Origin: Nitrospirota bacterium | GTDB taxonomy: Bacteria > Nitrospirota > UBA9217 | Direction: 5' to 3' | NCBI GenBank assembly: GCA_963740085.1 | Contig: CAVUCU010000001.1 | Span: 1,152,001 to 1,216,000 of the forward strand | Length of the DNA: 64,000 nucleotides | Shown here: one piece after another, positions 1-64,000 of the stretch | How the letters are laid out: the number at the start of each line of letters is the position of its first letter | Position numbering within the stretch: the first letter of the stretch is position 1 | Notes under the pieces: generated by a model | What the model saw: only the letters and a program-made list of their open reading frames with translations | What the model was told of the DNA's origin: nothing | Databases searched by the model: none | Made by a program: the position numbers and the translations under genes

Positions 1-490
1 GGCACGTCAGGCATCCCGATGACACGGGCTTGTGCTTGCGTTTCGCCTTGTCTATTGCGTCGCCCAGTTCCTTGTGGCACTCAACGCAGAGTTTGTTGCC
101 GGCAAGTTTGAGATTGTACTTGTTGGCCGCCGCGTGGGGGTCATGACATTTGACACAGCCTCCCTCTGCAACGACCTTGTGACTGCTCTTCGCCTTTTCG
201 GGTATTACCGCCGCATGGCACGTATAGCATATCTTGCTGGTATCGGCCGTCAGAAGCTTGGCGTGTGAGGAGGTATGCGGGCTGTGGCATCCGATGCATT
301 CTCCCTGCCTGAGCGGCGTATGCACAAAGGCGTTCTTCAGCTTTTCGGCGAACGTCGTGTGACAGCCAAGGCAGATCTTACCCTCGGCCCCGGGTTTCAG
401 CTTGAAATTGTCCTTCGCATCCGAGCGGATGACGGCGGCCGCAAGAGAACAGGTGACGATGAGCAGTATCAAAACGATCCTGGTTTTCAT
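1..490 (-). CDS. Periplasmic multiheme c-type cytochrome with doubled CxxCH repeats; the 3' end runs off the window
   Basis: Not in the ORF track. Manual translation from ATG at 490 gives MKTRIVLILLIVTCSLAAAVIRSDAKDNFKLKPGAEGKICLGCH..., with a signal peptide, five complete CxxCH motifs (CLGCH, CIGCH, CYTCH, CVKCH, CVECH) and a sixth cut at the edge. AAGGA lies upstream of the start. Confidence 0.9.
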   Translation of the reverse strand, partial: MKTRIVLILLIVTCSLAAAVIRSDAKDNFKLKPGAEGKICLGCHTTFAEKLKNAFVHTPLRQGECIGCHSPHTSSHAKLLTADTSKICYTCHAAVIPEKAKSSHKVVAEGGCVKCHDPHAAANKYNLKLAGNKLCVECHKELGDAIDKAKRKHKPVSSGCLTC

Positions 491-507
491 ATTCGACGTT
501 ATCCTTT

Positions 508-2490
508 TCATTGCTTGCCCACGATATGGCATGTCTCACAGGACCGTGCAGCAAAGGGCGGATGCATCACCTGTTTGAAAAATTTCGGGTCCTTGGACGT
601 ATGGGGATCATGGCAGTGTCTGCAATCCATGCTTTTCGGGTCGATCCCGATATGGGACTTCACGAACGAATCACGGGTAAAATCGTGACAGTTGCCGCAC
701 AGTTCCGGTACCTTCTGGACGAGCAGGGTGGTCTGGGCCGAGAAATGGGGCATATGGCACGTCAGACAGTTCCCTTCGGCTGGAGAATGCACATTTTCCT
801 TCCCCATCCTCTCTTTCATGTCCTTGTGGCAGGTCAGGCAGAGGTCCGGGCTCTGCGCCAGAAGAAGACTTTTCAGTTTCGACTTGTGAGGACTGTGGCA
901 CTTCGTACACTCTCCGCCCGTGACCGGAGCATGCTTGCTGGCGCCTTCCTTAAGCGCTTTCTCCAGGTCAGGGTGGCAGGTGAAGCAGATCGCGTCCTGT
1001 TTTTGCACGAGCATCCCGCCGATGTTGCTGCCGTGCGGGTCATGGCAGGTGAGGCAATCGCCCGCGACGAATGGCGGATGATTGGTCCCCCCGACCTCCT
1101 CTTTCATGAGGTCGCCGTGGCACTGCTTGCAAAGATCGGAGCCCGAGGCCTTCAGGATCTTCGGAATGTCGGAGCCGTGGGGATTGTGGCACGCGTTGCA
1201 CTGGCCACTGGTCACCGGCTGATGGGTATAATTCCTCGCAAATTTCAGTTCCGCGTCGGAATGGCAGGAGTAGCAGACCGTGTCCATCCTGTTTTTCAGC
1301 ATATTCTGGAAATTCGAGCCATGGGGATTATGACAGGAGGTGCACATATCCGCGTCGAACGGCGAATGGGGGCTCTTGCTTTTCTTAGATTCTTTCGTCT
1401 TTTCATGGCAGGTAAAACAGAGCTCACCGTCCTTTGCCAGAAGCAATTTCTCGTTCTTGGCGGCATGGGGTGCGTGACAGGTCAGGCAGCCCTTGCCGGT
1501 GGTGACCGCGGCATGGGAGACGGCTGTCGTTTCTCCCTTGTCGGGATGACAGCTGAAACACAGCTTGTTGCCGGCATCGGCAAGGAGCTTCGAATTCTCC
1601 GAATCATGGGGATTGTGGCAGGAAAGGCACATGCCGCCCTGGAACGGCGCGTGTTCGATCTTGCCGCCGGCCTTGAGCCCGGCCTGATCGTGGCACTGAT
1701 AACAGAGCTCCCCTCCGCTGAGCGTCGTATCGAAGGGCTTATCGGAGGTTGCGGGCTTGTGACACATGTCGCAGCTCACCGCAGCCATGGGGTTATGCAC
1801 ACTTGTCTTCAGGAGCTTGGCCTGTACCGAAGAATGGGGGTTGTGACACGTTGTACAGGTCTTGCTGCGAACAGGATACCCGCCATGCGCCTTCTTGAAG
1901 GGTTCCTTCTCGCTGTCGTGACACGCCAGGCAGAGCGCAGGTTCTGCGGTCTTCAGCAGGTTCGCCTCGTCGGAGCCATGGGAAACGTGGCATACGCTGC
2001 ATCCGCCGGTCTGCAGGGGCTTATGCACCACTTTCTTTTCGAACTGTTCCCTTGCGTGGCACTGATAGCAGAGGTCGGTCCCTTCGGCTTTGAGCAGGTG
2101 GTCCGACTGCGATGCATGCGGGTTATGGCAGAGCGCGCATTGCCCGTTCTTCAGCACGCTGTGGACATGCGCCTTGGTCAAGCCGAGCTTCTCCTGGCTG
2201 TGGCAGGGGAAGCAGACCTGGTTGCCGACGCCCTTGAGAATGAGCTTGGGGACGATCCCGTGGCGGAGGTGACAACTTTCGCATTTCTTTTCTTTCGCCA
2301 CCGGATGGACATACTTCATCGAAAAATATTTTTGCTCGAATTTGGTATGGCAGTCGAGGCAGTCCTTGCGGGCGAACGTCTGTCTGTTCAACGAGGGGCC
2401 GCACGAGCTCAGGAATATCGATCCTGCAAGGACAATAAGCGCTGCCGCGGCGGCAACGGCATAGATACGGTTTTTCATGAGTGGGACCAT
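508..2490 (-). CDS. 26-heme c-type cytochrome, lipoprotein (GSU2495-like)
   Basis: 26 CxxCH motifs counted in the 660-aa ORF, in repeating H-x-P...CxxCH-x-P-H units. Lipobox-like LSSC. The start may be the MKNRIY ATG at 2478. Confidence 0.93.
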   Translation of the reverse strand: MVPLMKNRIYAVAAAAALIVLAGSIFLSSCGPSLNRQTFARKDCLDCHTKFEQKYFSMKYVHPVAKEKKCESCHLRHGIVPKLILKGVGNQVCFPCHSQEKLGLTKAHVHSVLKNGQCALCHNPHASQSDHLLKAEGTDLCYQCHAREQFEKKVVHKPLQTGGCSVCHVSHGSDEANLLKTAEPALCLACHDSEKEPFKKAHGGYPVRSKTCTTCHNPHSSVQAKLLKTSVHNPMAAVSCDMCHKPATSDKPFDTTLSGGELCYQCHDQAGLKAGGKIEHAPFQGGMCLSCHNPHDSENSKLLADAGNKLCFSCHPDKGETTAVSHAAVTTGKGCLTCHAPHAAKNEKLLLAKDGELCFTCHEKTKESKKSKSPHSPFDADMCTSCHNPHGSNFQNMLKNRMDTVCYSCHSDAELKFARNYTHQPVTSGQCNACHNPHGSDIPKILKASGSDLCKQCHGDLMKEEVGGTNHPPFVAGDCLTCHDPHGSNIGGMLVQKQDAICFTCHPDLEKALKEGASKHAPVTGGECTKCHSPHKSKLKSLLLAQSPDLCLTCHKDMKERMGKENVHSPAEGNCLTCHMPHFSAQTTLLVQKVPELCGNCHDFTRDSFVKSHIGIDPKSMDCRHCHDPHTSKDPKFFKQVMHPPFAARSCETCHIVGKQ

Positions 2491-2513
2491 CCTGTCTCCC
2501 TGATTGCGGTTTG

Positions 2514-4220
2514 TTAATCTTTCAGATACACCTTAATATCGGCGCTGCTTCTGAGCTTTGCGACCCAGTCGGCAAGCCCTGCCTGGACGTGTTCACGATA
2601 CAACTGCTTTGCGATCGGCTCCCTGACCGTGAGATAGTCCTCGGTCTCCGGAGGGAACACGGACACGACGGAAATGACATAGAAATAGCCTTCCGGGCTC
2701 TCGTACAGCCTGAAATCCCCGGCGCCCGCTCCCGACAGGGCGGCCTTGAGGCCCTCGTCCAGTTCCGTTGTCACGAGGATCGTTCCGTTCAACTTCAGGA
2801 GTCCCTCTGCATCCTTGGCAACCTGCCCGCCAGCGTTTTTTTGTATCCAGGAAAGCTGGTCGCCTGCCCGGAGTTTTTGCATGGCATCCTCCGCGTCGCT
2901 CCTTTTCTTGAAAACGACGCTGTCCAGCTTCATCGACTCGGGCGACGTGTAGTCGGCGCGGTGGCCTTCATAATATGTCTTGATCTCCGATTCCATGACC
3001 TTGATATCAGGCAGAACGACCTTCTGCACAAACATGCCGAAGACCAGGGAGTTCTCGTAGGTCCGGACCAGGACGCCATACGCCTCGGTCTTTTCAATGC
3101 CTTCGAGCTTTGCCTCTTTCACGAGGACCTTTCTCTCTATCAGCCCGTCCAGGACATCATATTTTTGAGCTTTCAGCTCTTTCTTACCGATGGCGCGTTC
3201 GACACCGTGAAAGTATTTCCGCTGCACTGCCGCGGCCAGGTCCGACACCTTTATCTGTTCGTCGCCCCCGATGACGGTGATCACACGCTCATCTTTTAAT
3301 AACTTGTCGAACTCGTCGACCGAGGCCCCCAGGTCAAGGCTGTCGAGCAGTTTCGTGTCGGTCTTGGCGAGCTTCGTTTTCAGGGTTTCGATGAATTGTT
3401 GTGATGCCTCCGCTTTCTTGAGCCGGAGCGCCTCCTGCGCGGCCCATTCCCTCTTGTCCGGAGACTCCTCGCGGCGGGTGTCCTCCAGCTTCACGAGCAC
3501 ATATCCCCCGGGCACGGATATGACCGGGCTTACGGAACCCGTCCCCATCGTAAGAAGCGCGTCGCCGATCGCAGGGATGGTCTCGCTGCCTTTCATATAG
3601 CCGCCTTCTATTATCCCCTTCTTTGTCTTGCCCTTGCTGGCGGCAACGGCCTTGTCCGCAAGCTTGTCAAAACTGCCGCCTGCCCTGACCTCCGTCTCCA
3701 TGTGCTTCGCATCAGCTTCATTCGGGAACAGGACCGACTCGAACTTCCATTCCCTGATGGCTTTTTCATAGAGATTCTCAACCACGCTTTCATCGGCCTT
3801 CACGTCCTTTACCGCCTGCTTCATGAGAAGGGTTCTCAGGGCCTTTTGGGAGTAGTTCTCCACCTCTTCCCTGACCTCCGGCAGTTCGTTCAGCCCGATC
3901 CTCTTTGCCTCCTGCACAATAAGCCGCGCGTCGATCATGCGCTTCAACAGGCCGGCATAATCGATCCGCCCCGGTTTTTTCTCATCGGCCTTTTTCACGG
4001 CCGCCATCTCGTCTGCGTTTTCCTTTGCCTCTGCCATCTGAGCGTGCAGGGCGGAAATTTCCTGCTGATACTCTTCCCGGGTGATGGGTTCGCTGTTCAC
4101 CATTGCCACGGTTTCCTTGCCGTCGATAAGGGGAAGTTTGTGCGTTGCTACACATGCCGTCGTTCCCGCCATCAGGACAACAAGCAACAGAAGACCGAAC
4201 CGTGACGCAATGCTATTCAT
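2514..4220 (-). CDS. SurA/PrsA/PpiC-type peptidyl-prolyl isomerase/foldase lipoprotein, two-lobed
   Basis: Lipobox-like TTAC, VAMVNSEPITREE and LIVQEAKRIGL SurA-N motifs, a rotamase-like SFDKLA...VSPVI...GYVLVKLED segment, and a repeated second half. RBS AAGGAG. Confidence 0.85.
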   Translation of the reverse strand: MNSIASRFGLLLLVVLMAGTTACVATHKLPLIDGKETVAMVNSEPITREEYQQEISALHAQMAEAKENADEMAAVKKADEKKPGRIDYAGLLKRMIDARLIVQEAKRIGLNELPEVREEVENYSQKALRTLLMKQAVKDVKADESVVENLYEKAIREWKFESVLFPNEADAKHMETEVRAGGSFDKLADKAVAASKGKTKKGIIEGGYMKGSETIPAIGDALLTMGTGSVSPVISVPGGYVLVKLEDTRREESPDKREWAAQEALRLKKAEASQQFIETLKTKLAKTDTKLLDSLDLGASVDEFDKLLKDERVITVIGGDEQIKVSDLAAAVQRKYFHGVERAIGKKELKAQKYDVLDGLIERKVLVKEAKLEGIEKTEAYGVLVRTYENSLVFGMFVQKVVLPDIKVMESEIKTYYEGHRADYTSPESMKLDSVVFKKRSDAEDAMQKLRAGDQLSWIQKNAGGQVAKDAEGLLKLNGTILVTTELDEGLKAALSGAGAGDFRLYESPEGYFYVISVVSVFPPETEDYLTVREPIAKQLYREHVQAGLADWVAKLRSSADIKVYLKD

Positions 4221-4308
4221 TAAAACTCCTTCGCTCGTGGATATTCACGATTTTACCGGTTGTTATTTTTTAAAGCAAGGCATAAATATACCACAAATCT
4301 TTTAATGT

Positions 4309-4324
4309 TGCAATCAATATGCCA
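4309..4324 (-). promoter_or_regulatory. sigma-54 (-24/-12) promoter for the foldase-cytochrome genes
   Basis: The minus strand reads TGGCATATTGATTGCA (GG-N10-GC), about 90 nt upstream of the ATG at 4220. Confidence 0.75.
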
Positions 4325-4420
4325 GTCGCCAGCAGCTTATGGTAACTCATAACTGCTCATTTTTTAATAAAAATCCGACTGCCCGGGATGGTTCACCATA
4401 TAACCCGAAGGTGCGTACAT

Positions 4421-4454
4421 GGTAAAATGACCGGATTGTCGTGGTCATTTTACC
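4421..4454. promoter_or_regulatory. Palindromic candidate enhancer (bEBP binding site)
   Basis: Perfect 12-bp inverted repeat GGTAAAATGACC-N10-GGTCATTTTACC about 100 nt upstream of the sigma-54 site, with related copies at 23058 and 56629. Confidence 0.6.
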
Positions 4455-4509
4455 GGAGAGGCATTGCATGACCTATATATGTGCCGAATGCCGCCTTCAT
4501 CCGGAGCCT

Positions 4510-7500
4510 TCATTGCTGCTCGATCATTTTTCGTATTGCGCTTGCCATGTCAGCCGCAAGTGCATGGACGGTATTGATCCGCCCCCAGTCGAACAGGTAT
4601 ACGGCGTCGTCCCCTTCATTGCGGCTGCTGGACGACCATACGACCTGCTGGTTCCTTCGGTTTATCAGCAGCAGGGAAAATCCAACCTTCGGTTTGCCGG
4701 AACCGACGGCGTGCTCCCGGTAATCCAGGACCCTGCCGGTAAGGATCAGGTCTGCATTCAATTCGCCCGCTATGAGATCGGCGTCCGAAAGGGATATTCC
4801 CTCGTACATGATTATCCGGTAATCGAGCAGTTTCTCTATGATAAGGCCGGGTTCTACGACGGTGAAATGTCCTCCTTTGATAAGCTCTCTCAGGAAATGC
4901 AGCGCCATGATCTCGCCTGCATATTTCCTGCTGCTTTCATTTGTAAAGGGCATTATGGCTATCCGGGGCGGCGCGTCAGCGTCGAGCACGGTCACCGTAT
5001 GCGTCATGCGTTCACCCGGCGTTGCATTTACCGGCTTCCCGAGTGTCACGATGATCGTCTTGTTGTCTTCATAGTGTCTATCGTCAATGAGGGCCAGGGT
5101 GATGGCGCCGGTCGTTTCCCCTGCCCTGATGGTGAGGGGGCCCGGCGTCATGACCCGGTAGTTCTTCCCGTCAACTGCTGTCCCGCTTACTGTAAAGGGC
5201 ACCATCACGTCCTTGCCGTGTACGGCAGAGAGCTGCACGGTCACCACAGCCGAGCCGTTGTTCTCCCGCACTTCCTGTCCCGGCGCAGTGAAGGTCACCG
5301 TGGGCTCGGGGTCGTTGTCGATGATCGTATAGGTATGGACGGTCTGTTTGCCCAGGACCGCGTTGACGGGGTTCGAGAGCGTCACCTCGATCGTCTCGTT
5401 GTCTTCGTGGAGCTTGTCATCGATGATCCCGATGTCGATGGTCTTGGACAGCTCCCCGGGCTCGAAGACGAGCGTGCCGTTTTTGAGGGTATAGTCCGTG
5501 GTGTTCTCTGCCGTACCGCCCGTGATCGCGTATTCCACGCTGGCCCGCTTGCCGCTTGCCTCGCTCAACGATACTTCGATCTTCGCAGGGCCCTTTCCTT
5601 CATCTCCACTGGAGTCCTTCAATGTGAAGGCTACGGCCGGGGGTGGATCGTTGTCTCTGATGGTTATGATGTTGACCGGGTGCGCGCCAAGGGTCGCGTT
5701 CACCGGAGTCCCCATGGTCACGATGATCGTCTCATTGTCCTCGTAGAGGTGATCGTCTATCGGCGTGATGGTGATGGTCCCGCTTTTCTCTCCGGCCTTG
5801 ATGACCAGCGGGCCTGGCGTGATGGTGTAATCGGTCCCTTCCTGCGCTGTCCCGCTCACGGTGAAGGGCACGGTCACGTCCTTGCCGTGTATGGCGGAGA
5901 GCTGCATTGTCACCATTGCCGGCCCGTTGTTCTCCTGCACTTCCTGTCCCGGCGCAGTGAAGGTCACCGTGGGCTCGGGGTCGTTGTCGATGATCGTATA
6001 GGTATGGACGGTCTGTTTGCCCAGGACCGCGTTGACGGGGTTTGCGAGCGTCACCTCGATCGTCTCGTTGTCTTCGTGGAGCTCGTCGTCGATGATCCCG
6101 ATGTCGATGGTCTTGACTGTCTCCCCGGGCTCGAAGACGAGCGTGCCGTTCGTGAGGGTATAATCCTTGTTGTTCTCTGCCGTGCCGCCCGTGATCGCGT
6201 ATTCCACGCTGGCCCGCTTGCCGCTGGCCTCGCCCAGGGATACTTCGATCTTCGCAGGGCCCTTACCTTCATCTCCACTGGAGTCCTTCAATGTGAAGGC
6301 TACGGCCGGGGGTGGATCGTTGTCTCTGATGGTTGTGATGTTGACCGGGTGCGCGCCAAGGGTCGCGTTCACCGGAGTCCCCATGGTCATGATGATCGAC
6401 TCATTGTCCTCGTAGAGGTGATCGTCTATCGGCGTGATGGTGATGGTCCCGCTTGTCTCGCCGGCCTTGATGACCAGCGGGCCTGGCGTGATGGTGTAAT
6501 CGGCCCTTTCCTGCGCTGTCCCGCTCAAGGTGAAGGGCACGGTCACGTCCTTGCCGGAGACAACGGAGAGCTGTACTGTTACCACAGCCGGCCCGTTGTT
6601 CTCCTGCACTTCCTGTCCCGGCGCAGTGAAGGTCACCGTGGGCTCGGGGTCGTTGTCGATGATCGTATAGGTATGGACGATCTGTTTGCCCAGGATCGCG
6701 TTGACGGGGTTCGAGAGCTTCAATTCGATCGTCCTGTCGCCGCGGTAGAGCTTGTCATCGACGATCCCGATGTCGATGGTCTTGGACAGCTCCCCGGGTT
6801 CGAAGACGAGCGTGCCGTTCTTGAGGGTATAATCCTTGTTGTTCTCTGCCGTGCCGCCCGTGATCGTGTATGCCACGCTGGCCCGCTTTCCGCTCGCCTC
6901 GCTCAACGATACTTCGATCTTCGCAGGGCTCTTTCCCTCATCTCCCTGAGACTCCTGGAACAGGAAGTCGACGGCTGGAGGCGGATCATTTTCAACGATG
7001 GTCTCGGTCTGCTGGGTTTGGGCACCCGCGGTCGCGTTTACCGGCGCTTCCATGGTAACGATGATCGTCTTATTGTCCTCGTACAGCTTATTATCCATGA
7101 GGGCCAGGGTGATAGCGCCGGTCGTTTCCCCTGCCCTGATGGTGAGCGGGTTCGGGGTCATGACCCGGTAGTTCTTTCCGTCAATTGCTGTCCCGCTCAG
7201 CGTAAAAGGCACGGTCACGTCCTTGCCGGATGCGGCAGAGAGTTTCAGGGATGCGGTTACCTTTCCCATGTCCTCCTTGACTTCCTGTCCCGGCGCAGTG
7301 AAGGTCACCGTGGGCTCGGGGTCGTTGTCGATGATCGTATAGGTATGGACGGTCTGTTTGCCCGGGACCGCGTTGACGGGGTTCGAGAGCGTCACCTCGA
7401 TCGTCTCGTTGTCTTCGTGGAGCTTGTCATCGATGATCCCGATGTCGATGGTCTTGACTGTCTCCCCGGGCTCGAAGACGAGCGTGCCGTTCGTGAGGGT

Positions 7501-10500
7501 ATAGTCGGTGTTGTTCTCTGCCGTGCCGCCCGTGATCGCGTATTCCACGCTGGCCCGCTTTCCGCTCGCTCCGCTCAACGATACTTCGATCTTCGCAGGA
7601 CTCTTACCTTCATCTCCACTGGAGTCCTTCAATGCGAAGGCCACGACCGGCGGAGGGTCGCTCTCCACAACAGTCACCCGGTGCACCGGGTGCGCGCCCA
7701 GCGTTGCGTTCACCGGGGCCCCTATCGACACAAAGATCACCTTATTGTCCTCGTACAGCTTATCATCCATGAGGGCCAGGGTGATAGCGCCGGTCGTTTC
7801 CCCGGCCTTGATGAAGAGCGGGCCTGGGGTCACGACCCGGTAGTTCTTCCCGTCAATCGCTGTCCCGCTCACCATAAAGGGCACGATCACGTCCTTGCCG
7901 GAGACCGGGGAGAGCTTTACGGATATTGTTATCTCTCCGTCGGCCTCCCTGACGTCCTGTGCCGGCGAGGCGAAGGACACTGACGGGGGAGGGTCGTTCT
8001 CGACAATGGTATAGGTATGGACCGTCTGTTTGCCGAGGACCGCGTTGACGGGGTTCGAGAGCGTCACCTCGATCGTCTTGTTGTCATTGTATATCCTGTC
8101 ATCGATGATCCTCATGTCGATGCTCTTGGACGTCTCTCCGGGCTTAAAGGCAAGCGTCCCGTTTTTCAGGACAAAGTTCCTGCCGTTGACGGCCGTGCCG
8201 CCCGTGACCGCGTACGCCAGCGTGACCTTCCTGCTGCCGGCCGCGCTCAGCGATACAGGGATCTTCGCAAGACCCTTCTTCTCATACCCTGCAGAGCCTG
8301 ACGCGACAAAACTTACAGTTGGAGCCGGCTCTTCACTTGCCGTTGGTTTCGATGCAATATCGGTTTGCCCTGGTAAAGTACGCGTATGCACACGGGTATT
8401 TCCCAGGATTGCGTTGACGGGGTTCGAAAGCGTCACCTCGATCGACTCGTTGTCCTGATGGAGTGTGTCATCGATGCTTCCAATATCGATGGTCTTGACT
8501 GTCTCCCCGGGCTCGAAGACAAGCATGCCTCTTGTCCGCGTATGATCTTTTGTTTGAGCGGCAATACCTCCGGCGATCGCATACTCTATCGTGGTCCTTC
8601 TGCCGCTGACCGTGCTCAGCACTACGTTGATCTTTTCAGGACCCTGCCCCTCTTCACCAGGAGCGTCCTTGGACTGGAAATCAACGACCGGCGGAGGGTC
8701 GCTCTCCACGACAGTCAACCGGTGCACCGGGTGCGCGCCCAGCGTCGCGTTCACCGGGGCCCCTATCGACACGAAGATCACCTTATTGTCCTCGTACAGC
8801 TTATCATCCATGAGGGCCAGGGTGATAGCGCCGGTCGTTTCCCCGGCCCTGATGAAGAGCGGGCTTGGGGTCACGACCCGGTAGTTCTTCCCGTCAATCG
8901 CTGTCCCGCTCACCATAAAGGGCACGATCACGTCCTTGCCGGATGCGGCAGAGAGTTTTACGGATACGGTTACTTTTTCACTCGTCCTCCCTGATCTCCT
9001 GTGCCGGCGAGGCGAAGGTCACTGACGGGGGAGGGTCGTTCTCGACAATGGTATAGGTATGGACCGTCTGTTTGCCCAGGACCGCGTTGACGGGGTTCGA
9101 AAGCGTCACCTCGATCGTCTTGTTCTCATTGTATATCCTGTCATCGATGATCCTCATGTCGATGCTCTTGGACGTCTCTCCGGGCTTAAAGACAAGCGTC
9201 CCGTTTTTCAGGACAAAGTTCCTGCCGGTTACGGCCGTGCCGCCCGTGACCGCGTACGCCACCGTGATAGTTTTACTGCTCTTTGCGTCCAACGATGCAA
9301 TAAGAACAGCGCGTCCAACTGATTCCTTACCCCGGGAAGCGGCTGCGGAAAAAGAAACCGCAGGGGGAAGATCGTTATCAATAATGGTATAGGTATGGAC
9401 GGTCTGTTTGCCCAGGACCGCGTTGACGGGGTTCGAGAGCGTCACCTCGATCGTCTCGTTGTCTTCGTGGAGCTTATCGTCGATGATCCCGATGTCGATG
9501 CTCTTGGACAGCTCCCCGGGCTCGAGGACGAGCGTGCCGTTTTTCAGGGTGTAGTCCCTGTTGTTTGCCGCAGTACCGCCCGTGACCGCATACTTTACCG
9601 TAATTCTTTTTCTGCTTAGGGCGCTCAGCGCGACGTCGATCCTCGCGGGCGTTACGCCTTCATCCCCGCTGGATTCCTTCATTAAAAGGCAACGGCAGGG
9701 GGCGGATCGCTCTCAACAACGGCCAGGCGGTGCACCAGGCTCTTACCTGGCGTTGCATTGACGGGCTTCCCGAGGGTCACGATGATCGTCTTGGTGCCAT
9801 CATCATATTGCTTATCGTCAATGAGGGCCAGGGTGATTGCGCCGGTGATCGTGCCTGCCTTGATCGTGAGCGGGTTGGGGGACATGATCCGGTAGTTCTT
9901 CCCGTCAACTGCTGTCCCGCTCACGGTAAAGGGCACGATCACGTCCTTGCCGGAAACAACAGAGAGCTTTACTGATACGCTTACTTTTCCCGCGTTCTCC
10001 CGCACTTCCTGTCCCGGCGCAGTGAAGGTCACCGTGGGCTCGGGGTCGTTGTCGATGATCGTATAGGTATGGACCGTCTGTTTGCCCAGGACCGCGTTGA
10101 CGGGGTTCGAGAGCGTCACCTCGATCGTCTCGTTGTCTTCGTGGAGCTTGTCATCGATGATCCCGATGTCGATGGTCTTGGACAGTTCCCCGGGCTCGAA
10201 GACGAGCGTGCCGTTTTTGAGGGTATAGTCCGTATTGTTCTCTGCCGTGCCGCCCGTGATCGCGTATTCCACGCTGGCCCGCTTGCCGCTTGCCTCGCTC
10301 AACGATACTTCGATCTTCGCAGGGCTCTTTCCCTCATCTCCACTGGAGTCCTTCAGCACAAAGGCTACGGCCGGGGGAGGATCGTTGTCTCTGATGGTTA
10401 TGATGTTGACCGGGTGCGCGCCAAGGGTCGCGTTCACCGGAGCCCCCATGGTCACGATGATCGTCTCATTGTCCTCATAGAGGTGATCGTCTATCGGCGT

Positions 10501-12513
10501 GATGGTGATGGTCCCGCTTTTCTCTCCGGCCTTGATGACCAGCGGGCCCGGCGTGATGGTATAATCGGTCCCTTCCTGCGCTGTCCCGCTCACGGTGAAG
10601 GGCACGGTCACGTCCTTGCCGTGTATGGCGGAGAGCTGCATTGTCACCATTGCCGGCCCGTTGTTCTCCTGCACTTCCTGTCCCGGCGCAGTGAAGGTCA
10701 CCGTGGGCTCGGGGTCGTTGTCGATGATCGTATAGGTATGGACCGTCTGTTTGCCCAGGACCGCGTTGACGGGGTTCGCGAGCGTCACCTCGATCGTCTC
10801 GTTGTCTTCGTGGAGCTCGTCGTCGATGATCCCGATGTCGATGGTCTTGACTGTCTCCCCGGGCTCGAAGACGAGCGTGCCGTTCGTGAGGGTATAATCC
10901 TTGTTGTTCTCTGCCGTGCCGCCCGTGATCGCGTATTCCACGCTGGCCCGCTTGCCGCTGGCCTCGCCCAGGGATACTTCGATCTTCGCAGGGCCCTTAC
11001 CTTCATCTCCACTGGAGTCCTTCAATGCGAAGGCTACGGCCGGGGGTGGATCGTTGTCTCTGATGGTTGTGATGTTGACCGGGTGCGCGCCCGGGGTCGC
11101 GTTCACCGGGGTCCCCATGGTCATGATGATCGACTCATTGTCCTCGTAGAGGTGATCGTCTATCGGCGTGATGGTGATGGTCCCGCTTGTCTCTCCGGCC
11201 TTGATGACCAGCGGGCCTGGCGTGATGGTGTAATCGGCCCTTTCCTGCGCTGTCCCGCTCAAGGTGAAGGGCACGGTCACGTCCTTGCCGGAGACAACGG
11301 AGAGCTGTACTGTTACCACAGCCGGCCCGTTGTTCTCCTGCACTTCCTGTCCCGGCGCAGTGAAGGTCACCGTGGGCTCGGGGTCGTTGTCGATGATCGT
11401 ATAGGTATGGACGATCTGTTTGCCCAGGATCGCGTTGACGGGGTTCGAGAGCTTCAATTCGATCGTCCTGTCGCCGCGGTAGAGCTTGTCATCGACGATC
11501 CCGATGTCGATGTCTTTGGACAGCTCCCCGGGTTCGAAGACGAGCGTGCCGTTTTTGAGGGTATAGTCGGTTTTGTTCTCTGCCGTGCCGCCCGTGATCG
11601 TGTATGCCACCGTTACTTTCCTGGGGCTGGGCGCGCTCAGCAGGACAGCTATTTTGGCGGGTGACACGCTTTCATCCCTGTCCAGCCTCCGCAACGCAAA
11701 ATTCACGAAAACGTCCCGAAGGCCGACCCCGGTCACCGGCGAGACATAGTCGACCCTGGGTTTGAATTTCCCTTCGCTCTCGTCACTATCGCTCTCAACA
11801 CCGGAGGCAAAGCCGGCGAGGGAACCCGCAAGCTCGGCCGTAGCCTTATCAAGCAGGACCTTCGGATCTTCGATCCGGCCAATGCCGAGAAGGCCCGGCG
11901 AGTCATCGCCGGACAGGGTGACGCTGTGGGCCCATTTTATCTCCGGGTTTTCCCCGGTCGAGACCAGGCGGGCAGAGAGGGCAAGTTTCGGGGGGTCCTT
12001 TTCATTGTAAAGCTCAAGATCGGTAATAAGCACTCCTGCTGCTCCGCCATCCTCCTTGAATACACGGGCATTCACCGAGCTTATACTTCCGGTATCGCGC
12101 ATGCGGATTTTTTCCATCAAACGATCCAGGTCCGCCTGCGCCATGACCTCCAATCCCTGGCCTTTCAGTTTGTCCAATAAGGCCCGATGTATCTCAGCCA
12201 GCGGAGCGGACGAGTTGCTCAGGTTCGCGATGGGTAAAACCGCGACCCGGCCGATATGGTCCACGCGAATGTCTCCGGGCGCGGGTCCTTTCACGGCCGC
12301 GCACCCCAGAAGGAGCAGAAGAACCGCGCACAGGACCGCAACAGGCATGCGGAACGTCCTTTCCCGCAGGTCCCTGGTGCGTTCGCGATCATGTTGGAAG
12401 TGGTCAGGCATTATTTTCATACGGCGGCCAACGGGCCGGTCTTCGATACCGTTATTATTTTCCGAGAGGTCCTGGAGGGTTCGAGAAATAGCGTGTGCGA
12501 AAGATGAGAACAT
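4510..12513 (-). CDS. Giant lipoprotein of about 2600 aa: CsgG/PelC-like domain, about 20 Calx-beta domains, second CsgG/PelC-like domain; split by two compensating frameshifts
   Basis: ORFs 9682..12513, 8978..9682 and 4510..8931 continue the same repeat register. One T is missing from a T-run at about 9684 and one base is extra at about 8981, so the outer ORFs are in the same frame. Lipobox LLGC (start possibly 12348). Calx-beta signature GTA..DY....GTLVFEPGE..KTIDIGIIDD...E..ETIEVTLSNP. Terminal domains contain VAVLPIANLS and IAIMPFTNES. Confidence 0.85.
5260..6876. repeat. 1.6-kb near-identical intragenic duplication, copy 1
   Basis: Matches 9994..11610 at a constant offset of 4734 nt; the shadow ORFs at 6051 and 10785 are identical. 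Confidence 0.9.
9994..11610. repeat. 1.6-kb near-identical intragenic duplication, copy 2
   Basis: Matches 5260..6876 with scattered substitutions. Confidence 0.9.
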
Positions 12514-12687
12514 GGTTCTTTCTTAAATAAGTTGAAAAAGCCTAAAAACTGCAGACCAGCCAACAAAAAGCCGAAGCTTTGACACGGATAAAAGCCGACA
12601 AGAAAGATGATTTTCACTGATACGTCAAAGCATTCTCAGTGCGAATCATAGCGCGGCCTTTGCCGCAACCAAAATGCAAGACATCCT

Positions 12688-13033
12688 GCCACCAAAGCCA
12701 CAAAAAATATATACCTCTTAATTTTATGGCTCTTTCGCATTTTAGTTGAAAACAAGTTATCAATAAGCATTAACAAGGGAATCATTCCACCTAAACACAA
12801 ATCCGTTTTCGCGCAGAGACGCAGAGGCGCGAAGAAAGGATAAAATAAAAATGATCACAAAAACTTTTATCTAGAACCTTCTATTCCAGCATTGAAGCAT
12901 TCATCAGGCATCTTCTGCCGTTTTTCTCTGCGTACTCTGCGGCTTTGCGCGAGAAAGACGTTTGTCGTTTCTTTTCAACTTATTTACGAATGAACCATTT
13001 TGTTATTATGTGCTTTTTGTGCCTTTTGTGGCC
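12688..13033. repeat. Nested REP-like palindromic elements
   Basis: Outer arms GCCACCAAAGCCACAAAA and TTTTGTGCCTTTTGTGGC enclose inner arms CGCGCAGAGACGCAGAG (about 12810) and CTCTGCGTACTCTGCGGCTTTGCGCG (about 12926). Confidence 0.6.
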
Positions 13034-13079
13034 ATGTTCCATCCGTTTATCTTAGGGGACAGCATGGCCGCTCATCCGA

Positions 13080-13730
13080 TCAAAAAAGTTTATTCAGGAC
13101 GTCGATGACGGCCGCCCGGGTGACGTCGTCCATCGGCCGCCCGCCTCCGCCAAAGAGCCGGTCCCCGGCGGTTATGCCGCCCTGGGTGGAAGACGCGGTC
13201 CATACCACCTTTCCGGTCTGCGTCTCGATCATCTGAACGCTGAGGGAAACGATATTTGCGGACGTCGTGCTTGAACGCACCTCTCCGTACTCCCGCACGA
13301 CCCCCGTTATGACGGCGTCGGCCTTGACAATGCCCCCCAGTTTTACGGCATCCTCAGCCGAGGGAGCGGACGATTTCTCGATCCCCGCCCGCACCATGCC
13401 CCGCGCGACCTCTCCCGCGGGAAGCACGTAGAGGGAGCCGGTAGACAGCAGCATGTTCATGAAAACATCCCTGACCCTGCTTGACGCAAGAGGCTCTTTT
13501 GTGAGATTTTCGAACGGCATGACCGCGACGATCCGCACCGACGCCAGATCGAAGTTCGGATCATGATAGACCTCGAGCCCGGAACGCGACGCGCACGCTG
13601 ACAGGAAAACCAGCAGCAGGGAAAGCATGATCGGCACGGACTTTCGGAACCGGCCCGATGTCTCAATCTTCATATTATTTCCAATAACCCGCAGGATAGA
13701 AGCAGCACCCACCATGTTGATCGTGAACAA
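13080..13730 (-). CDS. CsgG/PelC/GNA1162-like outer-membrane lipoprotein
   Basis: Lipobox LSAC and the VAVMPFENLT...ADAVITGVVREY...SVQMIETQTGKVVW fold signature. The start is either TTG 13730 (AGGAGG upstream) or ATG 13673. Confidence 0.8.
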   Translation of the reverse strand: MFTINMVGAASILRVIGNNMKIETSGRFRKSVPIMLSLLLVFLSACASRSGLEVYHDPNFDLASVRIVAVMPFENLTKEPLASSRVRDVFMNMLLSTGSLYVLPAGEVARGMVRAGIEKSSAPSAEDAVKLGGIVKADAVITGVVREYGEVRSSTTSANIVSLSVQMIETQTGKVVWTASSTQGGITAGDRLFGGGGRPMDDVTRAAVIDVLNKLF

Positions 13731-13905
13731 TCTCTCTTACCTCCTGTTCGTTAATGTCCGTTTCATATAAACCAGCCGCTGAAAATATTCCTTGTTATAA
13801 AGAGCGCACGGATTTTTCAATGTTCTCCGTGGTTATATCTTGCGGCTGCAATTACCATTGTATCACCTAACCCGGACAATCCGGAACTAAAATAATGAAA
13901 CCAAA

Positions 13906-14066
13906 AGGCGTCTCGCGCAGAGCCGTAGCCTGCACTTGCGTGAGCGCGGCCATAAACCAAGCTCGCAGAGAACAACAAAAAAAATAGAGCCGCGATTCAT
14001 GTCTTTCTCGGCGTCTCTGCGCCTCAGCGGGAAGATGCCTTATGGATCTTGACGTGATAGAACAAT
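13906..14066. repeat. Dispersed copy of the approximately 160-nt palindromic element found in tandem at 27.9-28.3 kb (opposite orientation, with an insert of about 31 nt)
   Basis: AAGGCGTCTCGCGCAGAGCCG[insert]CCAAGCTCGCAGAGAACAACAAAA...TTTCTCGGCGTCTCTGCGCCTCAGCG closely matches the reverse complement of about 28160-28260. Confidence 0.75.
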
Positions 14067-14202
14067 AAAAGAAAAAAATGAACTGAATATCTACAAATTA
14101 AAATAAAAATGCATTGACGCTTTCAGGCTCTTCTATGTGCCTTCCATGCTTTCTGTGGCAAAAGATTCTTGCCATTGTGAGTAACCTTTGACCTATTAGC
14201 TT

Positions 14203-16452
14203 CTAAAAATACGCCCTCAGGTTCGTGCTGAATATTTTTGAAGCCGATCTGCCTTCGTCCGACTTGCTCAGGGTATCCTGATACGCGGCGGCCAGGTAGG
14301 TGGTCCGGGTGATCTTCCACGTCAGGGACGGACCCCAGGTCCTGACCCTTGAGTTCTTTTCGGACTCCCAGCTCTCGGTATACGCAAAGGAGAACTCGAG
14401 AGACCCGCCGAAGAACGGCGACCAGTTGAACGCATAATTCTGCGACCTCTTGGTCGTAGTCCTGGGTGGCTACGGTGCTCATACCGGCGACGAGGTAGAG
14501 CGTATCGACGGGATGATAGGTGGCCGTCTCATCGGTCCTGTCGGTCCACGTTATAGATTCCTGCGTGCCCCCTCCTGAACTGTGCGTCCTCGACGAATCA
14601 TAATTGAAGCTCAGGTTCAGCGTACGGTGGGGCTGAATACTCGCTCCGGCGATGAGGTCCGTGCTGTCCACGCGTTCGCCCGTGTCCTGGTCCTTAAAGG
14701 TCATCCCTCCCGAGGCCGTCAGGACCACGCCTTGATAGACATCCGCGTGATTATGCAGGAAGACGCTGTTCGTATTGGAACGTCCGCTGGTGGTCTCCTC
14801 AAACCTCCCGCTGTAGGACAGATTGTGGCGGAGCGTCTTGAGGGGGACCGCGTCGAGGGACGCGTCCGCGACATACGCAAAGCCGTGGTCCGTGGGTTCG
14901 GAAAAATCCTCCCTGCCGGCGCGCGCGTTTTCGGAAAAGACCCTGCTGAGACGATGGGACGTTGTCAGCATGTTTGAAAGGGTCCAGCGCTGCTGCCCGG
15001 AAGGCTCCTGCTTGGAGAGAAAATATGAGAGATTGTAATACAGGTTCGCGCTTTCCAGAAGCAGCGCCTTGCCGTCGAAATTATAGGTCTGGGTCGAAGT
15101 GGTCTTCTTCCCCCTTGCCTGCTCCGCTGATGTGCTCGAAATGGCCTGGATCTCCGTCACGAAGATATCGGGATATCCTGAGGCGCCCTGCACCGCCGGC
15201 GAGAGGGGTTTCACCACGACCTTTATATATCTCGTGTTGACCGATGAAAAGGTGATCTCGAAACGGTTTTCGAATTGCCCGAACGGGGCAGAGGACAGGG
15301 TTGTGTACAGGCTCCAGTTCAGGTTGTCGGAGCTCGTATAGACGTCCCAGGAGAAGGAGCCGGCGATAACCGACGGAAGCTCCCTGTCCACCCAAACCCG
15401 GAGCGTGTTCACATCCTGGGCAAGAGAAAAATCGAGGCCGATGTTCCGTTCCCGCGTGTCTCCTCCGATGATGGACGGCATCCCGATGTTGACCCCGGCG
15501 CTTGTTGTAAGGTTTCCGTCCACCAGCGCGGAATTCGATGCAAGGGCGCCGTCAACAGGCGTATCATCGATGGACGAAAGCCCGGCAAAAGGGCACCAGG
15601 CCGATGTCCAGCGTCCCCGTTCCGCTGACCGAGGTGGTCAATTCATTGTAGCTGACGTTGTAGCTCGTATCGAACGAGACGCCGGTTATGGAAAAAACTG
15701 TTGGCATACTCCGCCCTCCCGACGTGGCTCAGGCTCCGGGTCTCGAGGCCGGACAGCCGGTCGGTGGTAACGATGTAGGTCGGCCTGTACTGCATCGAAA
15801 TAGTGTCGGTCGGCGTATAATTCATGGTAAGACCTGCGTAGTCACGGACGACGTCCTGGGTGGCATGATCGATGTCATAGACATGCGATCGTTCGACCCG
15901 CCCCTCGATGGAGGGAAGGTCCCGTACCGGGGGATACAGGCCCATGATGCCTGAATAGAGCTCGTTGATATTGGTAATTGCCGGCGACCCGGTGGACGAC
16001 GACGTCTCCTCCCGCCGGCTGTATCTGGCTCCGGCTGTGTAGACCGGGGACCTCAGCGTCAGGTCCACCAGCGGCTGGACCCTCGTCAGCGTCGAATCCG
16101 TCCAGACGCCGTCGGTGATCGTTGTGCTGTCTGTTTTGTCAAAAAGGCCGCTCGCATACAGCCTGAGATACGGGTAGAGGGTCTTCGACAACGACAGGTT
16201 GTAGCGCTGGGTGTACGAGTCGGTCTTCGTGTGGCTTGAATTGCCCTGGACGTCCTGGGAATCGGAGGCCAGATTGCTGTATCCGAGGTCCACGTAACCG
16301 CCGATCCCTTCCGCGGCCGCGCTGCAGGGAAAGAGCGAGGCCGAAAGGAACAGAAGCGTTGGAAAGACCACGGCCGCTGCCGCACAACTCCGGAGGACGG
16401 ACCGCCACTGCTGAACGGATCCAGCTGGTCTTGATTTGCGAACAGGATCCAC
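14203..16452 (-). CDS. Outer-membrane beta-barrel protein with an internal F5/8-type-C (discoidin)-like domain; frameshifted
   Basis: Joins ORFs 15643..16452 and 14123..15523, with a further shift near 14455. Signal peptide and alternating amphipathic strands. The corrected C-terminus ...KIFSTNLRAYF* (TAG at 14203) ends in the beta-barrel Phe. Internal segment WDVYTSSDNLNW...TRYIKVVV. Confidence 0.75.
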
Positions 16453-16459
16453 CGGGCTT

Positions 16460-17860
16460 TTACCTCTCCCCCATCATGGCCACCCACTGCGCGTCCACGC
16501 CGATGTCAAGCTCCATGACCGTCTGGTTGCCGATGAGATTGACGCTCTGGAGCGAGTTTTTCCGCGGCACCACCAGGTACAGCTCGTTTTCCTCACCGTC
16601 TATCGCCATGCCGGCTACGCCCTCTCCCGCCGGGATCCGGTCGATCGGCATGTCCAGGCCCGGCTGGTACACCGAAACCAGGGGATCGAACCGCCTGCCG
16701 ACATAGATGCGGTCTGTCCTGGTGTCGACCTTCAAGGCTCTCGCTCCCGTGCCGACGGAGATCCGCTGAACGACGGCGAGCGACGAGGTGTCGATGACCG
16801 AAAGGTATGAGGAGAGCGAATGAATGACATAGAGCCTGTCCCCGTTGCGGTTCAATTGCCCCCGCAGCGGGCCCGCGTCAACGGAGATCGTCGCGGTAAC
16901 CTGTCTCGCAGCGAGGTCGATGATGGAAATGGAATCCGACTGGGTATTGAAGACATAGGCCTTTTTGCCGGACGAATCGACGAGGACCGTGTTCGGTCCG
17001 TTGCCTACATTGATCCGCTCCAGTTCGATGAAGGAAACAGGGTCGATGATGCTCACCGTGTTCGAACCGTTGTTCGCCGTCATCAGGATGCGGCCGTCCG
17101 GCGTGAGCGCCGGCTCCTGGGGACGGTCGCCGGCATTGAGCACTATCCTGTGGATGATCTCGTTGCTGGATACGTCTATGATGTCCACGGAGTCCTCGCC
17201 GGAGAGCGCCACATAGGCCCGTTGCCGAGCCTGGTCGAGGACGATGCCCCGCGGGTCCGCCCCCGTGGCTATGACATCCACAACCCTGCCTGCCTTCTTA
17301 TTGAAGACGGTTATGTCGTTCGAACCCTGATTCACCACATATCCCATAAGGGCCGTGATCGGTTTTTTGGGCCGGTCGAGGGAAAAAGAGGGGCTGAAGC
17401 CGAACCGGTCCCGTATTGCCTCCTTGGGACGCAGTGTTCCTTCCAGGACAGAGGCCCTGCCTTTGCGCACCTCAAAGGAGAACGGCTCCAGCAGCGGCTC
17501 TTCTGGCACGAGCAGGGCGTTTTCCCCTGCTTCTCCCCGGAGAAAGGCCTCATGGGTGCGGAATGCAAGGCCTTTGTACAGACCGGGAGGAACTCTGCCG
17601 GAGGCAACGAGGCGTTGTCTGTTTATCGTACTGACGCTGAATTCGGTTATCGCGAGCGTGAGGGGAAATTCCGTGCCGTCGTCCCGACGCGCGACGATCT
17701 CGCTGAGGTCGAACCTGAGCCGTTCCGCCTCTCCGGGAAGGGGCTCGACATAGAGGAATATCTCCCCTTCCTCTTCAAGGGGCGGCTTCAGGCGGGCGGT
17801 GGTTGCAAAGCAGCCGGAAAGAAATACAACCGTGATGAGAAGAAAATATAAACGTCTCAT
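16460..17860 (-). CDS. YVTN/YncE-family beta-propeller lipoprotein
   Basis: Lipobox LSGC, with YVVNQGSNDITVF, ANNGSNTVSIID and YVFNTQSDSISIID blades. Confidence 0.88.
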   Translation of the reverse strand: MRRLYFLLITVVFLSGCFATTARLKPPLEEEGEIFLYVEPLPGEAERLRFDLSEIVARRDDGTEFPLTLAITEFSVSTINRQRLVASGRVPPGLYKGLAFRTHEAFLRGEAGENALLVPEEPLLEPFSFEVRKGRASVLEGTLRPKEAIRDRFGFSPSFSLDRPKKPITALMGYVVNQGSNDITVFNKKAGRVVDVIATGADPRGIVLDQARQRAYVALSGEDSVDIIDVSSNEIIHRIVLNAGDRPQEPALTPDGRILMTANNGSNTVSIIDPVSFIELERINVGNGPNTVLVDSSGKKAYVFNTQSDSISIIDLAARQVTATISVDAGPLRGQLNRNGDRLYVIHSLSSYLSVIDTSSLAVVQRISVGTGARALKVDTRTDRIYVGRRFDPLVSVYQPGLDMPIDRIPAGEGVAGMAIDGEENELYLVVPRKNSLQSVNLIGNQTVMELDIGVDAQWVAMMGER

Positions 17861-18184
17861 GGGGTTCCTTTCTCAGAAGATCGGTGTAACGTCAAATAGT
17901 AACCACAGAGCGCACAGAGACATATGTAAAATTACTCAAAACCTGTGTTCTCTGTCGTTCTCTTGCTACAAGTAGTTATTCTATAAAAGCAGATTGAGCC
18001 AAAGAATGCACAGAAGATCACATCAAGAATATAAATGATTGAAAACAATAGTGTTTGGGCAATACCTAACTGAATTGGTGATTACGTTAGTCATTTCAAC
18101 TTCTTGTTTTTTTCTGTGTGAATTATGTGCTTTTTATCGCTAACTGCCGTTTACGGGTTTATTTCATTTTCAGCATTTTTCCTG

Positions 18185-18800
18185 TGTTCTTTGCGGTTAA
18201 TTGGTTCGGTCCTGAAAGTCACATAATTCTATAACTACTTAAATTGACCGCATAGAACACAAAGATCACAAGGATTTTAACGAATGAAAACATAATGGTT
18301 TCATATCTCTCCTGTTTCCCCTTCTCTGCGTTCTTTGCGTTCTTTGCGGTAAATTGGTTCAGGTCCTGGAAAGTCACATAATTCTATAACTACTCAAATT
18401 GACCGCAAAGAACACAAAGATCACAAGGATTTTAAGAATGAAAACATAATGGTTTCATATCTCTCCTGTTTCCCCTTCTCTGCGTTCTCTGCGTTCTTTG
18501 TGGTTAATTGGTTCGGTCCTGAAAGTCACATAATTCTATAACTACTTAAATTGACCGCAAAGAGCACAAAGATCAACAAGGATTTTAAGAATGAAAACAT
18601 AATGGGTTCATATCTCTCTGGTTCCCGTCCTCTGCGTTCTCTGCGTTCTCTGTGGTAAATTGGTTCGGTCCTGAAAGTCACATAATTCTATAATACTCAA
18701 ATTGACCGTCAGTAGAACACAAAGATCACAAGGATTTAAAATAAATATTTTTATCCTCTGTGTTCCCTCTGTGGTTTACTCTGCGTTCTCTGCGGTTAAT
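18185..18800. repeat. Tandem array of four palindromic units of about 153 nt
   Basis: TTGGTTCGGTCCTGAAAGTCACATAATTCTATAA recurs at about 18201, 18354, 18507 and 18661. Each unit has arms ACCGCAAAGAACACAAAGA and TCTGCGTTCTTTGCGGT. Confidence 0.85.
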
Positions 18801-18817
18801 TGGTTCTAGCGGCAGCG

Positions 18818-20106
18818 CTATGGATATACCCCTACATGGCATTTGTTGCAAAGTGTATCCTGCGAGGGAGCAAATTTCGTCGCCGGCATGTCATAATACG
18901 CCCGCAAGGCCTCTGCCTCCGTGCGCCCCTGCCCGTAGGGCTGTTCAGGCTGCCCTTCCTGGGAATACGATCCATTGTTCTCGATAAAGCTTGTTTCAGC
19001 ATTCCATCTCATGATGCCGTCCCACCCCGACGCGTGCGCCCGGTGGCAGGTAAGGCACGTCACCTGCGCCGTTGTGTCGGGACCAGTGAGCCAGGAATCA
19101 TCGCTTTTTGCATGCGCCTTGAGGGTCGCGTAGTCCGTGATTCCCTCCTCGAAGGGAACGAGCGAAAGATAGGACGTATTCACCAATCCCGTGAGATCGC
19201 CGCTTTTAATATATGCATTATAGTTGGCCGCCTTGATTGCGCCGAGGTTGGCGGCGTTGCCTGTCGGGTGAAGCAGGTTCGTCTTCCCGGGCCAGGTTGT
19301 CGTATGCATGTCCGGGTGGCAGTTCCTGCACCACTCCGACATGCCTGCACCGTAGGCCACGCGGGTCTGCGTTGTTGCTTCCGACCTGTTGTATGTGTCC
19401 GGCGCGACGGCGGCGGGAGGATCGTTCACAAAGGCAAAACCGCCGGTCAAGGATTTCGGCAGATAGCCCTTTCCGCCCAGCATCCGGTACACACCCACCG
19501 CCTTGTTGGCTTCAGGATCGGGACTGGACGCGTAGGAGCCCGAGCCGATAATGGGGCTCCAGGTCGTGGATATGGATCCGTCGAAATTCCTCCGGTATTT
19601 TCCATGGGGGTCGTGACAGCTTATGCAGGACAAGCCATCCGAGGGATAGGTCCCGCCCGGGGCAGCGGAATAGGTGCTGTCGCTATCGTACAGGAAGTCG
19701 GCTGCCACGATATTGTGTCCATGCCTTTCTCCAAGGCTGGATATGGGCGGCAGCCCGGGACCCGGGACCCAGGAGAAGGTCTTTTTGAGCCATCCGAAAT
19801 CTCCGCCCGGCGTGAGCTGTTTGGGAGGCATGCCCTGCGGGAGCTCGCTGAACGGCGTGCTTACATGGTAGTCCGTCGGACCGATGTCGCCCGGCTGCTG
19901 ATGGCAATACAGGCAGGTTGAACTGGCATCCTGTTCCCGCAGGAGAGAAGGCCCGCTGATCGAGAGAATGTCGGTACCGTGTATCGAGTGACAAGCAACG
20001 CACGTACCGACGCCGCCGTCGTGGAAAGCCGCTGAACCGCTTTCCAGCCGATGATAATAAGGGCTGTTGTCAACAGACCCCTGATGATGGTCGTCAGTAT
20101 TTTCAT
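18818..20106 (-). CDS. OmcS-family hexaheme cytochrome (GSU2501-like paralogue); frameshifted near the 5' end
   Basis: The reconstruction reads MKILTT...FHDGGVGTCVACH...SSTCLYCH and continues into ORF 18818..19831 (TPGGDFGWLKKT, CISCH, CRNCH, CLTCHRAHASG, LCNKCH), giving six CxxCH motifs. Confidence 0.88.
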
Positions 20107-20211
20107 CTCATCACAGCGTAAATGCGGCATTCCAGGTGAATGCCGATACATCTGAATCCAGGGACATTACTCAGTTAAAAATCAAATTCGACTCAACATG
20201 AAAAAAAATTT

Positions 20212-20340
20212 ACCGCGAAGACGCCAAGAACGCAAAGAAATCTCTAACTCCTGGTATTTAACCGAAGAATCTTTAGCATTCCTTCGCGACCTTCGCGCCT
20301 TGGCGGTTCCAAGGTTTTGGTTCCGGGCTGTCCGGGTCAG
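20212..20340. repeat. REP-like palindromic element with flanking GGTTCCGGGCTGTCCGGGT motif
   Basis: Arms ACCGCGAAGACGCCAAG and CTTCGCGCCTTGGCGGT. The flanking motif matches 13868-13892 in reverse orientation. Confidence 0.6.
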
Positions 20341-20428
20341 ATAGACTTATAATTACATGAAGACAGACGAAATTGCAATAAAATAAATGGCAGAATGGAC
20401 CCGCTTATGCTCATCATAACAGCTTAGG

Positions 20429-20462
20429 AAAAAGAAGGGCTGGATTTCTCCAGCCCTTCTTA
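20429..20462 (-). terminator. Rho-independent terminator after an omcS paralogue
   Basis: AAGAAGGGCTGGA-TTTC-TCCAGCCCTTCTT hairpin with a U-run on the minus strand. Confidence 0.8.
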
Positions 20463-20494
20463 GGTACATACATTATGCTGCGACTAGGTGGATA

Positions 20495-21731
20495 TTAGTC
20501 TTTTGCGTGGCACTTGTTGCAAAGCGAACGCTGGTAGCTGGCATACTTTGTTTCGGGCTGGTTGTTGTAAGCAGCCGATGTTTCTGCCGTGGTGCGGCCC
20601 ATTGCATATTTTGCAGCTGTTGGCGATCGTGCTCGTTGAATCGGTGCCCGGCCATACGCCGTCAGCAGCGATGAACTCGCCTTCGTTCTGCCACCTGGTC
20701 ATGTGCGCGAAGCCGGTTGCATGCGCCCTGTGGCACGAAAGGCACATAACTCTGGATGACGTTGCAGCCTGTGCATTGACGGTGTTGGCTGCTGTCTGGA
20801 GGGCTGCCATGTCGGACGTATTGTCTGTCTGGAAAGGAACGATCGTGTCGAAGCCGGAAGCGCCCGTCAGACCGCTGCCCAGATAGGCGTTGTAGTTTGC
20901 TGCAACTGCTGCGCTGAAGCCCTGGTTTACCGGGTGGGTCAGCTTGGTGCTGGTGGCGCTGTGCATGTCAGGATGGCAGGTTGCGCACCAGTCGGAGATG
21001 CCGGCGCCATAGGCCTCGGCCGTCTGCGAGACTGCCTCTGTCCTGTTGTAGGTGGATGCAACGAAGCGTTGGAATGTCGCGGTGAAGGTCTTGCCGCCTG
21101 AACCGGCCGTGGAGCCCGGTCCACGAAGGAGACGGAACACGCCGACTGCCTGGCCTGCTGCCGGGAGCGTGCTGTTGGTGTAGGAGCCGGAGCCGATGAT
21201 CGGGGCGCCCGTGGTTGCCATGGCGCCAGTGGAAAGCCTTCTCAGTTTGCCATGGTTGTCATGGCAGCTGTTGCAGGAAAGCTGGGTTGCATCCATGTCG
21301 CCGCCCGGGGCGGTCGTGTTCTGCGCATCAGCAACGTAACCGGGGAGGGCGACTGCTACGACGTTGTGGCCATGTCTCTCGCCAAGTTCTGTTGAAGAGG
21401 AGCCGGACCGAGGGGACCAGGTATAGGTCTTGAGGAGCCAGCCGAAGTCGCCGCCCGGGGTCATCTGAAGCGGGGGTACGCCGGCGGTAACTGTCGGGGT
21501 GAGGATATGATAGCTGCCTGCTGATGGTGAGCCGTGGCAGGAAGCGTTCGCGCAGGTGGAGGTGATGTCCCCGGCGATAAGGAGAGCTGAGGCGCTCTGA
21601 CCGTCATGGATGTCGTGGCAGCCCATGCACTCTGCAACGCCGCCGGAATGGAACGCATAGCTTGCGGTGCTGAGGCCGATTATTACGGCAAAAGCAGCTA
21701 CAAGGATAAGACTAAATTTAACGATTTTCAT
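20495..21731 (-). CDS. omcS: OmcS/OmcT-family nanowire hexaheme cytochrome; one frameshift near 20615
   Basis: Start MKIVKFS (ATG 21731, GGAGG RBS), mature N-terminus FHSGGVAECMGCH, PLQMTPGGDFGW. The corrected C-terminus is YQRSLCNKCHAKD* (TAA 20495). It follows the NHL gene, as omcS does in Geobacter. Confidence 0.9.
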
Positions 21732-21750
21732 TACATCCTCCTGAATTTTG

Positions 21751-21829
21751 CTCCGGCAGACCAGCCATCCCGCTTCCGGGATCTGTGACTTTGTGCCCCC
21801 ATCTTGCAATGGGTTTACTCTTTTCGGAG
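21751..21829 (-). ncRNA. GEMM-I cyclic-dinucleotide riboswitch, A20 variant (GEMM-Ib; predicted ligand 3',3'-cGAMP)
   Basis: CUCCG-AAAAG-A-GUAAACCCAUU-GCAA-GAUGGG-GGCACAAAG...AUCCCG-GAAG-CGGGAU-GGCUGGUCUGC-CGGAG gives P1, GNRA-capped P2 and P3. Position 20 is A (nt 21819). Confidence 0.85.
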
Positions 21830-21859
21830 GATCGATTGTGCCGGCAATGCCGACATATT

Positions 21860-21914
21860 TTACTTCTCACTTTTTACTTCTTACTTCTTACTTTTTACTT
21901 CTTACTTCTTACTT
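21860..21914. repeat. Heptamer microsatellite (TTACTTC/T), about 8 copies
   Basis: ttacttc tcacttt ttacttc ttacttc ttacttt ttacttc ttacttc ttact. Confidence 0.85.
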
Positions 21915-21977
21915 ACTGTCTGCTTTTTAACGACCTCGGTAGTTCATCACCTCCTTTATTTATCGTCCAGCTTGTTT

Positions 21978-22937
21978 TCAGTTGTAACTGATCCTGAAAA
22001 CGCTGACCCCTTGATTTTTTGCCTGGTTCACGAAGATCTTGTCGTTCATGACTTCCACTTGCTGCGGGGCGAAAAGGCTGCCCCGGTCTGTGCCGCGGTG
22101 TCCGAACTGCATCTGGAAATTGAAGTCCTTGTCATAGACCATGATCACGCTTTTGAGAATATCGGCCACGTAGATAAATCCCTTGTCATCCGATGCAATT
22201 CCTCCCACGACATTGAACTTTCCATCGAGGCTGCCCGGGGTGCCGAAGGATGCCACCTTGTGGTCGAGGGACATTCTGAAGGCCGCGAACAGCGTAGGCA
22301 CCGTGAAGAGCATGCTGCCGTCCCGGTCCACGTTGAAGCCGACCATTTCGTTCTTGGAATCGGGCTTGTCTTCCTTGACGAGCAAGGCCCCGACGTCATA
22401 GCCGTCTACGAATGTTCCGCTGGAATCCGTGACCACGATCTTTCTTGCCTGAAAGTCGGCAAGGTAGATGTTCCCGTTCTTGTAGACAAGACGATTCGGC
22501 CGAAGCTGTGAAAACTCCTGAGGAAGCCCCTTGAGTTCCACGGTATCCTTCAGTTCTCCGCGGTAATTACAGCGCAGCACTGAAATGATATTCCCCCTGG
22601 CATCCCATTTGGAGGAGAGCACGAGGATGTTGCCGTCCTTTTCAGCGGCAACATCGATTATGTTGCCGAGTGCCTGGTCGTTGCCGAAGCGGTAGATCTC
22701 CATGCCTACGGAATTGAATATGCTGACAGTGCCCTGGTTGATGACGTATATTTCTCCGCGCTCCTGGTCGCTGGACAGCCCCGGCCAGGTGTAGGGGATC
22801 CTGCCGGTAAAGTCGGAGAAGGTGTAGAGATAGGAAGCGTTTATTGCTGCAGTTGCATTTGTTGAGCAGAAGAGCAACAGCAGGATCGCTGTTACCGTTG
22901 CGAGGGATGTCATATTTTTTAAATGAAGGTCTTTCAT
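21978..22937 (-). CDS. Secreted NHL-repeat six-bladed beta-propeller (GSU2505-like)
   Basis: Signal peptide; GIASDDKGFIYVAD and FGTPGSLDGKF NHL motifs. The start is moved to MKDLH (22937, GAGGA RBS) because the ORF-track start overlaps the sigma-54 promoter. Confidence 0.85.
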   Translation of the reverse strand: MKDLHLKNMTSLATVTAILLLLFCSTNATAAINASYLYTFSDFTGRIPYTWPGLSSDQERGEIYVINQGTVSIFNSVGMEIYRFGNDQALGNIIDVAAEKDGNILVLSSKWDARGNIISVLRCNYRGELKDTVELKGLPQEFSQLRPNRLVYKNGNIYLADFQARKIVVTDSSGTFVDGYDVGALLVKEDKPDSKNEMVGFNVDRDGSMLFTVPTLFAAFRMSLDHKVASFGTPGSLDGKFNVVGGIASDDKGFIYVADILKSVIMVYDKDFNFQMQFGHRGTDRGSLFAPQQVEVMNDKIFVNQAKNQGVSVFRISYN

Positions 22938-22965
22938 TTTTTCCTCTGCATTTGACTGCTTATAG

Positions 22966-22981
22966 TGCAATGGCTATGCCA
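22966..22981 (-). promoter_or_regulatory. sigma-54 promoter for NHL-omcS
   Basis: Minus strand TGGCATAGCCATTGCA (GG-N10-GC). Confidence 0.78.
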
Positions 22982-23057
22982 TGAGATTAACCACATATAA
23001 CATATTGAAAGTGTTATGTTTATCTTTTGGAATGGGAATTTAAACATACGTGTATCT

Positions 23058-23091
23058 GGTCAAATGACCATTCTCCTATAGTCATATTCCC
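23058..23091. promoter_or_regulatory. Candidate enhancer, second copy
   Basis: GGTCAAATGACC-N10-AGTCATATTCCC, with the same spacing as the 4421 palindrome. Confidence 0.55.
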
Positions 23092-23933
23092 ATAAGGACT
23101 GCTTAAAACAGGGTTTCTATCGTTTGGGGCAAAACAGGGGAAATTATTGCGGTAAAGAGGGGGGAATAAGCCGCAAGAGGCCGATCCGGGAACGTGCGGG
23201 GTTGGGTAAAGCTTTTAAAATTGGATCTTCTGACTTTTATGTGGGTCGTTTAACAGCAAGTACCGCTATTTATTCAACATCAATAGTCTGTTTTCTGAAT
23301 ATCATCTCAGTTGGCACTGTCCCACTTGTGCATCGATTTTTTTGGGCAGCTCATCGCTCGGCCGCGCAGCATGCAGGGATATATACTGTACTCAGCCCTG
23401 ATATGCAGGTCTCGCATCACTCCACCCTCACCCTTTGAAAAAGGGTTCGGCCGTGTCTGCCTTGTCTTGTTCTTGCAACTACGATCTGTGCAGCATTGCT
23501 CTGCGCATCTTTCGTTCAGAGCTACCCGGCGCAGGGGAGAGGCAGAATTTTAAAGGCTACCCCACTAAGTGCAGAATTAACCTCAACGGGATTTGGGGAG
23601 ATACTCATATCTTTGCCGTTCCAGAAGCCCCTGCATCCCATGAACAGGTTCGCGCACAAGCCATGGTAAGGTAGAAAAGAACGATGTTGCCACAAAGCCA
23701 GGCAGACGCACCGTGCTCTTGCGATAACGCGGGTGCAGGCGGCCAATCTAAGGGAAGCGCTGCGATGCTCGAAAAAGCTCGTTATCAGTACCGGCAATCA
23801 TGCCCTGCGCGGAGCTGTGAACTGGGGTGCAGAAAAAAAATAGGATCGTGATATGTGCCGAGTTAAGAACAGATAAAAACGACCCACACAAAACCCGGAA
23901 GACCCTTAAAATTTTGCTATCCCTGGAAGAAGC

Positions 23934-23967
23934 AAAAAAAAGGAGGACCGGCGAATGCCGGCCCTCC
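23934..23967 (-). terminator. Rho-independent terminator after an omcS paralogue
   Basis: GGAGGGCCGGC-ATTC-GCCGGTCCTCC followed by a T-run on the minus strand. Confidence 0.8.
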
Positions 23968-23990
23968 CGAGAATGCAGCTTCAAAATATA

Positions 23991-25271
23991 TTAATCCTTC
24001 GCGTGGCACTTATTGCAAAGCGACCTCTGATAAGAGGCGTAATGCATTGTCGTGCCGTTGTAGGCCGCGGTCGTCTCTGCAACGGTGCGGCCCATCGCGT
24101 ACTTAGCTGCGTTGGCGATCGTGCTTGGGGAGTCAGTGCCCGGCCATACGCCGTCAGCAGCGATGAACTCTCCATCATTGTTCCATCTGGTCATGTGCGC
24201 CCAGCCAGAGGCGTGCGCCCGGTGGCAGGAAAGGCACATGACCCTGTCGACCGTGCCGGCCGGACCGTTGCGATTCGAGCCGTCACTGTTTGCAAGGGCC
24301 TTGAGGGCGGTGATGCTTCTCAAGTTGTCCGTCTGGAAGGGGACGATGGAATCGTACGAGTTGGCCGCTGTCACTCCCGTTGTAAGTCCGCTGCCCAGAT
24401 AGGAGTTGTAGGTGGCGACCTCGGCGGCGCTCAGGCCCTGGTTCACCGGGTGCGTCATCTTCGTGCTGCTGGCCGTATGCATGTCTGGATGGCAGGTTGC
24501 GCACCATTCCGATATGCCGTATCCGTAGGCCACGCGGGTGGGAGCAGCTGTTGTCTCCGCCCTGTTGTAGGTGTCCGGGGCGATTGCGTTAAAAACCACG
24601 GTAAAGGTCTTGCCGCCTGATCCGGCTGTAGAACCCGGACCGCGAAGCAGGCGATAGGAGCCGACTGCCTGGCCCGCTACCGGGTCAGTGCTTGACTTGT
24701 AGGAACCGGAAGCGATGATCGGCGCTCCTTTTACTCCCCAGGTCGGGTTCGTTATTAACCCGATTCTTCTCAGCTTGCCGTGGTTGTCATGGCAGCTGTT
24801 GCACCCAAGGAGAGATGCATTCATGTCTCCGCCAGGAGCAGTCGAGTTCTGTCCATCTGCAACGAAACCGGGAAGGTCCATTGCCACGATGTTGTGGCCA
24901 TGTCTCTCGCCCAGTTCTGTCGAAGAGGAACCCGACCGCGGAGACCACGTATAGGTCTTCAAGAGCCAGCCGAAGTCACCGCCCGGGGTCATCTGAAGCG
25001 GGGGTACGCCTGCGGTGACTGTCGGGGTGAGAATGTGATAGCTTCCTGCCGACGGATTGCCGTGGCAGGATGCGTTGGCGCAGGTGGAGCTTATGTCGCC
25101 GGCGATCAGGAGCGCTGAGGGGCTTTGGCCGTCGTGAATGTTGTGGCAGCCCATGCACTCCGCTACACCGCCGGAATGGAACGCGTAGCTCGTAGCACTG
25201 AGCCCAACGATAAGCAGGGCTGCAGCCAGGGCAACGAGACTACCTTTGACTATTTTATTGACCATCTTCAT
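23991..25271 (-). CDS. omcS: OmcS-family nanowire hexaheme cytochrome (intact)
   Basis: Signal peptide, then FHSGGVAECMGCH...PLQMTPGGDFGW...CLSCHRAHASG...YQRSLCNKCHAKD, the OmcS terminal signatures. Five CxxCH motifs plus CANASCH. Confidence 0.93.
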   Translation of the reverse strand: MKMVNKIVKGSLVALAAALLIVGLSATSYAFHSGGVAECMGCHNIHDGQSPSALLIAGDISSTCANASCHGNPSAGSYHILTPTVTAGVPPLQMTPGGDFGWLLKTYTWSPRSGSSSTELGERHGHNIVAMDLPGFVADGQNSTAPGGDMNASLLGCNSCHDNHGKLRRIGLITNPTWGVKGAPIIASGSYKSSTDPVAGQAVGSYRLLRGPGSTAGSGGKTFTVVFNAIAPDTYNRAETTAAPTRVAYGYGISEWCATCHPDMHTASSTKMTHPVNQGLSAAEVATYNSYLGSGLTTGVTAANSYDSIVPFQTDNLRSITALKALANSDGSNRNGPAGTVDRVMCLSCHRAHASGWAHMTRWNNDGEFIAADGVWPGTDSPSTIANAAKYAMGRTVAETTAAYNGTTMHYASYQRSLCNKCHAKD

Positions 25272-25292
25272 GTACTCCTCTGGGTGATACAG

Positions 25293-25372
25293 CTCCGGTA
25301 GCCCGGCAATCCTGAGTCTCAGGACCCGATAGCTTTGTGCCCCTGCCTTGCGACAGGTTTACCCTTTCAGAG
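25293..25372 (-). ncRNA. GEMM-I riboswitch, G20 variant (predicted ligand c-di-GMP)
   Basis: CUCUG-AAAG-G-GUAAACCUGUC-GCAA-GGCAGG-GGCACAAAGCUAUCGGGUCCUGA-GAC-UCAGGAUUGCCGGGCUAC-CGGAG. Position 20 is G (nt 25363). Confidence 0.87.
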
Positions 25373-25522
25373 GAACGTTTGCGTTAGCAATGCGGGCGGA
25401 TATGCATGCAACGAATCCGGACGCGGCATAGCGACTTCGATTTATTTTCGATTTATTGTCGAGGGAAAAACTAAAGGAATTAATAGTGGGTCCGAGCGAA
25501 ATAGCAGACAGTAAGTAGTAAT

Positions 25523-25551
25523 ACCTTAGCAATAGTCTGCATGGATGTCAA
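25523..25551 (-). promoter_or_regulatory. sigma-70 promoter for the stand-alone omcS paralogue
   Basis: TTGACA-N17-TAAGGT with an extended -10 TG on the minus strand. Confidence 0.55.
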
Positions 25552-25655
25552 GTAAAATATCAAATAACCATTAAAAAAAGTTTATTGGTGCCATTACAAC
25601 ATAACTATATAATATAATGGAGTTTTATTCCCTACCGCATGCGTGGAATATTTAG

Positions 25656-25684
25656 TTGACGTTTAAAAAAAACCATGTTACTGT
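25656..25684 (+). promoter_or_regulatory. Divergent sigma-70 promoter for the first TMTC-like gene
   Basis: TTGACG-N17-TACTGT with an extended -10 TG. Confidence 0.45.
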
Positions 25685-25844
25685 TCGACTGTCTAAATAA
25701 ATTTTAACTATCAGGTTGAAGGTTGTAAGACTGAAGGTTGAAGCATGTTTTTTACCTTCAGTCTCACCTGAAGCCTAGCACCTTCAGTCTATCCTACTTG
25801 TTACTTCATCCTGACGAGTTTATATCACCTGTCAGTTGCCAAAT

Positions 25845-27886
25845 ATGATGATGAAGACGAACGATTCCAATGCCAACCTCAAGATCTCCCTATTGCTCAT
25901 CGTCTCGACCCTGCTTGTCTTCGCTAAGGTCGGCGGGATGGAGTTCCTCTCCTACGACGATAATCTGTACGTCACCGACAATCAGACAGTCTTGGGGGGG
26001 CTGTCATGGAGCAATGCGGCATGGGCCTTCACTACCATGCACGCGGCCAACTGGCACCCGCTCACCTGGTTGTCGCTCATGCTCGACATCCAGCTCTTTG
26101 GTCCCCGCCCCGGCGCCCTGCACCTGATCAATGTCCTGTTTCATGCCGTCAACGCGGTCCTGCTCTTTCTGATATTGGCGCGCATGACGGGCGCTCGGTG
26201 GCGCAGCGCCTTTGTCGCCGCCCTCTTCGCCATTCATCCCCTGCACGTGGAATCGGTGGCATGGGTGGCCGAGCGCAAGGACGTTCTGAGCGTCTTGTTC
26301 GGTCTGTTGACCATCTGGGCCTATGTACGCTATGCAGCTCGTACCGCACTGTTCATCATACGCATGGGTGGTCCTCTTCTTTGTCCTCAGCCTGCTGAGC
26401 AAACCGATGCTGGTAACCATGCCATTCCTGCTTCTGCTTCTGGACTACTGGCCGCTCGGCCGCATGGGCGGCCTCCATCAACCTGTTCCTGGAACGGTTC
26501 CGGACCCACCGCAGACATCATTGACCCGGTTGATCATGGAGAAGGTCCCGCTTCTTGTCCTCTGCGCCGCATCGAGCGTCGGTGACCGTGGTGGCGCAGA
26601 AGCACGGCGACGCAATGGCCGATCTTCTTTCACTCAGTCTGGGAGTTCGTCTGGCCAATGCCGCGGTCGGCTACGCGCGGTATCTCGGAAAGACCTTCTG
26701 GCCCGCATCGTTCTCGGTTTTTTATCCACATCCCGGAGCTGCCTTGCCGGTATGGCAGTCAGTTGGGTGCCTTTCTTCCTTCTCATCCTGATCACTGTCC
26801 TTGTCCTGCTGCGACTCAGGCAATCTCCCTGGCTTGCAGTCGGCTGGTTCTGGTTCATAGGGACGCTGGTTCCCGTTATCGGACTGGTGCAGGTGGGAGC
26901 GCAGTCGATAGCGGACCGGTACACCTATTTTCCTCTGATCGGGATATTCATAATGATCGCCTGGGAGGCGCCCGGACCTGCTCAAGGGTCTGCGCATCGG
27001 TCCGCGGGCGCTTGGGGCAGCGTCAATGCTGGTGATCGTTGTACTCTCGGGACTCACGTGGAGACAGCTCGGTTTCTGGGAGAGCGATGAAACGCTGTTC
27101 CGCCATGCGAACAGCGTGACGAAGGACAACTGTGTTGCCCAGGCAAGCCTCGCCGAGGCCCTTCTCCGGAAGGGCGACCTCGAAGAGGCATACGGCTTAT
27201 TCCAGAAAACGCTGCGGCTTTGCCCCAGACGACCAACAGTCTTGGTACAATCTCGGCGTGTTGCAGAAGAACAGGGGCGAGCTGCCCGAGGCGGAATACG
27301 CCCTGCGTGAGGCATTGCGGCTGAAGCCCGGCTATACGTCACGGCCTGGTCCAATCTGGGCGCGGTTTACGTTGCTACGGGTCGCGTCCCCGAGGCGATA
27401 GACGCCCTTCTCGAAGCGGCCCGGCTTGCGCCCGGCGACGCTTCGATCAAGTTCAACCTCGGTTCCGTCTATGAAAAGTCAGGACGATTCGCCGAGGCGA
27501 TCGAGGCCTATCGAGAGGCAGTACGGCTCAAACCGGACTATGCGGCTGCCTGGAACAATCTCGGTATTGCGTATAAGAACTCGGGGCGGATCCCGGAGGC
27601 GGCCACCGCATTCCGGCAAGCGGCTCAGATCCGGTCCAACGATCCCGTTGCCTGGTACAACCTCGGCATCCTCTATTCCAAGTCAGGGGATTTCGCCGGG
27701 GCTGTTGAGGCCTTTCGCGAGGCAACGCGCCTCGGGCCGGACCACGCCGAGTCATGGCACCAGCTCGGACTCGCTTACTTGTCTTTGGGGAGAAGGCAGG
27801 AAGCTCTCGAGGTAATGCAGACATTGCAATCGCTCGATGCTGGAATGGCCGAGGACCTGCGGCGCCGGATAGGTCGTGGGCGGTGA
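25845..27886 (+). CDS. TMTC-like GT-C glycosyltransferase with C-terminal TPRs; several frameshifts
   Basis: YDDNLYV, NWHPLTWLS, HPLHVESVAWVAERKDVL, LLSKPMLVT and ADRYTYFP motifs are spread over consecutive frames, followed by TPRs (AWNNLG, AWYNLG) up to TGA at 27886. Confidence 0.85.
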
Positions 27887-27901
27887 AGCCCGGCGCACCC
27901 G

Positions 27902-28275
27902 GTTGTTCTCTGCGAGCTTAGCGGCTCTGCGCGAGACGCCTTGCTTTTGACCTGAATAGATACCATATGTTCTAAAACGTCTAAGAATAAAAACTTTTTC
28001 GCGCTGAGGCGCGGAGACGCCGAGAAAGAGATGAATCCTTAATCTCCTTAATCTTTGTTTTTTGTTGTTCTCTGCGAGCTTAGCGGCTCTGCGCGAGACG
28101 CCTTGCTTTTGACCTGAATAGATACCATATGTTCTAAAACGTCTAAGAATAAAAACTTTTTCGCGCTGAGGCGCAGAGACGCCGAGAAAGAGATGAAGCT
28201 TAAATCCATTTTTTTGTTGTTCTCAGCGAGCTTGGCGGCTCTGCGCGAGACGCCTTGCTTCTGACCTGAATAGAT
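27902..28275. repeat. Tandem palindromic units of about 160 nt (two full, one partial)
   Basis: GTTGTTCTCTGCGAGCTTAGCGGCTCTGCGCGAGACGCCTTGC starts at 27902, 28064 and 28216. Confidence 0.9.
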
Positions 28276-28340
28276 ATAGATACCAGCCACAGAAGTCTTC
28301 TAGAACCCAAGGAAAAGCGAAAACTAAAATAAATTTCATT

Positions 28341-30294
28341 ATGGAACGATCTAATAAGGCCAAATACTACCTCGCCGGCTTAATTGCACTCATAACATTT
28401 GCTGTGTATCTCCATGCCCTTCAAAATAATTTTGTTGCACTGGATGATGATGCTTATATCTTCGATAATCTGCATATCCGTTCGTTCAACCTGTCGTTTC
28501 TTCGCTGGGCCTTTCTTGGTTTTTACGCCTCCAACTGGCACCCCCTCACCTGGATGTCCCATGCCCTGGATTATGCCTTATGGGGACTGAACCCCCTGGG
28601 GCATCACCTGACCAACATAATCCTCCACGCGGTCAACACCTTCATCGTGGTAATTCTGGCAATGAGACTGCGGGAAGCATTGACCTGGACCACGGAACAA
28701 ACAAAGCCGGCGGCATTCCTGCATGAGCGGACGATGCTTATAACAGGAGCAGTAACCGGGATGCTCTTCGGCCTCCACCCCCTTCATGTGGAATCGGTTG
28801 CATGGGTTGCTGAAAGGAAGGACCTTCTCTGCGCATTATTCTTCCTGCTGAGCATCATGTCCTATGCGAACTACGCAAGGTGCAAGGAGTCAGGGGGCAG
28901 GGGTCAGGGGTCAGGAACCGGGAACCAGGAACCAGGAGTGGGTCCCAAGAAGATATTCATCAATAGGCATTATCTGCTTTCCCTTGTCCTTTTCGTCCTG
29001 GCGCTCATGAGCAAACCGATGGCGGTTACCCTTCCCGCTGTCTTATTGATCTTAGACTGGTACCCTTTTAACAGGATATATTCCCTGAAGACCTTTCGCT
29101 CCGCGCTCGTGGAGAAACTGCCGTTTATTGCTTTGAGCCTTATGTCATCGATTTTGACCGTGCTTGCGCAGGGCGCCGGACGCGCCATTGTACCGATCAC
29201 GTTCGTTCCAGTACCAGTGCGTCTTCTCGTGGCAGCCAGGTCCCTGATCGTTTATCTGTGGAAGATGGCCGTTCCCGTGAACCTGGTCCCCTTTTACCCT
29301 TATCCGGAAAATGCATCACTCCTTTCCGGAAAATATCTTCTGGCCGTTGCCGGTGTGGTCGCTATTACGGTGACCTGTCTGGTTCTCGCTAAAAAACAGA
29401 AATTATGGCTTTCAGGTTGGGGTTATTTTGTGATCACCCTCGTCCCCGTTATCGGCATTGTGCAGGTCGGCGGTCAGGCAATGGCGGACAGATATACTTA
29501 TCTGCCAAGTCTTGGACCATTCCTCCTCGTGGGATGCGCGGTGGCATGGCTTTTTGACCGTATGAACGCATCAAGGAAGCGATGGATACCGGCCGCAAAT
29601 ATCATCGTTGTTGCAGCGATCGTTCTTGCGTCTTGCCTAATGGCATATTTGACCTTCCAGCAGATCGGCGTGTGGAAAAACAGCCTTGTCGTTCTTAATT
29701 ACATCCTGGACAAGGAGCCGCACAATAGTCCTCAAGTCTATCTATACCGTGGAATGGCGCTCGAAAAAGCGGGCCAGCCGGAACGCGCTCTTGAAGATTA
29801 CGATCAGGCGATCGCCCTGGACCCATCGTATCCCGATGCTTATGATAACCGAGGCCTGTTGTATCAGAAGAAGGGCCAGGTGGATAACGCCATCAAGGAT
29901 TTCAGCAGATCAATTCTGCTGGACCCATCATCCGGGAAAGCCTATTTCAATCTGGGGGTCATCTATGCCGAGACTGGTTTGTACGGTCAGGCGATAGAAA
30001 ATTTCAGCAGCTCCCTGACCATGAGATCCTGCATTTGCGGACGCATATGCCAATCGCGGTATTACCTATGCCCTCACCGGTCGCCGTGACATGGCATTGG
30101 CGGATTTCAACAAAGCGATCGAATTGAATGGCCGTTCGCCTGATGCTTATTTTAATCGTGGAAAGTTATATGATTCGATGGGCCGAAAAGAGCTTGCTCT
30201 CGCTGATCTTCAAAAGGCCTGTGCCTTAGGGGACGCGGGCGGATGCAGCGCATTACAGGATTTGCGCACGGAGCCTGTGGTCACGGGAAAATAG
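28341..30294 (+). CDS. TMTC-like GT-C glycosyltransferase with TPRs; frameshift near 30030
   Basis: LDDDAYI, NWHPLTWMS, HPLHVESVAWVAERKD and ADRYTYLP motifs; the TPRs continue in ORF 30091..30294. Confidence 0.88.
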
Positions 30295-30305
30295 CGAGAC
30301 CTCAC

Positions 30306-30334
30306 TTGACAGTGAATATAAATAGTTATAGATT
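30306..30334 (+). promoter_or_regulatory. sigma-70 promoter of the AT-rich two-gene unit
   Basis: TTGACA-N17-TAGATT. Confidence 0.5.
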
Positions 30335-30455
30335 ACTTCCTGTACCCGTTGAAATTGCCCTGCTTTGAATTAAGTGCCTCGTCTACAAAACGCCATTGGA
30401 GATCGCGGCCTCAAGCCGTTGCACTTCGAGATAGAATCCGCGAGTATTTACCATT

Positions 30456-30806
30456 ATGAAAAAAACACTTTTAGTAGTATCCGTTTTATTAATAATATAT
30501 TTCGTAGTTTTTGACGATAGGAAGCCATCTTGCCATTATCTGGGTCCTCGAAAGGGCTTGATTCAATATTATATAAATTTTTTAAGGAGAATAGATCAAT
30601 ATGACGCAAACAACATGGAAATATCGCTGAAGAATATAAGAACTTTGGAAGTTGATAAACGAACAGGCAAGAGAACTTGTGATGGTCAGATTATTGTTTT
30701 AGATAAGCAAAATGCCAATATATTGCAGACGAGTGAAATAGAGTTCTCTGCGGAATGGTCTGAACAGGATAATAAATTTAGGTACCGTGTAAACAACATC
30801 AAATAA
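30456..30806 (+). CDS. Small membrane-anchored or exported hypothetical protein
   Basis: 116 aa, N-terminal hydrophobic helix, two Cys, AT-rich; ends 2 nt before the acyltransferase gene. Confidence 0.6.
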   Translation: MKKTLLVVSVLLIIYFVVFDDRKPSCHYLGPRKGLIQYYINFLRRIDQYDANNMEISLKNIRTLEVDKRTGKRTCDGQIIVLDKQNANILQTSEIEFSAEWSEQDNKFRYRVNNIK

Positions 30807-30808
30807 TT

Positions 30809-31867
30809 ATGAATAAACAAATAAATTTAGAGACGAATAACAATAACTTCAATATCATTAGATTCTTGGCCGCATCTCTCGTAGTATTCAGTCATTCATT
30901 CCCACTATCAAAATCAGAGGAGCCTCTTGCAAATTTAAGTGGTTTTTTAACTTTCGGATTGTTGGCAGTCTATATTTTTGTTTTTATAAGTGGCTTCTTA
31001 GTGACTAAGAGTTGGATAGATACACACGATAATGCATTGTTTATAAAAAAACGATTTCTAAGAATCTTCCCGGGACTGATAAGCGTAACATTATTTAGTG
31101 CTTTCATAATTGGACCCCTCGTTACTTATGTTCCGCTCGCTGAATACCTAAAAGACCCACTCACCATTATATATTTAAGAAACATTTATTTATATCCTCT
31201 TTCCTCTCACCTGCCTGGTGTCTTCGAAAATAATCCATTCCCTCATGTTGTTAATGGCTCCCTATGGTTGATACCTGTATTAGTTCTTCTGTATGCCTCT
31301 CTTGCTATTTTTGGCCTACTGAAATTAATTAATAGAAAGCCTTATATGGCATTATTTACTGTTTTTCTTTTTGTGCTATTATTCCTCGATATGTCAAATC
31401 CCTTTTTGGGCAATCGGGCAATCCTTTATATGCCTGCTGATGATTTGTTGTACTCATCACTATTCTTCTATGTTGGAGTGTTGTGCTATCTTTATCGAGA
31501 TAGAATTGTTTTAAAACATAGCCTGGCTATACTATCAGTAATATTACTTCTTTTGTCTTTTGAACTACCTCAGGGACTTGTAATTAGCTTTTTTACTTTG
31601 CCATATTTAACACTATATTTTGCTTTTCTCGATATTTCAGCACTGCGGAAATTTAATCGAATGACAGATTTGTCTTATGGTATTTATCTTTATGCGTATC
31701 CAATACAACAGACTATTATGCATTTTTTTAGAAAACAATTAAATGTCATAGCATTTTTCACAGTATCATATTTTATTACGCTTATTATTGCCTACCTTTC
31801 AGCGCATCTAATTGAGAAACCATTTCTGAAATTCAAGAATGTACGAGTTATCGCAAGTCATCAATAA
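30809..31867 (+). CDS. Acyltransferase-3 (OafA/YrhL-like) membrane O-acyltransferase
   Basis: IRFLAASLVVFSHS, FISGFLV, KRFLRIFP, NGSLW, SYGIYLY and IEKPF motifs. Confidence 0.9.
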   Translation: MNKQINLETNNNNFNIIRFLAASLVVFSHSFPLSKSEEPLANLSGFLTFGLLAVYIFVFISGFLVTKSWIDTHDNALFIKKRFLRIFPGLISVTLFSAFIIGPLVTYVPLAEYLKDPLTIIYLRNIYLYPLSSHLPGVFENNPFPHVVNGSLWLIPVLVLLYASLAIFGLLKLINRKPYMALFTVFLFVLLFLDMSNPFLGNRAILYMPADDLLYSSLFFYVGVLCYLYRDRIVLKHSLAILSVILLLLSFELPQGLVISFFTLPYLTLYFAFLDISALRKFNRMTDLSYGIYLYAYPIQQTIMHFFRKQLNVIAFFTVSYFITLIIAYLSAHLIEKPFLKFKNVRVIASHQ

Positions 31868-31909
31868 TATTTTCTCCCTAAACGCAGAGATCTCCTGAAA
31901 TTGATTTAT

Positions 31910-32030
31910 CCTATAAACGGCAGTTGGCCACCAGGCGCAGAGGGCACAGACAAAAGCTTGAAAATTTTAACGCTATTCTCGTTCACAGAGTTTTTCTTCT
32001 ACTTTGTGCTCTCTGGGAATTGTGTGGCTA
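31910..32030. repeat. REP-like palindromic element between convergent genes
   Basis: CCTATAAACGGCAGTT leader with arms GCCACCAGGCGCAGAGGGCACAGA and TTTGTGCTCTCTGGGAATTGTGTGGC. Confidence 0.55.
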
Positions 32031-32093
32031 AAAAGCTTTTCGCCTTTATCAGATTTCACCTTCCTCTAAAAGCTCTCTTCCTGATCATACCGT

Positions 32094-33817
32094 TCATTTA
32101 GCACTCTTCCGGAGACGCGCTCTATTTTCCTCGGCACGGGGGATGTAATCCCGATATTCCAGAGGTACGTTCTTCAGGAACAGGTCGTACTGGGCCGCCG
32201 CCTCCTCCGGCCTCCCTGTCTTCTCGAAAACAAGGGCCAGATTAAAGCGGGCCATCGCGTTGGCAGGGTCGGCATCAAGGGCGGCCTTGAACCAGTGTTC
32301 GGCCTTGCCAAGATCCCCCTTGACCGCGGCGAAAGAGCCGAGCTGGGTCATCGCGCCGGAATTCGCCGGGTCAAGGCGGAGTGTCTCCAGCCACTCCCGT
32401 TCCGCCCCTTTCAGGTCGCCTGCGTCTCTCAGCGAGTTGCCCAAATTGAAGTGTCCGACAGAGGAGCCGGGGTCCGTTCGCACCACACTGCCAAAGAGTG
32501 CGATATCGTCTTTCCAATCCCGGTTCCGGTTCGCAGTCACCCCGCCGAGCAGGACCAGGACAATTGCCGCAACGGTCGCAAGCGCCTTGCTGTTGTGCGA
32601 CTTCCGATACAACGCATATCCGCGGTCCGCGACGATGACCCAGAGCCCGATTGCAGGGAGGTACAGATAGCGCTCGGCCATGGGGGTGCTCGGTATCGGT
32701 ATAATGTTGGAGATCGGCAGATAATTCAGCGCAAACCAGAACAGGCCTATCAATACGGGAACGCTTCTGGTCCGGAGAAGAAGCCATAGTACAAAGACGA
32801 TCAGGGCCCAGACCGGAATGAGCCACGGCATATCGCCGATGGTCGGAGCGGAAACGGAATGCATGATATTCAAATCCGAGGGAAAGAGGAGAAGCCGAAG
32901 GTATTGCGGGATCACGATAAGGTTGCCTGCCAGCCTGCCAGGCAGGCCGGCGATGATGCCGGTTGAGCCGACGGCCCCGCCTACCGCAAGAACCCTTAGG
33001 ACCGCGTAGGCCCCCGCGAACGCAAGGTGAGGAAGGAGCACAGCGATTTTCATCTTCGGTAAGTTTTTTCCTGAGCCGGAATCGTGAATACCATGGCGGC
33101 CATTACGACGATCGCAAGGGCGGCCGGCTCCTTGCTCAAGAGCCCCAGGAACCAGAGGAAGCCTGACAAGACCAGCCGGCCCCAGGAACCCCTCATCAAC
33201 CCCTCATGGAAAACAAGGATCGACGACAGGACGAAGAAGAGGCTGAGGAGGGTGTTCCTTGCAGAGAGGAAGTTGACGGCTTCCGCGTTGATCGGATGCA
33301 CGGCGAACAGAGCTGCTGCCAGCACGGCCGGCGCTGCCGTGCGAAAGAAGCGAAGACCCAGGAGGAAAAGAAGAAGGACGTTCAACAGGTGGATCAGCAC
33401 ATTAACGGCGTGGAAACCCGCCGGCCGCATGCCGAAGAGCTGGTAATCGAGAAGATAGGAAGCGCGGTTCAGGGGCCGGTAGTAGGGCTTCACCACGTCG
33501 GGCGAGAGCATCAGCGTCGCTGCTCCGGACAGGTCCCGCACCGCCGGATCGTTGACGATGATGAACTCATCGTCCCAGACGAATCCATTGACGAGGCTGT
33601 TGCCGTAGACCGCGAGAGTGAGCAGGGCAAGGAACAACAAGGCGGCGCGATTGCCCCGGATAGCGGACAGCGCTGCGATGCTCATGATGCCGGCCCAGGC
33701 GAGAAGGGAGTACGATGTCGTTGTTGCCTCATGCGTGACCATCTCCTTGCTGCATATTATATGATTCAACGCCGACGCGGAACAAACCTTTACAACTTGT
33801 CTACCACGGATATTCAC
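32094..33817 (-). CDS. TMTC-like GT-C glycosyltransferase with TPRs; frameshift near 33060; start probably about 33685
   Basis: WDDEFII, YYRPL, HPINAEAVN and LLSKE motifs in ORF 33050..33817; MAERYLYLP and TPRs in ORF 32094..33053. Confidence 0.85.
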
Positions 33818-34746
33818 CGATTTGCACGGAACTAATTATTGATTTTAAATCTTCATAATATATTAAGAATCTATGAGACTAATTCTTGTGTTCAGCCGAT
33901 TCCCGTTCGGTAACATGTTGAGTTCGAGATACTGCCTGGCATCGACGATGAAGTATGATAGGAAGCTTATGTTGAACCTTATTTTCTTGAATGAAATCGG
34001 GCCGGATATTGGCCACTAAAACTGCAGACATCGATAGTGCAACGTTCTGCACAAAACTACCTCATAGACTGTCTCGATAAGTCTTTGGCCCATTTCATAT
34101 AAATTTATTATCTCGTCCATGATATTCCGTGGCCTTTTCCGTGGTAAATGGTTGAAAAAACATTTACTACTTGCTTACCACGGATTTTCACTGAATTACA
34201 CGGAACAATCATAAAACTCTTCTTATAAATTCAAAGGTATCTCCGCCAAAATTAAACAAAAGGCCTACTCTAAGTTTGGTTGTCTTAAGATAATTTATCA
34301 GTTGTGCTTCGTCCTGCCTGGATATTTTCTTTATCGCCTTATTTTCTAGAAGTATTTTATTTTCCACTAAGAGATCGGCACGAAACCTACGTTCAAAAAT
34401 AGCATCCTTATAATGGACATCTAACTCCTGTTGCCTTTGATAGGCTATCTTCAGTGAATTGAGTTCATAACATAAAGCATCTTCATAAACCGATTCCAGA
34501 TAACCTGGTCCAAGTTCTTTATGTACTTCCCGACCCGCCCCGATAATTTTATATGTCAGCTCTTCATATAATAAATTATTCATTATCTCGTCCGCAATAT
34601 TCCGTGGCTTTCCCGTGGTAAATGATGGAAATAACCCTTACGCCTTGTTTACCGCTGATTTTCACAGAATTACACGGAACAATCAAAAGATTCTTCTTAT
34701 AAATTCAAAGGGGTCTCCGTGATATTCCGTGGCCTTTTCCGTGGTA
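33802..34746. mobile_element. Three-unit array of inverted-repeat-bounded elements; the middle unit carries GxxExxY
   Basis: Left arm TACCACGGA...CACGGAA at 33802, 34176 and 34650 (the last degenerate). Right arm TTCCGTGG...CCGTGGTA at 34125, 34600 and 34725. Linkers between units are similar. Mobility is inferred only. Confidence 0.55.
34209..34583 (-). CDS. GxxExxY protein (PD-(D/E)xK nuclease-like)
   Basis: VHKELGPGYLESVYE, RADLLVENKILLENKA and AQLINYLK motifs. Confidence 0.93.
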   Translation of the reverse strand: MNNLLYEELTYKIIGAGREVHKELGPGYLESVYEDALCYELNSLKIAYQRQQELDVHYKDAIFERRFRADLLVENKILLENKAIKKISRQDEAQLINYLKTTKLRVGLLFNFGGDTFEFIRRVL

Positions 34747-34806
34747 AATGCCTCAATTTAATTTTTATTCAACCCTGATAGTTGCCAAAATTTTCACCTT
34801 CCCTTA

Positions 34807-36663
34807 CTACGGAGATCTCTTCTTCATGCGCATCGCCTCATCGAGGCTGCGGCGGGCCTGCGCGAAGTCCGGTTTCAGCCGCAGGGCCTCGGTAAAATGC
34901 TCGATGCTTTCATCGATGTGCCCCTGCCGTAAGAGCGCAACGCCCAAACCATAGTGCGCATCCGCATAGTCCGGCTTTATCCGCAGGGCTTCCTTAAATT
35001 GCACGATGCTTTCATCAAGTTTTCCCTGCGAGCCCAGGATGACGCCGATGATGTGGTGTATCCCTTCGTTTTCGGGATCACTGCGGAGTCCCGCATAATA
35101 TTGATCAAGCGCCTCGTCATTCCTGCCTTGATTCATGAGAACAAATCCAAGCAAAAAGTGTGCTTCCGAGGAGTCGGGTTTCAGGCGCAGTGCCTTGTTC
35201 TGCGTAGACCGCGGCTTCATCCATTCTCCCCTGCCTGACCAGGACATTTCCCATGCCGATCAGCGCGCGGTCATATTCGGGCCAGATCCGCAGGGATTCG
35301 GAATATTGGGTTATCGCTTCGTCAAACCTGCCGTTCTTGGCAAGGGCAAGGCCCAGGGCTTCATGAGCGATGTAGTTGCCGGAAACCGACGATGCTGCAT
35401 GGCTGAAAAGGGTGATGCTGTTCTTCCAGTAGCCGAGCTGGAGCCAGGTGACGCCGAACACGCAATGAGCAGGATGATGGCGACGGCCGACACGGCAGCG
35501 CGCCGGACCCGGTCGTTCCCTGCCGCGATCCGCATTCCCCATGCCAGCATGATGAAAATTCCGATGAGCGGCAGGTAGGTGTAGCGGTCCGCCATTGACT
35601 GGCTCCCGACCTGTACCAGGCCGATGACCGGCACGAGCGTCACGAGATACCACAGCCAGCCGACCAGAAAATACGGGTGCCGCTTAGCCGAGCGTATCAC
35701 CAGGAACGATACCCCCCCGAGGAACGCGCCGGCGAACAGTCCCTGCGCTATCGTCAGCGTGATCGGCAGCGGATAAAGTACGGCGAGGTCAACCGGCCAG
35801 ACCATCTTGGCCAGGTAAAGAACGTAAGCCCACAGCGCGTTGATAAATCGGAAGGTAATTGGCACCACCTTGATGGAAGACATCGCCCCGCCTTTGTGTT
35901 GCGCATAGATGGTAACGATGCTGGAGGCAGCGGTGAGAGCGAAGAAGGGGGCCTTCTCCCACAGTAAACTCCAGGGGAAGCGTTTTTGAGCCGCCGAAGC
36001 GGGTTCTTTCCGCGTCAGCAGGCCGGCCTGCCCGAACTGGAGACGCCCGAGGGGCCAATAATCCAGCAGCAGGAGAACGATCGGCAATGTCACCAGCATA
36101 GGCTTTGCCATGAGGCCAAGAGCGAAGGAGCAGAGGGTCAATAGGTATCTCGTGGGTCCCGGACGTTTGACATACCAGGCATACAGCAGCAAGGTAACCA
36201 TCCAGAAAAAAGCGCTCAGAACGTCCTTGCGCTCCGCCACCCATGCGACAGATTCCACGTGGAGGGGATGGAGCGCGAACAGGGCGGCGACAAATACGCT
36301 TTGCCAGTATGCACCGGTCATCCTTAACAGAAGCAGGAACAGCAGGACTGTGTTGATCGAATGGAACAGCACATTTACGAGATGGTGAGGGCCTGGATCG
36401 AGTCCGAACAACTGGACATCCAGCATATGCGACAACCATGTCAACGGGTGCCAGTTGGACGCGTAGGTGGAGGTGAACGCCCAGATGAATCCGTCCGCGG
36501 TCAAGCCTGGTCTTACATGGGGATTTTCGAAGATGTACTTCCCGTCATCGAAGTTCACGAACTGGTAACCGCCAACCTGCCAGTAAACCGCGAAGGTAAC
36601 GACGATCATGAGCAGGCTCATCAGTGTCTTGTTCTGCATGGCTTGTGTTAAGGATGGTCGCAT
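34807..36663 (-). CDS. TMTC-like GT-C glycosyltransferase with TPRs; frameshifts near 35455 and 35200
   Basis: NFDDGKYI, NWHPLTWLSH, HPLHVESVAWVAERKD and ADRYTYLP motifs; TPRs in ORFs 35117..35653 and 34807..35247. Confidence 0.88.
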
Positions 36664-36776
36664 AGTTAGATCCGGATACCTTTCCGATGCTTACATCTTC
36701 CGCTAGAATTAGACTGTCTCTTCAGTATTATTTCGCAATTACTCCAGTCCTCTGAAAAAAGCATGAATAAAGACTT

Positions 36777-36897
36777 TGCCACAAAAAGCACATAAGTCAC
36801 AAAATGAGCTTCATAATTTCAATGGTTTGAAAACCAAAAATACACAACAGTATAATATCTCTTTTTTCATGTTTGAGTCCTTCGTGTTTATGTGGCC
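36777..36897. repeat. REP-like palindromic element
   Basis: Arms GCCACAAAAAGCACATAAGTCACAAA and TTTGAGTCCTTCGTGTTTATGTGGC. Confidence 0.5.
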
Positions 36898-36988
36898 ACC
36901 ACCACGAAGGAGAGGTAAGAAATTGGTCAAGGATGTATCTACACTTGATCTGAGTTATATTTCGACACCTTATTTTTGAGGTCATCGG

Positions 36989-38782
36989 TCAGATAAAGCG
37001 CCAGCCGCCTTCGATAGTTCCATTGCCCTCTGTTCCGGCGGACACTGATTCATCGGTTTGCCCCAAATTCATCAGAGCTATCGCATAGTTATGGTAGACA
37101 TTGCTATAAAATCGGGCCAATATGACTTCATTGGGGTTGATCGCAGGACGGGTCTCGCCCATTTCACGGACTTCAGCAGGCTCGAATCGCAGTGAGTCTT
37201 TAATGATATCTTTTACGCTCTGCCAATCATTATTGTTTACTGCTTGCTCCATTTTCGGGGTGTAAAATACATCATAGGTGGCCATGTAGTCTTGGGCACG
37301 GATCAAAGGGACATCTTCTGTCAGAGGTCTCCCCATCCAGAAGACCAATAGTCCAACCGCGAGTACGGCAAATGCAAGTCTTTGGAAATCCCGGGTCTGT
37401 ACCCATGACGAGATGCGTAACAATGCGAGTGCTGCAAAAGGAATAAGGAGAGCAATTAGAGCCACTCTGTATCGGGATAGAACATGGAAAGCCAGCAGCA
37501 TCGGCACATTGCAAATAGTCATAATAAGGATAGGCCATATTTTTTTTCGACTAGGGAACGCCAATATTAAACCGAGGACTGATAACGGTCCTAATACATA
37601 AAATGTCAGCAGGGGACGAAGGATCGAAGCATACTTGCCATATAAATAGTAATTAGTATTGTCCGGTATTTCATACCAGTGAAAAATCAAGCTAAACTTG
37701 CGCCATAGCAGTGCAAAATAACTTAGAAGTCCTGAATGAGTGCGAATTGTCTCCACGATCGCAGGCAGAATATGACCATCGCTCATTCCCATTATGGCTG
37801 ACATATATCGACTGATTATGAAACCTCTTTCGGGTGAGGCGTCCACTGTATTGTCGAGAACAAAAGTACTAGTACCTACGGCGGAAATGGATAAAGGTGA
37901 CGCCCCAACAATGATGTTGCGAACTAAAGCTGGAGAGAGTGCGACGACCACACCGACCAGCAACCCTGTTGCCATACGAAAGAATAATTTGGGATTTTTG
38001 AAGTATCGGAGGATCAATACAGCCAACAATCCAAACCAGTAAAGTGCGAATGTTGACTTGAGGAGTATTGCTGCTCCACATGTAGTGCCAACCAAGAACC
38101 AGCGAAATACAGTCTCTCGTTCCAGGGTCCGGTCAGTTAGCTCTACCAAGACCAGTGTCATAAATATGATCATCGTCGAACGATCCAGTATCATCTCATA
38201 ATAGAGCATAGGGCCACAGAGTACGGCAAGCGTAACCGCCAAGATTGCCACTAGATCACCAAAATGGCGTCGGGTGATACTGAATATCAAGGCAATATTC
38301 AGAATCCCCAAGATCATCTGCCAACAAAAAACCCAACGGACATCTGATCCGAACAGCTTATATGTGATTGCAATCAGGTAAGGATACAGAGGTTCTTGAT
38401 GAAACGTTTTCTCACCATACCAGTGATTCCACAATAAACGGGAGGGGTCAACTACCGAGGAACCCGGATCGTCAGAGACATACTTCTGAATTGCATCAGG
38501 GTTTGTCCGAAAATATTCCGCTGCAATCTCACGATGCCAATTATTATAGGGATGAACGGCCTGATCTGTAAGCCAGTCCCCCCCGGATATTTTTTTAGCC
38601 CAGTGGTCAAAAAAGTTCATGTCTGTCTCTTCCCAGAGATGTTGTGAAATTAAAGGACCGGCGTTAATTTCGGCGAAATAAATGATTCGCATAAGTCCAG
38701 CTAGAACAAGCAGTAACATCAGCACCAGCTGAAGATTTGTCTTTTTCTTGTGATTAAATATCGATATGCTGAATTGGTGCAT
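36989..38782 (-). CDS. ArnT/PMT-2-like (GT-C) polyprenyl-phosphate-sugar glycosyltransferase
   Basis: Multiple TM helices; ETD..FDHWA loop, PLYPYLIA, EIPDN and RYR motifs; TPR-like tail. Confidence 0.75.
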   Translation of the reverse strand: MHQFSISIFNHKKKTNLQLVLMLLLVLAGLMRIIYFAEINAGPLISQHLWEETDMNFFDHWAKKISGGDWLTDQAVHPYNNWHREIAAEYFRTNPDAIQKYVSDDPGSSVVDPSRLLWNHWYGEKTFHQEPLYPYLIAITYKLFGSDVRWVFCWQMILGILNIALIFSITRRHFGDLVAILAVTLAVLCGPMLYYEMILDRSTMIIFMTLVLVELTDRTLERETVFRWFLVGTTCGAAILLKSTFALYWFGLLAVLILRYFKNPKLFFRMATGLLVGVVVALSPALVRNIIVGASPLSISAVGTSTFVLDNTVDASPERGFIISRYMSAIMGMSDGHILPAIVETIRTHSGLLSYFALLWRKFSLIFHWYEIPDNTNYYLYGKYASILRPLLTFYVLGPLSVLGLILAFPSRKKIWPILIMTICNVPMLLAFHVLSRYRVALIALLIPFAALALLRISSWVQTRDFQRLAFAVLAVGLLVFWMGRPLTEDVPLIRAQDYMATYDVFYTPKMEQAVNNNDWQSVKDIIKDSLRFEPAEVREMGETRPAINPNEVILARFYSNVYHNYAIALMNLGQTDESVSAGTEGNGTIEGGWRFI

Positions 38783-38856
38783 TTATACACTCCAATAGAT
38801 CAATAAAGTTACCAATTTATTCATTGCAGCTTAATGTCAAGGATAGTAATTATTTA

Positions 38857-39552
38857 TCATTCATCTACCTTTTCGAGAATTGCCACAAAATGCCATTCAG
38901 GCCGCAAAATATTTTTAATTATGGGAAGATGACCATAAATCTGAAAGCCAATATCAAATCTATTTATTTTTAAATTAAGTTCGTCGCAAATAGTTTTGAA
39001 TCTATTAATTGTAAAGTATTTCATGGGTAGAGGCACGCCATATCCCCAATTACCTATAATATCCATAAGCTTTAACACCATTCTTGAATAAAGTGAATAC
39101 TCTAAACTATCCTTTATGATGATATTTCCCCCTACTCTACGGGCCTCTTTTAATAAATAATTAATATTTTCATTTGCATGATGTAGAACGTCACAAAAAA
39201 GAACTATATCGATAGAATTATCAGCAAATGGCAAGTCTTTTCCATTAAATTTTTTGTAACAGCTCCATTTTTCGCTATCCCTAAGATTCTTTGGCAGATC
39301 ATAAATATCTAAACAGTTCCAATTTGTTTCAGGAACATTATTGGCTATTATCTCCATGATACCAAGGTCTCCACAACCAACATCTATGCACTTAACGCTG
39401 GTTCTATTCCCAACAATATCACTAAAATATTTTACAAGTATTTTGGCAAGAATATCTTTTCTCCGGCCATGGGATAATTTCTGATGAAACGCATTGATAA
39501 TTTTGTGAATAAATTTTATTTCAGCTGTATGTTTAGCAATAGGAGAACTCAT
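38857..39552 (-). CDS. Class I SAM-dependent methyltransferase
   Basis: IDVGCGD and LPFADNSIDIVLFCDVLHH motifs. Confidence 0.9.
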   Translation of the reverse strand: MSSPIAKHTAEIKFIHKIINAFHQKLSHGRRKDILAKILVKYFSDIVGNRTSVKCIDVGCGDLGIMEIIANNVPETNWNCLDIYDLPKNLRDSEKWSCYKKFNGKDLPFADNSIDIVLFCDVLHHANENINYLLKEARRVGGNIIIKDSLEYSLYSRMVLKLMDIIGNWGYGVPLPMKYFTINRFKTICDELNLKINRFDIGFQIYGHLPIIKNILRPEWHFVAILEKVDE

Positions 39553-39584
39553 ATGGCCCTTATTAATTATAAATAAATTCGCAC

Positions 39585-40763
39585 TTAATCTAGTTTATCA
39601 GTGACATTTTTGCCAATGGGACTACTTGTTTTAATGAAAAGCATGGATAGCAGAAAACCGTTGAAAATGGCTTGAGCGGATATTGTTATGAGCGTAAGTG
39701 CTGGAATAATGCGTCTCATAGTCACTCTGTAGTCCAGGTCAGGGAAACCGGCAGAATACCAATCCCAGAATGTAAATCCGAAGATAGTTAGACCAGCAAA
39801 CCCTAGAGCTAAAGCAATAACTAATAGTTTTTCAAGTGAGAACTTTCGCAATCGCCCTATATATGGTGAAGTCGTTGGCAAAATACCTGCAAGATGCGCG
39901 TAGAGATTAGCAAACAGACCCGTAAAAATCGTCTGAATGCCCAAGACTGCCATAAAAGCTGTGGTGAGGAGTGAGTGTACATCAAGGTTGGCAGCACCAA
40001 TTCTGACTGTACCGCGAAGAAGCATTATTGCGAGGATTGATGCGATCAATACAAGAGCAAAGCCCGGATAGATAAATAACCACGTTGGGGCATGCAAAAG
40101 CATGAAACGAAGATGACGCCAGCCATCACGCCAACGCCGAAGGTGAGGCGGCCGCTCACGACCATCCTTGTACAGGTTAATTGGAACTTCAGTCATCCTA
40201 AGACCGTTGAGTTTAGCCTTGATGACCATTTCAGATGCCCATTCCATTCCTGTAGTTACTAAGCCAATTCCGAGTACTTTATCACGTCTAAAACCGCGCA
40301 TCCCACAATGGAAATCACTTGTATTAATACTGAAAAAAATTTTGCCAATTAATGTGAGTACTGGATTCCCGATGAATCGGTTCAGCTTCGGCATAGATCC
40401 AGGCATTATAGTGCCTTTGATGCGCGTCCCCATACAGACATCATAGCCCTCTTCAAGCTTTTGAAGCATCGGATACGCCTCATCAAAATGGTAGCTATCG
40501 TCGCTGTCCCCCATAATGATATATTCGCCTTCAGCATGCTCAATCCCATACTGCAAAGCGGCGCCATAACCACGTGTCGAGCAATGAATGACTCGAGCCC
40601 CAACTTTTTCAGCAATCTCTTGGCTTCCGTCAGTCGAGCCATTGTCGGAAATTAAAATTTCTCCATCAAGTTTATGCTTTTCGATAAGTTCTTTAGCTCT
40701 CCGAATACAAGCAGGTAAGGTCAGAGCTTCGTTTAGGCATGGCATGAGAATTGTTATCTTCAC
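39585..40763 (-). CDS. GT2 polyprenol-phosphate glycosyltransferase (DPM1-like) with C-terminal TM helices
   Basis: MPCLNE, DNGSTDGS, GYGAAL, GDSDDSY, DFHCGMR and WRDGWRHLRF motifs. Confidence 0.92.
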   Translation of the reverse strand: MKITILMPCLNEALTLPACIRRAKELIEKHKLDGEILISDNGSTDGSQEIAEKVGARVIHCSTRGYGAALQYGIEHAEGEYIIMGDSDDSYHFDEAYPMLQKLEEGYDVCMGTRIKGTIMPGSMPKLNRFIGNPVLTLIGKIFFSINTSDFHCGMRGFRRDKVLGIGLVTTGMEWASEMVIKAKLNGLRMTEVPINLYKDGRERPPHLRRWRDGWRHLRFMLLHAPTWLFIYPGFALVLIASILAIMLLRGTVRIGAANLDVHSLLTTAFMAVLGIQTIFTGLFANLYAHLAGILPTTSPYIGRLRKFSLEKLLVIALALGFAGLTIFGFTFWDWYSAGFPDLDYRVTMRRIIPALTLITISAQAIFNGFLLSMLFIKTSSPIGKNVTDKLD

Positions 40764-40893
40764 TGTTTTCCGCCTTTATTCAATCTAAGCTCTAAATATG
40801 ATGTTGGCAATCTCACCTGTGTATGACAAGTTGCAGCATCAGAATTGCGGGTATTTGTACCTTCTTCAAAGATACAACTCTAGCAAATACATT

Positions 40894-43262
40894 TCAATTG
40901 CTCTGTTTACCTTTTCGTCTTTTCGTAGTCGCTGCTGATCGTTTTCTCCGCCACTCAAAAACCAACAGAGCAGTAAGTGCAAGAGCGCCTGTCAGGCTGA
41001 CGAGCCATCCGATCCGCACCTCCGGCGGGTCGTACTTCATCTCGAGGACATGCCGGCCCGCAGGCCATGGCACCGCGCGAACGAGGAAATCGGCGCGCCA
41101 TATTGGCACTTCATTGCCGTCTATCGTTGCCCTCCAGCCGGGCCAAAAAGAGTCGTTCACAACAAGAATGCCGTCGCTCGGAGAAGCGGCGTCGATCCGC
41201 AGCCGGTTGCTTTCGCGCTCAATTTCAAGCACCTGCCCTGCCCCCAGCGTCTTTGGTTGCGGCGCCCCCTCGAGAACTACTGTTGTTTCTTCCCGTGCCA
41301 GAGTTTTGACCAGGGTGTCGAGCGCGTCCTTCTCATTGGATGCGATTGCGACCTTTTCCGCGAATATTGCCCACGGACGGTGGGGCACCTTCCATCCGGT
41401 AAAGCCCCATTCACGGTTGTCCAATACCTTGACACCGTCCTGACTCGCTGCCTTGGCAACCTGCGCCTCGTCAGGAAAGTAGGGGTCCTTGATGATCATG
41501 TGCGTAACTGCATACAGCCGGAAAGCGATAGGGGAATCAAAGCCGAATTGATCGTTAAACGTCCGTATGAGCATATCAAGACGCCGGGGCCGTAACCCTG
41601 TGTAGGTGTTGAATTGATCGATGCGTGATGGAACGTTATAGGCGGGCGCTCCAAGATGCGACTGAGCGCCGATCTGGCCGTCGAATTGATCGACTCCCTC
41701 GGGGTAAAGATAATTTTTTTCGATCGGCGTCAGTATTCTTGGAAGTTCTCGGGAATCTGCAATTTGTGACAAGGGATGATCATCACGGACAGCGCGATCC
41801 CCGGAGTGCAGCGCGAACGGGGCGGCAAATGATGATTGCAAAAAAACCAGTCCGGCAACTGCCGCGGGAAAATAAATGCGGAATTGAGGACGGCGGCGGG
41901 CGACTATGAGAAGGAGCACGAGCGCCAAAAGTGTCAGGCCTGCATGCATGAGACCGATCGTCAGATTATGACGCGCAACAGGGGCCGCTCCACGTGCAAC
42001 CGCATCCGTGAACAAGGTGTCGAAACCCTGCCAATTCCCGAGGAACAGAGCCGATGCGAGGGCTGCCAAACCGGCGCCTCCCGCAAGGACTGCCCAAAAC
42101 TTCGCTGGCCGCTCTGATAATCGTTCAGAGCCGAACGCGGCAAGGACCGATAGACACAGCGTCAGGGGACCCACCATCTTTTCGGAGTAACGGAACTTTC
42201 CCCAGACCGGGATCAGGTGAGTAAGCTGCTCAGCGCCCGCGTTTGTTCCGAGTGCGAGCCACAGGAGAATCAGTGATGAGATGCCCAGTATGCGGGTCGA
42301 GCGGGAACGCGAGACCCCGCCTGCTGCCAGTACAAGGACACCTGCCCCTACAAAGACGCTCGGAACAAAAGGCAGTTCGAAGCCGGTCTGTATTTGTCCC
42401 CCGAGCCACATGAAAACAGGCCATTTTTCCAATCCTGCCGCGGCACTGCCAAAGAAGCCCGGAACGATAAACTCTATGATCCGCCACGGTGAAAGGGCCC
42501 ATTGCACGCGGTCAAGGCTGTCCAGCCCTGTTGCACGGGATACTTCGCGGAAATACACCATCGTCGGTATCAACTGGATCCCCGCGAGCGCAGTGCCGAT
42601 GGCGACCCCGATCAAAGCGTTTTTGAAGCCCCCGCATCCCGCCCGCTTCGATAGCCAATGCAGTTCCCAGGAGCATGGCCATGAGCGTCCACTCGGGGTC
42701 GCCGGCAAAATGGAGCGCTGCAACAGCAGCCGCGGCCGCAACGATCCCAAAGCGCCGCCCGTCACCCGCCATTCGCAGCCCAATGAGGGCCCATCGGGGC
42801 AATGGCAGCCGCGCCCAGGTACTGGATGATCGAGCCCATCCCCAGGACGTATCCCGAGAGCCCATAGCCAAGGCCCGCGACGGCTGCGGACCCCCACGAA
42901 GCGCCGAGGACACGCGCCAGCATCGCGCTGCCGATGGCCGCAAGCATGATATAGATGAGGATAAAGACATCCATTCCCGCGTTCGGGAACAGGAATGCGC
43001 CGATCAACGATATGGGGTGAAGGACCCCGTGCATCATTTGCGCGAAGAGCGGGATGCCGAGGGCTTCGTGGGGGTTCCAGAGAGGAAGCTGGAAATTCCG
43101 CAATGCCTCGACAACGAGAGTACGTACAGGCTGGAACAGCTTCGAGGTGTCCCGCCAAACCAGGGTATGGCCTGATATGAGCACCAGGAGCGCCGGAAGG
43201 ATCGCTCCAACGGCTATCGCAGACATCCACAGGATTGAAAGCTTGTTTTTGTTTATTGTCAT
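40894..43262 (-). CDS. YfhO-family GT-C membrane glycosyltransferase; frameshifted near 42660-42790
   Basis: N-terminal WRD...PLWNP in ORF 42762..43262; C-terminal DSFWPGWRATIDG...PAGRHVLEMKY in ORF 40894..43230. Confidence 0.85.
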
Positions 43263-43336
43263 CGAGAGGTTGCGATCCAGTCGTGGCCTTTTGTTGTCAT
43301 TTTACTTTATTCTTAACTGCTCAGGTCAAACCCCGT

Positions 43337-43428
43337 TAGCCGCAGAGAACGCAAAGAACTCAAAAATACTTGGATCTTGCATTTATTTGATGAATTTATC
43401 TCTGTGTTCCCTGCGTTCTTTGTGGTTA
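43337..43428. repeat. REP-like palindromic element
   Basis: Arms TAGCCGCAGAGAACGCAAAGAAC and GTTCCCTGCGTTCTTTGTGGTTA. Confidence 0.65.
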
Positions 43429-43687
43429 ATACATTTTCCACAATATTCTCCTGAGTGCTTACCTTTATTCATTGCGAGATGTCAGCATACCATGGCGAGG
43501 TTGTCGCTATCAATAATAATATGAGAGATGCTTGATGTGGCAGTACGACTGAGAACCTTGTCCATAGAAACGCCGGGCAAACTATTGGCAGATCCAGACG
43601 AACAGACACCGCCATAGGCTGCAGCGTAATCAGACGGAAAAAAGTTCCCCTTTGCGCGGACGCGTCACTTCCATGAGCAGAACAGTC

Positions 43688-46600
43688 TCAATCGGCCTTA
43701 TCCTGCAACTTTAACGGCTCCTGAACACGCTTGTCGATTATCTGCTTGATCCTTTGCAGGGTCGGCTTTTGCGGAGGGAAGGCCTTGCCTTTGGTGAGGG
43801 CCGTCCGGGCCTCCTCGCGATAGGCGGCTTCAATGTCCGACGTCACACCATCTGCGAACCGGCGAATCTGCTGATCAAGACCGGGGCCAGAGAGATACCG
43901 TTGGCCGTAGATCTCCTTCGCATTATTATCCACAAAGACCACGGACACCCTCTCGCTACTGATCGGCGCCAGCATAACGGATATCTCTACCTGGACCTGT
44001 CCACCCCGTTCATTGAAAAGAACGAATTGCATTTTTTCGAACAACTCCGATTTCGGCGCAGACTGCGCCAGATATTCGTTCTTTAAAAACCGCCCTGGCG
44101 CGAACCAGGGATATTTAGTCTCGAGATCGGCCATTTCTTTCCTGAATTCCGGCGTTTCATACCTGCCCGCCAGGAACAGTGCATGCGCCGGGTCCACGCT
44201 CCCGGCAGCGGTCGTGTTCGCGGCCCATTTCTTTATCTGCCCCGCCCGGGCCGCCTCGCCTCTCGACGGCACCAGATAGGGCAGGATGCTCTCCCGGTTT
44301 TGCAGGATGGCAGTGAGATTCTTTCCCATGACCGTTGAGTCGCGGATTGAATAGGGAGCGGAGAACTCAAGATAGAGGTTATCATCGGTATTGACGATCG
44401 CTCCCCGGCTGAACTCTTTCATCCCCCTGGTTCCCATCACAAAATAGCTCAGAAAATCCGTGGCCGATCCCATCATGACCCGGCGCAGGTCTTCGGCGAT
44501 CGCAGGCTCGGCGATACGCCTGGCCAAATCAGTTTCATCGATGACGATCGGGGCGTTGCTCCCGACGATCTCCGCGTCATTGTGGGTCAGCCAGAGCATG
44601 GTAAACGGGAAATTCTCCTGAAACGTCTTGACCACGGACTTGACGTTTTCCGGTGTCAGCTCATAGATCGGCAGCCACTGGCACACCATGCCCCCCGGCT
44701 GGAGATGATCGGAGGCCAGCTTGAAATACTCGGTGCTATAGAGATAGCCGGCCCCGCGGAACCAGGGATGGATGGGGTCCGCGGTAATTACATCGAATTT
44801 TTCCCTGGTCGTCATCAGAAAGTTACGGCCGTCGTTGAATACGATCCTCAGCTTTGGATTATCAAGGACGCGATGATTGTATGCTTCGAAGGTCCTGGCA
44901 ACGCCGATGACCTTTGGCTCGATCTCCGCGAGTGTGATCTGCTCGACGCCCGGGTGGACCGATGTCGCGCCAAGGGTCATCCCGCTTCCCGTCCCGACCA
45001 CCAGCACCCGTTTTGGGTCCTTGTTCAGCAGCATCGGCAGATGGCCGAGGGTGAACTGGCACTGCAGGTCAGGAAGATGCGAAGATGCTTCCACCCTCCC
45101 GTTTGTGATGAACGACTGATCTCCGCCCTTTATCCTGATCGAGCTTACAATTGCTTCAACACCCTCGGCATAGTACAGGATGTCGGTATTTGAAATGGCC
45201 TCCCGGATCATCTCGCGAGTTCGAAAATCTTCGGGATGGTTGCTCCGGTATATCGCAAAATAGCTCACGTCCCACATCCTCAGGGCCTGGTGATTGAACG
45301 CGAGGAACAGGAGAGCGGCCGTGGTAAGGGCTGAAACCCCAATGGTCGCGAGCTTAACGTTCATTGCGCTGCAAATGACGAACAGCCCGAAGCCGACGTT
45401 GATGACGATGAACATCTGAAGTGAGCGCTCGATCCCGAAGAGATAGATCATTGCGAAGCCGCTCACGGCTGCACCGAGGATCGCGCCGACCGTGTTATAG
45501 GCAAGCACTTCACCGACCGCGCTCCCGACCAGTTTTTTATGTTCGGCATGCACTCTTCCCGCCAGCGGGAAGGCAAGCCCCATGAAAAAAGCGGGCACGA
45601 ACATATATGAAAACGCAAGAACGAAATCGGCCCATAATTTGGCGCTGAAGAATCCCGGGCTGATCTTGAGGAAAAAATTCTGAAGACCCGCAATGTTCGC
45701 GGGAAGATCGCGGATATACACGGTCACCAGAAGCGCGGTGCCGCCGATGATCACCTGGACGATACCGAACCAGAATATGGCCCTGCCCGGTCCCTTGTCC
45801 CTAATTTTGAAAATCTTTGGAAACAACCCGTACGCTTCGCTGCCCAGGGCGATGCCGGCAAGGAACGCGACGAGCATGATGGTGAAACCGTAGACGCTCG
45901 CCCCGACAACAATGGTGAGAATCCGGGACCAGAGGACTTCGTAGCCGAGTGCGCAGAATCCGCTGACCCCGATCCCCCAGAGAACCAGTTTATAGGGTAT
46001 AAGGAGTCCTGTTTTTTTCTGAAACGAAGACTCCTGCCTGGGAGATGCCGGCATTGCAGGAGAACCGGAAACCTCTGGAGGAAGTACTCCCGCCGCCTTG
46101 TCCTGTAGGAGAATGCTGATAAGGCCGATACTGGCGTTGGTAACGATCGCGATGGAGAGGGTCGTGCTTATTGAATACAACCTCAGAAGGAAAAAACCGG
46201 CTGCCGTCGCGCCCAGGACTGCCCCGAGCGTGTTGAATCCATAGAGAAACGACAGGTGATTTCTCAGGCTTTGCGCGTGATGGGACAAAAACCGCGAAAG
46301 CACGGGCAACGTGCCGCCCATCAGAGTTGTCGGAACGATCAGTGCCAGTATGGAAAAGAGGATACGGATGATAGAGAGATACAGGGGGGAGTCGTCTCGA
46401 CCCCGGGCAAGCGGGATGTAAATGGAAGGATAGATGTTCATCAACCCGACAAAGAGGATGGCTGAGAGCGCTATGCCGAGTTCCAGCATTCCATAGAGAC
46501 GTAACGGTTTCTTGACGTTGTCTACATACCTCCCGATCGCATATCCGCCTATCGCCAGACCTGCCATGAAGATAGAAAGGACCGTCGTTACCGCCAGATG

Positions 46601-46768
46601 GGACCCGCCGAATATGAGGGTCAATGACCGGACCCAGACCACCTGGTAGATCAGCGCGGCGGCGCCGGATAAAAAAAACATCACGTAAATAACTGCCACT
46701 ACGAGTAGACGCATGCTATTCATCTTCCGCGCTTTGTTCTCACTACGTTGAACTCTGGAATGCTGCAT
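43688..46768 (-). CDS. Fused membrane (MFS-like)/spermidine-synthase-like protein
   Basis: FFLSGAAALIYQVVWVR TM domain, then VVGTGSG, AEIEP, DGRNFL, DVITADPIHP and NTDDNLYLEF motifs. Confidence 0.88.
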   Translation of the reverse strand: MQHSRVQRSENKARKMNSMRLLVVAVIYVMFFLSGAAALIYQVVWVRSLTLIFGGSHLAVTTVLSIFMAGLAIGGYAIGRYVDNVKKPLRLYGMLELGIALSAILFVGLMNIYPSIYIPLARGRDDSPLYLSIIRILFSILALIVPTTLMGGTLPVLSRFLSHHAQSLRNHLSFLYGFNTLGAVLGATAAGFFLLRLYSISTTLSIAIVTNASIGLISILLQDKAAGVLPPEVSGSPAMPASPRQESSFQKKTGLLIPYKLVLWGIGVSGFCALGYEVLWSRILTIVVGASVYGFTIMLVAFLAGIALGSEAYGLFPKIFKIRDKGPGRAIFWFGIVQVIIGGTALLVTVYIRDLPANIAGLQNFFLKISPGFFSAKLWADFVLAFSYMFVPAFFMGLAFPLAGRVHAEHKKLVGSAVGEVLAYNTVGAILGAAVSGFAMIYLFGIERSLQMFIVINVGFGLFVICSAMNVKLATIGVSALTTAALLFLAFNHQALRMWDVSYFAIYRSNHPEDFRTREMIREAISNTDILYYAEGVEAIVSSIRIKGGDQSFITNGRVEASSHLPDLQCQFTLGHLPMLLNKDPKRVLVVGTGSGMTLGATSVHPGVEQITLAEIEPKVIGVARTFEAYNHRVLDNPKLRIVFNDGRNFLMTTREKFDVITADPIHPWFRGAGYLYSTEYFKLASDHLQPGGMVCQWLPIYELTPENVKSVVKTFQENFPFTMLWLTHNDAEIVGSNAPIVIDETDLARRIAEPAIAEDLRRVMMGSATDFLSYFVMGTRGMKEFSRGAIVNTDDNLYLEFSAPYSIRDSTVMGKNLTAILQNRESILPYLVPSRGEAARAGQIKKWAANTTAAGSVDPAHALFLAGRYETPEFRKEMADLETKYPWFAPGRFLKNEYLAQSAPKSELFEKMQFVLFNERGGQVQVEISVMLAPISSERVSVVFVDNNAKEIYGQRYLSGPGLDQQIRRFADGVTSDIEAAYREEARTALTKGKAFPPQKPTLQRIKQIIDKRVQEPLKLQDKAD

Positions 46769-46829
46769 TTATTTTTTTAGAAAAAAATTCACTCCTGCGC
46801 AGGATCATCGCCGGCATGAGCGGAGCTTC

Positions 46830-49800
46830 TCAATCGGCCTTATCCTGCAACGTCATCGGTTCCTGAACGTGCTTGTCGATTATCTGCTTGATCCGTTGCA
46901 ATGCCGGCTCCTGGGAAGGGAATGTCCTTCCTTCGGCGAGGGCCGTCCGGGCCTCCTGACGATAGGCGGCTTCAATGTCCGACATCACGCCATCCGTGAA
47001 ACGGTGAATCTTCGCATCAAGGCCAGGGGCATCGAGATACCGCTGGCCGTAGATCTTCCTCGCGGCATTGTCCACAAACATTACGGCGGCCCTTTCATCG
47101 CTTATGCGCACGATCACGGCGGACAGTTCGACGACAACGTTTTTCCCGCCGGCATCGAGGAGGGTAAGCGGGATCTTTTTAAGCAGCGCCGGTATATGCG
47201 TCAGGGCATCGAGATGCTTTTCCTTGAGATATCTTCCGGGTGCAAACGCCGGATACTTCTTGTCCAATTCCGCTATTACGCTCTGGAACTCGGGTTCGTT
47301 GTCGCGTCCGCCGAGGAACAGGCTCCTCGCGCGGTCCGCTAGCGCGGCGGCCTGTCCGTATGCCCTCCACCTGTTGATCTGTTCTTCGCGGGGTTTGCCC
47401 TCCGGCGCCGGAACCAGATAGGGAAGGATGCTTTCCCGGTATCCGGCGATGGCCCGGGCGTTGCTTACCCATCGTATTGATGCCGACGGCTGCCGGGGTG
47501 GAGAACTCGAGATATAAATTATCGTCGGTATTGATCACGCCGCCGGTTCCGAAAGCGGTCATAGCCTCCGTCCCCATGACAAAATAACTGAGAAAGTCCG
47601 TTGCGGAACCCATCGAGACCCGGCTGAGATTATCATGGATGGCTGGATTGGAAATACGTTGCTGCAGCTCCTGTTCATCGATGAGGATCGGAGAGTTGCT
47701 TCCGATGATCTCCGCGTCATGTTCGGTCAGCCAGGCCATCGTATATTTGAAATGGAGGGAAAACGTTCTTGCAACGGATCTCAGGTCTTTTATGTTCAGC
47801 TCATAGATCGGCAGCCACTGGCACATGATCCCGCCGGGCAGGAGATGTTCCGACGCTATTTTAAAATACTCCTCGGTGTAAAGATATCCCGACCCCTGGG
47901 TCCAGGGATGGATCGGGTCCGCCGTGATCACGTCGAACTTTTCCTTCGTGGTCATCAGGAAGTTCCGGCCGTCATTGAATACGATCCTGAGTTTCGGGTT
48001 GTCGAGCACATAGTTGTTGTATTTTCCAAAGGTCCGCGCGGCGCCCACAACGCTCGGCTCTATTTCCGCAAGAGTCAGTTCCTTAAGGCCCGGATGGACC
48101 GAAACAGCCCCCAAGGTCATTCCGGTCCCGAGACCGACCACCAGCGCTTTTTTGGGGTCCTTATTGAGCAGCATGGGAAGGTGACCGAGGGTCTGCTGGC
48201 ATTGCTGGTCGCCCAGTGACGCCGACGCAACGACCTTTCCGTTCACCAGCACCGCCTGGTTGCCGCCCTTGATCTTGATAACGCTGATGGTCTCGTTCAC
48301 GCCTTCATGGTAATAGAGAACATCGGTGTTCTCAATGGCGTCCTTTTTCTTTTCGGGCGTGTCAAAGGCATCCGGCTGATTGTTCCTGAGTATGGCGAAG
48401 TATTTTGCGTCCCACATCCTGAAGGCGTTCTGATCGAGGGCAAGATACAGGACCGACGCCAGCATAAGGGCGCCGGCAGTCGCGCTCACGGCCGGTCTGT
48501 CAAGAAGACTCAACATGATGAGGGACCCGAGCCCCATGTTGATGATGGTCAGCAATTGGAGGGACCGTTCTATGCCGAACACGTAGATCAGGACAAAGCC
48601 GCTGACAGCCGAGCCGAGGATCGCGCCGACGGTATTAAAGGTGAGGACACTTCCGACCGCGCGGCCGATGTCCCTTCTGAAGACTGCCGTCACGTCGCCG
48701 GCCAGGGGAAAGGCAAGGCCCATGAAGAAGGAAGGGACGAGCATGTAGGAGAATGCAAGCGTCATATTTGCCCACTGCCGGGCATCAAAGGCGTTCAGCC
48801 CCGTATGGGCAAAGTATTTTAACAGAAAGAGAGAGTGAACGGGCAGCTCGCGGATGGAGATCGTGACCGCCAGGGCAGCGGCGCCGATCATGAACTGCAC
48901 CGCTCCGAATCCAAGGATCCGGTTCCGCATTCTGTTGGCCGCCGGGAGGAGCACGTTGAAGATGGGGCCGAAGGCATTGCTGCCCAGCGCTATTCCGGTC
49001 AGGAAGGCGATGAGCATGATGGTAAAGCCGTAAACGCTCGTCCCGATCGTCAGGGTCAGGATCCTGGTCCAGAGGACCTCATACCCGAGGGCGCAGAATC
49101 CGCTGACGCCGATGCCGAAGAGGACCAGCTTCGCGGAACGGCGATATGCCGGCGCATCGCTGTCGGACTGCGGGCTTCGCGCGGGTACGGCAGGCTCCCT
49201 TCCGGAACTCCCCGTCTTCCGCATTGCTCCGGCCGGGGCCTCCTCCGTTCGCTCAGGAAGTAAGACACCGGCAAGTCCGATCAGAAGGTTGATCACTATG
49301 GCCGTTAAGAGTGCGGCGCTGACCGAAAAATACCGCAGGAGGAAAAAACCCGCTGCAGCCGACCCCGCAACGGCCCCCAGGGTATTGAGGCCATAGAGAA
49401 GGGAAAGCCGCGTCCCGATCGTTGATGAATGTCGTGACGCGAATCGTGTCAGGACAGGAAGAGTCCCTCCCATGAGGGTCGTGGGTACGATCAGGGCGAG
49501 GACCGCGAACAGAATGCGTATCACGAAAAGATACAGCCGGTGATCATCCATTCCCTGCGCAAGGAAGATGTACGCGGCAGGATAGATCTTCATCAAGGCG
49601 ATGAACGCCAGGGCGGAAAGGGCGATGCCGAGCTCGAGGTAGCCGTACAGCCTCAGCGGTCTTTGCACTGCGTCGACGCGCCTGCCGATAAGGTAGCTGC
49701 CGAGTGCCAGCCCCCCCATGAAAACCGACAGGACGGCGGTGACCGCCAGATGGGTGCCGCCGAAGACAAGGCTCAACGAACGAACCCAGACGACCTCATA

Positions 49801-49899
49801 TATCAGCGCCGCCGCGCCGGACAGAAAAAACATGAGGTAAATAACGCCTGATAAAAGAATACGCATGAGTGACCCTCTCCTTGTTTTCTCGCCTGTCAT
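46830..49899 (-). CDS. Fused membrane/spermidine-synthase-like protein, tandem paralogue; frameshift near 47460
   Basis: Same motifs as the neighbour; ORF 46830..47267 supplies the homologous C-terminus ending LQDKAD. Confidence 0.86.
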
Positions 49900-50180
49900 G
49901 TGGACGCCAGTGAGCTGTTATCACGTTGCAGCCCGGTGATTATACCACTGCATAATGAGGAACTCAATCACGTTTGGCCGGATTTTTTGAACGCATGACT
50001 GCCCGATAGCGACAGTGTATTTTCAGCCTATAAACGGCGGCTAGCCAACCCCTCACTCGTTTATGGCCGCGTTTTCGTAGCCTGCTGTTGGCCATATCGT
50101 GGCCACAGGTAAGAGCAGGATGCGGTATCACTCGTAAACGCTGGTCGCAGGCAGAAAGCAGATGATCCTAAAAATCCATT

Positions 50181-50407
50181 TAACCGCAGAGAACGCAGAG
50201 AAAAAACAGGAAGCTTTTGTTAGAATCTGATTCACCGTATCGTTGAAACACTTGCGTTCCCCTGTACTTGCTTTGTTTTGGCGTACTGTGCGGAAGTGCT
50301 AGGTGGCTGCTTTTCTTTCTCCTGTAAAACCCCTCACCATTTTGGTGATGCGATTTTATTACTCAACCGTTTGATTTTTCTTTGTGTCTTTGTGATCTCT
50401 GCGGCTA
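50181..50407. repeat. REP-like palindromic element
   Basis: Arms TAACCGCAGAGAACGCAGAGA and TCTTTGTGATCTCTGCGGCTA. Confidence 0.6.
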
Positions 50408-50470
50408 AATGATCTTTTTAGGTCCAGCTCTTGTCCGTTCACCTCCGGGGCCGGGCCTCGAAACTTTCAT

Positions 50471-50500
50471 AAAAAAAGGCCGGACCATGAGGTCCGGCCT
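50471..50500 (-). terminator. Rho-independent terminator of the surface-protein gene
   Basis: AGGCCGGACC-TCAT-GGTCCGGCCT followed by a T-run on the minus strand. Confidence 0.82.
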
Positions 50501-50528
50501 GCTCGGTCTTACAAGGCTGATAGAGGCA

Positions 50529-53500
50529 TCAAGGGACAATATCCAGATCGAACGTTGCGCTGATCGTGTGGTTCGCCTGGACGTTGACGAACGTGTAGGA
50601 AGTCGTCGCGCCGATCGAGACCCCGTCCACCTGCACGTCAAGAACGTGATACCCTGCATCCGGGGTGATGGTGAACAGTTTGCCGGTTCCGCCGAGCACG
50701 GTGCTGATGCCCGCCGGCGAGATGCTGCCGTGCTGACCGCTAACCATATCATCCGGGGCCGTGATGGTGTACGTCGTGTTCTCCGCAAATGTCGCCGAGA
50801 TGGTGTGTGCGGCCGTTACATTCGTGAACGTGTAGCTTGTGATGGCACCCTGAGACAGGCCGTCAACAAGGACATCCGCAACATGGTATCCCGCCATCGC
50901 CGGAGCGATGGTGAAGGTCTGGCTTCCGCCGTATGACACGGAGACGCTGCCGGAGGGCGATATGCTTCCATAAGAGCCCGCGCTCGCTGTTATCGCATTG
51001 GTGATGACCTGGAAATACGCCTTGATCGTGTGGTTTGCAGTGATGTTCGTGAAAGTGTAGCTCGTTACCGCGCCCAGATCGATAGTGGTGTCGACCACGA
51101 CGCGCGAGATCATATACCCCGTCGCCGGCGCGATGGTGTAGGTCTGGGTTCCGCCCTTGGCCACAATGACATCACCCGCGGGCGTGATGCTGCCGCCGGC
51201 GTAGGCTATCGATGAAAGGGTATAGTTATCCAGCTCGAAGGTCACGCTGATCGTGTGGTCCGCGGTTACGTTGATGAAATTGTAGATGCCCTGTGCTCCC
51301 ACGAAGGTTCCGTCAACAAGCACGGATTGCACACGGTATCCGGCTGCCGGCGTCATGGTGAACTTCTGGGTCGCGCCGTTTGGCACGGAGACGCTGCCGG
51401 ACGGCGATATGCTGCCGTTCGGGCCCGCGCTTGCCGTGATGATGGATGGCGGGTTCTGCGCAAAGGTTGCCGCGATGGTGTGTGCGGCCGTTACATTCGT
51501 AAAGGTGTAGCTCGTGACGGCGCCGACCGACGCCCCGTCAACAAGGACGTCCGCTACATGGTATCCGGTTGCCGGCGTAATGGTGAATATCTGGTCGGAT
51601 CCAAGCGGCACGGAAACGTTGCCGGAAAGCGCTATGCTTCCATTGGCACCCGCGCTCGCCGTTATCGTGTAGGTAAACACCGTGAAGGTGGCGTCGATCG
51701 TGTGGTCTGCGGCCACGTTCGAAAACGTGAAGCTGGTGACCGCGCCCTTGGACGCGCCGTCAACCACCACGTTCAGCACCTGATACCCGGCATCCGGCAG
51801 GATCGTGTAAGCCTGGCTGAATCCGGGACTCACTATGGTCGGACCATCCGGCGAGATGCTTCCATGAACGCCCGCTGTGGATGTGATGGTATAGACGTTC
51901 AGCGTAAAGGTCGCACTGATCGTGTGGTTCGCCTGGACATTGGTGAACGTGTACGTCGTCCTCGCGCCCACCGATGCGCCGTCTATGAGCACGTCGCGCA
52001 CCCGGTAGCTTGAATCAGACGGGGTGATGGTGTAACTCTGACCGGCGCCGCCGAACACCGTGCTGATACCCGACGGCGATATGGATCCGTTCGACCCGGC
52101 AGTGGCCGTGATCTGGTATGGCGGATTCGATGCAAATGAGGCATCGATGGTGTGTACCGCCGTGACATTCGTGAAGGTGTAGCTCGTGACCGCGCCCTGA
52201 GACACGCCGTCAACGAGGACGTCCGCTACATGGTATCCCGCCACCGGCGTGATGGAGAACGTCTTGCTGCCGCCGTATGCCACGGAGGCGCTGGCCGTTA
52301 TGCTTCCATTGGGGCCGGCGCTCGCTGTTATCGGGTACATGATGGCTATAAAATACGCTTTGATAGTGTGGTCCGCGGTCACGTTCGCTACGGTGTAGCT
52401 CGTGACCGCGCCCTTGGACGCGCCGTCGACGACTATATACCTCACCTCATACCCGGTATTCGGGGTGAGCGTAAAGGTCTGGCTGTCGCCCCTGTTCACG
52501 ACAATATCACCCGAAGGCGAGATGCTGCCGCCGAGATATGCCGAGGCTGTAAGAGTGAAGACGTCCGGCGTGAAGGTGACGCTGATCGTATGGTCTCCCA
52601 TGACGTTGGTGAACCGGTAGAGCGCGGATGGACCGCTGGCAATGCCGTCAATGATCACGGAGAGCACGCGGTATCCTGCCGCGGGCGTGAAGGTGAAGGT
52701 CTGGCTCCCGTTGCTCGGAACAGAGACCGCGCCTGAGGGCGATATGGTGCCGTTCGAGCCCGCGCTTGCCGTGATGACCGGTGAGGGAGGAGTCCGGACA
52801 ATGGACAGCGGGCCGGCTGCGTACGCATTGACAACGGTTGTCCCGTCATCGATCCTGGCGTACACGTAATATTGTCCTGCAGCAAGCGAAGTGATGTCCC
52901 AGGTATAGCTGCTGACGGGATCGGACAGGTGCATGCCCGTCGCGATCTGGGTGCCGCTGAAACCGCTGCCGGTCGTGTCGTAGAAGAGCGTGATCAGAGG
53001 ATCGCTGTCCGGATCGGACGCTGTCCAGGTAATGGTGTAACTCATTTCATTCGTGGAATCCGCCGGGCCCGGCTTGATCAGGGTGATGCTGGGAGGATCA
53101 TTGATCCCCTTGTCGTTCACGAAGAACGAGCCTGCCGTCATCCAGCCGCTGGCCAGACCGTGCTCGTCCCGTGCCTGTGCCCTCCACCAATACCGGGTGT
53201 TGTCCGAAAGCGCCGGTGCTACCGTCCAGCTGTTTCCGGCGCCGGTGATGGATGTTACTCTCGAGGTAAGGCCGCTGTCGGAATAGACCTCATACTCATA
53301 GGTGATGCTGTCCTTGTCCGGATCAACGGAGGCATTGACCTGGAGTGTGGGGGCCAGGACCGTCACCCAGCTGAGATCGGCAGGGCCATGGAGCGTAGGC
53401 ACGCTCGGGGCCTCATTGACCGTGTTTACAAAGAAGTTCGCGGTGACCCAGGGGCCGTCCGCAAGGCCGTCATTCGCCTTCGCTCTCCAGTAGTAGGTGG

Positions 53501-56398
53501 TGTTCTCCGTGAGGGACGCCGGGTTCCAGGCCGTAGTGCCTGCACCTTCCGGTATCAAAGCAGACGTCTGCTTGTTCGCACTGTCGAACGTATTGACGGT
53601 GTCAAGCTCAAAGGTGTACATCAGACCCTGACTGTCGGGGTCCGTCGCGTTGTTGACGACGAGCGTCGGCGTATAGGACGCAACTTCTCCGCCGCCGGCC
53701 GGTGAATTGATGACCGGCGCGGTCGGGGGATCGTTGGCGATGTTTACAAAGAAGGAGGCGCTCACGTAGTTGCTATATCCACTATGATTGTCTTTGGCCC
53801 TTGCCCTCCAGTAATAAGGGGTGTTTTCGGTCAGCGCCGGTGTCAATATCCAGGACGTCGTACCGTCCGCACCCTGGACCACACCGGTTGTACTGGCAAC
53901 GATGTTCGTGAACTGGCTGTCCGCGGCGACGTCGAAGTCATACGTAAGGGTATCGTAGATATCCAGGTCAGAAGCGTTGGTGAGGCTTAAGACCGGAGAC
54001 AGTTGCCCCACCTGGACGTTATTAACGGGCGCGCTGATACCGGGGTCGGAAGGCCTGTCATTAACGGTGTTAACGAAGAAGTTGGCCGTGGTCATCCAGT
54101 CGCTGTTCATATATCCGTCGCTTGCCTGAACTCTCCAGTAATACAGGGTGTTGTCGGTGAGCGCCGGCGCTGTCCAGCTTGTGTTCTCCGTCGTGGTGCC
54201 GGTCACCAGCGTGCGGAGCCCGCCATCCGAGTAGATCTCGAAGGTGTACATGACCTTATCGCCGTCGGGATCGACCGCCGCACTGACCGCAAGGGTCGGA
54301 GTCAGCGCCAGGGTCTCGGTCGAAGAGAGGGGCGAAGCGATCGTCGGCAGGGAGGGTGCGCTGTTCGCGAACGTCGCGAATATCGTGCAATCTGATTGCA
54401 CGGCAGCTATGGAATAGGTATTTCCGGCCAGTGTCCCATTGCAGCCGTTGACCGTCGGATGATATCCGGCATTCGGCGTTATCGTGCAGACCGATCCCGA
54501 GTTATAGGGTACGATGGCGGGCGTGCAGGAGACGCTCCCGTTCATATCCGTACTCGTCGATAGGGTAAAGGTGTTGATCGCGAACTGGGCCGCCACGGTG
54601 CAGTTGCCCGTGATCGGTCCCGTGGTGAAGTCGGTGCCGGACAATGTTCCGTTGCAGCCGGTGACTGCGGTAACGTGATACCCCGTGTCCGGGGTCACCG
54701 TGAACGTCGTTGTTCCATTGGAGGCCACCGTCTGGACCGTGTTCGGACTGATGCCGCCGCCAGATCCTGACGAAGGGGTTACCGCGAACGTGTCGATCGC
54801 GAACACCGCCGATAGGGTCATGTCGGACTCAATATTGGCTATGCTGTAGGTCGCGATCGCTCCTACCGATATCGATGCGCCATTGGTCGGCCCGACCAAT
54901 ACATCCGCCACATGATACCCCGCACCCGGCGTTATCGTGCATGCCGCGCTTGCGTCGAAGTCCACGACTGTCGGAGCGCACGAAATGCTTCCATGAGCGG
55001 CCGGGCCTGTGGTCACGCTGTACGTGGTGATATACGCGGCTGATTGTACGGCAGCGCTGTTGCCTGCATTGTCCACGGCAAGGTATTTCACGGTGGCGCT
55101 TTTTGAAATGGAGATGGGGCCGGCATACGCGGAAGAGTTCGCCGTTGGTATTGAACCGTCCGTGGTGTAGTAGATCTTATAGCATCCCGAACCCGTACCG
55201 TCGTCGCAGCTGAGCGACACCGTTGCCGAGCTGCCGATCCTTCCGCCTGCCGGAGATACGCCGGCAACCGGCGATAAGAGGTCCTGTTTGACCACGGAGG
55301 CCTTCACCGCCTCACTATTGCCCGCGTTATCTACCGACTGATACCGCACATACTGGGTGCAATTCGAACCCGCGACGCAGGCCACATTGATTGCGCGCAG
55401 ATATACGCGAGATTCGGCGTACAGGTATTGGCTGTGTCGACGCAATACTTTGGAGAGCCGGCAGCCACACCGGAGCCGTCGCCGTCGCTTGCAGACAGCA
55501 TCACACTCACCGGGCTGGTCCCTGTCCAGTTTCCAAATGCATAGCCCGCGGCGGATGCGCTGGTCGTCGGGGGCTGCAGGTCAGGCGGGTTTTGTTTGAC
55601 GACGGCGCTTTGTACGGCCTCGCTATTGCCCGCACGATCGAACGATTGGTAGCGCACATACTGGGTGCATATCGAGCCAGGGGCGCAGGTCACATTGATT
55701 GCCGCACTGTAGGCAATATTCGGGGCACAGGTATTGGCCGTGTCGACGCAATACTTCGGAGAGCCGGCCGCCACGCCGGAGCCGGTGCCGTCACTTGCAG
55801 ACAGCGTCACACTGATCGGGCTGGTCGCCGTCATACTGCCGAATACGTAACCTGCGGCAATGGCCTTGGTAACCGGATCGGTATTGTCCACGATCACGGT
55901 TACCCCGGGGCTGTCGGGTTCAACGCACCCGTCATGACTCTTGGCGCGCGACAGGATGACATAACTGCCGTCCTTGATCACTTTTTTGTCGCCTTTGTCG
56001 TCACCATCGAAATCTCCGTCTTCATCGTTTTTCTTGGAGATCATTTTCCAGGTGAAGCTCCAGGTGCTCCAGGACTTGTTTCCCGAGGTATCGGTTGCCA
56101 AATTCCAGCTCTTGCCGCCGTTCGTGGACACCTTAACCTTCAGCACGCTTGTAGCCGTGCTGCTCGCCGTACCCGTAATGGTATACGTCGTAACCCCGCC
56201 GATCTGGCTGCCGGCAAGAGGAGAGGTGATCGTGGATATCGGAGGCGCGGCGCAATGATCATTGCCCCATTCCTCCGCATGGGCCGGAAGAGACAGTGCC
56301 GACAGGCTGACCGCCGTCACGATCGCAAGTACCATTCTTAAAGAACGGACCCCTTTTTTCAGCATGAAAGCAGCCAACCAGATCACCAACGAGTTCAT
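50529..56398 (-). CDS. Large secreted Ser/Thr-rich surface protein of about 1950 aa: Ig-like, chitobiase-C-like, FN3-like and InlB-B/Flg_new-type repeats; frameshifted near 55400-55440
   Basis: ATG 56398 with AAGGAGG and a signal peptide ending PAHA. YYTTDGSIPT, four YYWR.A-type FN3-like units, and many ITASAG.NGSISP...YHVADVLVDG...YTFTNV...HTI.ATF repeats. Confidence 0.85.
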
Positions 56399-56481
56399 CT
56401 TTTCCTCCTTATAAAACCCTGGATTATTTATCGGGCTGCCGTGCCTGATGTAAGCAGTGTTCCCGCATGAAGATGTACAAA

Positions 56482-56497
56482 AGCAATAATAAGGCCA
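56482..56497 (-). promoter_or_regulatory. sigma-54 promoter of the surface-protein gene
   Basis: Minus strand TGGCCTTATTATTGCT (GG-N10-GC). Confidence 0.65.
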
Positions 56498-56628
56498 AAG
56501 TACGAAAAAAAATAAAAAAAGGTCATAACCAATAAAATTTAGTTTACATTTCAGGCGGATAAATATCAAAAAATAATGGTTTTTCGACATAATCAAGCAT
56601 GTTTTATCCATCATTATTTTTACATACT

Positions 56629-56662
56629 GGTCAAATAACCATGAGTGCCCTGTGAAATAGCC
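56629..56662. promoter_or_regulatory. Candidate enhancer, third (degenerate) copy
   Basis: GGTCAAATAACC-N10-TGTGAAATAGCC; the first half-site is 11/12 identical to the 23058 copy. Confidence 0.4.
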
Positions 56663-56902
56663 AAAATGGCGGGACGACAAGCTGCGCGGTTATGTTTATG
56701 ATTATTATGATGAATGTTAATTGGTATTATAGAGACGCGGGAAGGTTACACAGAGGTGGCCGCAGGCGCGACCTGTTCTTGAAACTGCTTTTTTTCAGGT
56801 ATGTATCATCAATAAATGACCAAGAAACCCGGCATGATAAGGATTGATTACGTCTTACGTCCTCGAGCATGCACAGGTACTGCCGAGACCGCATGTCGAT
56901 TG

Positions 56903-57646
56903 CTACTTCTTTTGGAAGATCGCCGGGCGCATGATGCCCCATCGCTGAAACAGGAATTTCAACGAAGTTGCCAGGACGCCTAATCCGTATTTAACGCTCC
57001 TCCGGAAGTTGATCGAGGAGGCATCCTCGAAATATCTCGTGGGACAGCTGATCTCTCCGATCCGGAATCCGAAATACACCGACTGGGCGAGCATCTCGTT
57101 GTCAAACACGAAATCATCGGAATTCTCTTCAAGCGGAAGCGTTTCAAGAACTTTGCGGCTGAACGCCCGGAACCCCGTATGATATTCCGACAGTTTTACG
57201 CCAAGCGCCAGATTCTCCGCAAGCGTAAGAAACCGGTTCGCAATATACTTGTACAAGGGCATCCCGCCTTTCAGCGCTTTTCCACCGAGTACCCGCGAGC
57301 CGAGCACAACATCATAATGCTCCGAAATGACCATAGATGCCATTGCCGTGATCAGACGGGGGGAATACTGGTAATCGGGGTGGACCATGACCACCACGTC
57401 GGCCCCTTTTGACAATGCCTCGCGATAACACGTTTTCTGGTTGCCGCCGTAGCCGCGATTCTCAGAATGAATGATCGTATGAATACCGAGTTCCATCGCT
57501 TTTGCCGGGGTATCATCCCTGCTTGCGTCATCGACCAGGATCACCTCATCCACGATATCATGCGGAATTTCATTATATGTCAACTCAAGGGTCTTGGACG
57601 CGTTATAGGCCGGCATCACCACAACTATTTTTTTCTGATGAAGCAT
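56903..57646 (-). CDS. GT2 DPM1-like glycosyltransferase
   Basis: [27 protein letters not shown] and EYHTGFRAF motifs. Confidence 0.92.
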
Positions 57647-57720
57647 TGCTCCTCCTTGAGCTTATTTGTTCCTGCAAAAGTATTTGTGAAACACGGGCAG
57701 TATGTATATACAAGAGCAGA

Positions 57721-58107
57721 CTATTTTTCAAATACCCACATTTTTCGCGCACCGAAATTCCAGAAAAATATAATTCCGGTCGCTGCTATCTTCGCTGGCA
57801 TTGCCTGCATTGCAAAAAATCCGACGAATAATGACATCAGAAGCAGATTCAGGAACAGACCCATCGCGCTGACCGCGTAAAGCAGGATCAATTCCTTATG
57901 AGCAGGGTGTCTGCCGCGTACGAACACAAAAAGAACGCTGAGGAGGTAATTGACCGCTGTCGCTATAATGAAACTTATGGTTGCCGCGGCCAGATAGTGT
58001 AACCGCGCGGCCGTGATGAGCAGGGCAAAAGTAGTCCATTCAACAAGCGCAGCGGTTCCGCCGACACCCACATATTTGATCAGTTGTATCGATGTTCTTT
58101 TTGTCAT
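57721..58107 (-). CDS. gtrA: GtrA-family polyprenyl-phosphate-sugar translocase
   Basis: 128 aa, four TM helices; KYVGVGG, NYLLS.LFVF and WNF..RKMWVF motifs. Confidence 0.88.
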   Translation of the reverse strand: MTKRTSIQLIKYVGVGGTAALVEWTTFALLITAARLHYLAAATISFIIATAVNYLLSVLFVFVRGRHPAHKELILLYAVSAMGLFLNLLLMSLFVGFFAMQAMPAKIAATGIIFFWNFGARKMWVFEK

Positions 58108-58121
58108 GAATTTCTGAAGTG

Positions 58122-58829
58122 CTATCGGAAGAGATTATATTTCAAAATGCAGTAAAAGGCTCGAAACCCGTCCTTCCATCCGATCTTCTTGCCTTCCGCG
58201 TAGTTCCTCCCGTAATATGAAATGCCCACTTCATAGATACGGCAGCCCATCTTTGCGACCTTTGCGGTGATCTCGGGCTCGAACCCGAAGCGGTCTTCCT
58301 CGATGGAAATGCCCTGAATGATCTCACGCCTGAATGCCTTATAACAGGTCTCCATGTCCGTAAGATTGATGTTCGTAAACATGTTCGACAGCGTTGTGAG
58401 AACCCAGTTCCCCAGGGAGTGCCAGTAATACAGGACACGGTGCGGCCTGCTGCCCATGAAACGTGAACCGAAGACCACATCGGCCTTACCGGTGAGGATC
58501 GGCTCCAGCAGCAGGGGGTACTCCTGCGGGTCATATTCGAGATCGGCATCCTGGATGATGATGATGTCACCGCTTGCCGCCGCAATGCCGGTGCGCAGTG
58601 AGGCGCCTTTACCCTGGTTGTATTCGTGATAGATCACTTTATCAACGAGGGGTGCAATGGTGGATGCGAGCAGGTCCCGTGTGCCATCCGTCGAGCAGTC
58701 ATCAACGACGATGATCTCTTTGTGTTCAACGGGAGCTGCACGGACTGCACGAAGGATGTCCGTGATCGTGTTCTTTTCATTATAACAGGGGATGATGATG
58801 CTGAGCTTCGTTGCCTTGTTGATGGGCAT
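58122..58829 (-). CDS. GT2 DPM1/GtrB-like glycosyltransferase
   Basis: [33 protein letters not shown] and FGFEPE motifs; start placed at MPINK (58829). Confidence 0.92.
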
Positions 58830-59029
58830 GTTCACACACAGATCCTTGTCAGTCGTACGGGCCACATGGTAGGTTTTACAATATACTGGTCTTGAAAGCA
58901 AGGACAACGTGGACGGGCACGTGAGCAACCGGCAATGGCCACGCCGGAGGCATTCTCTCCGCTTGCATTAGCAAACGGGACCAACTCATCCACACCATCA
59001 TCGAATATGCCGTCTTCCCGACGAGCAGG

Positions 59030-59758
59030 CTAACTCGCGACAACGAGTATTCGCGTTGTTCGTTTCCAGCTTATGAACGTTTCGGTCAAAATCAGGAGCA
59101 GAAACAACACGAAGTTTGCCGCGCGAAGAAGGCCTATGGGAAGCCTGCTCGTTGCTCCGCCTTGTTGGTAGGCCCGCAGGCTCCTTCGCGTCAGCCATCG
59201 TTCTATCGTGCCGGAAAGTTTATAGGTCCGAACGTTTTGAAAACCCTTTGCCTGGAGCTTGTTCTCAAGCTCCCCCGGATCATATCGTCTCACATGCCCC
59301 ACGAACTCATCGTCCTCTGCCCAATACCGCTTCTGGAACGGCACGGTCAACACCAGGACCCCGCCCGGCCTCAAGACCCTCCGCAGTTCCGAGAGCGCCA
59401 ATAGATCATCCGGGACATGCTCCAGCACCTCCGAACACAGAACGCAATCGAACGAGGCGGCATCGAATGTCATGGCGGTGATCGACTGTACCGATTTCGA
59501 CTCGCACACTACAAGTCGCATGGCCTCTTCCGAGAGATCAGCCACGACGGTCCTCGTCAGATCGGGACTCACGGGCGCGGTCCCGGACCCGATATCCAGG
59601 ATGCGACCCGAGGCGGGAACGTGCTTCGCGATCTTCCATTTTCTGAACCGGTAATTAAACAGGTTTTTTTTGAGAGCAAGATAGACCTTGTCCCGGAAGA
59701 AGTCGTCAAATCTATTTGGTGAAGGAGGTGTCATCTGGGAAGCAGTCAAAAAATTCAT
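59030..59758 (-). CDS. Class I SAM-dependent methyltransferase
   Basis: LDIGSG, FDCVLCSEVLEHV, VLRPGG and GHVRRY motifs. Confidence 0.9.
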   Translation of the reverse strand: MNFLTASQMTPPSPNRFDDFFRDKVYLALKKNLFNYRFRKWKIAKHVPASGRILDIGSGTAPVSPDLTRTVVADLSEEAMRLVVCESKSVQSITAMTFDAASFDCVLCSEVLEHVPDDLLALSELRRVLRPGGVLVLTVPFQKRYWAEDDEFVGHVRRYDPGELENKLQAKGFQNVRTYKLSGTIERWLTRRSLRAYQQGGATSRLPIGLLRAANFVLFLLLILTETFISWKRTTRILVVAS

Positions 59759-59956
59759 GACTCCGTCATCGTTTTTTCGGCATTAGAACCAGGCGGATTT
59801 CATGGAGAATTGCGGGACAGGTTCAATTTAAGACCCGTACATAAGCGTTTAATTATAACAAAGATACGAAACTCTTGCAAGAGAAGATAGAATTCATGGA
59901 ATATTTTGGTAAGAATAGGGCTTTTAACTTTGGCTTGACATGAACCCATTGGGATG

Positions 59957-59985
59957 TTGACAGGATGTCGGGTTTGCGTTAAAAT
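59957..59985 (+). promoter_or_regulatory. sigma-70 promoter for the two-component operon
   Basis: TTGACA-N17-TAAAAT. Confidence 0.65.
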
Positions 59986-60179
59986 AACAAGGTTTTACGC
60001 TCTTCATCAAAGGCTCTCCTGGATACAAGGAGTCGCTTGGCCGGCCCATCGATCTGAATGCCGTTTTTTAGTTGGTGTATGCGACAGCACTAAAATCGAA
60101 TCTCGAAACCACAGGTAGCGGTACTCAATCGGTTGCGTGTGCTCCCCGCTATGGCATTCAGTAAAGTTCTCCCTTTACG

Positions 60180-62024
60180 ATGAAAAAAAAGATCATCATA
60201 GTCCTGAGCGTCGTGGCCCTCTTCTTTCTTCTCGGCGGAATCTACCTCATCAGAGCGATCGATACCAACGCGTCGCGATTCGACAACATTATCATGTTTC
60301 ATCAGATCGAGATACTGAGGGAGCGCCTCTTGCTGGATATTCGGGGGGTTCAGGCCGATGTGTATTCGCAAGGCACGGCGCACCAGGAAAGTCCCGACGC
60401 GGTCATGAGTCATGTTCATGAAATGAAAAATACGATGCAGACCTGTTTCGAGTGTCACCATTCAGAGATCGTGACCGAGCGTCTCCTCGATCTGCGCAAA
60501 CAGGTCGATCAATATGGTGATGCATTGGGCGCGTTATTAGCCCTCGGGATGAAACCCGCCCGGTTTCGCACAAAACAGGAATACGCACACATCCTCGGGG
60601 ATTCTCTCGTCAGCAAGCTCAACACCATGATCGTCCTGACCAAGAAGAAACTTGACGAGCGGACGGAGGAAGCCGTGCATGAAGTACACCGGACACGAGT
60701 CTTCCTGCTCATGCTTGTTGCTGCCGGACCCCTGCTGATCGCGATACTGGCCTTTACGGTCATCAGGGGTGTTACCGGCCCGATCAGCGTCCTCCTCGAT
60801 GCAACGAGAAAATTGAAGGCGGGTAACCTGGAGTACCGAATCGAAGGGCTGCAGGATGAGTTCGGCGAACTGGCAGTCGGATTCAACGTGATGGCGGACT
60901 CGCTGAAAGAACACTTAAAAAAAATAGAAGAGAGCGAAAAACGTTACCGCCTGCTGTTCGAAATCGCCGGGGACGCCATTTTCATCCTTGATGCCGAGGG
61001 AGACGCGGCGGGCAATATCGTTGCCGCAAATCAGGCGGCTGTGGCGCTGCATGGTTATACGCATGAGGAACTGCTTGCAATGAACATACGGGACCTTGAC
61101 GCGCCTGGAGATGCAGCAAAGGTATCGGACCGAATACGGCGAATATTCAACGGAGAGTGGATCAAGACGGAGATCGACCACGTCAAGAAAGACGGTACTG
61201 TTTTTCCCATAGAAATAAGCGCCGGCCTGCTCGAATTCGAAAATCACCGCTATATCCTCGCACTTGACCGAGACGTCACGGAACGGAAGCAGATGGAGCA
61301 GGCTCTCCAGCGTACCGAGCAGATCAAATGTGCGGGAGAGATGGCAACGGGGCTCGCACACGAGATCAAGAATCCCCTTGCGGGCATCAAGCTGTCGATC
61401 GAGGTCCTTTCCCACTCGATGGAAAAAAACCTGGAGGGAGAGGACAAGGACATTCTCGCGAAGGTGATCGATGAGATCAAAAGAATAGAATCACTGATAA
61501 AAGGTCTTCTCAATTTTGCCAGACCGCCGCTGCCCCAATTCGTCAAAACAGATGTGAACGCCGTCCTTGACTCCGTTGCAGGCCTGGTACTGCAAAATCA
61601 GTCCCGCACACCGGGAGCCGCGCGTTCGATCGCTCTGCTCAAGGACTTTGACGGCCGTCTGCCGGAAATCATGGCTGACCCGATGCAGTTGCGGCAGGTA
61701 TTCATGAATCTGATCCTGAATGCCGTCGATGCCATGAAGGATGGCGGAAACCTGGGAATAAAGACCCGATTTGATCCTACGACCCGGTCTGTCCGGGTGG
61801 AGCTGTCCGATACCGGCAGGGGAATAGACGCCGGGGTCATGGGAAAGCTCTTCCAGCCTTTCTTCACGACGAAGTCAAAGGGAACCGGCCTCGGGCTTGC
61901 AATTTCACAACGGCTGGTTGAAGACCACGGGGGGAAAATCGGTTTCGAGCAGAACGCCGCCGGAGGCGCCACGTTCATCATAACGCTCCCGGTTACACGG
62001 TCAGAGAGGGTGATCATAGCATGA
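60180..62024 (+). CDS. Sensor histidine kinase with a periplasmic heme-c motif, HAMP, PAS, HisKA and HATPase domains
   Basis: Two TM helices flank a helical domain containing CFECH; LAHEIKNPL, NLILNAVDA, DTGRG and KGTGLGL motifs. Confidence 0.93.
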   Translation: MKKKIIIVLSVVALFFLLGGIYLIRAIDTNASRFDNIIMFHQIEILRERLLLDIRGVQADVYSQGTAHQESPDAVMSHVHEMKNTMQTCFECHHSEIVTERLLDLRKQVDQYGDALGALLALGMKPARFRTKQEYAHILGDSLVSKLNTMIVLTKKKLDERTEEAVHEVHRTRVFLLMLVAAGPLLIAILAFTVIRGVTGPISVLLDATRKLKAGNLEYRIEGLQDEFGELAVGFNVMADSLKEHLKKIEESEKRYRLLFEIAGDAIFILDAEGDAAGNIVAANQAAVALHGYTHEELLAMNIRDLDAPGDAAKVSDRIRRIFNGEWIKTEIDHVKKDGTVFPIEISAGLLEFENHRYILALDRDVTERKQMEQALQRTEQIKCAGEMATGLAHEIKNPLAGIKLSIEVLSHSMEKNLEGEDKDILAKVIDEIKRIESLIKGLLNFARPPLPQFVKTDVNAVLDSVAGLVLQNQSRTPGAARSIALLKDFDGRLPEIMADPMQLRQVFMNLILNAVDAMKDGGNLGIKTRFDPTTRSVRVELSDTGRGIDAGVMGKLFQPFFTTKSKGTGLGLAISQRLVEDHGGKIGFEQNAAGGATFIITLPVTRSERVIIA

Positions 62025-63409
62025 AAAGCAGGCAGAGAATCTATCTCGTTGATGATGATGAGCTTATCATCTCGATGCTCTCGCGGGTATTAAAGAGCGG
62101 CGGATATGAGGTGCGTACCGCGAACAACGCAGACGGCATCGTGAGCAAGATCAGATCCTGGAACCCTGCCGTCGTTCTCCTCGATATCCGGATCGCTGAT
62201 CAGAGCGGCATCGATGTCCTGAAGGACATTGTCGATCAGGCGATCGCGACACAGGTTGTCATGCTGACAGCGGATGACACGGCGGAGACCGCGGTAAAGG
62301 CGATGAAGCTTGGCGCCGCCGATTATCTCACGAAGCCTTTTAACGTTGATGAAGTAGCGATCGTTCTCAATAACATCATTGAAAAAGGGAAATTGAAAAA
62401 AGAGGTCGACTATCTCAGAAAGGTGCAGTCGGAGGTAATCGAGAAAGAGATCATCGGCGCATCGGCGGCAGTTCAGGGAATAAAATCGAAGATCGAGATG
62501 ATGGCTGATGCATCGATATCAACCTTGCTTATCACCGGGGAGAGCGGGACCGGGAAGGAACTGTTCGCGCGGTATGCCCACCGGATGATCCGTGATGAAA
62601 GAGTGTCCGGCTTTTCTCCTTTCATCAAATTAAACTGCGCTGCCCTTCCTGAAACCCTCCTGGAGAGCGAACTCTTCGGGTACGAAAAGGGCTCGTTCAC
62701 CGATGCCCGTGCGGACAAGAAGGGATTGTTCGAGATGTCGGAGGGCGGATCGATCCTCCTTGATGAGATCGGCGACATGAAACAGGGCCTCCAGGGCAAA
62801 CTCCTGCGGGTGCTGGAGGAGCGGACGGTACGGCCGATCGGAGGGAGTGAGGAAATTCCCATCGATGTGACGGTCATCGCCACCACGAACAGAAACCTCA
62901 AAGAAGCGGTAGAGAAGAGTGAATTCAGGATGGATCTATTCTACCGGTTGAACACCTTCTATCTTCACGTACCCCCGCTGAGAGAGCGGAAAGAGGACAT
63001 TCCGCTCATCGCCCGCCACTACCTCTCGCAGTTCGCCACACGGTTTAAAAAGAAGACCGTGAAAAGCCTCTCGCCCGAAACAGAAGAACTCCTGAGATCG
63101 TACCTCTGGCCGGGAAACATCCGGGAGCTTCGAAATCTGGTGGAACGGCTTGTGGTGCTGGAAAGCGCGGAAGAAATACTCCCGGAGCATCTGCCGAACT
63201 GGTTGATGGGACAGCCAAGCGCCGTCAGCCATGCACCCGATGGGAAGTTCACGCTCCCCGAGGGAGGCATCTCGCTTGACGAAGTTGAAAAGGACCTGAT
63301 CATCCAGGCGCTGGAACGGACAAAAAATAACAAGGCCCAGGCGGCCAAGCTCCTGCAGATAAGCTATGATACTCTTCGTTACCAGGTAAAGAAATTTGGA
63401 TTAGACTGA
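62021..63409 (+). CDS. NtrC-family sigma-54-dependent response regulator
   Basis: REC domain, GESGTGKE, ESELFGYEKGSFTDA, LLDEIGD, FRMDLFYRL, WPGNIREL and a Fis-type HTH; ATGA overlap with the kinase. Confidence 0.95.
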   Translation: MKSRQRIYLVDDDELIISMLSRVLKSGGYEVRTANNADGIVSKIRSWNPAVVLLDIRIADQSGIDVLKDIVDQAIATQVVMLTADDTAETAVKAMKLGAADYLTKPFNVDEVAIVLNNIIEKGKLKKEVDYLRKVQSEVIEKEIIGASAAVQGIKSKIEMMADASISTLLITGESGTGKELFARYAHRMIRDERVSGFSPFIKLNCAALPETLLESELFGYEKGSFTDARADKKGLFEMSEGGSILLDEIGDMKQGLQGKLLRVLEERTVRPIGGSEEIPIDVTVIATTNRNLKEAVEKSEFRMDLFYRLNTFYLHVPPLRERKEDIPLIARHYLSQFATRFKKKTVKSLSPETEELLRSYLWPGNIRELRNLVERLVVLESAEEILPEHLPNWLMGQPSAVSHAPDGKFTLPEGGISLDEVEKDLIIQALERTKNNKAQAAKLLQISYDTLRYQVKKFGLD

Positions 63410-63432
63410 CCGTCTCCAGCGGCCTGTGCCTT

Positions 63433-64000
63433 CTAAAGGGAGAGCCGGGGAGGACCCTCCGGCATGACGAACTGGATCCCTGCGTGGTAGGAGTCATCGG
63501 CTCCCCTGGACTTGCTCCATCGCACGACCCCCGTACTCAGTACAGGATTGTCACTGAACCTGAGAAGTTGGCCGGGTTTGAGCAGATAATCCGTCCGGAT
63601 ACACATGCCACTGTCGTTCATCTCGAGAATGCCGGCGGTGAAGCTCTTTTCCCCGTGTTCACCATCTGAGGTGACCACAGAGCAGGTCGTATTGGGCATG
63701 ACTGCCTTTCTTTCGCTCTGTCTCTTGTCCTCTATCAGCCAGTTTTCGAATGTTTCGTACCCTGACCGGCTGCAGGAATGATCTCCCGACTGACGTATTG
63801 ACATCCCCTGCCCGATGATGCGATCCACAAAAAGCTTGACACGATCCAGATCAAATGGCTTGGAAAGAAGCAGATGCGCATTCGCCTGAATGGATTGAAT
63901 TGTTGCAGGATCATCAACCACGCTCGCCGTCATTATAATGATCTTCGTGCCCGGCGAGGATTGCTTGATGGTCTTCATAAGATCCAGGCCGCTTATGTCA
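63433..64000 (-). CDS. Response regulator receiver fused to a PilZ-like domain; the 5' end lies outside the window
   Basis: The frame is open to the edge (DISGLDLMKT...IIIMTA...KPFD), then KRQSER and EMNDSGMCI...GVVRW...AGIQF. Confidence 0.8.
   Translation of the reverse strand, partial: DISGLDLMKTIKQSSPGTKIIIMTASVVDDPATIQSIQANAHLLLSKPFDLDRVKLFVDRIIGQGMSIRQSGDHSCSRSGYETFENWLIEDKRQSERKAVMPNTTCSVVTSDGEHGEKSFTAGILEMNDSGMCIRTDYLLKPGQLLRFSDNPVLSTGVVRWSKSRGADDSYHAGIQFVMPEGPPRLSL

Follow-up and report, generated by a model that had tools for sequence, protein, structure and literature searches.

Two OmcS-family hexahaem cytochrome genes, here called copies A and B, were found in the 64-kb window (the whole stretch of 64,000 nucleotides that was analysed), each with a GEMM-I aptamer immediately upstream. 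We propose that each gene is gated at the level of translation by its aptamer, copy A responding to c-di-GMP alone and copy B preferentially to cGAMP, and give this reading a probability of roughly one half. The division of ligands between the two copies is plausible but unproven, with about even odds, and depends on a single nucleotide of assembled sequence.

All omcS genes, aptamers, promoters, leader elements and terminators described here, as well as the NHL-repeat gene, lie on the minus strand. Copy A (23991..25271) encodes 426 aa with six haem motifs (five CXXCH, one CX4CH) and the equivalent of His16; its residues 31-426 match residues 1-407 of OmcS in PDB 6EF8 with an E value of 2.2e-86. 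Copy B (20495..21731) shares 72% protein identity with copy A (282 of 389 residues; about 72-75%). Its frame is open from 21731 to 20619, an extra base follows at 20618, and the +1 frame then carries the remaining 40 codons, with CNKCH as the sixth haem motif, as far as a stop at 20497..20495, so that the one-base frameshift in the assembled gene cuts off the sixth motif. A third OmcS-family paralogue, copy C (18818..20107), is 50% identical to copy A, and its signal peptide and mature part appear to be separated by a frameshift. It has no aptamer, and cmscan of the whole window yielded no Rfam match upstream of it. The host is not Geobacter; the nearest named OmcS loci belong to MAGs labelled Nitrospirota/Nitrospirae or Ca. 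Deferrimicrobiaceae.

Copy A is followed by a strong intrinsic terminator (23934..23968; stem 23968..23941) with a 12-bp stem, 9 G-C pairs and T7, which bears out the claim of the initial annotation that this gene has a terminator of its own. The terminator of copy B (20429..20461) consists of a 13-bp stem (-23.9 kcal/mol) and T5. The two genes form separate transcription units. Between the units sits a copy (23216..23911) of a dispersed repeat family of about 600-700 nt, for which BLAST against the own genome gave 45 further HSPs with 69-97% identity on contigs C1 and C4, and which was found at high depth in all four metagenome runs compared.

Cmscan with Rfam detected exactly two matches at or above the gathering score in the window. 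The aptamer of copy A (25293..25372) scores 60.4 bits with RF01051 and 60.2 bits with RF03167, while that of copy B (21752..21829) scores 56.3 bits with RF01051 (gathering scores 35 for RF01051 and 59 for RF03167). Both carry A47 and a GNRA tetraloop on P1a. In the model alignments, position 20, the unpaired base just 5' of the P1a pair G-U/A-C, is G in copy A (base 25363) and A in copy B (base 21819). Two homologous GEMM-I aptamers ahead of two omcS paralogues, with the register set by G21-C46 and U22-A45 and with these same two specificity bases, had been described in the initial annotation; the scan with the Rfam c-di-GMP-I and variant models recovers both, and Infernal uses the same register.

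The GEMM-I fold is supported by covariation across 13 related aptamers: 93.8% of cells are paired, compared to 35-49% with the partners slid, six pairs are altered on both sides, and the observed score was reached by none of 500 shuffles. The two aptamers are real and homologous. They differ by compensatory stem changes, and both look functional. The top clan member for copy A is RF03167, the c-di-GMP-I-GGC variant, with a score just above gathering. However, the G that this model places after the 3' strand of P1a is A in copy A, which together with the RF01051 score identifies an ordinary G20/A47 aptamer. The label GGC presumably denotes these pocket bases.

The 5' strand of P1 doubles as an anti-Shine-Dalgarno (anti-SD) sequence. 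In copy A, this strand and its extension (GUUCCUCUG, 25368..25376) offer nine contiguous bases complementary to the SD region CAGAGGAG (25275..25282), located 3 nt upstream of the ATG at 25271. In copy B, AUCCUCC (21826..21832), overlapping the P1 5' strand, matches the SD GGAGGAU (21735..21741) before the ATG at 21731 over seven contiguous bases. Both helices are present in the minimum free energy (MFE) structures, and the probability of an unpaired SD in the ligand-free ensemble was calculated to be 0.044 for copy A and 0.002 for copy B. The whole 266-nt leader of copy B retains the helix (z -3.17; none of 200 shuffles folds as well). Pairing of the SD with the P1 5' strand was predicted in the MFE structures of 10 of 13 family leaders and in 26 of 36 rows. 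At least seven contiguous complementary bases occur in 26 of 34 distinct leaders (median 8), compared to a mean of 2.5 and a maximum of 7 of 34 after 200 shuffles of the 5' segments; the remaining eight have fewer than 7 nt, one of them being a script artefact. In copy A, a change from CUCCG to CUCUG in the P1 strand has its counterpart in CAGAGGA on the SD side. Both riboswitches are thus probably translational ON switches, a direction that we infer from thermodynamic folds only. In the free RNA, the P1 5' strand would pair with the SD 10-20 nt downstream of the aptamer and hide it; ligand binding would stabilise P1, free the SD and turn translation on.

The initial annotation had also put the A20 gene behind a sigma-54 promoter, and a promoter-like site with one mismatch, TGGCATAGCCATTGCA (22981..22966), is indeed located 1152 nt upstream of the A20 aptamer. 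It precedes an ORF for an NHL-repeat beta-propeller protein (21978..22937; PF01436, E 4.2e-05), the first gene of the module, whose conserved C-terminus is recognizable upstream of relatives' aptamers. The leader between this gene and P1 contains a conserved SD-like element, AAGGAGGUGAU (21946..21956), with no conserved ORF downstream of it; of the 11 relatives' leaders compared, 10 have a similar motif in the corresponding position and L036 has only AGCGAGGUGA. A purine-rich run of GUAAGAA 7-mers (21857..21916) is shared with L032 and partly with L033, and just 5' of P1 there is a small GC hairpin, GUCGGCAUUGCCGGC (21840..21854), a hairpin at this place being kept in relatives.

A sigma-54-like site at matching distance occurs in 23 of 33 aptamer rows, most of them G20; the distance upstream is 1090-1322 nt in 17 rows, 982 nt in one and 191-222 nt in five. 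The arrangement of sigma-54 promoter, NHL gene, leader, aptamer and omcS is conserved across phyla and ancestral. Position 20 in this module is mostly G, so that sigma-54 is not tied to A20, contrary to the suggested pairing of sigma-54 with a cGAMP state. A sigma-70 promoter suggested for the G20 gene did not hold up either: TTGACA (25551..25546) and TAAGGT with a 17 nt spacer form a possible but weak candidate (25523..25551), and the promoter scan listed none there, because the -10 hexamer matches at only three of six positions.

Across 34 distinct aptamers of the type, position 20 is G 22 times, A 11 times and C once, and it flips between close orthologues: L041 has A and L042 has G, copy B has A and L033/L032 have G. 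In the tree, copies A and B cluster with L033/L066 in one clade (99/98), within which copy B joins the G20-bearing L033/L066 (95/97). The outgroups L032, L061, L063 and L064 all have G20; for L062 and L067, also in the outgroup clade, the gene has no assigned aptamer. This makes A20 in copy B a derived state. Elsewhere in the family A20 is a stable state, judging by its frequency among the aptamers and by one OmcS clade in which four of five rows carry it. In the family genome G021, which likewise splits its OmcS paralogues, A20 aptamers precede two of them and a tandem pair of G20 aptamers precedes a third. Copy A, with G20, is an older duplicate that stands alone as a cassette and has a terminator of its own.

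According to passages of PMC6140456, G20 directs specificity to c-di-GMP and A20 to cGAMP, but A20 aptamers including Gs1761, Vc2 G20A and Cbe 1-2 also bind c-di-GMP, using a protonated adenine, and bispecificity is known for several natural examples. In its parts used here, PMC6456294 cites the omcST riboswitch of Geobacter sulfurreducens as sensitive to both ligands, with the smallest response in gacA and esnD mutants. Together with the flips at position 20, these properties mean that a clean two-signal split is not established. It is possible, though clearly less probable than the proposed reading, that c-di-GMP is the cellular ligand of both switches. A20 in copy B would then be a tolerated or nearly neutral variant, or one that only tunes affinity, and the paralogues would differ only in their promoters, a sigma-54 module in one case and a stand-alone cassette in the other. 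The flips between very close orthologues could mean weak constraint. In addition, neither a canonical GacA (Rec domain, Ser, GGDEF) nor a CD-NTase (PF18144) was found in the genome, which is estimated to be 98.5% complete. However, the clade mentioned above, with A20 in four of its rows, spans real divergence, and both paralogues in each of G005, G007 and G021 retain A20, a pattern suggestive of selection, not drift.

Two GGDEF proteins with the Hypr-type Ser at the Asp348 position, strongly conserved across the family, also argue against c-di-GMP as the only signal, since they make a source of cGAMP possible. The first, a 4HB_MCP-HAMP-GGDDF protein, is present in 59 of 64 family genomes and keeps the Ser in 28 of 30 loci. 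The second, a GAF-GGEEF protein with Tyr304 and Ser348 equivalents, has GacA (6D9M) as its top PDB match, occurs in 62 of 64 family genomes and keeps Ser and GGEEF in all 30 loci. The Ser is shared with the Hypr enzymes GacA (GSU1658, Gmet_1914) and GSU1937; GSU1937 resembles the first protein in its HAMP domain and GGDDF (PMC8835794, section 2.3), and GacA the second in the Tyr at the Arg304 position. In contrast to GacA, the GAF protein has no Rec domain, only GAF, and carries GGEEF. Ser combined with GGEEF was inactive in GacA D374E and WspR mutants and is described as absent from natural enzymes in a passage of PMC6456294, and the portion of PMC8835794 on GSU1937 reports weak activity only, and only as one artificial fusion. 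Both proteins also occur in genomes with a G20 omcS aptamer, so their presence does not discriminate. As to the cGAMP synthase on which the initial annotation made its scheme depend, the genome thus offers two candidates but no canonical GacA.

It is rather unlikely that copy B is a pseudogene, leaving only copy A and perhaps copy C working and no two-nanowire system. The in-frame protein of copy B ends in 44 unrelated residues without the last CXXCH, and no loss of the base was reported for a contig from run X3 that is 96% alike and spans 20618. However, the 40 codons past the break are open, nearly identical to copy A and end in CNKCHAKD, as would be expected if the break were very recent or had arisen in assembly. 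In run X2, precisely base 20618 is missing from a relative's contig (23.1 of 23.1 depth), and similar single-base breaks occur in neighbouring genes.

An assembly error hiding the same base in both aptamers is very improbable: the assembly is error-prone, as the initial annotation had cautioned, and rich in indels, with single-base frame breaks in omcS-B (20618) and omcS-C (near 20045) and with a gene split over two frames (25836-27090), but the visible errors are indels rather than substitutions, and A20 is common in this aptamer lineage. The source DNA was not found in the sequencing runs, the best of which shares 0.15 of the sampled words. Relatives' contigs over the B aptamer differ at 21773, 21802 and 21808 and not at 21819 among the 40 rows listed, which is weak evidence because there are 504 further rows.

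Of the switchable two-nanowire system with a cGAMP/sigma-54 and a c-di-GMP state that had been put forward, the two OmcS paralogues, their separate units and the difference at position 20 stand; the link of sigma-54 to A20 does not, and the flips and the c-di-GMP binding of A20 aptamers blur the ligand contrast. In the reading we propose, copy B belongs to the old, widely conserved module with its structured leader, so that its expression would require a dinucleotide as well as a sigma-54 activator. Its A20 is the state that favours 3',3'-cGAMP in Geobacter GEMM-Ib while still allowing c-di-GMP binding, with cGAMP supplied by one of the two Ser-type GGDEF proteins. Copy A is a diverged duplicate that kept the aptamer, its ancestral G20 (c-di-GMP) state and the SD switch but no longer has the leader, the NHL gene or a sigma-54 promoter. 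The ligand of each aptamer, the activity of the GGDEF enzymes and filament formation are what we infer here.

Among the closest known systems is the omcS-omcT (osc) operon of G. sulfurreducens, in which a GEMM-I/GEMM-Ib aptamer (as cited in part of PMC6456294) likewise controls OmcS-family genes, several OmcS-like paralogues are clustered (omcS, omcT and oscC, PMC13194489; copies A, B and C here) and cyclic-dinucleotide control is tied to extracellular electron transfer. Here, however, two paralogues have separate aptamers differing at position 20, and the host is labelled Nitrospirota. In the Geobacteraceae omcS-like loci examined (L110, L102), the A20 aptamers have a strong terminator downstream, about 180 nt ahead of the gene, pointing to transcriptional control, whereas in copies A and B the aptamer lies right next to the SD, with the P1 strand as the anti-SD. 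Copy B shares its fold and the adenine at the Vc2-G20 position (A14 in Gs1761) with the 3',3'-cGAMP riboswitch Gs1761 (pgcA, GEMM-Ib, PDB 4YAZ; sections of PMC6140456 and PMC5888326), but differs in its expression platform; its aptamer is only one substitution, at that site, away from G20 orthologues. Copy A resembles Vc2 of Vibrio cholerae, the RF01051 prototype, in G20, A47, the C92 region and the GNRA tetraloop on P1a, whereas the genes controlled are different and the competition between anti-SD and P1 is explicit in copies A and B.

Taken together, the locus places nanowire-type cytochrome genes behind cyclic-dinucleotide switches in an uncultured bacterium outside Geobacter. New aspects are the probable translational anti-SD/P1 design, the module shared across phyla, the G20 copy as an older duplicate, the survey of position 20 and the family-wide Ser-type GGDEF proteins, which may supply cGAMP.

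Searching the whole 64 kb with Rfam returned exactly two GEMM-I aptamers, both on the minus strand, and no further Rfam match. The aptamer of copy A (25372..25293) scores 60.2 bits against RF03167 (gathering score 59) and 60.4 bits against RF01051, while that of copy B (21829..21752) scores 56.3 bits against RF01051 (gathering score 35). Both exceed the RF01051 gathering score over the full-length model (positions 1-87). The expectation that Infernal would detect c-di-GMP-I aptamers at these places was thus confirmed, and we have very high confidence in the identity of the aptamers and of the genes behind them.

The unpaired base ahead of the P1a pair, which corresponds to the ligand-reading position 20 (Vc2 numbering), is G at 25363 in copy A and A at 21819 in copy B. 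This contrast had been proposed in the initial annotation and is borne out by the Rfam model alignments. The mark of GEMM-Ib, an adenine at the Vc2-G20 position, is accordingly present in copy B and absent in copy A. Both aptamers share the remaining pocket features, namely A47 as CAC-AAAG, GCAA loops (GNRA on P1a) and CUGCCGG or CUACCGG in the C92 region. An assignment of copy A to the c-di-GMP-I-GGC variant (RF03167) was rejected, as RF01051 scores equally well. Since the base following the 3' strand of P1a is A where the consensus of the GGC model has G, copy A is an ordinary G20/A47 aptamer; here we take GGC in the model name to mean G replacing A47.

Within an alignment of 13 related aptamers, 93.8% of the cells expected to pair in the GEMM-I fold were paired, compared to 35-49% with slid partners. 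Six pairs vary on both sides, backing the P1a and P1b helices by covariation, and the observed covariation score was reached by none of 500 shuffles. The P1a hairpin of copy A carries two double changes relative to the other aptamers. Because of these changes and the covariation support, both aptamers look as if they are kept under selection.

Structural work on GEMM-I RNAs describes that G20 pairs with a guanine of c-di-GMP, that wild-type Vc2 rejects cGAMP and that an adenine at position 20 pairs with the adenine of cGAMP (PMC6140456). The same source describes binding of c-di-GMP by A20 RNAs, including Gs1761, via a protonated adenine, with several natural examples being bispecific; in certain scaffolds, A20 by itself yields RNAs that accept both ligands (PMC6140456). 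For the omcST riboswitch of G. sulfurreducens, a response to both ligands is cited (PMC6456294). Based on this published behaviour of G20 and A20 RNAs, copy A is very likely a c-di-GMP switch and copy B may either prefer cGAMP or read both ligands. We estimate at about 0.5 the probability that the paralogues are really divided between two ligands. The binding of c-di-GMP by A20 RNAs would also suit an alternative in which both switches read c-di-GMP, which we regard as less likely.

The gene omcS-A (25271..23991, minus strand) encodes 426 aa and is a full-length match to OmcS (PDB 6EF8, E 2.2e-86), with residues 31-426 aligning to 1-407 of OmcS in the homology test against PDB 6EF8/6NEF. Its six haem motifs comprise five CXXCH and one CX4CH (CANASCH). 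The equivalent of OmcS His16, which in the OmcS structures ligates a haem of the next subunit, was found in copy A (FHSGGVAECMGCHNIH), H46 being the same in all 11 aligned homologues. The protein of copy B (omcS-B, start at 21731, minus strand) is 72% identical to that of copy A. Its frame is interrupted by an additional base at 20618, which leaves five haem motifs in frame and the sixth only beyond the frameshift, where the last 40 codons are open in the +1 frame and end with CNKCHAKD. The third paralogue, omcS-C (20107..18818, minus strand), has six CXXCH motifs, lacks an aptamer and shows a frame break after the signal peptide.

An ArnT/TPR-like gene at 25836-27090 (plus strand) is likewise split into two reading frames. 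Because of the frame breaks in this gene, omcS-B and omcS-C, the assembly looks indel-rich, and the frameshift of copy B may be an error. Taken at face value, the broken frame would make copy B a pseudogene. Base 20618 is absent from the contig of a relative in sequencing run X2, whereas the 96%-alike contig in run X3 was not reported to be without it. We judge a pseudogene improbable. In such an assembly the A/G contrast itself could be a base-calling error, which we judge very improbable, as A20 recurs in other genomes of the family. No sequencing run reached half of the sampled words of the window (best 0.15), and the contigs obtained from four metagenome runs were all short and came from relatives, 90-99% alike to the window. 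On the 3' side of the three OmcS genes, the region 14123-17860 (minus strand) encodes a YncE-like beta-propeller lipoprotein, a weak match to an outer-membrane beta-barrel and a galactose-binding-like protein; this group may be an osc-like companion cluster. A gene at 14123-15523 (minus strand) has an odd C-terminus.

No terminator follows either aptamer of the window. In both copies, the Shine-Dalgarno (SD) sequence begins 10-20 nt past the aptamer end, and its complement is formed by the P1 5' strand together with the 5' extension. In copy B, AUCCUCC on the P1 side is complementary to GGAGGAU of the SD; in copy A, GUUCCUCUG is complementary to CAGAGGAGU on the SD side. The unpaired probability of the SD in the ligand-free ensemble is 0.002 for copy B and 0.044 for copy A, and the SD-hiding helix persists when the full 266-nt leader of copy B is folded (z -3.17). 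Folding paired the SD with the P1 5' strand in 10 of 13 family leaders and in 26 of 36 rows. Of 34 distinct leaders, 26 have a complementary run of 7 or more bases (median 8, maximum 12; the row of locus L036 ended at an earlier ATG), compared to a mean of 2.5 and a maximum of 7 of the 34 leaders with shuffled 5' segments (200 shuffles). The anti-SD helix lengthens on different sides in different leaders, and a change in the P1 strand of copy A is matched on the SD side.

A ligand-stabilised P1 would draw the anti-SD off the SD and switch translation on. Such a translational ON mechanism is probable, its direction being read from folds alone. The two aptamers thereby differ from those of the Geobacteraceae omcS-like loci L110 and L102, which combine A20 with a strong terminator, whereas the window aptamers are of the SD type.

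The leader of copy B contains a further, near-perfect SD-like element, AAGGAGGUGA(U), at 21946-21956 (minus strand), which lies 10-40 nt past the stop of an NHL-repeat gene and about 100 nt ahead of the aptamer. It occupies the matching place in L032, L033, L034, L038, L041, L058, L063, L064 and L067, is weaker in L036 and absent from the leader of copy A. GUAAGAA repeats rich in purines and a GC hairpin come after the element, and no conserved ORF was found behind it. Pairing of this element with the anti-SD was considered and discarded, as it appears neither in the MFE fold nor in the centroid of the 266-nt leader. It could serve as an mRNA-stabilising or ribosome stand-by element.

Copy B belongs to a transcription unit in which a sigma-54 site (22981..22966, minus strand) precedes the NHL-repeat gene (22937..21978, minus strand), followed by the structured leader, the A20 aptamer and the gene itself. 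The pattern used was TGGCAC-N5-TTGCW with GG and GC 12 nt apart, and four sites with at most one mismatch were among the matches listed for both strands of the 64 kb. The sigma-54 promoter claimed upstream of the A20 gene holds as a predicted site with one mismatch, its position being conserved in relatives. A sigma-70 promoter had been claimed for the G20 gene and gained no support: the promoter scan of 18500-26000 yielded 7 promoter-like sites compared to 5.5 expected from shuffles, none of them convincing upstream of the copy A aptamer. Strong terminators lie on the minus strand at 23968..23941 behind copy A (terminator scan) and at 20461..20429, the own terminator of the copy B unit; on their account, transcription running on from copy A to the sigma-54 unit, or from copy B to copy C, was rejected.

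Two repeats lie in the spacers. The one at 23216..23911 is non-coding, measures about 600-700 nt and is dispersed: in the own genome, contigs C1 and C4 carry 45 more HSPs at 69-97% identity. An internal segment of about 62 nt is missing from many copies; the repeat is deeply covered in all four metagenome runs and has no Rfam match. A second repeat of about 150 nt (20170-20355), located between omcS-B and omcS-C, has many weak copies on five contigs.

OmcS homologues were detected in 26 of 64 genomes of the family, and the nearest named OmcS loci belong to MAGs labelled Nitrospirota/Nitrospirae or Ca. Deferrimicrobiaceae. Rfam identified 15 aptamers in 28 family loci, and a covariance model built from 13 aptamers added 24 in 78 named loci and 12 in 25 further sources. 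Merging identical sequences and leaving out two partial rows resulted in 34 distinct SD-type aptamers ahead of OmcS genes. Position 20, read from the aptamer alignments, is G in 22 of these, A in 11 and C in one. The rare states at this position (L148/L097 and L113) are C, ahead of an OmcS gene in one family genome, and U, in Geomobilimonas luticola.

A sigma-54-like site is located upstream in 23 of 33 aptamer rows, at 1090-1322 nt in 17 of them, at 982 nt in one and at 191-222 nt in five that have no intervening NHL gene. Most of these rows carry G20, which contradicts the proposed tie of sigma-54 to A20. The arrangement that runs from the sigma-54 promoter and NHL gene through leader and aptamer to omcS is hence an old module and not bound to A20; copy A retains only its aptamer and SD switch.

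A maximum-likelihood tree built from 33 OmcS proteins places copies A and B in one clade with the relatives L033/L066 (99/98), and copy B joins the G20-bearing L033/L066 (95/97). G20 is also carried by all of the next relatives whose gene stands right behind an aptamer (L032, L061, L063 and L064). As judged from this grouping, A20 of copy B is a derived change on the B branch and copy A keeps the ancestral G20. Elsewhere in the family A20 is stable: one clade has it in 4 of its 5 rows, and three genomes have it in both paralogues. The genome G021 has two A20 SD-type OmcS paralogues and a third one behind two tandem G20 terminator-type aptamers; a split of OmcS paralogues between A20 and G20 is therefore not unique to the window. 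The tandem aptamers of G021 (L140, G021:C10:510000-511950, at 202-292 and 408-498) each have an own terminator that overlaps the 3' strand of P1b. The own genome holds six GEMM-I aptamers, of which only C7:19714-19790 (minus strand) is A20 besides copy B. It comes with a terminator and precedes a predicted lipoprotein of 498 aa (C7:18096-19592).

The reading of copy B as a cGAMP switch had called for a cGAMP synthase in the genome; the search yielded two candidates of the GGDEF type, but no canonical GacA in the own genome. A CD-NTase/DncV-type synthase was dismissed because PF18144 had no match in this genome (estimated 98.5% complete). Among 24 GGDEF-domain matches, two have the Hypr-type Ser at the Asp348 position.

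The first candidate is a protein of 460 aa (L029:661-2043, corresponding to G000:C4:646152-647531, plus strand) with 4HB_MCP and HAMP domains, GGDDF and the Ser-containing motif NDRYGYANGS. By description, it fits GSU1937 with Ser at 348, GGDDF, a membrane/HAMP architecture and neither EAL nor HD-GYP (PMC8835794). According to the same paper, GSU1937 accounts for part of the cGAMP reporter activity of G. sulfurreducens and showed weak activity in one fusion construct (PMC8835794). The gene was found in 59 of 64 family genomes, with Ser in 28 of 30 loci and a readable GGDDF or GGDDY in 26 of 30 (the pattern ended early in two and had no match in two).

The second candidate is a GAF-GGDEF protein of 382 aa (L021:1429-2577, corresponding to G000:C1:729518-730663, minus strand), whose best PDB match is GacA 6D9M (E 7.3e-31). 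It shares with GacA the Hypr Tyr (Arg304 position) and Ser (Asp348 position), NYR and GHLEGS being 44 residues apart. It differs from GacA by GGEEF and by the lack of a Rec domain: Pfam gives GAF and GGDEF only, and about 250 nt separate the gene from the next one upstream. The Goldilocks model requires GGDE[F/Y] with a central Asp, whereas GGEEF is what the own genome and all 30 family loci encode. According to Hallberg 2019 (PMC6456294), mutants combining Ser with GGEEF are inactive and natural enzymes lack this combination. The gene occurs in 62 of 64 family genomes, with Ser and GGEEF in 30 of 30 loci and Tyr in 23 of 30 under a strict pattern. Co-occurrence with A20 aptamers was discarded as evidence, because both genes are near-universal in the family, also where the omcS aptamer is G20.

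Taken together, the aptamers, the contrast at position 20 and the candidate synthases lend partial support to the initially annotated system of two nanowires under two signals; its sigma-70 promoter gained no support, and the link between sigma-54 and A20 does not hold. A wider proposal can be formulated: OmcS-type nanowires outside Geobacter would be under an ancient cross-phylum two-input module (sigma-54 promoter and translational GEMM-I switch, with the P1 strand as anti-SD), in which position 20 changes back and forth between G and A within short evolutionary spans. Here, duplication would have given two subunits, copy A answering to c-di-GMP and copy B to 3',3'-cGAMP, with the cGAMP supplied by non-canonical Ser-type GGDEF enzymes, one of them a conserved natural Ser/GGEEF enzyme against the Goldilocks rule. 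That all of this holds is unlikely, and we offer it only tentatively.

For Geobacter, both the regulation of OmcS through GEMM-I riboswitches and the specificity rule of G20/A20 are already known, so there is no novelty of principle. A full-text literature search found no paper on the present points; related aptamers may be listed in the supplements of the two founding PNAS papers and of Ren 2015. If confirmed, the combination of OmcS, a cyclic-dinucleotide switch, a sigma-54 promoter and an NHL gene would be conserved in uncultured lineages under several phylum labels, which would use a different, translational expression platform, and it would provide a regulatory marker to find and interpret nanowire loci in metagenomes. 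The paralogues differing at the specificity base would then represent a natural experiment, in which a duplicated structural gene was moved between second messengers by a single substitution. The two family-wide Ser-type GGDEF proteins would be concrete candidates for making cGAMP in organisms other than the known hosts, the Ser/GGEEF protein offering a direct test of the Goldilocks model. If the two-messenger reading is true, Hypr-type cGAMP signalling would extend to a lineage labelled Nitrospirota.
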